This document shows positions 1 to 57,447 of a stretch of 57,447 nucleotides of DNA, in pieces. Under the pieces are notes generated by a model. It did not search any database and was not told the origin of the DNA. It worked only from the letters and a program-made list of their open reading frames with translations. How positions within the stretch are numbered: position 1 is the stretch's first letter; each line of letters starts with the position of its first letter. Made by a program: the position numbers and the translations under genes. The stretch is from Prorocentrum cordatum (taxonomy: Eukaryota), in contig CAUYUJ010000024.1 in NCBI GenBank assembly GCA_963575745.1, positions 62,001 to 119,447 of the forward strand. The letters are read 5' to 3'.

Positions 1-11583: not shown

Positions 11584-14500
11584 TATTCCCCACATGCTTA
11601 GTGGGGTTCTGGTTTTCTTCCCTGCCGCGTCGCACCCGCGTCTCACCTCACACCTCCCCTCCTCCTCACAGCACTGCTCAGCACAGCTCAGCTCAGCTCA
11701 GCTCAGCACGGCACAGCTTAGCACAGCTCAGCTCAGCTCAGCTTAGCACAGCACAGCACAGCGCAGCACAGCACAGCTCACCGCAGCACAGCACAACACA
11801 GCACAGCACACAGCACAGCACAGCACAGCTCAGCTCAGCACAGCACAGCGCAGCTCAGCTCAGCTCAGCACGGCACAGCTTAGCACAGCTCAGCTCACCG
11901 CAGCACAGCACAGCACAGCACAGCACACAACACAGCACAGCACAGCACAGGCGTGGCACAGGCGTGGCACGCATGGCATTTCCTCGGCACCGCAGGGGGG
12001 GAGCTGTGGGTGGGGACGCTATCCGCTTCGGGCTCGCAAAGCGTGGCAGGCGTGGCACTTCCTCGACACCACAGGGGGGGAGCTGTGGGTGGGGACGCTA
12101 TCCGTTTCGGGCTCGCAAAGCGTGGCAGGCGTGGCACTTCCTCAACACCACAGGGGGGAGCCGTGGGTGGGGACGCTATCCGTTTCGGGCTCGCAAAGCG
12201 TGGCAGGCGTGGCACTTCTTCGACACCACAGGGAGGGAGCTGTGGGTGGGGACGCTATCCGTTTCGGGCTGGCGTGGCACTTCCTCGACACCACGGGGAG
12301 CTGTGGGTGGGGACGCTATCCGCTTCGGGCTCGCAAAGCGTGGCAGGCGTGGCACTTCCTCGACACCACAGGGGGGGGGAGCTGTGGGTGGTCTCCCTAT
12401 CCGTTGCGGGCTCGCACAGCGTGGCAGGCGTGCAACTGCCTCGACAACACATTTGTTTGGAGTAGCTGTGGAGGGGAGGCCTATCCCGTCCTCCTCTCCC
12501 GCAAGCGTGGCATGGCAGCTAGGCTGCCCCTTCCTCGGGCACCACAGGGTGGGAGCTGCGGGTGGGGACGCTACCGTTTCGGGCTCGCAAAGCGTGGCAG
12601 GCGTGGCACTTCCTCGGCACCACCTTGGGCGAGCGTTGGGTGGTGGACGCTATCCGTTTTTCGGGCTCGCGAAAGCGGTGGCAGGCGTGGCCTTCCTCGA
12701 CACTGCCAACCATGGGGGGGAACTGGGGTGGGGGACGCTCATCGTTTCGGGCTCGCAAAGCTTGCAGGCGTGACCGTCCTCGCACCCCCGGGGGGGGAGC
12801 TGTGGGTGGGGACGCTTTCCGTTTCGGGCTCGCAATGCGTGGCAGGCGTGGCACTGCCTCGACACCACATGGGGGTGAGCTGTGGGAGGGGACGCTATCC
12901 GTTTCGGGCCCGCAAAGCGTGGCAGGCGTGGCACTTCCTCGGCACCACAGGGGGGGAGCTGTGGGTGGGGACGCTATCCGTTTCGGGCCCGCAAAGCGTG
13001 GCAGGCGTGGCACTTCCTCGGCACCGCAGGGGGGGAGCTGTGGGTGGGGGCGCTATCCGCTTCGGGCTCGCAAAGCGTGGCGGGCGTGGCACTTCCTCGA
13101 CACCACAGGGGGTGCGCTGGGGGTGGTCTCCCTATCCGTTTCGGGCCCGCAAAGCGTGGCAGGCGTGGCACTTCCCTGCCGCGTCGCACCCGCGTCTCAC
13201 CTCACACTTCCCCTCCTCCTCCTCCTCCTCACAGCACTGCTCAGCACAGCTCAGCTCAGCTCAGCACGGCACAGCTTAGCACAGCTCAGCTCAGCTCAGC
13301 TCAGCACAGCACAGCGCAGCGCAGCACAGCACAGCTCACCGCAGCACGGCACAGCACAGCACACAGCACAGCACAGCACAGCTCAGCTCAGCACGGCACA
13401 GCGCAGCGCAGCTCAGCCCAGCACAGCACAGCACAGCACAGCACAGCACAGCACAGCACAGCACAGCTCACTGCAGCACGGCACAGCACAGCACAGCACA
13501 GCACACAACACAGCACAGCACAGCACAGGCGTGGCACAGGCGTGGCAGGCGTGGCACTGCCTCGATACCACAAGGGGTGAGCTGTGGGTGGGGACGCTAT
13601 CCGTTTCGGGCCCGCAAAGCGTGGCAGGCGTGGCACTTCCTCGACACCACAGGGGGGGAACTGTGGGTGGGGCCGCTATCCGTTTCGGGCTCGCAAAGCG
13701 TGGCAGGCGTGGCACTTCCTCGACACCACAGGGGGGAGCTGTGGGTGGGGCCGCTATCCGTTTCGGGCTCGCAAGGCGTGGCAGGCGTGGCACTTCCTCG
13801 ACACCACAGGGGGGAGCTGTGGGTGGGAACGCTATCCGTTTCGGGCTCGCAAAGCGCGGCAGGCGTGGCACTTCCTCGACACCACAGGGAGGGAGCTGTG
13901 GGTGGGGAAGCTATCCGTTTCGGGCTGGCGTGGCATTTCCTCGACACAACAGGGGGGGAGCTGTGGGTGGTCTCCCTATCCGTTGCGGGCTCGCAAAGCG
14001 TGGCAGGCGTGGCACTTCCTCGGCACCACAGGGAGGGAGCTGTGGGTGGGGACGCTATCCGTTTCGGGCTCGCAATGCGTGGCAGGCGTGGCACTTCCTC
14101 GACACCACCTGGGGGGGAGCTGTGGGAGGGGACGCTATACGTTTCGGGCTCGCAAAGCGTGGCAGACGTGGCACTTCCTCGACACCACAAGGGGGGAACT
14201 GTGGGTGGGGACGCTATCCGTTTCGGGGGGCTCGCATGCGTGCAGGCGTGGGCCTTCCTCGCGACACCACAGGGGGGTTGTGGGTGGGGACGCTATCCGT
14301 TTTCGGGCTCGCAAAAACGTGGCAGGCGTTGCACTTCCTCGACCACACCCGGGGGGGAGCACACCACAGGGGGGAGCTGTTGGGGGGGACGCACTATCCG
14401 TTTCGGCGCGCAAAAGCGTGGCAGGCGTGGCACTTCCTCGACACCACCGGGAGGGAGCTGTGGGTGGGGACGCTATCCGTTTCGGGCTCGCAATGCGTGG

Positions 14501-15424
14501 CAGGCGTGGCATTTCGTCGACACCATAGGGGGTGCGCTGGGGGTGGTCTCCCTATCCGTTGCGGGCTCGCAAAGCGTGGCAGGCGTGGCACTTCGACACC
14601 ACAGGGGGCGCGTTTGGGGTGTTCTCCCTATCCGTTGCGGGTTGCACAGCGTGGCAGGCGTGGCACTTCCTCGGCCCCACAAGGGGTGCGCTGTGGGTGG
14701 GGACGTTATCTGTTTCGGGCTCGCAAAGCGTGGCAGGCGTGGCACTTCCTCGGCACCACAGGGATTGCGCTGGGGGTGGTCTCCCTATCCGTGACGGGCT
14801 CGCAACGCGTGGCAGGCGTGGCATCTCCTCGACACCACAGAGGGTGCGCTGGGGGTGGTCTCCTTATCCGCTGCGAGCTCGCAAAGCGTGGCAGGCGTGT
14901 CACTTCCCCGACACCACAGGGGATGCGCTGGGGTTGGTCTCCCTATCCTTGACGGGCTCGCACAGCGTGGCAGGCGTTGCACTTCATCGGCACCACAGGG
15001 GGTGCGCTGGTGGTGGTATCCTTATCCGTTGCGGGCTCGCAACGCGTTGCAGGCGTGGCACTTCCTTGGCACCACAGGGGGGGGCGCTGGGGGTGGTCTC
15101 CCTATCCGTTGCGGGCTCGCAAAGCGTGGCTGGCGTGGCACTTCCTCGACACCACAGGGTGTGCGCTGGGGGTGGTATCCTTATCCGTTGCGGGCTCGCA
15201 AAGCGTGGCAGGCGTGGCACTTCCTCGACACGACAGGGGGTGCGCTGGGGGTGGTCTCCCTATCCGTTGCGGGCTCGCAAAGCGTGGCAAGCAATATGGC
15301 GTTGGATGACACATAGGGAAACATTCGCGACGAGGGCTCAGAACGCAGGATTGCGCATATATTAAAAACATAAGCAAGCACATCATATTTAAATCAAGTA
15401 TGTGGGGTTCTTCGGTAGCGTAGT
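11584..15424. mobile_element. Satellite-carrying non-autonomous element (Helentron/DINE-1-like), copy 2, complete
   Basis: Subterminal inverted repeats CCCCACATGCTT (11588-11599) and AAGTATGTGGGG (15396-15407); left-end stem-loop CCCCAC-7nt-GTGGGG; inserted between two Ts with no TSD; excision restores the triplet phase GGT GCT GAT|TCT GCT GAT. Confidence 0.65.
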
Positions 15425-15850
15425 TCTGCTGATGATGGCGATGGTGATGCGTACTCGTTATGGTCATGATGATGTTGATGATTGTGGTGGTCTGGTGGTG
15501 ATGATTATGCTGAGGATGATTATAATGATGATCTTGATAACCATGCTGATGCTGCTGATGATGATGGTCATGGTGATGGTGACGATCATGATGGTGATGG
15601 TGATGGTAATAACGATGAAGACGTCGCCGACGCCGATGCTGATGGTGGTGGTGGTGACGACGAAGACGAGGAGGAGGAGGAGGAGTGATGATGATGGCGA
15701 CGCTGATGACGATGAGGATGGTGATGATGATGCTGCTGATGCTGCTGATGATGATGATGGTTATATCGGTGATGATGATGGTGATGGCGATGATGATGTT
15801 GATGTCGTTGATGATGGTGACGATGATGACGATGATCATGATAAAGGTGA
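15425..15850. repeat. Continuation of the (GAT)n tract
   Basis: Same triplet composition as 6562-11583. Confidence 0.9.
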
Positions 15851-16658
15851 TAGCGTGATCCGGCGGAGGACGATGGGGTGGGTGTGTTGATGTAAGGCTG
15901 GTGCTGTTCACCGCCAGGCCCGCGCGCATTTTTTCAAGTAGCCGGGCGAACCTCGTTTTTTTGAAGCGCTCCTCTCTTCTCAACCTCACGCCGTCCCGCT
16001 GCTGCTGCTGCTGCTTCCTGTCGTCCTTTTCCTTCATTTTCTCCTCGTCCCTCGCCCTCCTTTCTCTTCCCAATTTTTGTCTTCCCCATTTATTTGAGAA
16101 AACCTGGAGGAACTGTCTGAACGCTCTGAAACTGTCCTCCACCTTTCCCTGCGGCTACTCATCATCTCACCCCCTCCTTCCACCTCTTCCTCTTCTTCCT
16201 CCTGCTCTCTCCTTCCACCTCCCCTTCCTCCTCCGCATCCTCCACATCCTCCTCTTCGACCTCCTCCTCCTCGCCTTCCTCCTCCCCCTCCTCCTCCTCC
16301 TCCTCCTCCCCCTCCTCCTCCTCCCTCCTCCTCCTCTCATCCCTCCCTCCTCCTCCTCCTCCTCCTCCCTTCACCTTCTCCTCCTCCTTTTCCGTTTCCT
16401 CCCTCCTCCCTTCCCCTCCTCCCCCTCCCCCCCCCTCCCTCCTTCCTCCTCCTCCTTCGCACGAGCCCGGACCTCCAACGACGTGGCTCTTTCAGCCCCG
16501 GCGGTCCGCCCTCCGCCTCGGCCCCGCGGGGCCCTGGAGCCGTCCAGAGTGGGTCATGGGCGAGGAGCTGCCCTCGGGAGAGGGGGGGCCGCAGGCGGGG
16601 AAGGCTGCACCGTCAGACGTCCGGGGGCCGCGCCCCTTGTCGCAGCATCGGGTCAGTA

Positions 16659-16704
<46 letters not shown>

Positions 16705-16724
16705 ATGTGTATATATACACACAT

Positions 16725-16756
<32 letters not shown>

Positions 16757-17299
16757 GTGTGTATGTATGACAGCCAGCGTGGGCACCAAACAGCGTGTGT
16801 CTAGCAACGTACGTAGTGCAATCTGTTGGGACAGTATAGATACACGTATGTATTTACATATATATATATACACATATATATATATATATATATGCGTGTA
16901 TACCTTAGTCTGTGTATTGTGCAACATCGGTATACACGTGTCTACTTTAGTATGTGTTGTGCAACATCGGGTGTGCAGTCGACATGGGGCAATACATGGT
17001 GTGCGATCTACGTGGTGCAACCAGGTCGTGCAATTCACATGGTGCAATATTTTTGTTTATATATATTATTTTTACTTTCATATATATTATTTTATTTTGT
17101 TTTTATATAATTATAATTTATATTATTTTATTCTTTTATATATTTATTTTTTTTTATTTTAATATTTATTTATTTTTATTATTGATTCTTTTTTAAATTT
17201 ATTTATTTTTATTTTATTTTTTTTTTTTTTTTTTTATATATTATTTTTTTTGTATTTTTTTATTATTTTTAATTTATTTTATATTACTCGTGTTGTATT

Positions 17300-18135
17300 C
17301 GTGGAGCAATCTACGTGGTGCAATCCACCACTGGTCGCAGTGAGTTGTCCATTCCGCTGCTCGCGCGATCATCCCACCCACCCGCCCGTAACTAGGTTTG
17401 TAACACCCTGCGGAGGCGATTGCGATGAGTGCTTGGCGTTGGCTAGTGCATCTCTGCGGCCGCTCTAGCCCGCGCATGTTCGCGCGCGCTGACCGCTGGG
17501 CACTTCCAAGCGGGCACTTCAGGGCGAGTCGGTGAGTTGGGCGGGCGCTGGATCATGGCGACGCCGACGACGGTAGACGCGATGTTGATCTTAGCGATGC
17601 TGTTGACGATCGTGGCGGTGATGACGGCAAGGCCAATAACGCCCGCCGGTAACGATGACGATGTCCTCGTGTCGGTGATGAAGGTTTTGGAAGCAGTTCG
17701 AATTGCGCGCGCGGCCGAGGCCCGCGTTGTATTATTTGACACGGATCGTGCCCCCCCTCCCACAGATCGCGCGCAAGGGCGTTCGGATGATTTCGACATG
17801 CGGCGTGACAGTCTCGTTTGGCAAAGCTTGGTCGCAATATTGGACAACTGCAGTTGTCTTAAACATTCGCTAGAGCGCGCGCTCTAGTTTTTTTTTGAAA
17901 TCTGACGTTGCGTCACACTGTGTTGTTAGATGTGTTCGGGACATTCATGTTTGGAATATTTGCGGGGCCGAAAGTGTCCGAAGGATTCCGGCATGCGCGC
18001 GCGACGACGCGCGCGTGTGAATTTCGTTTTTCTGTTGCAAGAGGTTCTTGCGACAGCACGCGCACAAGGGCGTTCGAACGATCTCGACACGCGCGCACGA
18101 GAGGCCCGTTTGGTAGCAATTGTATGAGCGTGTTG

Positions 18136-18173
<38 letters not shown>

Positions 18174-18400
18174 ATCTTTTCCATATGTAAAAAATCATTT
18201 GGACGGGCGCGAGCGCAAGTGTCATACATATACACCCCTTTTGCGAAACCATGTGGTTGTACATCTTTCCGCGATTCCGATTCTGAAATCCTTACGCAAC
18301 TTCGGGTTCTGTTGAAGGATGTCGGCGTGCGCGCGCGACGACGCGCTCGCGTGCATTTTTTTGTTGCAGAATGATTATTGGAAACTGCTGTTTTTTGTTT
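17300..18400. repeat. Dispersed repeat family copy, with an internal poly-A run at about 18136-18172
   Basis: Homologous to 3420-4230. Confidence 0.75.
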
Positions 18401-19279
18401 AACGGGGGTGCGCGCATAGCTTTTTTGCAGGGGGTGATGGCGGGGGGGGGGCGATGACCGGCCTGGCTGAGATGCTATACGGGGGGGCGCACAGAAAGCA
18501 CATTCACAAATCTTCAATTGTGCGTGCTATCGGCTTGGCCAGCGTGCGTGAGCGAAGAAAACCCCGTTCGGTATGCTTCCTGTCTGGCCCACCTCCAACA
18601 CATCTTAGAATGCGTGCCCCCCGTCGGGGCGTATGCTATCTGCCTGGTGCGCCCGTGGGAGGGGGGGTTGTCTTGGAACCCTCTGGGCCGTCTTTGGGAG
18701 GCGGTTCCGCGGCTGCGAGGAAGTCCCGAGCAACGGCACCGCGGATGTAAGGACGTCTCGAGCGGCGGCGCCGCGGTTGCAAGGATGCCCCGACCAGCGG
18801 TTTCGCGGTTGCGAGGATGTCTCGTGCGGCGGTTCCGCGGTTGCGATGATGTTTCGAGCGGCGGCGCCATCCCGCCCCCTCGCCCTGCCTCCTTATGGGC
18901 GCGTGCTATCTGAAGTTCCCCTTTCTGCGTTGTCCCCATGGACTGTCCTCAAAGAGGACGCGCGTGCTATCTGATATGTCCTGGTTCAGGGTCTGGGGGC
19001 CACGCGGTGTTATCTGTTCTGAAAGGGCATCTGTGCTACCTGTTTGTCCCCCAGTATACGCATGCATATTCAAGAAGGACGATGAGGCATAATCAGCTGC
19101 AATCGACAATGCGGAAAGTGCACCGTTAAGTCCGGGGGGGAATTTATCCTAATTGTATTTTACAACAGAGAATATATGTGACGCAAGTTATGTGGCGCAC
19201 TATCGGAGAGGCCTGACGGCCGGTGCCGCCGACCCTGATTAAAAGGGCTAGGAGTGGGGGGAGGAAGCGGATGATGATG

Positions 19280-19311
<32 letters not shown>

Positions 19312-19939
19312 GATGATGAGGAGGAGGAGGAGGAGGAGGAGGAGGAGGAGGAGCAGGAGGAGGAGGAGGAGGAAATGCATTCTTTTGTGTGCCCGCTCGA
19401 AGAAAGGGCGCCCCGGGAGTGTGATATTCTGACTTGGGACATGTTCTTGGAAGGAGAAGAAGTGCATCTCGGGCGTGCCCGCTCGAGGAAAATGCGCCAT
19501 AGGGTGGTGGTACTTTGACTCGGGGCCCGCTCCCGGGACGCCTCTGAGGGAGGAGGAGGAGGAGGAGAAGGAGGAGAGGAGCAGGAGGAGGAGGAGGAGG
19601 AGGAAAAGGAGGAGGAGGAGGAGGAGGAGGACCAGGAGGAGGAGGAGGAGGAGGAGGAGGAGGAGGAGGAGGAGGAGGAGGAAGTGCATCCCGTGCGTGC
19701 CCGTTCAGGAAAGTGCGCCCCGGCGGGCGTTGTATCTGCCCCGCCCCCCCCCCCCCTCCCCCCCCGCTTGCGGGGAAGGGATCAAAGGGAAGGGGTTCCC
19801 TTCGACTCCACTACGACGTCGTTTAATGTCGCTTTGGATAGCGCGCTTGAGAAGGAGAGCCCTGGGAGGGGGAGAACGGAGACGACGGAGACGACGAGTC
19901 GAACGGAGAAGCCCATCACACACGCCGAAAGGGTCGGCG

Positions 19940-21970
19940 GATTTGTTGTGCAATCTATGTGATTCAATTCACCAGCGCCCAACTTGAAGTTGCCAACTCC
20001 GCTGCTCGCGCAATCACCCCACCCACCCGCAACTTGGTCTGCACAACAAATGCGGAGGCGATCGAGATGAGTGCTTGCTGTTGGCCGGTGCGTCTTCGCG
20101 GCCGCGCTAGCCCGCACATGGTCGCGCGCGCATCGGCCAGCTAGTTTGGCGCGACCGACGCCGCCTCGGTGGCGTTGGCCGCTGGGCGCATCCCAGCGGG
20201 CACTTCAGTGCGAGTCGGCGAATTGGGCGGACGCGGTGTCATGACAACGTCCACAAAGGTAGACACGAGGATGATAGTAGCGATGGTGGTGGCCATGTTG
20301 ACAACGACGACGGCACGGCCAGTGACGGCGCCGATGTTGATCACGCCGACGTCAAAATCGGCGTCCTCGCGTCGGTGATGAAAGTTTTGGAAGGAGTTCG
20401 ACATGCGCGCGCGGCCGACGCCCGCGAGCGGCCTGCGTGGCATTCTTTGACACGGATCGTCCCCCCCCCCCCCAGCACGCGCGCAAGGGCGTTCAGGGCG
20501 TTCGGATGAGTTCGGCATGCGGCGCGAGAGGCCCGTTGGCACTTTTTGTAATGGACATGCTGAACAGCTTACGGTTTTCTTTTGAATTCGCAAGTGCGCG
20601 GGCCCTGGTTTGTTTCGAAAACTAATCTTGCGAACCAATATGTATTCTACGTTTTTGGGACACTCGATTTTGAAACCCGCGCGGGACCTACAGTTTTCGA
20701 CGGGTTTCGGCATGCGCGCGCGACGATGCGCGCGTGCGCATTTCGCTATATTTGTTACTGGGGGTTCTTGCGGCAGCACGCGCGCAAGGGTGCTCGAACG
20801 ATTTCGGCATGCGCGCGAACCCCGCTTGGTATCATTTTGCGAACATGTTGAATCGCCCATGGTTTACCAAGAATTCGCAACAAAACCAAAACAACGCGGG
20901 CGCAACCATTTGTTGGGAGATCTGTGTTGCGAAACCATGTTTGTTTGCATTCAAGAAGAATGTGTTCGGGACACTCGGTTGTCTCATCGTCTGCGCAACC
21001 AGAGGTTTTTGATTGGTTTCAGCATGCTCGCGCGACGACGCGCGCGTGTCCACTTCGTTCCTCTTGTGGCATGGGTTCTTGGTTTCTGATAAACGAGTGC
21101 GCGCGCATTGTATCACATGGCAACGGTGAGGGGGGGGTCGGTCAGGGATCGCCTGGGAAAGTGTGCATTCAGATCTGGGATGTACGATGGGGTACAAGTG
21201 TATGCACATTGCTGCACGAGAGGGGTCACCCGTTAAGTCCGGGGGTGGGGGGAGGGGGGTATATGCGTTTTTTTTTTCCGGGAAGGAGAACACACGTGGT
21301 GCAATCCATGCGGGTCAATGTATGTGGTCCAAGGTATGCGGTGCACAATCTATGCGTTTGAATGGTTGTGGTGCAATCTACTTGGTGCAATTGATTTCAA
21401 CAAACGAGTTGGCACATCCCACGCTCTGGCAGGCATCCCACCCACCCACGCGCAATTTGGTTTGCAAACCCATGCGGTGGCGATTGCGACGCATGCTCGG
21501 CATTGGTGCACTTTTACCGCCGCGACAACCCAAGCACGCGCGCGCAGCGGCCAGCTAGTTTGGCGCGGCCGCCGCGGGCGCGGTGGCGCTGACCGCTGGG
21601 AACATCCCAGCGGGCACTTCACTGCGAGTCAGCGACTGGGGCGGGCGCGGTATCGTGGCAACGTCGACACTTGTAGACACGATGATGATAGTAGCGATGT
21701 TGGTGACGATGTTGGCAACGACGAGAGCGCGGCCAGTGCGGGCGCCGATGCTGATCACGCCGACGACGATGAGGGCGTCCTCGCGTCGGTGATGAAGGTC
21801 TTGGAAGGAGTTCGACATGTGCGCGCGGTCGACGCGCGGAAATGGCCGCATGACATTATTTGACACGGACCGTCCCCCCCCCCCCCAGCACGCGCGCAAA
21901 GGCGTCCGACTGATGTCGGCATGCGTCGCGATGGGCCCGTTTGGCAGAATGTGTTGGAAATGTCGGAAAC

Positions 21971-22027
<57 letters not shown>

Positions 22028-22710
22028 CTTTTTTTTTTTCCAAGAATTCGCAATCGCGCGAACGCAACATGTTTAAACATTGATGTTGCGAAACCGTGTG
22101 GCTTGAAACGATTACGGGACATTCGGTTTTGAATTCGCTACGAAACCAAAGGTGTTTGACTGAGTTTGGCATGCGCTCGCGCGACGAGGCGAGCGCGCGC
22201 ACTTCGTCTCATTTGTTGCATCGGATTCTCGCGACGGCACGCGCCATGGGGCTTTCGAGCGATTCCGACATGCGCGCGCGAAACCCGTCGGGTAGCATTT
22301 GTCTTCGAAGTTGTTGCAGAACCTGTTTTTTTTCTTAGGACTTCGCAAGTGCGCGCGCACAATTTTTTTTGACCCCCCCTGTTGCGAAATCATGTGTGTT
22401 TACACGTTTCTTGGACAGCCGATCTTGAGATGCTGACGAAACCAAAATGGTTGTTAGCAGATTTTGGCATGCGCGCGCGACGCTCGCGCGTGCACTTCGT
22501 TCCATGTTTTGCAAGGGGCTCTTGGGATCTGATGAGTTGTGACAAACGGGCGCGTGCGCATAGCATTTGTTGCCGAGTATGGCGGTTCGGGGGGGGCTCG
22601 ATACGGGCTCTGCCGGGACGGTGTGAGTTCATATCTCGGATGGGCGATGGACCAGAATCATATGCAAAATGCAATACGAAAAACGGATGCGGATAATCCC
22701 GGGGGGTCTA
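19940..22710. repeat. Two tandem diverged copies of the dispersed repeat family (period about 1.43 kb)
   Basis: CCCAGCGGGCACTTCA at about 20192 and 21606; poly-T run at about 21974-22040. Confidence 0.75.
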
Positions 22711-23489
22711 ACCGATTCTTCCTTAAGAAATGAGAATGTGCACATCTTTAAATACTTACTGATGTATATATTTGTATAGAAAATGTAGATGTAGATGTAT
22801 ATGTATATGTATGTATATATACGTATGTGTATACATGGTTGTATACACGTGTATGAATGTATGTATGTGTGTGTTGTGCACTACGGTGGGGGCGTTGGTT
22901 AAGGAATGCGCCCAGCAGGCTGCAGACCCTGGAGGGTCCTTGTCTTATGAGGGCGGTGGCGAAACCTATGGCCAGCCCACAACTGGAATGCCGCTGGCTC
23001 CCAGACTCTGGATTCCTGATCCAAGGCTCCCTTATCCAAAGCCTCCGCCGTATACGTGGCGCAATCTAGGTGGGGAAGCCTACGCGGTGCCATCGGTGTG
23101 GAGAAGCCCATGTGCGGCAACGTACGTGCGACCAGGCGGGCGACGGGGCGGCGACGGGGCGGCGACGGCCACACGACAGCCGCCAGACCGACACACCGGC
23201 CCAGACGAGTGTGCGGCGACGCGGCGGCCACGGGGCGGCGACTGCGGCAGCATCGTCGCCAGACCCCAGACAGGCCCAGTTCCCCAGAGGAGAAGGGAGA
23301 ACCCCTTAGTGCAAGCACTGCTCGGGGGATATGCGCACCGAAGACGCCGACGTCGAATCACCGCAAAAAACCCTGCCTGCTGGAACTGCCCATGCGGCCC
23401 ATCGTGGGGTCGAACGCGCACCCCCACACGTGTCGGAAGGGAAGGCCAGGCGTTCCGCCTGAGACTTCCTCACCTTTTTATGGTCTTGA

Positions 23490-24330
23490 AGCTTAACATT
23501 TGCAGCCGTGTCACGGGTGGAGGGCGTTTCGTTATCAAAATGTTGTTCTCACCTCACCGCCGCGCACATTCGTTTCAAATGTTTGCGACAGCTACAAGGA
23601 CAGACGACGGGTCGTGTTCAGAATGTGGCTCTCGCCCTAGCGGAGCGCACATTCAACGTACACGTTTGCAGCAGTTTGAAGGATTAGGTTTCAAAACGTG
23701 GCTCTCGCGTTCGAGCCGCGCAGATTCGTCTTACACGTTTGCTTGCAGCAGTTTTAAATGATGGAGGGCAGGGTGCTTTCTAAACGTGTTTCTCGCCTTA
23801 GCGTCGCGCGCATTCGTCTCAATGAACCGTGCGCGGCCCCAATTAGGGGAAAGCTTCCTATTGCAGGGGCGCGGTGCTTGGCATTGCTTGGTATTGCTTG
23901 GCATTGTTCAGAATGGGCACAGTAAGAATACGAGGCACCGGGGGCGGAGCACTGGGGGAACCCGAGGAACCTGGGGAACCCAGGGAACCCAGGGAACCCG
24001 GGGAACCCAGAGAATCCAAGGAACCCAGGGAACCTGGAGCACCCGGGGAACCCGAGGAGTCTTCGGTGAACGGGCAACGTAAGCCCCCGAGGCACCAACT
24101 TTTAACCAAGTATGAGCCCTCTGGCAAGCCTAACTGGGGAAAGCTTTGCAACAGCTTCAAGGATGGAGGGCAGACTTTTTTGTCAAAAGTGGCGCTCGTC
24201 TTAGCGCCGCGCGCATTCGTCTTAAACGTTAGCAGCATTTTCAAGGATGGATGGCTGGTCGTTTTCAGAATATGACTTCCGCCTCAGCGCCACGCACGTT
24301 CGTTGCAAACGGTTGCAGCAGGTTTGAGGA
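23490..24330. repeat. Degenerate ~80-bp repeats with an internal (GGGGAACCC)n 9-mer block at about 23955-24055
   Basis: Recurrent CGCGCATTCGT...GCAGCAGTTT...GATGGAGGGC motifs. Confidence 0.6.
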
Positions 24331-25559
24331 CTTGGTTGGTTGGTATCCCGGGAATGGTGGCCTGGCAAGACTTTGGATTGCCAAGGCCCAGCAGTCACGT
24401 TGGCTCGCTGTGTTGAAGTCTCGGGAATGGTGTTCTCGCACAGATAAGGATGGGCACGACGTACCAGTCAAGTTGATTCGCAGCGTGAAGTTCCAAGAAC
24501 GGTGTTCTGGCATGATGAGAGGCTTGTCTCCAATGGGGCATTCTCGCGCCATGAACAGAAGTCCTTGTGGGGGCCTTTGAAGAGGGAACTTGGAGGGAGG
24601 GGTTATGGGTTATTGCAGCATCGTTGATGCATCTTGGGCTTGCACTGGTCCTCCTCCGCCGCCGCCTCCTCCTTCTCCTCCTCCTCCTCCTCCTTACCTC
24701 CTCCAACCCCTCCTCCTCCTCCTCCTCCGCCTCCTCCGCCCCCTCCTCCTCGTCCTCCTCCTCCTCCGCCTCCTCCGCCTCCACCGCCTCCTCCTCCTCC
24801 TCCTTCTCCTCCTTCTCCTCCTCCTCCCTCCGCGGCAGGCCAGCAAGGGCTACCTCGGTGGGAACGACGGTGACGCGGAGGCCCCTCTGTGGGGGCGGCG
24901 CCGCTGGTCGGTCCCGGGCGGGCGGGCGGTGTTCGCGGAGAGGGTCGCGCTCCTCCAGCGATTGCACGGGACCAGTCACGAGGAGAAGCTCGGAAGGGTT
25001 CGGTAGCAGATCGTGAGAGCCTTGTGTACCCTCGTAGTTCCGTCTGTAGCATCGGTTAGCGTCTGAGAGTCGATGGGAAAGCGCCGATTCAGTGTCGGCC
25101 AGCGTCGATTTGCGTCGATTTAGCGTCGATTGGCGTCGATTTAGTGGGACTAGCGCGGATTAGCGTCGGCTCGCAAGAGCCGAGAGGAAGGATTCTATGA
25201 CGGAAGGATTCTCTCCTGCTGGGAGAGCGGGGGGGAGGAGCGGGGGAGGGCAGGTCAGGTCAGGTCAGGCAGTCCTCGACAGTTGCTCGGCGAGAAGACT
25301 GCCAGGGAGGTCAAGCAACTAGAACTCCAGCCCGGAAGGATGGAAGAGGAGGAGGAGGAAGAGGAGGAGGAGGGAGAAGGAGGAAGAGGAAGAGGTTCTC
25401 CCACGTTGGAAGGCCTGGCTGGGTGGGGGGGTGCGCCGCCCTCAAAGGCCCCCTTTAAAGCCTTCCCCCAGAACTCCCGCTTCACAAGATCACCCTGGCG
25501 AAGGACCCAGCCACCTGCGGTTGTGAGCACCGCAGCTCTGAGCGTGGTCTTCTGTGGAT

Positions 25560-36100: not shown

Positions 36101-38840
36101 TACAATGTGGCTGCCTCAGGCGACTCCAGAGCTTCATGAAGAAACATAACAGCCCAATGGGCCGTGCCCCGCCCGTCGGTTTGTCCAAGAAAACCACATT
36201 GGTCAGGAACATGAGTACCGAGGTAGGCTCAACTTCGAACAGCGTTACAATCTCCAGGAGTCGCATCTGGTGACTCTCGGGCAACTGCAAGACCCACCTA
36301 GGGTGAAAACCATCCCAGCCCAATCCAGCACCTGGACTATACTTGCGGCATACTCGCAGCAAGTCTGAGAGCCGAAAGGAGGCGAGGTCAGGTTCACCTG
36401 GTGGTATGTCTCAAGTGGAAGGGCGAGGTCCACGACCGTCAACTTGCCACAAGGGGGGCGACTGCTGCAGTAAACGACGCAGCGCGGCCTGTCCAGCCGC
36501 TGGAAGATCTTCGCCGTCGCCGCCACGCCCAGAAAGACACGACACCTGCTTCTTCGAAAATGCGTGGGCGGCCTTGCCCCCTCCAGCTACAGCCTTCTTG
36601 GCCCAGGTCTTCCACTTGGCCTTCTGTTCCGCCGCGTCCAGCTTTTGGCGACGAGAAACCTCAGTGTCGAGCGCCTCGAAGGTCCCGTCCTCAGAGGTCC
36701 CCGGACTGGTTGCCAAGACGACCATCCCCTGGAGAGAAGTCTTGCCCACGCTGCCGTCCTGGAAATCCAGGTCCTGGATGATAGCCTTGAGTTTGGCACT
36801 CCGGGCGCCGAGGAGCTGCTTACCCTTGGCCCCAGGGGTCCCGCGGGCGATGGTGCTCGCTTTCCTGATCAGGGTCCCAAAGGCCGTCCAGGGGGTGGTC
36901 TGCGCCGAAAACCTTCGCCGCACGCTTCGTCCCAGCAGCGCTGAAAGAGGGGCCCTCTTGGTCTTGGGCACTGCCGTGCGGCCAGCATAGGCCCTGCCGT
37001 CCTCGACCCTGTGAATCTCCAAAAGACGGCGCCCAGCCTCGGAAAACCACTCCTTTCTAGCCAATCAAATCCGTGCTCGAGGGGGTCTGACCACTCAACT
37101 GCATGCTCGTCTGGGAGGGGGCACATTACCGTCATGTCGAACGGCTTGAAACGCACTTGCTGGTCCACGATCGTGGACGCGCTGAGGTCTCTCATCTGCA
37201 AGACAACAGGGCTGTGGGGAAAAAGCGGAGCCTCGCTGACTACCTGCACCTCGCCAACGCAGCTAGCGATCGCTTTGCTCACAACGAAGTAATCCAAGAT
37301 CGACCTCCCTTGTCATGAACTACTAGCCCTCCTTCTCCTCCCTCCTGCTGACTGCGCTGCGAAGGCAAGCGCGTAGCCGAATCGGGGGCAGCCGTGACGC
37401 CGTGCACGTGCTCGACCCAACCCGACAGCGCCAAGGCATCAGGCGTGACATTCCAGTCGGCCTGCACTACCCAGGCACGCGTGCTGCGCAGGAAGATCGC
37501 ACCTAGAATCTCGAGGATCTCTAAATTCTCCCCTGCGACACCTATGTCGTTGGTGAGATAGACACTGTATACCTCCAAGCCCGTCGGGAACCCTATGTTG
37601 ATCAGCCTGCCTGTTATGCGGCCGTCGAATTGCCCAAGACTTGGGAGCTCCAGATGACTTGATCCTAACTGAAAGTCCACCAATATGCCTACTCCTCCAG
37701 AGCTCTGCAAAGGCCCACTCCCAGTAGCCAGCGCCTTGCCCAGAGACAAGCGATAGCTATGAGACGTAGCCCAACTCTCGGCCCCAAGAATCTTGTCCGC
37801 AGCTTTCAACCTGGCCTCCTGAACCGTCACGATCGGAAACTTTCCCTGACGCACTTGCGGCCCCCAAGGGCTGGACTCGCTTTTAGCCGATAGGTCCCTG
37901 AACCAGTTGGCCACAGTGTCTGTCGTAGTCCAGGAGTTCACGTTCATGCCAAGTAAAAATAAATCAGCTGGTGGCGCGTGGTCCGATTCAGCTAGAATAT
38001 TACGATCAGGCACGCCCGCTCTATGCTCGAGGCCATGCCTGTCGGATTTTGACCGTGGTATTTTCGAAGCCGCATCAAGCTCCACTTGGGGAAGAGGGAT
38101 TGCACCATCATGTAAGTGCTGCGTCCGCAAAACTCCCTGCCCCCCCTCCTCACGCGCTGGCGCCCCCGCCTCCTGTGGAAGGGGTGCCCTGGAGGAGGGC
38201 GGGGTGGGTGGCGACTGAAGGGCCTGACGGGGAGAACCTCCGCCGCCAGGGCCTGGCGGCGGCTCCGCGTCCCGACGCCAAGCGTAGGACCAGTCGACGC
38301 AGAAGCTGCCGCCGAGGGAGGTGCCGCTGATGAGCCTGCCGAAGCCGACGGAGTCCCACACCCCGGAAGCCTCGAAAATGTCGCCGAAGACCCTGCCGCC
38401 GATGACAACGTGCCTGAAGCCACCGCGCTGCGTGTACTTGTCCCCCACCCCGAGGAGCGGGCCAGCGGGGGAAAGAAAGCGCCGCCCGTAGTCGCCGCAG
38501 GACCAGTCCACGACAAGGTACTCATCGACGATGTGGGCAAGGAGGTGTGACTTTGAGGGGCTGAATCCCCCCCCCTCCTTGCCCTGAGCAACGCTTACTG
38601 TGCGCGGTGCCCCACGCCGCGAAGGCGATCCCGACGACGCCAGCGTTGGCCAAGCCCGAGGGCCCAGCAAGCCGCCACCGCCTGCGGGTGCCAAGCCCCC
38701 ACGCTTCACGACTGGCGCGCCCAGCGTTCCCGAGATTGCCTGGGCAGGCCTCGGGCGAAGGGCAGGCACTGCAAGGCCAAGCGCCTCGCTCCAGCCCACG
38801 TCCACGACGTTACAGCTCCAGAAGCGGTCGAGCGCGTTGT
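33172..38840 (-). pseudogene. LINE-A ORF2 (AP endonuclease, reverse transcriptase, zinc knuckle, RNase H), frameshifted
   Basis: APE: MNVNSW, VQEAR, ADWN, DYFVVS, PHSPV. RT: GWDGF, LDKPTGGARPIGL, LDLAKLYENV, VAGCSGAT, VVDD, RNLG. Zinc knuckle CQLC..HRQYEC. RNase H: FLDGS, QTSKDGED, LYID, KTKAH, NQHADTFAK. Split across ORFs 37279-, 36869-37297, 36411-37064, 34269-36362, 34049-34324 and 33172-34152. Confidence 0.9.
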
Positions 38841-39898
38841 CAAAGACGCCGCGCTCTCTTGATCCCCAGAGCTGCCGCTGCCTGAGCGTACTTGTGCTTG
38901 GCGGCCTCCTGCTCCTCTCCTGGCGCGGCAGCTCGAAGTTCTTCTCCTGCCTTTCGGAGGTCCTCCGTCCGCTGCTCCAGGTCGCCATCCTCCAGCAGCT
39001 CCATGTCGATGTCGTCGCCATCCCCGTCCGCAGCTGCAATCTCCGCGCCATCGGCTCGTGCCCCCCCTGAGCCGCTGCCGCGCTGGGAAACACCCCCAGA
39101 AGCACTACCGCCAGGCACCAGCGGAGGAGGCCCCTGAGATGCTGCCTTGAGGTCGAGCGCCTCCTTCTGGAGCTTCTGCAAGACTGCGAGAGCTGTCTTC
39201 GCCTGCTCGTTGTCGAGGACCGAGGGCTCAAGCGCTGCCGAAGTGACCTTGACCACGTCATTGATGTCATTCGCGTGCACCCGAGAGTAAACCCTCTCCG
39301 CCACTGTGAGCTCCTTCCTGAGCTCATCCAGCGTCGTGGTGATCGTGGCCTCCTCTTCGAGCAGCTGCTTGCGGCGCTCCTCCAGCTTCCTCTGCAGCTG
39401 CTCCTGCTTCTCGATCTTCTTGCGCAGGCCTTCAACCCTCCAGCGAGCCGTCTGGACCGTCGGAGGGTGCTCCACCTGGTCCTGGGCCTGCTTCTGGGAG
39501 GTCGCTTGCACCACTGAATCCTCAAACTTCTTCTCCTTGAGGAAGACGAGGACGTCCTTGTACGACAGCCCGCTCGATGCGTTGCCTGCCGCTGGCTGCT
39601 GAGCCTGCGGAGGCTTGTCTCGTGCAAGGAGGCTGTCGATCTGCTTCTGCATCGCCGCGATGGTCTTGGCAGAGGTGCTGGCATTGGGCCCAGGCGGACC
39701 GCCCTTGCCGCCGCCGCCTCCTCCGCCTTTGCCACCTCGGGCCTGCTTGGCTGCCTGCTAGGCGGCTTGCACGGCTCTCTGTGGCGCTGAGTTCCCACAC
39801 TGCCGACAGCGAATGCGGGAGGCCCAGTTGTCGTACGTACCACACTTGCCGCACCCCCAACGAGGGAGGTGCGGTCCTGGAAGGACATCAGGCCCCAT
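38840..39898 (-). pseudogene. LINE-A ORF1: RanBP2-type zinc finger plus coiled coil, one in-frame TAG
   Basis: WGCGKCGTYDNWASRIRCRQCG. ORFs 39758-39988 and 38840-39652 share a frame and are separated by TAG at 39758-39760. Confidence 0.8.
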
Positions 39899-39994
39899 CC
39901 ACGCGGCGTCTTGCGCAGGGGGCGAACGTTTGGCTCGTGCCCACGAGCCGTTTCGAAGTACGTGGGCACAAGCTCGAGCTTTCCTCACAGACAG

Positions 39995-40016
39995 CTTGAG
40001 CCAAAATGGCTACGGA
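39995..40016 (-). other. Dinoflagellate spliced leader, perfect 22-mer, at the LINE-A 5' end
   Basis: Reverse complement reads TCCGTAGCCATTTTGGCTCAAG = consensus DCCGTAGCCATTTTGGCTCAAG. Confidence 0.97.
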
Positions 40017-41013
40017 GGAGGAGGAGGAGGCTGTTGAGGAGGAGGAGGAAGAGGAGGAAGAGGGGGAGGAGGAGGAGGAGGAGAGAGGAGGAGGAGGAGG
40101 AGGAGGAGGAGGAGGAGGTGGAAGAGGAGGAGGAGGAGGAGGAGGAGGAGGAGAGGAGGCGAAGGGGCAGGGGATCGGCTGAGGAGGAGGAGGGAGGCGG
40201 AGGAGGAGAGAGGAGGAAGGAGGAGGAGGAGGAGGAGGAGGAGGGGGAGGAGGCGAGGAGCGAGGAGGAGGGGGTGGAGGCGGAGGGCAGGGAGGCGGAA
40301 GGAGGAGGCGGAGGAGGAAGAAGGAGGAGAGAGGAGGAGGAGAGGAGGAGAGGAGGAAGGAAAACAGGAGAAGGATGAGAGAAGAAGTGGAGGAACAGGG
40401 GGGAGGCACTGCTGCGCAGAGCCAAAGAACGTTGACAGTCCGCCCCCGCGCCGCGCGGGCCCCCGCGGCGCGGGCGGGCGTCCGGCCGTCGCGAGAGTGG
40501 GGCCCCCCCTGGACGCCCCTGGGGGACCGTTTCCAGAGGGGGGGAACCTTCCTCTCTCCTCCTCCTCCTCCTCCTCCTCCTCCTCCTCCACCTCCTCCTC
40601 CTCCTCCTCCTCCTCTTTATCTTGTGGGGTCATCCTCCTCCCTCACTCCTCCTCCTCCTCCTCCTCCTCCTCCTCCTCCTCCTCATTCCATCTCCTCCTC
40701 CTCTCCTTCCCCTCCCCCTCCCCCTCCTCCTCCTGCTCCTCCTCCTCCTCCTCCTCTTCCTCCTCTTCTCCTCCTCCTCCTCCTCCTTCTCCTCCCCCTC
40801 CTCCTCCTCCTTCTCCTTCTCCTCCTCCTCCTCCTCCTCCTTCTTCTTCTTCTTTTCTTCTTCTCTTCTTCTTTATTATTATTATCCTCCATCTCCTTCT
40901 CCTTCTCCTCCTCCTCCCTCCTCCTCCTCGTTCTCCTCCTCCTCCTCCTCCTCGTCTCTCCTCCTCCTCCTCCTCCTCCTCCTCCTCCTCCTCCTCCTCC
41001 TCCTCCTCCTCCT
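40017..41013. repeat. (GAG)n tract then (CCT)n tract around a short GC-rich spacer
   Basis: Directly visible; similar tracts at about 16170-16455, 19320-19680, 24650-24830, 26530-26705, 27410-27850, 45873-46375 and 50670-52550. Confidence 0.95.
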
Positions 41014-41057
41014 CGCGCGGTTTTATGGAGAGTAGGAGCGCCCTTTCCCCGTCGGAG

Positions 41058-41126
41058 GCGGCCGAGTCGCCGCTGCGGTGCCCGCGGCTGCAGGAGCACC
41101 TGGCAGCCGCCCGGCTCGCCTGCCAG
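41058..41126 (+). CDS. Candidate micro-exon (AAESPLRCPRLQEHLAAARLACQ)
   Basis: 69 nt, phase 0; acceptor GGAG|G, donor CAG|GA. Confidence 0.5.
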
Positions 41127-41326
41127 GACGGCCGCGGCCGGCCCGCCCCTAGCGGGGCCATGGGAAGAGGATGAATGACCAGGGAGGAAAGGAGGATAAC
41201 GGGGGTGGGACGGAGCAGGGGGAGGGAGAAGGAGGAGGAGGAGGAGGATTCGCTGAGGATTCGCTCGCAACGGATAGTCGAATCGGCCGAAGGCGAGGCG
41301 ACTACGCTCGAAAACGGAGGTGCCCT

Positions 41327-44300
41327 TCATCCCAGGCCTGTCCTGGGCAATCTGAGGCCTCCGAAACACTGATTCGTGGTGGGGTGTCTGCCCTGCCACA
41401 AACGGTTCAAACTCCCAGCAAGGACCCGAGGATTTCCCCCTGGACAGCTGGTCCTTAGACCCCTCCATCGGCTTGTGGCGTACCTTGCGCACTTCCGACA
41501 GAATACTACCGCTTGAAGGCGCACCGTCTGGTGGCCTTCGGCTTGGGCCCGCTGGATCAACACTCCGAGCCCCACGGGAGGCCAAGGAGGGGGGGTCCAC
41601 AGGGCCCTGTGAGGGCGGTGGAGTGCCAGCTGGGCTCTCCACTCCCTCACTGGGCGTCGGGGCGGGGGCGGGGCTGCCTTGGGCCCCAGAGGGCCCAGGG
41701 CCCTCGGAGGTGACCTCGAGCCCGTGGCCGAGAACCCCGACGTGCGCGGCGAATTCCAGAATATCTGAGACCAACTGGAGCCTCTGGACATACGCGGCCC
41801 GGTACCAGGCCTCGTGCCGGTGCATTTGCGCCCCACGCTTTGCGCAGGCGTCAGCTAGTTTATTCCCAATGAACTGCTGGGGCCCTATCATGGCTCTTTG
41901 GGCCCTAGTGGCGTGGGCTCGGACTTTACAAAAGCTTATCCCTTGCTCACCTGTCCCGCCGTTTTCCTGCACGAGCCGCCAGCATTCCTGCCAGACCTCT
42001 TTGTGGGTCGTGTCAGCTCTGGCGGCCCGCTCGGGGCCTCTGGCGACGCCGTCGATCACCGACTGGCGGTCGCTGTAGACCCGCACTGGAGGCTCCGCCC
42101 TCATCGGGGCCTGGAGGACCGCTGCCAGCTCGCTCTTGTAGATCGACTGGTCGTGCTGCGATCCCTCCAGTGGCCCGAACAACGCAAACTCCTTCATGCG
42201 CTCGCTGTCGAGCTTCACGACGGCCCAGCCGTCTGTGTAGATGTCCCCGTGCACGAGGCCGTCGAAGGTGCCCTCCACCTCGCATGTGGATGAGGAGGGC
42301 AGGCTCCAGAGGTCATACTCCAGCGCTGGGTCCGCTGCGAGCCCTCTGCCCCAGAGCGCCTCGGAGGTCGCGCGCTGCTTCTCCGTCGCTACAGGCCACG
42401 TCATGGCACCACGCTGGCATATGTGGTGCCCTCCCACTCGTCGTCGGTGATCCTGCCTGGCTGAGCACACGAACGTCCTGTGGCGGTCCGTCCCTTCGTG
42501 CTCGTGGCAGGCCTTGCATATGCTGTCCTCTGCGGCACCCTTGTCGAAGAGCCGCCGCTGCGGCCAGGTGCCGCCGCACCACAGGTTGCGCACCCGTGTC
42601 TGGTGCTCCAGAGTCCACTTCTTGGTCAGCGGCCTCTTGAGCAGCGCGGCGACGAGCTCCACGAAGAGGCTGTCCAGGCCGTGCTTCTCGCCGTGTATGC
42701 GCAGCCAGTCGCTCATGAGGCCGTTCTCCGTGGCCGCGCTGATGCGCTGCCTCAGGTGTCTGAGCGGCAGCGTCCTGAGGTCTAAGTGCTCGTCGCCGAT
42801 GGTGATGCTGTGGGCCGCGAGCGTCTTCCAGCCCAGCCTCTGCACCGTGGAGATGAAGGCCCCTGCGGGCCCTTGCACCTTCTGCCATGGGGCTCTGGCT
42901 CGCCCCACACGTATTACCCACTTCTTCCACGCATTCTGGAGCTGCGCCTGGAGGCCGTCCTGGTTGGCTACCTCCTGCCACGCCATGGCCCAGTTGACCA
43001 GTGGCTCCGTGTTGGCGCGGATGGCGGGGTCGGCGCCCTGCGCGAGCAGCGTGAGCGGCGACGATCTCCCCATGGTGTTACCCCTGAATGAGGTCGCCAC
43101 GCTCTGCCGCAGGGACGCAAGGGTGGAGTTGGGCATGCCCACGACCTGCACCCCGTACATCGCCGACGGCACCTTCCCCTGTCTGATGAACGCCTGCGCA
43201 GGTCCCCCTGCTCGGCGTATGCGGGCAATGCGATCTCGCCTTGCTGGCCCTCTTGCTGAAAGCGCTAACTCGTCTCCTCCTGCCGGCCGCGGTGGTGACG
43301 CCGAGGTGGCTGGCGTGCCTCACCATCCTGATGCCGAGCGGGTGCACTCTCTTGGCGAGGCCGTCCTGCAGCGCGGTGGTCGAGGCCATGGTGACCGTCT
43401 TGCCCTCCGCGCCCTCTGCTCCTCGCTCTCCGTGCGTGGTGACCTACTGCCGCCATTGCGCTGCGGCCGCTCGGTGCACCATCTTCCAGTACCTCCTGCT
43501 GGCGGGGTCCAGCAGCGTGGCAATGAGGCCCAGGTAGTTCTGGGCGCGCTCGTCGATGTCTGTGACTCGCCAGTCTCGCAACGTGTGTACGGTGAGCGGC
43601 CAGCGAATCGTATTCCAAGTATTGGGGTCCTGCTGGCCCTCGGTGGGAGGCGCTCTGACCGCGAAGCGGTCCTGTACCCCTTCCGCCTCCTCCCGAGGGG
43701 CGTCCTCAGACTCCAGCAGCCCGTCCTCCTCGCCCGTGTCGTAGCCTGCCTCGGCCGTCTGCCCAGGTGCCCGCTCCGCGAACAGTGGCATGACGACGTC
43801 GTGGCTGAGTAGCTGCTCCTGTGCCGCGGTGCGGGGCATGGGCCTGCGCGGCTTCTGCTTGTAGTTGGCCTTCTCGAAGTGGCCCTGTCGCTTGCCCCAG
43901 TCGTCGCCCTCGAAGCTGTGGTACCTGTTGAGGTGCTTCCCGTAGGCCTCGCCGAGCTCGCTCCAGTGGCCGTCGATCTGGCTCTGAGTGTACTTCCTGT
44001 GTGCGAGCGGCCTTGGCCATCGCACTGGCTGCGAGGGGCCGCCCGTTGGCCGCGTCAGCGGCCATGGCGTCCGCTTGCACAGCACGTTCATCATGTAGTC
44101 GCTCTGCTGGTGCACTGGGACCCTCATCCTGACGGGCAAGTGCGGCGACATGTTGCATCCTTCTTGGACCTCTACCTTGAGCGTGTGTGCAGCCAAGCCG
44201 CGCGAGACGATGAAGTAGTCACGCGTGCTCCTCGTGTCATCCTGCTTCAGGCAGCTGCCCTGCTGAGTGTCTCGCACGATGACGCCGTTCATCTTGCGGA

Positions 44301-44820
44301 CGATCTCGGACTGCTCCAGCAGCTCTGGGTCCATGTTGAAGTCGTCATCGAGGATCCACTCCTTCTGGATCACATTCATGGCGGCGCCCCACTTGGCCAG
44401 GATACGCTGGGTTTTCTGCGTGAGGCCCTCGCTGTTCCACAGGTACGCGGTACCTAGCACGAGCCCCTCCTTGTTGTAGGCGCCGACCCAGGCCACGGCG
44501 AGTCTCCCCTTGGACTCTCGCGGGCTGATGTCCCACTGGTTGATCCCCTTGCGCACGAAGTCCATACCCCTACTCCGTGGCGTCGCTATCAAAACTCCAG
44601 CGCTGTGACCAGCTGTGGTCTTCGCGCTGCTCACTACACCGATGTTCCAGCCCTCTCTGCGCATGCGGGTCTGGAGAAGGTCGAGCTGCGTGCCGCTGGC
44701 GATGGCGTCCTGGTCGCTGTCCCTGATCTGCTTCATCACTCGATCCAGCGACCTCACCGTGTTGGCGTTGACCGTGTACACGGCGAGTCGCCCCTTCGGG
44801 CAGCGGCGGTTGATGCCGCC
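41327..44820 (-). pseudogene. LINE-B ORF2 remnant (APE, deleted RT, zinc knuckle, RNase H)
   Basis: VYTVNANT, DDFN, RDYFIVS, SPHLPV; stop at 43444-43446; SHLG, PSAMYG; CKAC..HRTFVC; IYTDG, KSELAAV, VYSD, KVRAH, GNKLADACAK; FCRKC...RLWQGRHP. Frameshifts near 43240 and 41600. Confidence 0.88.
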
Positions 44821-44821
44821 G

Positions 44822-45811
44822 CTACCCCCGCTGCTGCTGCACCCACTGGGTGTTGCTGATGGTGAGGGTGTGGCCCGCCTGCAGCTCGCCCACCAGCAGC
44901 TTAAGAGGAGCAACCACCTTGCCAGCCTGGTCGGGCGTGACCCCCACGTCGACGAGCGCCTTGCAGATGTCCTGCTCGCTGGCGCCCGCGGGGATCTCGA
45001 GGAGGTCCTCCTTGATGGGGCTCTCGGGGCAGCTGCGCTTGCGGTTGTCGGCGCTGCCAGCCCGCTCCTTGGCTGCGCGGGCCTGCTCCGCCCTGGCCTT
45101 CTGCTGGAGGCGCTCGGCGTGCTGCTTAGCCCGCTCCTCTTCCTGTGCCTTCTGCTCCTTGGCGTGGGCGACGGCGGTGACAAGCTGCTCCCGCTTCTCG
45201 CTCCCGTCGTCGCCGAGGCAGCGCTCCGCCTGCTCCAGGAAAGCGAGCGCTGCCGCCCATCCGTTCCCTGGGGCGGGGACGGACAACTCCTTGATCTTCT
45301 TGTCCAGGGTCTCGAGCTTGCTGTCGAACTTGCCCAGCTTGCTCTTCTCGTCGGCAAGCTTCTCGTCGAGCGCGTCCCTCTGCTCCTGGAGCGCGTCGAT
45401 CCTCTGCTGGCACTTGTTTTTCTGCTCCGCGACCCTGTTCCTGTCTCGCACCACTCTGCATTCGGTGAAGCAGCGCGGCACTCCCGTCTCCAATGATGCC
45501 TGCTCGGCGGCGAGCTTGTCCTCGAGCTGTGCCACCTGCGGCTGCAGTGATTCCTCCAGGAACGGGTCCTCGGCGAGTTTCCTGAGCTCGGCCAGCTTGG
45601 CACGGTAGTGCTGCACCTTGGCGAGCTTCTCGTCGTGGCATTTGTCCTCGGAGGCCTCTCCTGCCGCCGCGCTGGAAGATCCTGCGGCTGCTGCTGTCGG
45701 GCGTGCACCCCAGCACTTCCAGCAGTACTTGTACTTCGCTCCATTCTTGACGTTGCACGGCTCGCACCGCCACGTCGTGTTGCTGCTGCCATTGCTCTTG
45801 CTGGCAACCAT
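44822..45811 (-). CDS. LINE-B ORF1, 329 aa, RanBP2-type zinc finger plus long coiled coil
   Basis: Uninterrupted ORF from ATG 45811: MVASKSNG..WRCEPCNVKNGAKYKYCWKCW, then an E/K/Q/L-rich helical region. Confidence 0.8.
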   Translation of the reverse strand: MVASKSNGSSNTTWRCEPCNVKNGAKYKYCWKCWGARPTAAAAGSSSAAAGEASEDKCHDEKLAKVQHYRAKLAELRKLAEDPFLEESLQPQVAQLEDKLAAEQASLETGVPRCFTECRVVRDRNRVAEQKNKCQQRIDALQEQRDALDEKLADEKSKLGKFDSKLETLDKKIKELSVPAPGNGWAAALAFLEQAERCLGDDGSEKREQLVTAVAHAKEQKAQEEERAKQHAERLQQKARAEQARAAKERAGSADNRKRSCPESPIKEDLLEIPAGASEQDICKALVDVGVTPDQAGKVVAPLKLLVGELQAGHTLTISNTQWVQQQRG

Positions 45812-46569
45812 CCATCGGCTCCGACACTCGTGGCCACTCTGAAGTCTAAGTGTCAGTACACTCGGAATGGCTGAGGAGGAGGAGGAGGAAGAGGAGGAGG
45901 AGGAGCTGGAGGAGGGGCAGGGGGCAGGCGGAAGAGGAGGGAGGAGGAGGAGGAGGAGGAGGAGGAGGAGGAGGAGGAGGAGGAGACGAGGAGAAGGAGG
46001 AGAGGGAAGGAGGAGAGAGGGGGAAATAGGAGGAAGGAGGAGGAGGAGGGGAGGAGGAAGGAGAGGTGATAGGAGGATTAGGATGAGGAGAAGATGAGGA
46101 TGAGGAGGCGGAGGAGGAGAGGAGGAAGGAGGAGGAGAGAGGAGACAAGAGGCAGGGGGAAAGGGAGGAGGAGGAGATGAGGAGGAGGAGGAGAGGAGGA
46201 GGACGGATGAGAGGAGGTGAGGGGGGGGAGGCGGAGGGGCAGCCTGGGATAAGGGCGGAGGAGGATGAAGGGATAGGTCTTTGAGCTTCTTCTTCGAGGA
46301 GGAGGATGAGGAGGGGGCAGAGAAGAAGCGGAGGAGGTGGAGGAGGAGGAGGAGGAGGAGGAGGAGGAGGCGGAGCAGAAAGACGATGACGAGGACGACC
46401 ACGACGCGGACAGCGCTGGCGGCGACGCCGACGATGCTCTCCGCCTCGGGAGGTCTCTGGAGGTCCTTTGGGGCCTCTGGAGCTCTGTGAAGGTCCCCGG
46501 AGCTTCCCCCAGGGGCTCCCAGAGACACAAAAAGAACAGAAAACGCCCGACATTTTAGATCCTCGGTCC

Positions 46570-46752
46570 TCGATTGTCGAATATCGATCGTCTCGATCGT
46601 CGAACCTCGACGAAGACGACGGCGATGACGGCGGCGGCCCGGCGGCTTCGGCGACACCGAGGACCTTGGACGAGGACAACGACGGCACCAGCGACGCACG
46701 GCGACGGCGGTGACGGGCGGCGGTCGCGGCGATCGGCGGCGCCGCTGACGAC

Positions 46753-46830
<78 letters not shown>

Positions 46831-47800
46831 TCGATGTTCGACGACGACGACGATCGATGGTCGACGACGGGCGGTCGAGGCAGCGGCCGCGGCGGCCTGG
46901 CGGCCGGCGCGGCGGCAGGACCCCCCCCCCGCAGGAGCCCGGCTGCCCCGAGGCGAGCCAGCGCCGGCTGCTGCAGGCAGCTCGCCGAGCGATCGTCGTC
47001 GATCGTCGACCGTCGCAGTGAGCCATCGTCTTGCGTCGTCGGTCGTCGCCGACGACGCGTTCGTCGTCGTCGTCGGTTTGTCGTCGTCGAAGTCCGCCGA
47101 GCGTCGCCGACGAGGCGTTCGTCGTCGGCGTCGGCGTCGGCGTCGTTGTTCGTCGGTGTCGTCGTCGCCGCCGCGTCGGATGCAGTCTTCATTGGCGTCG
47201 GCGTTTGTCGTCGTTGTCGGCGCCGTCGTCGGCGTTGGCGTCCATCGTCAACTGTCGCCGTCAACGAACGTCGTGCGTCGTCGACCGTCGTCGTCGTCGC
47301 CGCCGCTGTGTCGCATGCAGTCTTCGTCGCCGTCGCCGTCGGCGTCTCCGTCGTCGTCGTCGTCGTCGTCGTCGTCTTCGTCGTCTTCGTCGTCTTTGTC
47401 GGCGTCGTTGTCGTTGTTGTCGTCGGGGTCGTCGTCGTCGTTGTTGTTGTCGTGATGGTCGTCGAGTAGGAGAGGGAATCTATGTTCTGTCGTTTTAGGT
47501 ACATTTTATGTAACCAGGTGCCCGTGGGGAGGCTCCTGGGACATCAGAAGGCATCCGGGAGGCCTTTCGAGACTTTTGGATCCCTCCAGAGGCAGCGCAC
47601 GACGTCGTTGGTTTTTGTCGTTTCTGTCATGGTCGTAAGCGTGTTCGTGGTCGTAGTGTTGGTCGTGGTCGTGGTCGTGGTCGTGGCCGTGGCCGTGGCC
47701 GTGGCCGTGGCCGTGGCCGTCGTCGTCGTCGTCGTCGTTGCCGTCGTCGTTGCCGTCGTCGTCGTTGTCGTTGTCGTCGTCGAGTGTCGATGTTTCAGGT
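46570..47800. repeat. (GAC)n then (GTC)n degenerate triplet tracts
   Basis: Directly visible; further GTC tract at about 48925-49690. Confidence 0.9.
46935..46976 (+). CDS. Candidate micro-exon (EPGCPEASQRRLLQ)
   Basis: 42 nt, phase 0; acceptor C10-GCAG|G, donor CAG|GC. Confidence 0.5.
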
Positions 47801-47970
47801 ACGACGGTTGAAGTGCCAGGATCGACGATCGAGGTAGGACGATCGAAGTTCGAGGATCGCGTTTCCAGGTGTTCAGCCGTCGTCGGTTTTCCTGTTGGGG
47901 CAGAGGATCACGTGGGGCAGAAGATCACGTCGGCCGTCATCGTCAGCGTGTTTGAACAGTCGTTCCAGGG

Positions 47971-48168
47971 TTAGGTCGGGCCTGTCCCCCTACAGGGGGC
48001 TTTTCGACGAAATATAAAACATACCCCCAAAATCGTCAACAAATAGTCCCCCAAAATAGTCTGGGGACTATGTTTTGAGCATTTTTTTTATACATTTTTG
48101 GGGTATGTTTGGGGTATTCTTTATTCTTCGTCGAAAATCCCCCTGTATGGGGGACAGGCCCGACTTAC
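47971..48168. mobile_element. 198-bp MITE with ~41-bp TIRs and an 8-bp TSD (hAT-like)
   Basis: TTAGGTCGGGCCTGTCCCCCTACAGGGGGCTTTTCGACGAA and its inverted copy; TTCCAGGG at 47963-47970 and 48169-48176. Confidence 0.85.
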
Positions 48169-49357
48169 TTCCAGGGAGACGGGTTGCTCTTGGCCCGCGG
48201 AGGCGGTTCTGGGATCTCTGGCCTCGCCACGCCGGCGCGAGCGCGGGCATCCTTCCGGGCCCTGGCCTGCGCAGGCCCAGCTGCGACGACGACGGCTCTC
48301 AGTGGACACCTCCTCACCATTTGCTTCGAGACGCCCTGGCCGGAGGGGCCCCGAACTCAGGAGCGGCGCCCTCGCTCGAGGCTGCCCGCATGCAGTCAGG
48401 TTGGTGAAGGCCTGCCACGACGACAGCGGCTCCCGTGCGATACTTCCTCGCAATCGACTCCGAGGCGCCGTGGCGCCTTGGCCAGAGACGCCTAGGCTCT
48501 AAGGAATGGCGATCATCCACTTGGGTTGGTGAAGGCCCAACTGCGACGACAACGGCTCCCACTCGATACTACCACAAGCTTGGGTCAGATGCATGCTCAT
48601 GCCCATCAATGGCGCGCCCGCCCGAGATTTTCTGGCAATGCACTTGGGCAGGTGAAGGCCCAGTTGCAACGACAACGGCTCCTGCTCGATACCTCGCGCT
48701 TACTTCGGGGACGCCCTGGCCATATACCTCCTTTCATTCAGGCATGGCACCCGAGGTGCCACAGCAGTCCACAGAGGGTTCCGTCCGTCGCCCTCTCATT
48801 CAGGCATGGCCCACCAAAGAAGGCTGGTGCATAGACATAGCATTTAGAAGGCGGGTACAAGGGAGAGGGATATGCAAATGGAGGTTAAACCAGCTCCTTG
48901 GATCAATTGTTAGCAGGGTGCTCGGCGTCGTCGCCGTCGTCGGTTTTCGTCTTCGTCGTCGTCGTCGTCGTTGTCGTCGTCGGCGGTGTCTTCATCGTCT
49001 TCGTCGTCGTAGTCATTGTCGCGGTCGGTCGTCGTGCCGTCCCGCCGTTGCCGTTGTCGTCGTCAGTGGCGGCAGCGTCGTCGTCGTTGTCGTCGTCCGT
49101 TTCTTCTTGGGGTGTCGATCGTCATCGTTACCACCGTCGTCGCCCTCGCCGTTGTCGTCGTCGGGCGCCTGTATCCGTCGGCCTCTTCGTCATAATGGTT
49201 GTCCTCCTAGGTTGTGAGGGTCGTCATCTTCGCCGTCTTCGTCGTCGTCGGCAATCGTCGTCGGTTGTCACCGTCGTCGTCTTCCTCCTTGTCGTCGTGG
49301 TCGTCGCCATCGTCATCGTCGCCCATTGTCGCCGCCACCTCCGTCAATCGTCGTAAG

Positions 49358-49399
<42 letters not shown>

Positions 49400-49747
49400 A
49401 CGTCTTGTCGCTCAGCAGCCAGGATTTGGGCCTTCTCCTTGGGCCCCTTGATGTGGCGGATGACTTCGGCCGCCGTCATGGGCCGTCCTCATCGCCGTGG
49501 TGGTCGTCGTTGTCGTCTGCGATTGTCGCCACTGCCGCCGCCATCGGCTTCGTCGTCGCCATCGCCGTCGTCCTCATCGCTGCTCCGTGGTGATAGTGGT
49601 TGTGGTAGTGTTCGTCGGTCGTCGGTCGACCTGCCGTCGTCGTCGTCCGTCGCCGCCGTCGTCGTCGTCATCGTCGTCGTCGTCGTCGCCGTCCGGACTT
49701 CCCGAACCTCAGACCTCAACCTCCACGACGATGACGACCTACCGCAG

Positions 49748-49810
49748 GTCGTTGGGTCGCTGGAGGGAGCCCTGCTGGCGGCGCTGATGGCGGGCGTTGC
49801 GGCGAACGAG
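49748..49810 (+). CDS. Candidate micro-exon (VVGSLEGALLAALMAGVAANE)
   Basis: 63 nt, phase 0; acceptor CCGCAG|G, donor GAG|GC. Confidence 0.5.
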
Positions 49811-51353
49811 GCCCTGACCAGGGGCTGCCGCTGGCCTCTCCTCCTTCCCCCTTCTCCTCCTCCCTCGTCATGATACTTCTCCTCCTCCTCCTCCTCCTCC
49901 TCCTCCTCCTCCTCCTCCTCCCCTCCGCCCCTGCCTTCTCTCTCACCTCTTCTCTTCTCCTTCTCGTCGACGTCGTCAGAGGGGGAGAGCGAGGAGCATG
50001 AGCGGGAGGAGGAGTTAGCGAAAGAAAGAAGGAGATTGAGCTGATGGTGATGGTGGTGGTGATGCAGGATGTTGGATATGATCTGGTGTTGATTGTGTTG
50101 ATGATGGTGATGGTGCTGAGCATGGGATGTACCTATGTCGTCGATTATGATACTGATGGTCGTGATGACGATTGTGGTTGCACTGCTGAGGATGAGGTAG
50201 GATGACGATGCTGCTGTTGATGACGATTGTGCTGGTGGTGATGTTGGTGGTGATCGCTCACACCCGTAGTGTCAGTGGCCCGCGGCTTGCCCGCGGGAAG
50301 GCAAGACAGGATGACAGGATGGCAAGAAAGGACGGCAAGACGGCAACACCGGCAAGTGCAACAGTCACAGCAGCTGTAGCAGCGTCGGGACCGCGGCGGC
50401 CATGCTGGGATGCGCGTGTCCAGGGTGGCAGGACCAGCTGCCAGCGCTGGGCAGGCGCTGCTGTTCCTCGACGATCTGCGCTGCGTTGGGGGCAACGCAG
50501 CAGAATTTGCTGCCTTAGCTGCGCGCCGCGTCGCGCAGCTGCCAAAGGTGCCCGACTAAGTCGGGACCCCCCAAGGCGCCTGCGGTTGCGCATGTCGCTC
50601 GAACGTGCCTGTCATTAAGAACAACAATCACAGCACGGAAATGCAAGGAGGAGGAAGAGGAACCTCCCCGAGGAGGAGGAGGAGGAGAAGGAGGAGGAGG
50701 AGGAGGCGGAGGAAGAGGAGGGAGGAGGAGGAGGAGGAGGAGGAGGAGGAGGAGGAGAAGGAGGAGGGGGAGGAGAAGAGGAGGACGAGGAGGATGGGGA
50801 GGGGGAGGAGGAGTAGGCGAAGGACGGAGGGGGGGGGAGGAGGGTGAGGAGGAGGAGTGAGAGGAGGAGGCGGAGGAGGAGGAGGAGGAGGAGGAGGAGG
50901 AGGAGGAGGAGGAAGGAGGAGGCGGAGGAGTGCGATGCCAAGGAGAAGGATGGAACAGGAGGAGGAGGAGGAGGGAGGAGGGGGCGGAGGAAGGAGGAAG
51001 AGGAGGAGGAGGAGGAGAAGGAGGTGGTGTGGAGGAGGAGGCGGAGGGCGGCGGAGGAGGAGGAGAGAAGGAGGAGGAGGGATGGATGAGGAGGAGGACG
51101 GAGTAGGAATGAGGGATGGAGGGACGAGGGAGGAGGGAGTAGGGAGGAGGGAGGAGGGAGGGTGGAGGAGGAGGAGGAGGGGAGGAGGAGGAGGAGGAGG
51201 AGGAGGAGGAGGAGGAGGAGGAGGAGGAGGAGGAGGCGAAGGAGACATGCCGATCTTGAGCGGATCTGGGCTGGGCGGGAGAGCCGACGCTGTCCCAGCT
51301 GGCCCTCCTCCGATGCTCGGCCCGTGGGCTCAGCCACCGCCGACGCCGGCGAG

Positions 51354-51404
51354 GTCTTGGGCGCGGCTTCGACGGCGGACGAGATCGCCGAGGCCCTCGG
51401 CAAG
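51354..51404 (+). CDS. Candidate micro-exon (VLGAASTADEIAEALGK)
   Basis: 51 nt, phase 0; acceptor CGAG|G, donor AAG|GC. Confidence 0.5.
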
Positions 51405-51455
51405 GCCTCCTCCCCCGCGCGGGGCATCACTAGAGAGCTAGATATGAATGCCATT

Positions 51456-51605
<150 letters not shown>

Positions 51606-54239
51606 ACTGGCGCCGCCACGACCACTCGTGAGCCATACCGGCCTCTTCCGCCAGCCCTCGTCAGTGTGCTTGAATTGCAGCACTGCTTCCCAGATTTCTG
51701 TCGGTACGACCGAGAAGGTCAACAACTACGGCTGTGAATGCAGTTCGGTGACGCTGCCATTTCGTTTGTGAGAACACGACGGAACCACACCTATATGTCG
51801 AAGACGCCTACAGACAATTTCCGCAGCCCCCTGCTATTTCGAATCGCCCATGTGGCCGAGCATTGTGGCAAAAGCTCTGCCAAGCTGTCCGACCATGTGT
51901 TCCCCCCAGCCGTTGTGGAAACTTTTTGAGGAGCGAACATATTGGGGGAGGATGGCGGGCAAGATCAGGAGCTGGAGAAGGAGGAGGAGGAGGAGGAGGA
52001 GGAGGAGGAAGACGAGGAGGAGGACAGGGAGGAGGAGGAAGGTGGAGGAGGAAGAGGAGGAGGAAGAGGAGGACGAGGGAGGAGGAGGGAACAAGGCAGG
52101 AGAAGAGGTAAGGAGGAGGAGAAAGACGAGGATGAGGAGAGGGAGGAGGAGGGGAGGCGGAGGAGGAGGAGGAGGAGGAGGAGGAGGTGGTGGAGAGGTG
52201 GAGGAGGAGGAGACGCGAGGAGGGAGCGCGAGGAGGAGGAGAGGAGGAGGAGGAGGAGGAGGAGGAGGAGGAGGCGGAGGCGGAGGGAAGACGAAGGTGG
52301 GAGGAGAGGGAGGAGGAGGAGGAGGTGGAGGAGGAGGAGGAGGAGGAGGAGTGAGAAGGAGGAGGAGGTGGAGGAGGAGGTAGGAGGAGGAGGAGGGGAG
52401 GACGAGGAGGCGAGGAGGACGAGGAGGCCGAGGAGGACGGGAGGAGGATGAGGAGGAGGAGGAGGAGGACCAGGAGGAGGGGAGGAGGAGGAGGAGGAGG
52501 AGGAGGAGCAGGAGGAGGAGGAGGGAGGAGGAGGAGAAGGAAGACGAGGAGGGGACATCTTTGGAGCCTCTGGGGGGGCACTCTTGGGGCCTCCTGGGAG
52601 CTTCCTGGGGGTCTCTTGGATGTATCTTGGGGGCCTCCTTGGGCCTCTTGGGAGCCTTTGGGGGCTTCTCGGGGGCGTCTTTGGCTGTCTTTCATGGCCC
52701 GTCTGACGCCGTCGGCAGCCCTCTTGGGTGCCTTTCTGGGCCGACTTGGGGCCCTCTTTGGGTGCTCCAGGGCCGCCTTCGAGGCCAACTTGGGCGTCTT
52801 GGAGGCCTCTTGGGCCGTTTTGGGGCCCTCCTGGGGCCGTTTTGGGGGCCTCCTGGGCCATTCTAGGGCAATCTTAGAGGCCTCTTGGGCGATCTTGGGG
52901 CAATCGTTGGGGGCTCTTGAGCCTTCTCGGGCCGTCGGAAGGCCGAGCAGAAGCATATGCCAACATCCTTCCAACAACCTCAGGAACATCAGTCATGTTG
53001 GCCTCGTTGGGCCTTCCTGGAGGCCCTCTTGGCGGCCTCTTGGGCGGTCTTGGAGGCCTCTTGAGGGCCTCTTGGGCCGTCTTAGGCAATCTTGGAGCCA
53101 TCTTTGGCCTTCTTGGTGGGCTCCTGGCCCGCCTGACTCCGTCGGCAGCCATCTTGGGGTCCTCTCTGGGCCGACTTGGTGCCCTCTTGGGTGTCACAGG
53201 GCCTTCTTGGATGCCAACTTGGGCGTCTTGGAGGCCTCTTAGGTCGTCTTGGGGCCCTCTTGGGGCCATTTTGGAGGCCTCCTGGGCCGTTCTGGGGCCA
53301 TCTTGGAGGCCTCTTGGGCGATCTTGGAACGATCGTTGGGTGCTCCTTGGCCGTCTCGGGCCGTCAGAAGGCCGAAAAGGAGTAAATGCCGAAATCCGGC
53401 AAAAACCACATGACAATCATTGATTTTGGCCTCTTCGGGCCTTCTGGAGGCCCTCTTGGGGGCCTCTTGGGCCGTCTTGGGGGCATCTTGGGGGCCTCAT
53501 GTGCCGTCTGCCGTCGTCTTGAGGCCATCGTGGGACGTCTTGGAGGCGTCTTGGTTGGACTTGGAGGTATCTTGGACATTTTGAGGCCATCTTGGAGGCC
53601 ATGCTGAGCCATCTTGGGCGAACGTGGAGGCCATCTTGAGCTTGGAGGCCGTCTTGGAGGCGATGGGGATTTTGTCTGCGAGTTGTCCGCCTTCGGTGTG
53701 GCCGGCGCGCTAGGCCGGATCCCCAGAGGGAGTTCTTTCGAAAAAGAGCCAAAATCAAACCACTAGGATCTAGCACGCCAGGCACCCCTGTGGCAAGACC
53801 ACAGGGGGCGGCGGATGACGGAAAGCGCGCGAAGCGTCGCGATCCGATAGTCGGGAGAAATAACAGATGGAGGGTGGGGGGGTAGGCAGCCCGGGACCCA
53901 GGACGGCCCAAATGGGCCCCAGGACGGCCCACAAGAGCCCCCAAAGGACTCCCAGGAAGGCCAGAAAATACATTTTTTTTATTTTCGCAAGGTTGGTTGC
54001 TAGATGTTCGTACGTCGTACCGAAGCCTTAAGACCAACAGGGCTCCAACAGGGCCCCCCAAAGGAGCTCCCAAAGGCAAGAATCGCCCCTTTTCCCTTGG
54101 GAAAATTTGGTTCTTCACAGCGTCCAAGATTGCCCAAGAGGCCCCCAAGACCGCCCCAAGACGGCCCAAGAGGCCCCCAAGAGGGCCCCAAGACGGCCCT
54201 ACTGGGCTCCAAGACGGCCCAAGAGAGCCTCAAGACGGC

Positions 54240-54260
54240 CCGTAGCCATTTTGGCTCAAG
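54240..54260 (+). other. Dinoflagellate spliced leader (21 of 22 nt) at the 5' end of the psbF retrocopy
   Basis: CCGTAGCCATTTTGGCTCAAG, ending 66 nt upstream of the ATG. Confidence 0.97.
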
Positions 54261-54326
54261 CCCTTTTTTTCCGCAGCGCGCCCGCGCTCCGCCCTCGCAC
54301 GTTCGCCCCCCGCCGCTCGGGCGCCG

Positions 54327-54719
54327 ATGGCGTTCCGCTGCCTCGCGCTGGCCGCCCTGGTGGGCGGCGCTGCCGCCTTCGTGCCCGCGGCCCCGGCCGC
54401 GGCGCGCGCCGAGCCCGCGGGCGTGGCCCAGCGCACTGGGGCCGCGCCTTCGGGAGCCCCCGCGGCCGATGACGCCGCCCCGTGGTCGACCTGCCTGGTC
54501 GGCGGCGCGGCTGTGGGCTACGCGGTCGCGGCGGCGAGCGCGTTTGGCCGCTCGCAGCGCACCGCGGCGAGGGCGGAGGCGAAGCCGCAGATTGCGGCGG
54601 CGAGGACGCCCGTGGCCTACCCGATCTTCACCTTCCGCTGGCTGGCGGTGCACATGCTGGCCGTGCCGACCGTCTTCTTCTTGGGCGCGATCAGCTCCAT
54701 GCAGTTCATCCAGCGCTGA
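54327..54719 (+). CDS. psbF: Nucleus-encoded cytochrome b559 beta subunit precursor (photosystem II), intronless retrocopy
   Basis: C-terminus [33 protein letters not shown] is the PsbF signature with the haem-ligand His. N-terminus has a signal peptide ending AAA|FVP, a transit peptide, a hydrophobic segment and an Arg-rich stretch, as in peridinin plastid presequences. Confidence 0.96.
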
Positions 54720-56945
54720 GCAGGCGGCCTCAGGGGGGCGCGCGGGTGCCCCGGTGTGGTGTTTTTGGTGCAGAGGCGGCGACGGGGGGGGGCTCGCGGC
54801 GGCCGCGGTTCGCCTCCATACGCCGGCGCGCGCAAGAAAAAGAGAACCTCAGGACGGCCCAAGGGAGGCTCCAGATTCCCAAGAGAGCTCCGAGAGGGCC
54901 ACAGGAGGTCTCCAAGAGGGTCCCTGAGGGACCCGAGAGGGCCACAAGACACCCCTAGCCCCCCAAGACGGCCCGAGAGGGCCCCAGGACGGCCAAAGAG
55001 GGCCCCAAGACGGCCCAAAAGAGCCCCAGAAGCACCCCCAGGAAGACCGGAAAACGCAGTGTCCATTTCTTTTCGCACAACTATTTGCTAGACTTTTGCA
55101 TGTCGTGCCAAAGCCTTGACACCAACAGGGCTCCAAGACACTAAGCCAACGACCTCGCACCCACACAAAGTATACGCACTTTCCGTCCCCGTGCTGAGCA
55201 GGTGACGGAAAGCGCGCGTGGCGTGCGATCCGTTGGCCGGAAGGAATTGAACTAGGGGGGTGCAGAGGGGATGGCATCCGCAGCCCGTGGGTTTAATGGC
55301 CCTAGTTTCCTCCCAAGAGGCCTCCAGAGGCCTCAAGATAGTCGTAGACGGTCCAAGACGGCCTCCAAGACGGCTCCGGAGGGATCAAGAGGCTTCCAGC
55401 TTCGCCCGAGATGCGTCCAAGACGGCCCAAGACGCCTCCAAGACGGTCCAAGAGGCCTCCAAGGCGCCCCAAGAGGTTTCCAAGGGGCCTCCCAAGAGGG
55501 CCAACAGAGGCACACATCATGGATTTCTGATGGTTTTTGAATGGTTTGTACGGTTCTCGCCTTTTCGGCTCCCCGACGCTCCAAGATGGCCCCAGAGGCC
55601 AGATCACTCCACGACGGCCCAAGAGGCCCCCAAGACTGGCCCAAGTCGGCCGAAGAGGGCTGCCAGACGGCCCCAGGACGGCCCCAGAGGTCTCCGAGAC
55701 GGCCCGAGAGGCCCCAAAGACGGCTCCAAGGGGGTGCCCAGACGGGGTGCCCGCACGGTCTTTTCTGGCCCTCGGCCCCAGGGGGCCCCAAGAGGCCCCT
55801 AAGAGGCCCCCAAGAGGCACGCGAGGAGCGATGAGAGGGAGGAGGAGGAGGAGGAGGAGGAGGAGGAGGAGGAGGAGGAGGAGGAGGAGGAGGGACTGTT
55901 GGGGACATCTCGCACTACGGGTTCAATTCAATTTTTCATCGGTTTGAGATACGCATAACCAACACCCCCACAAAGGCGCGGAGAAACCACACCGATATAT
56001 TCTCGGAGCCCCCGAAGAGGCTTCCATTAATCCCCTGATGATCATTCCAGGAGATTCCAAGAGGTATCCAACACGCCTCTCATTCATATACCGTTGGTTT
56101 CATTCGCCCTACCTGCGGTATCAATAAGCATCAGTTTCCTCCCAAGAGGCCTCCTGCGGTCTTGAGATAACCAAGGACAGCGCCGAGATGCCACCAGGAT
56201 GCCCAAAGAGACCTTCTGGATGGGAAGACGGGAAGATAGAGGGGCGGAACGGACAGGCCAGCGATTTGCTGCGTTCTGAAAACAACTACGCCTTCCGTCC
56301 CCGTGCCAAGCAGGTGTAATGGCCTTCGGCCCATCCCGCCACCGTGCCTTGGTTTTTGGGTATGAAGCCTATTGGATGTTCGTTGGGATCTCGTGGGGAG
56401 CCTCTCGGGGGCCTCTTGGCGGTAGTTTGGAGGCCTCTTTAGGGCCGGTTCGGGGCCTGCTGGGGCTTCTTTTGGGCCTCTTGGGGCCTCCTGGGGGCCT
56501 CGTGGGGCGGAAGGCCAGATTTTCGGTTCGTGTTCTGTCTCTTGGGCCCCTTCTGGGGCTGTCTTGGGGCCCTCTTGGGGCCCTCTTGGGCCGTCTTGGA
56601 GCCCTCTTGGGCCGTCTTGGGGCGCTCTTACGCCGACTTGGGGCCCTCTTGGAAGCCTCTTGGGCCGGTATGGGGTGGTCTTGGGGACCTCTTGGGCCGT
56701 CTGAGAGCGCCGGAAAGCCGAAAAGGCGAGAACGCCCAAGGCTTTCAAACTGAGGCAATTCAAGATGTTTGCCCCTTTGGGGCCCTCTAGGGAGGCCTCT
56801 TGAAGGCCTCCTGGGTCGTCTTGGAGGCTTCTTGGGCCGTTGTGACGTCATCTTGGGCGTCTGGAGCCAGCCTTTGGGCGTCTCGGGGCCCTCTTGGACC
56901 GTCTTGGAGGCCGCTTGGGGCCCTCTTGGCCCGTCTTGGGGTCTT

Positions 56946-57076
56946 CTTGGCATCGCTCGGACGTGTGCATTTTTCTTTCGGCGAGGACCATCGAGGAGCA
57001 TCCTTGATCGTTTGGCGAAAAAACCACGCGCGAAACCGAAAAAAGCACAGGGAATGGACGTCCGAGCGATGCCCAG
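56946..57076. mobile_element. Second copy of the 134-bp MITE family
   Basis: GGCATCGCTCGGACGT ... ACGTCCGAGCGATGCC; interior homologous to 27032-27165; TSD imperfect. Confidence 0.8.
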
Positions 57077-57447
57077 TCTGGGGCCCGGCAAGGTCACGCG
57101 GGGAAGCGCGCCGGAGCCCAGGGGGCACGCGGGAAGTCCCAAGAGGCCTCGGAATCGGGGGTCCGGGCCCTCGAAGACTCCGCAGGGCTGAGGACTGAGG
57201 CTCCAGGGCTCAGGCAGAAGGACTTCAGAGCACGCCAACTCCGTGCCACATGTTTGTATAGTTATATCTACGCATGCATGTATGTTTGTATGTATGTACG
57301 TACGTACGTATGTATGTACGTAGGTATGTATATGTGTGTATGTATGTATGTGTTTATGTGTGTACGCATGCATGAATGCAGGCAGGCAGGCACGCATGCA
57401 TGTATATATGTATGTATGTGTGTATGTATGTCGGTATGTATGCACAT

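What the first reader, a model, noticed from the sequence alone, without database searches (positions are those of the whole stretch)
39995..40036. Full-length LINE capped by a perfect spliced leader: possible promoter-less retrotransposon exploiting trans-splicing
Seen: the element starts with the exact 22-nt SL, a single copy with no tandem relic, about 96 nt before ORF1, directly after a (CCT)n tract and inside a TSD. Known: dinoflagellate mRNAs receive this SL by trans-splicing at an AG. So the inserted RNA was trans-spliced and copied to its cap end. Inference: upstream pyrimidine-only CCT plus the SL's terminal AG rebuild a trans-splice acceptor at every insertion. Read-through RNA would then be cut and capped to regenerate the exact 5' end without an internal promoter.
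Basis: partly seen in the sequence, partly recalled or inferred. Interest (0 to 1): 0.85.

Follow-up and report, generated by a model that had tools for sequence, protein, structure and literature searches.

The report
Spliced-leader-capped LINE retrocopy in a dinoflagellate

Summary
An exact 22-nt dinoflagellate spliced leader (SL) lies on the minus strand at 40016-39995. It is a single copy with no relic, 96 nt before an ORF1 ATG. Upstream lies 384 nt that is 94% pyrimidine, (CCT)n-rich. A 19-nt target-site duplication (18 of 19 identical) occurs only at the two ends of a 6,877-nt element. The element is an APE-type non-LTR retrotransposon: ORF1 with a RanBP2-like zinc finger and coiled coil, then endonuclease, RT and RNase H. 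It is full-length in extent but not in coding: ORF1 has an in-frame TAG and ORF2 at least 4 frameshifts.

The inserted RNA was therefore trans-spliced and copied to its 5' end. The self-renewing acceptor idea is not supported. The CCT tract is target DNA. A second, open SL-headed LINE of the same architecture (L258) has (AG)n upstream. In a third locus, an ORF1-like gene carries SL plus two 15-nt relics, which means re-splicing at CCGTAG|, not CTCAAG|.

Best reading: an ordinary consequence of universal SL trans-splicing plus LINE target-primed reverse transcription. It extends the known SL-tagged retrogenes to the LINE itself and points to this LINE type as the retroposition machinery. No other copies from this genome and no RNA data could be examined.

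The parts
40018..40036 (-). 5' copy of the target-site duplication, CAACAGCCTCCTCCTCCTC. One further base (C, 40017) lies between it and the SL.
   Evidence: one of only two perfect matches to the 19-mer in the window.
39995..40016 (-). Complete 22-nt dinoflagellate spliced leader (TCCGTAGCCATTTTGGCTCAAG) encoded in DNA; the 5' end of the element.
   Evidence: SL consensus as quoted in PMC5585692 (passage seen).
39899..39994 (-). 96-nt 5'UTR. It contains a 13-bp-stem hairpin at about 39973-39933.
   Evidence: fold z-score -2.8 to -3.1.
38840..39898 (-). ORF1, 352 codons. It has an N-terminal RanBP2-like zinc finger (39859-39797), a Gly-rich linker and a coiled-coil region. An in-frame TAG at 39760-39758 interrupts it.
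   Evidence: Pfam Zn_ribbon_RanBP scores 22.5 bits, below the cut-off of 27. The 270-aa part is 85% identical to a protein named Prorocentrum cordatum by its source.
37282..38112 (-). Start of ORF2 with the apurinic/apyrimidinic-type endonuclease domain (best match about 37923-37414).
   Evidence: Pfam Exo_endo_phos 25.4 bits against a cut-off of 24.5. tblastn of relatives covers 37944-37306.
34269..37303 (-). Middle of ORF2 with the reverse transcriptase (RVT_1 match about 36182-35484) and the CxxC..H..C knuckle after it. Frameshifts lie near 37305 and 37070.
   Evidence: RVT_1 26.8 bits, cut-off 29.6; E 5e-6; 2,655 relatives at E<=1e-3..
33172..34340 (-). End of ORF2: the RNase H region, broken by two frameshifts around a TA-rich insert (about 34340 and 34250-34225), then a C-terminal CxxC domain. 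Stop TGA at 33174-33172.
   Evidence: A relative, P0021, has Pfam RNase_H.
33140..33171 (-). 32-nt 3'UTR ending in ...CCCCAA. It runs into CAACAA with no poly(A). The boundary with the TSD is ambiguous by multiples of CAA.
33121..33139 (-). 3' copy of the target-site duplication, CAACAACCTCCTCCTCCTC.
40037..40400 (-). Rest of the (CCT)n-rich pyrimidine tract upstream. It is flanking target DNA, not part of the element.

Best explanation
This is a retrocopy of a mature, SL-trans-spliced mRNA of an APE-type non-LTR retrotransposon.

Shown:
- The DNA copy starts with the whole 22-nt SL, joined exactly where trans-splicing joins it.
- It runs 6,877 nt through ORF1, endonuclease, RT and RNase H.
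- It is bracketed by a 19-nt target-site duplication, as target-primed reverse transcription leaves.

Inferred:
- The source locus was transcribed by the host, probably as part of a longer transcript. Its RNA received the SL at an AG just before CTGTCTG, as any dinoflagellate mRNA does.
- The element's own proteins nicked a CAACAG site inside a CCT-rich stretch, where the RNA's (CAA)n-like 3' end could pair.
- Reverse transcription reached the capped 5' end.

The SL is thus a passive stamp of host mRNA processing, not a device carried by the element, and the CCT tract is simply the landing site.

This particular copy has since decayed (one nonsense codon, at least four frameshifts). If it is transcribed by read-through it would most likely be re-spliced at CAACAG| or CCGTAG|, giving SL plus relic as in other recycled dinoflagellate genes. 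Because every insertion carries AG acceptors inside its SL, such LINEs need no promoter of their own to be re-expressed wherever host transcription passes. That dependence is likely for the clade but is not shown for this copy.
For: - Exact SL, 0 expected by chance, with the junction directly at CTCAAG| and no SL-gene intron after it.
- The 19-nt TSD is found only at the two ends.
- EN, RT and RNase H homology is colinear with four relatives.
- There is no terminal repeat and no second copy in the window.
- L258, from another organism, has the same layout: microsatellite, SL, 93-nt UTR, ORF1 with Zn_ribbon_RanBP at 31.1 bits, then an open frame with Exo_endo_phos at 37.8 and RVT_1 at 45 bits.
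- The zinc finger is invariant in four SL-headed ORF1s.
- The same window holds an SL-headed psbF-like retrogene with an A-rich 3' end and a 13-nt TSD-like repeat, so SL-mRNA retroposition with TSDs is active in this genome.
- Relics in 11 of 152 SL instances start after CCGTAG. This matches the published recycling model (passages of PMC3229502, and of PMC12014239).
Against: - Only one copy of this family could be examined, so the source locus, the family's usual 5' end and its target preference are unknown.
- The TSD is two-thirds simple repeat and has one mismatch.
- The RVT_1 and RanBP scores for the window copy itself are below Pfam's cut-offs (26.8 against 29.6; 22.5 against 27).
- The frameshifts could partly be assembly errors.
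- The link of L015 and L057 to LINEs rests only on ORF1 architecture (zinc-finger alignment E 0.001).
- One base (C, 40017) between TSD and SL is unexplained.
Confidence: 0.8

Rival explanations
1. First reader's model. The element has no promoter and renews itself exactly. At each insertion an upstream pyrimidine tract plus the SL's terminal AG (CTCAAG|) forms a trans-splice acceptor, so read-through RNA is cut and re-capped to the same single-SL 5' end.
For: - The copy has a single SL without a relic. This is what exact replacement would leave.
- The 384 nt upstream are 94% pyrimidine.
- 141 of 152 non-viral SL instances show no relic, which is compatible with this model.
Against: - The tract is target DNA, including the TSD.
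- L258 has (AG)n and L057 has (AATGT)3 upstream.
- All 11 readable relics start after CCGTAG, including the two in front of the zinc-finger ORF of L015.
- CTCAAG| is the third AG after the tract.
- A single SL is equally what a first-generation copy of an SL-less source would show.
Confidence: 0.08
2. The DNA-encoded SL acts as a promoter. Its TTTT/TTTG motif would be the dinoflagellate TATA-like box, so the copy is transcribed from within or just after its own SL and then trans-spliced.
For: This was proposed for retrogenes in general (PMC5585692 and PMC6050394, passages seen). Here the SL lies 96 nt before the ATG, within the -50 to -100 zone those papers stress.
Against: The same papers note that relic ladders in ESTs argue for upstream transcription. 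L015's two relics need transcription starting upstream of the SL.
Confidence: 0.07
3. A composite. Either an SL-tagged retrocopy of a host zinc-finger gene happens to abut a 5'-truncated LINE, or reverse transcriptase switched templates from LINE RNA onto SL RNA.
For: ORF1 has no Pfam hit above cut-off and only 2 database relatives. No ORF1-ORF2 fusion protein was found (weak).
Against: - One TSD brackets the whole 6.9 kb.
- L258 shows the same order, SL, zinc-finger ORF1, EN, RT, in one contig.
- A switch onto SL RNA would copy its intron part too, as in U6-L1 chimeras (recalled), whereas the junction is exactly the exon end.
Confidence: 0.03
4. A site-specific LINE inserted into an SL RNA gene, as SLACS/CRE/CZAR do in trypanosomatids and NeSL-1 does in nematodes, using that gene's promoter.
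For: SL sequence lies at the element's 5' boundary.
Against: - The whole 22-nt exon precedes the element.
- Upstream is a microsatellite, not an SL gene promoter.
- The 3' flank continues the CCT target (TSD), not the rest of an SL gene.
- No RNA family match was found in the window.
Confidence: 0.01

Closest known systems
DinoSL-tagged retrogenes, or 'mRNA recycling' (Slamovits & Keeling 2008, recalled; described in PMC3229502, PMC5585692, PMC6050394 and PMC12014239, passages seen)
   Same: A DNA-encoded SL at the 5' end of an intron-free copy shows reverse transcription of a trans-spliced mRNA. Re-expression adds a new SL at the AG of CCGTAG and leaves 15-nt relics (seen here in L015 and others).
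   Different: The cargo here is the retrotransposon itself, with its own EN and RT and a clear TSD. The cited papers treat the reverse-transcribing machinery as unknown, and PMC6050394 leans to LTR elements. Song et al. noted only that the GO class 'RNA-dependent DNA replication' is enriched among SL-tagged genes.
Genome-encoded SL exons fused to transposable elements in Schistosoma mansoni (PMC5832876, passages seen)
   Same: This is another SL-trans-splicing organism in which retrotransposon copies carry the SL. The authors suggested they are trans-spliced, retro-transcribed elements.
   Different: That case involves six cases, not resolved to element ends or TSDs, and the authors could not exclude assembly chimeras. 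Here the ends, the TSD and a second independent example are defined.
SL-gene-specific LINEs: SLACS, CRE1/2 and CZAR (trypanosomatids), NeSL-1 (C. elegans) (recalled)
   Same: These are non-LTR elements whose 5' boundary touches SL sequence and which depend on host SL biology for expression.
   Different: Those elements insert inside SL RNA genes at a fixed position and have a restriction-like endonuclease. This one has an APE endonuclease, sits in a microsatellite, and carries the complete SL as part of its copied RNA.
L1Tc/ingi Pr77 internal promoter (PMC1874656, title and abstract start from the search listing)
   Same: It is a LINE in an organism where host mRNAs are trans-spliced.
   Different: By that abstract, L1Tc brings its own internal promoter and gives unspliced transcripts. 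The element here was demonstrably trans-spliced, and no promoter is known for it.
Microsatellite-targeting LINEs (Kibi, Koshi, Mino, Waldo; Kojima & Fujiwara, recalled)
   Same: The insertion lies in a simple repeat, with the element's short-repeat 3' end matching the target (CAACA).
   Different: Target specificity is not shown here. There is one copy, and simple repeats are common in this window.

Membership tests
APE-type non-LTR retrotransposon (LINE) | Reverse transcriptase domain of the non-LTR type | tested here: met
   RVT_1 E 5e-6, at 26.8 bits just under the cut-off of 29.6. There are 2,655 relatives at E<=1e-3, the nearest with RVT_1 above cut-off. The alignment to four relatives is colinear.
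APE-type non-LTR retrotransposon (LINE) | N-terminal apurinic/apyrimidinic-like endonuclease in ORF2 | tested here: met
   Exo_endo_phos 25.4 bits against a cut-off of 24.5 for 37282-38112.
APE-type non-LTR retrotransposon (LINE) | Target-site duplication and no terminal repeats | tested here: met
   The 19-nt TSD (18 of 19 identical) is found only at the two ends. blastn of the element against the window found only the element itself.
APE-type non-LTR retrotransposon (LINE) | Assignment to a named clade (L1, I, Tad, R1, CR1 ...) by RT phylogeny | not testable with these tools
   No reference LINE library is held. A profile of the family found no solved structure at E<=0.01. The domain order EN-RT-knuckle-RNase H is given.
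DinoSL-tagged retrocopy (recycled mRNA) | SL sequence encoded in genomic DNA at the 5' end of the transcribed unit | tested here: met
DinoSL-tagged retrocopy (recycled mRNA) | A parent copy without SL, or transcripts with a new SL plus relic | not testable with these tools
   No genome is held and no related locus was found.
SL-gene-specific LINEs (SLACS/CRE/NeSL) | Insertion inside an SL RNA gene, with the gene's two halves as flanks | tested here: not met
   The flanks are CCT-rich target DNA with a TSD. Rfam found nothing.
RanBP2-type zinc finger (Pfam PF00641) in ORF1 | W-x-C-x2-C-x(n)-N-x(n)-C-x2-C zinc ribbon scoring above Pfam's cut-off | tested here: inconclusive
   The window ORF1 scores 22.5 bits, below 27. 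L258 ORF1 scores 31.1 bits, above 27. The motif is invariant in 4 of 4 aligned ORF1s.

The most novel reading that the evidence does not exclude
Dinoflagellate LINEs of this clade (zinc-finger/coiled-coil ORF1, then EN, RT and RNase H) carry no promoter at all. They live on host read-through transcription plus SL trans-splicing, and every full-length insertion brings along, inside its copied SL, the AG acceptors that let the next RNA be capped again. L015, with SL plus two relics, would be three such rounds. The same elements would be the long-sought machinery behind the massive SL-tagged retrogene recycling of dinoflagellate genomes, such as the psbF-like copy with a TSD 14 kb away.
Probability: 0.3. 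Interest if true: 0.8.

Novelty: new variant of a known kind. Interest (0 to 1): 0.55.

Why it matters
Dinoflagellate genomes are full of genes copied back from spliced-leader-capped mRNAs. The papers I read say the enzyme source is unknown and lean to LTR elements (PMC6050394, PMC5585692). Three things here bear on that:

- An SL-capped LINE with defined ends and a TSD.
- A second, open example from another organism.
- A neighbouring SL-capped retrogene with a TSD-like repeat.

Together they give a concrete candidate machinery. They show that LINE RNA itself passes through the host's trans-splicing pathway. They also make the promoter-less life cycle testable by a simple census of 5' ends and by 5' RACE.

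My three literature searches listed no paper describing SL-headed LINEs in dinoflagellates. The nearest is a brief note on Schistosoma (PMC5832876).

Tried and rejected
- **Whole genome:** none is held.
- **Sequencing runs for 38800-40016:** none was listed, so no reads could be laid and nothing can be said about expression.
- **Earlier notes of this scan:** nothing on this genome or on look-alike sequence.
- **Other copies in the window:** blastn found only the element itself.
- **Related loci:**
  - ORF1 in metagenome contigs: 313 pattern hits, none confirmed.
  - RT alignment A1: too diverse to search with.
  - RT alignment A2 in genome contigs (163 pattern hits) and viral contigs (76): none confirmed.
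- **ORF1 homologues:**
  - Near-length search: 2 hits.
  - Longer, fused forms: none, which is weak evidence.
- **RT homologues, near-length search:** 1 hit.
- **tblastn of the element's pieces against SL-bearing loci:** only the zinc finger hit L015. In one search the endonuclease piece was mis-framed; this was corrected.
- **Pfam on ORFs downstream of metagenomic SLs:** 80 of 129 ORFs were sent. The 49 left out were duplicates and overlapping alternative frames. No RVT_1 was found.
- **PDB profile search:** nothing at E<=0.01.
- **Rfam on the window:** nothing.
- **5'UTR structure:** not shared by L258 or L015.
- **Rejected readings:** SL-gene insertion, template switch onto SL RNA, and retrogene-plus-truncated-LINE composite (see rivals).

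Full report
**What is there**

Read on the minus strand, 40016-39995 is TCCGTAGCCATTTTGGCTCAAG. This is the 22-nt dinoflagellate spliced leader as quoted in PMC5585692 (passage). The 21-nt core, allowing up to 3 mismatches, occurs twice in the 57-kb window against 0.00 expected. The second copy (54240-54260, + strand) heads a psbF-like gene. After the SL comes CTGTCTGTGAGG with no relic. The first ATG of a zinc-finger ORF lies exactly 96 nt further on (39898).

Upstream, 40017-40400 is 94% pyrimidine, (CCT)n-rich, with only two AG dinucleotides.

The 19-mer CAACARCCTCCTCCTCCTC has exactly two perfect matches in the window: 40036-40018, one base before the SL, and 33139-33121 (0.01 expected). 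The plain CCT 13-mer occurs 376 times, so the CAACA(G/A) part makes this a credible target-site duplication. The two copies bracket 6,877 nt.

**The element**

The three reading frames, Pfam and tblastn of four relatives give the following layout:

| Part | Coordinates | Notes |
|---|---|---|
| ORF1 | 39898-38840 | RanBP2-like zinc finger (22.5 bits, below the cut-off of 27), Gly-rich linker, coiled coil |
| ORF2 endonuclease | from about 37944 | Exo_endo_phos 25.4 bits, cut-off 24.5 |
| ORF2 RT | within 36266-34269 | RVT_1 26.8 bits, cut-off 29.6, E 5e-6 |
| After RT | down to stop at 33174-33172 | CxxC..H..C knuckle, RNase H region, C-terminal CxxC domain |
| 3'UTR | 33171-33140 | 32 nt, ends in CCCCAA and runs into CAACAA; no poly(A) |

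The RT family is large: 2,655 representatives at E<=1e-3, and 140 at E<=1e-30. Near relatives carry Exo_endo_phos and RVT_1, and one carries RNase_H. It matches no solved structure at E<=0.01, so I could not place it in a named LINE clade.

The copy is not intact. ORF1 has an in-frame TAG at 39760-39758. ORF2 changes frame near 37305, 37070, 34340 and 34250-34225, the last two around a TA-rich insert. Assembly errors could account for some of these.

The 270-aa part of ORF1 is 85% identical to a protein that its source names Prorocentrum cordatum. This suggests, but does not establish, the organism.

**What the SL means**

The join lies exactly at the SL exon's 3' end, the flanks are target DNA, and there is no SL-gene intron or RNA-family match. 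The SL was therefore put on the element's RNA by trans-splicing and then copied. That excludes insertion into an SL gene. It also argues against a template switch onto SL RNA, which would bring intron sequence (recalled from U6-L1 chimeras).

The G/A difference between the TSD copies sits in CAACA(G/A), next to the element's CAA-repeat end. A simple reading (inference) is that the RNA's 3' end paired with the nicked CAACAG site and that part of the 3' CAACAA was templated by the RNA. On that reading the landing site was chosen through CAACA. The CCT run is merely where that motif happened to lie. (CCT)4-or-longer runs cover 3.9% of this window, and Tandem Repeats Finder lists over a dozen such tracts.

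**Other SL-headed elements**

I therefore scanned three collections for the exact SL:
- IMG/VR: 119;
- GTDB genomes: 20.

A profile of the RT family, run over all six-frame segments of the 264 loci, hit one locus, L258 (E 8e-91). L258 is a 9-kb contig binned into a bacterial MAG, and its layout is:
- (AGAGAGAC)n/(AG)n at 1-116;
- SL at 117-137;
- a 93-nt UTR;
- ORF1 at 231-1340, with Zn_ribbon_RanBP at 31.1 bits and a coiled coil;
- a frame open from 1358 to the end of the locus, holding Exo_endo_phos (37.8 bits) and RVT_1 (45 bits).

Its RT is 28% identical to the window's, so it is an independent family with the same design and an unbroken ORF2.

Of 263 SL instances with at least 300 nt downstream, three are followed by an ORF with this zinc finger: L258, L015 and L057. 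The finger's W, C, C, N, R, C, C are invariant in the four-way alignment. L015 and L057 are short contigs that end before any ORF2. Their link to LINEs rests on architecture only (zinc-finger alignment E 0.001).

**Test of the self-renewal idea**

L015 reads SL + CCATTTTGGCTCAAG + CCATTTTGGCTCAAG and then a 115-nt UTR. That is three rounds of splicing and copying with the acceptor at CCGTAG|.

Among 152 non-viral SL instances with at least 40 nt downstream, 6 have an exact abutting 15-nt relic and 5 a near-exact one. All begin at or within two bases of CCATTTT. This is the pattern described in the literature (passages of PMC3229502, and of PMC12014239).

The sequences before the SL differ among the four zinc-finger elements: (CCT)n here, (AG)n in L258, (AATGT)3 in L057, and a mixed pyrimidine-rich stretch in L015. 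In the window itself, a read-through RNA would meet CAACAG and CCGTAG before CTCAAG.

Exact replacement at CTCAAG| would leave no trace in DNA and cannot be excluded. A single SL is equally what a first-generation copy of an SL-less source would show.

**Simple repeats before DNA-encoded SLs**

Simple repeats lie directly before a DNA-encoded SL more often than expected. This held for 8 of 146 non-viral instances with at least 26 nt upstream, against 3 of 730 random 24-nt windows from the same loci (Fisher p 5e-5). The repeats are of many kinds: GT, CT, AG, TCA, GGGT, ACAG. This points to where such copies land or how their 5' junctions form, not to a pyrimidine requirement.

**Context in the window**

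Directly upstream on the same strand lies the remnant of another, unrelated LINE:
- endonuclease at 44775-44005;
- post-RT region and RNase H at 43208-41805, with RNase_H at 28.5 bits;
- 3' end near 41250, also followed by a CCT-rich stretch.

It has no recognisable SL.

The psbF-like retrogene (SL 54240-54260, ORF 54328-54720) ends in AAGAAAAAGAGAA. It is flanked by CCTCAAGACGGCC and CCTCAGGACGGCC inside a satellite. This is a second SL-headed insertion with a TSD-like repeat.

**Literature**

I read passages, not whole papers.
- PMC5585692 and PMC6050394 state that the machinery of dinoflagellate retroposition is unknown. They note enrichment of 'RNA-dependent DNA replication' among SL-tagged genes, propose the SL's TTT(G) as a promoter, and (PMC6050394) lean to LTR elements.
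- PMC12014239 attributes retrogenes to retrotransposons in general.
- PMC5832876 reports six genome-encoded SLs merged with transposable elements in Schistosoma and suggests trans-spliced, retro-transcribed elements.
- PMC10666404 (P. cordatum genome) mentions dinoSL only in transcripts. Its supplementary note and tables, which I did not open, might bear on repeats.
- Searches listed no paper on SL-headed LINEs in dinoflagellates.
- SLACS/CRE/NeSL-1, microsatellite-targeting LINEs and the first-AG rule are recalled, not checked.

**Verdict**

The trans-spliced origin and full-length copying are well supported (0.8). The specific self-renewing acceptor mechanism is unsupported (about 0.08).

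The finding extends a known phenomenon, SL-tagged retrocopies, to the LINE itself. It also offers a named candidate for the retroposition machinery. I rate this as moderately interesting rather than startling, since any translated dinoflagellate mRNA is expected to carry the SL.

Noticed in passing
window 54227-54861 (+): A second DNA-encoded SL (54240-54260) heads an intron-free psbF-like (cytochrome b559 beta) ORF with an N-terminal extension (54328-54720). The 3'UTR ends in AAGAAAAAGAGAA. It is flanked by CCTCAAGACGGCC and CCTCAGGACGGCC (12 of 13 identical) inside a CAAGACGGCC-type satellite. It looks like an SL-tagged retrogene made by target-primed reverse transcription. Pfam gave no family for the ORF; the psbF call is from reading the C-terminal sequence.
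   Followed up: partly
window 41250-44775 (-): Remnant of a different LINE lies directly upstream of the SL-LINE on the same strand. It has an endonuclease (44775-44005) and a post-RT region with RNase H (43208-41805). The RT core is apparently missing and no SL is recognisable. Its 3' end is also followed by a CCT-rich stretch (41245-41180).
   Followed up: partly
window 39933-39973 (-): A 13-bp-stem hairpin in the element's 5'UTR (fold z-score about -3). It is not shared by L258 or L015.
   Followed up: partly
L127-L245 (IMG/VR, mostly giant-virus MAG contigs); also L002, L017, L018, L043, L047, L061: AT-rich (median 20% GC) giant-virus contigs carry the exact DinoSL 21-mer many times. There are 121 unique instances. 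117 are preceded by A, after AT-rich sequence. 111 are followed by an ORF of at least 80 aa within 400 nt (median 49 nt). Nearby genes include DUF4116, PolX, RecQ and FtsJ. This looks like host-leader mimicry built into viral genes. This scan noted it earlier (e1-5545970). Searches listed no paper on it.
   Followed up: partly
L258 1-8137: A GC-rich eukaryotic contig with an apparently intact SL-headed LINE (ORF2 frame open for 2,260 codons) is filed in a bacterial MAG. It is probably a mis-binned dinoflagellate contig.
   Followed up: yes
SL-bearing loci L019, L054, L059, L096, L116, L249, L258, L260: Microsatellites of various kinds abut the 5' side of DNA-encoded SLs 14-fold more often than random windows (8 of 146 against 3 of 730). 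The cause is unknown. It could be target preference of the retroposition machinery or 5'-junction repair.
   Followed up: partly
L073 2835-4817 (-): An ORF with an NCLDV major-capsid domain (62.7 bits) lies on a GC-rich contig that also holds two DinoSLs. It could be an endogenised or retro-copied giant-virus gene in a dinoflagellate.
   Followed up: no
L056 51-989 (-): SL, then 110 nt, then a 313-aa ORF ending in a CCHC zinc knuckle (27.3 bits). It may be a gag or ORF1 of another SL-headed retroelement. The contig ends there.
   Followed up: no
window 1-15300 and 6852-11527: Long arrays of a 79-nt satellite flanked by (CACAG)n, and a 4.7-kb imperfect (ATG)n tract. Overall the window is very rich in tandem repeats.
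   Followed up: no
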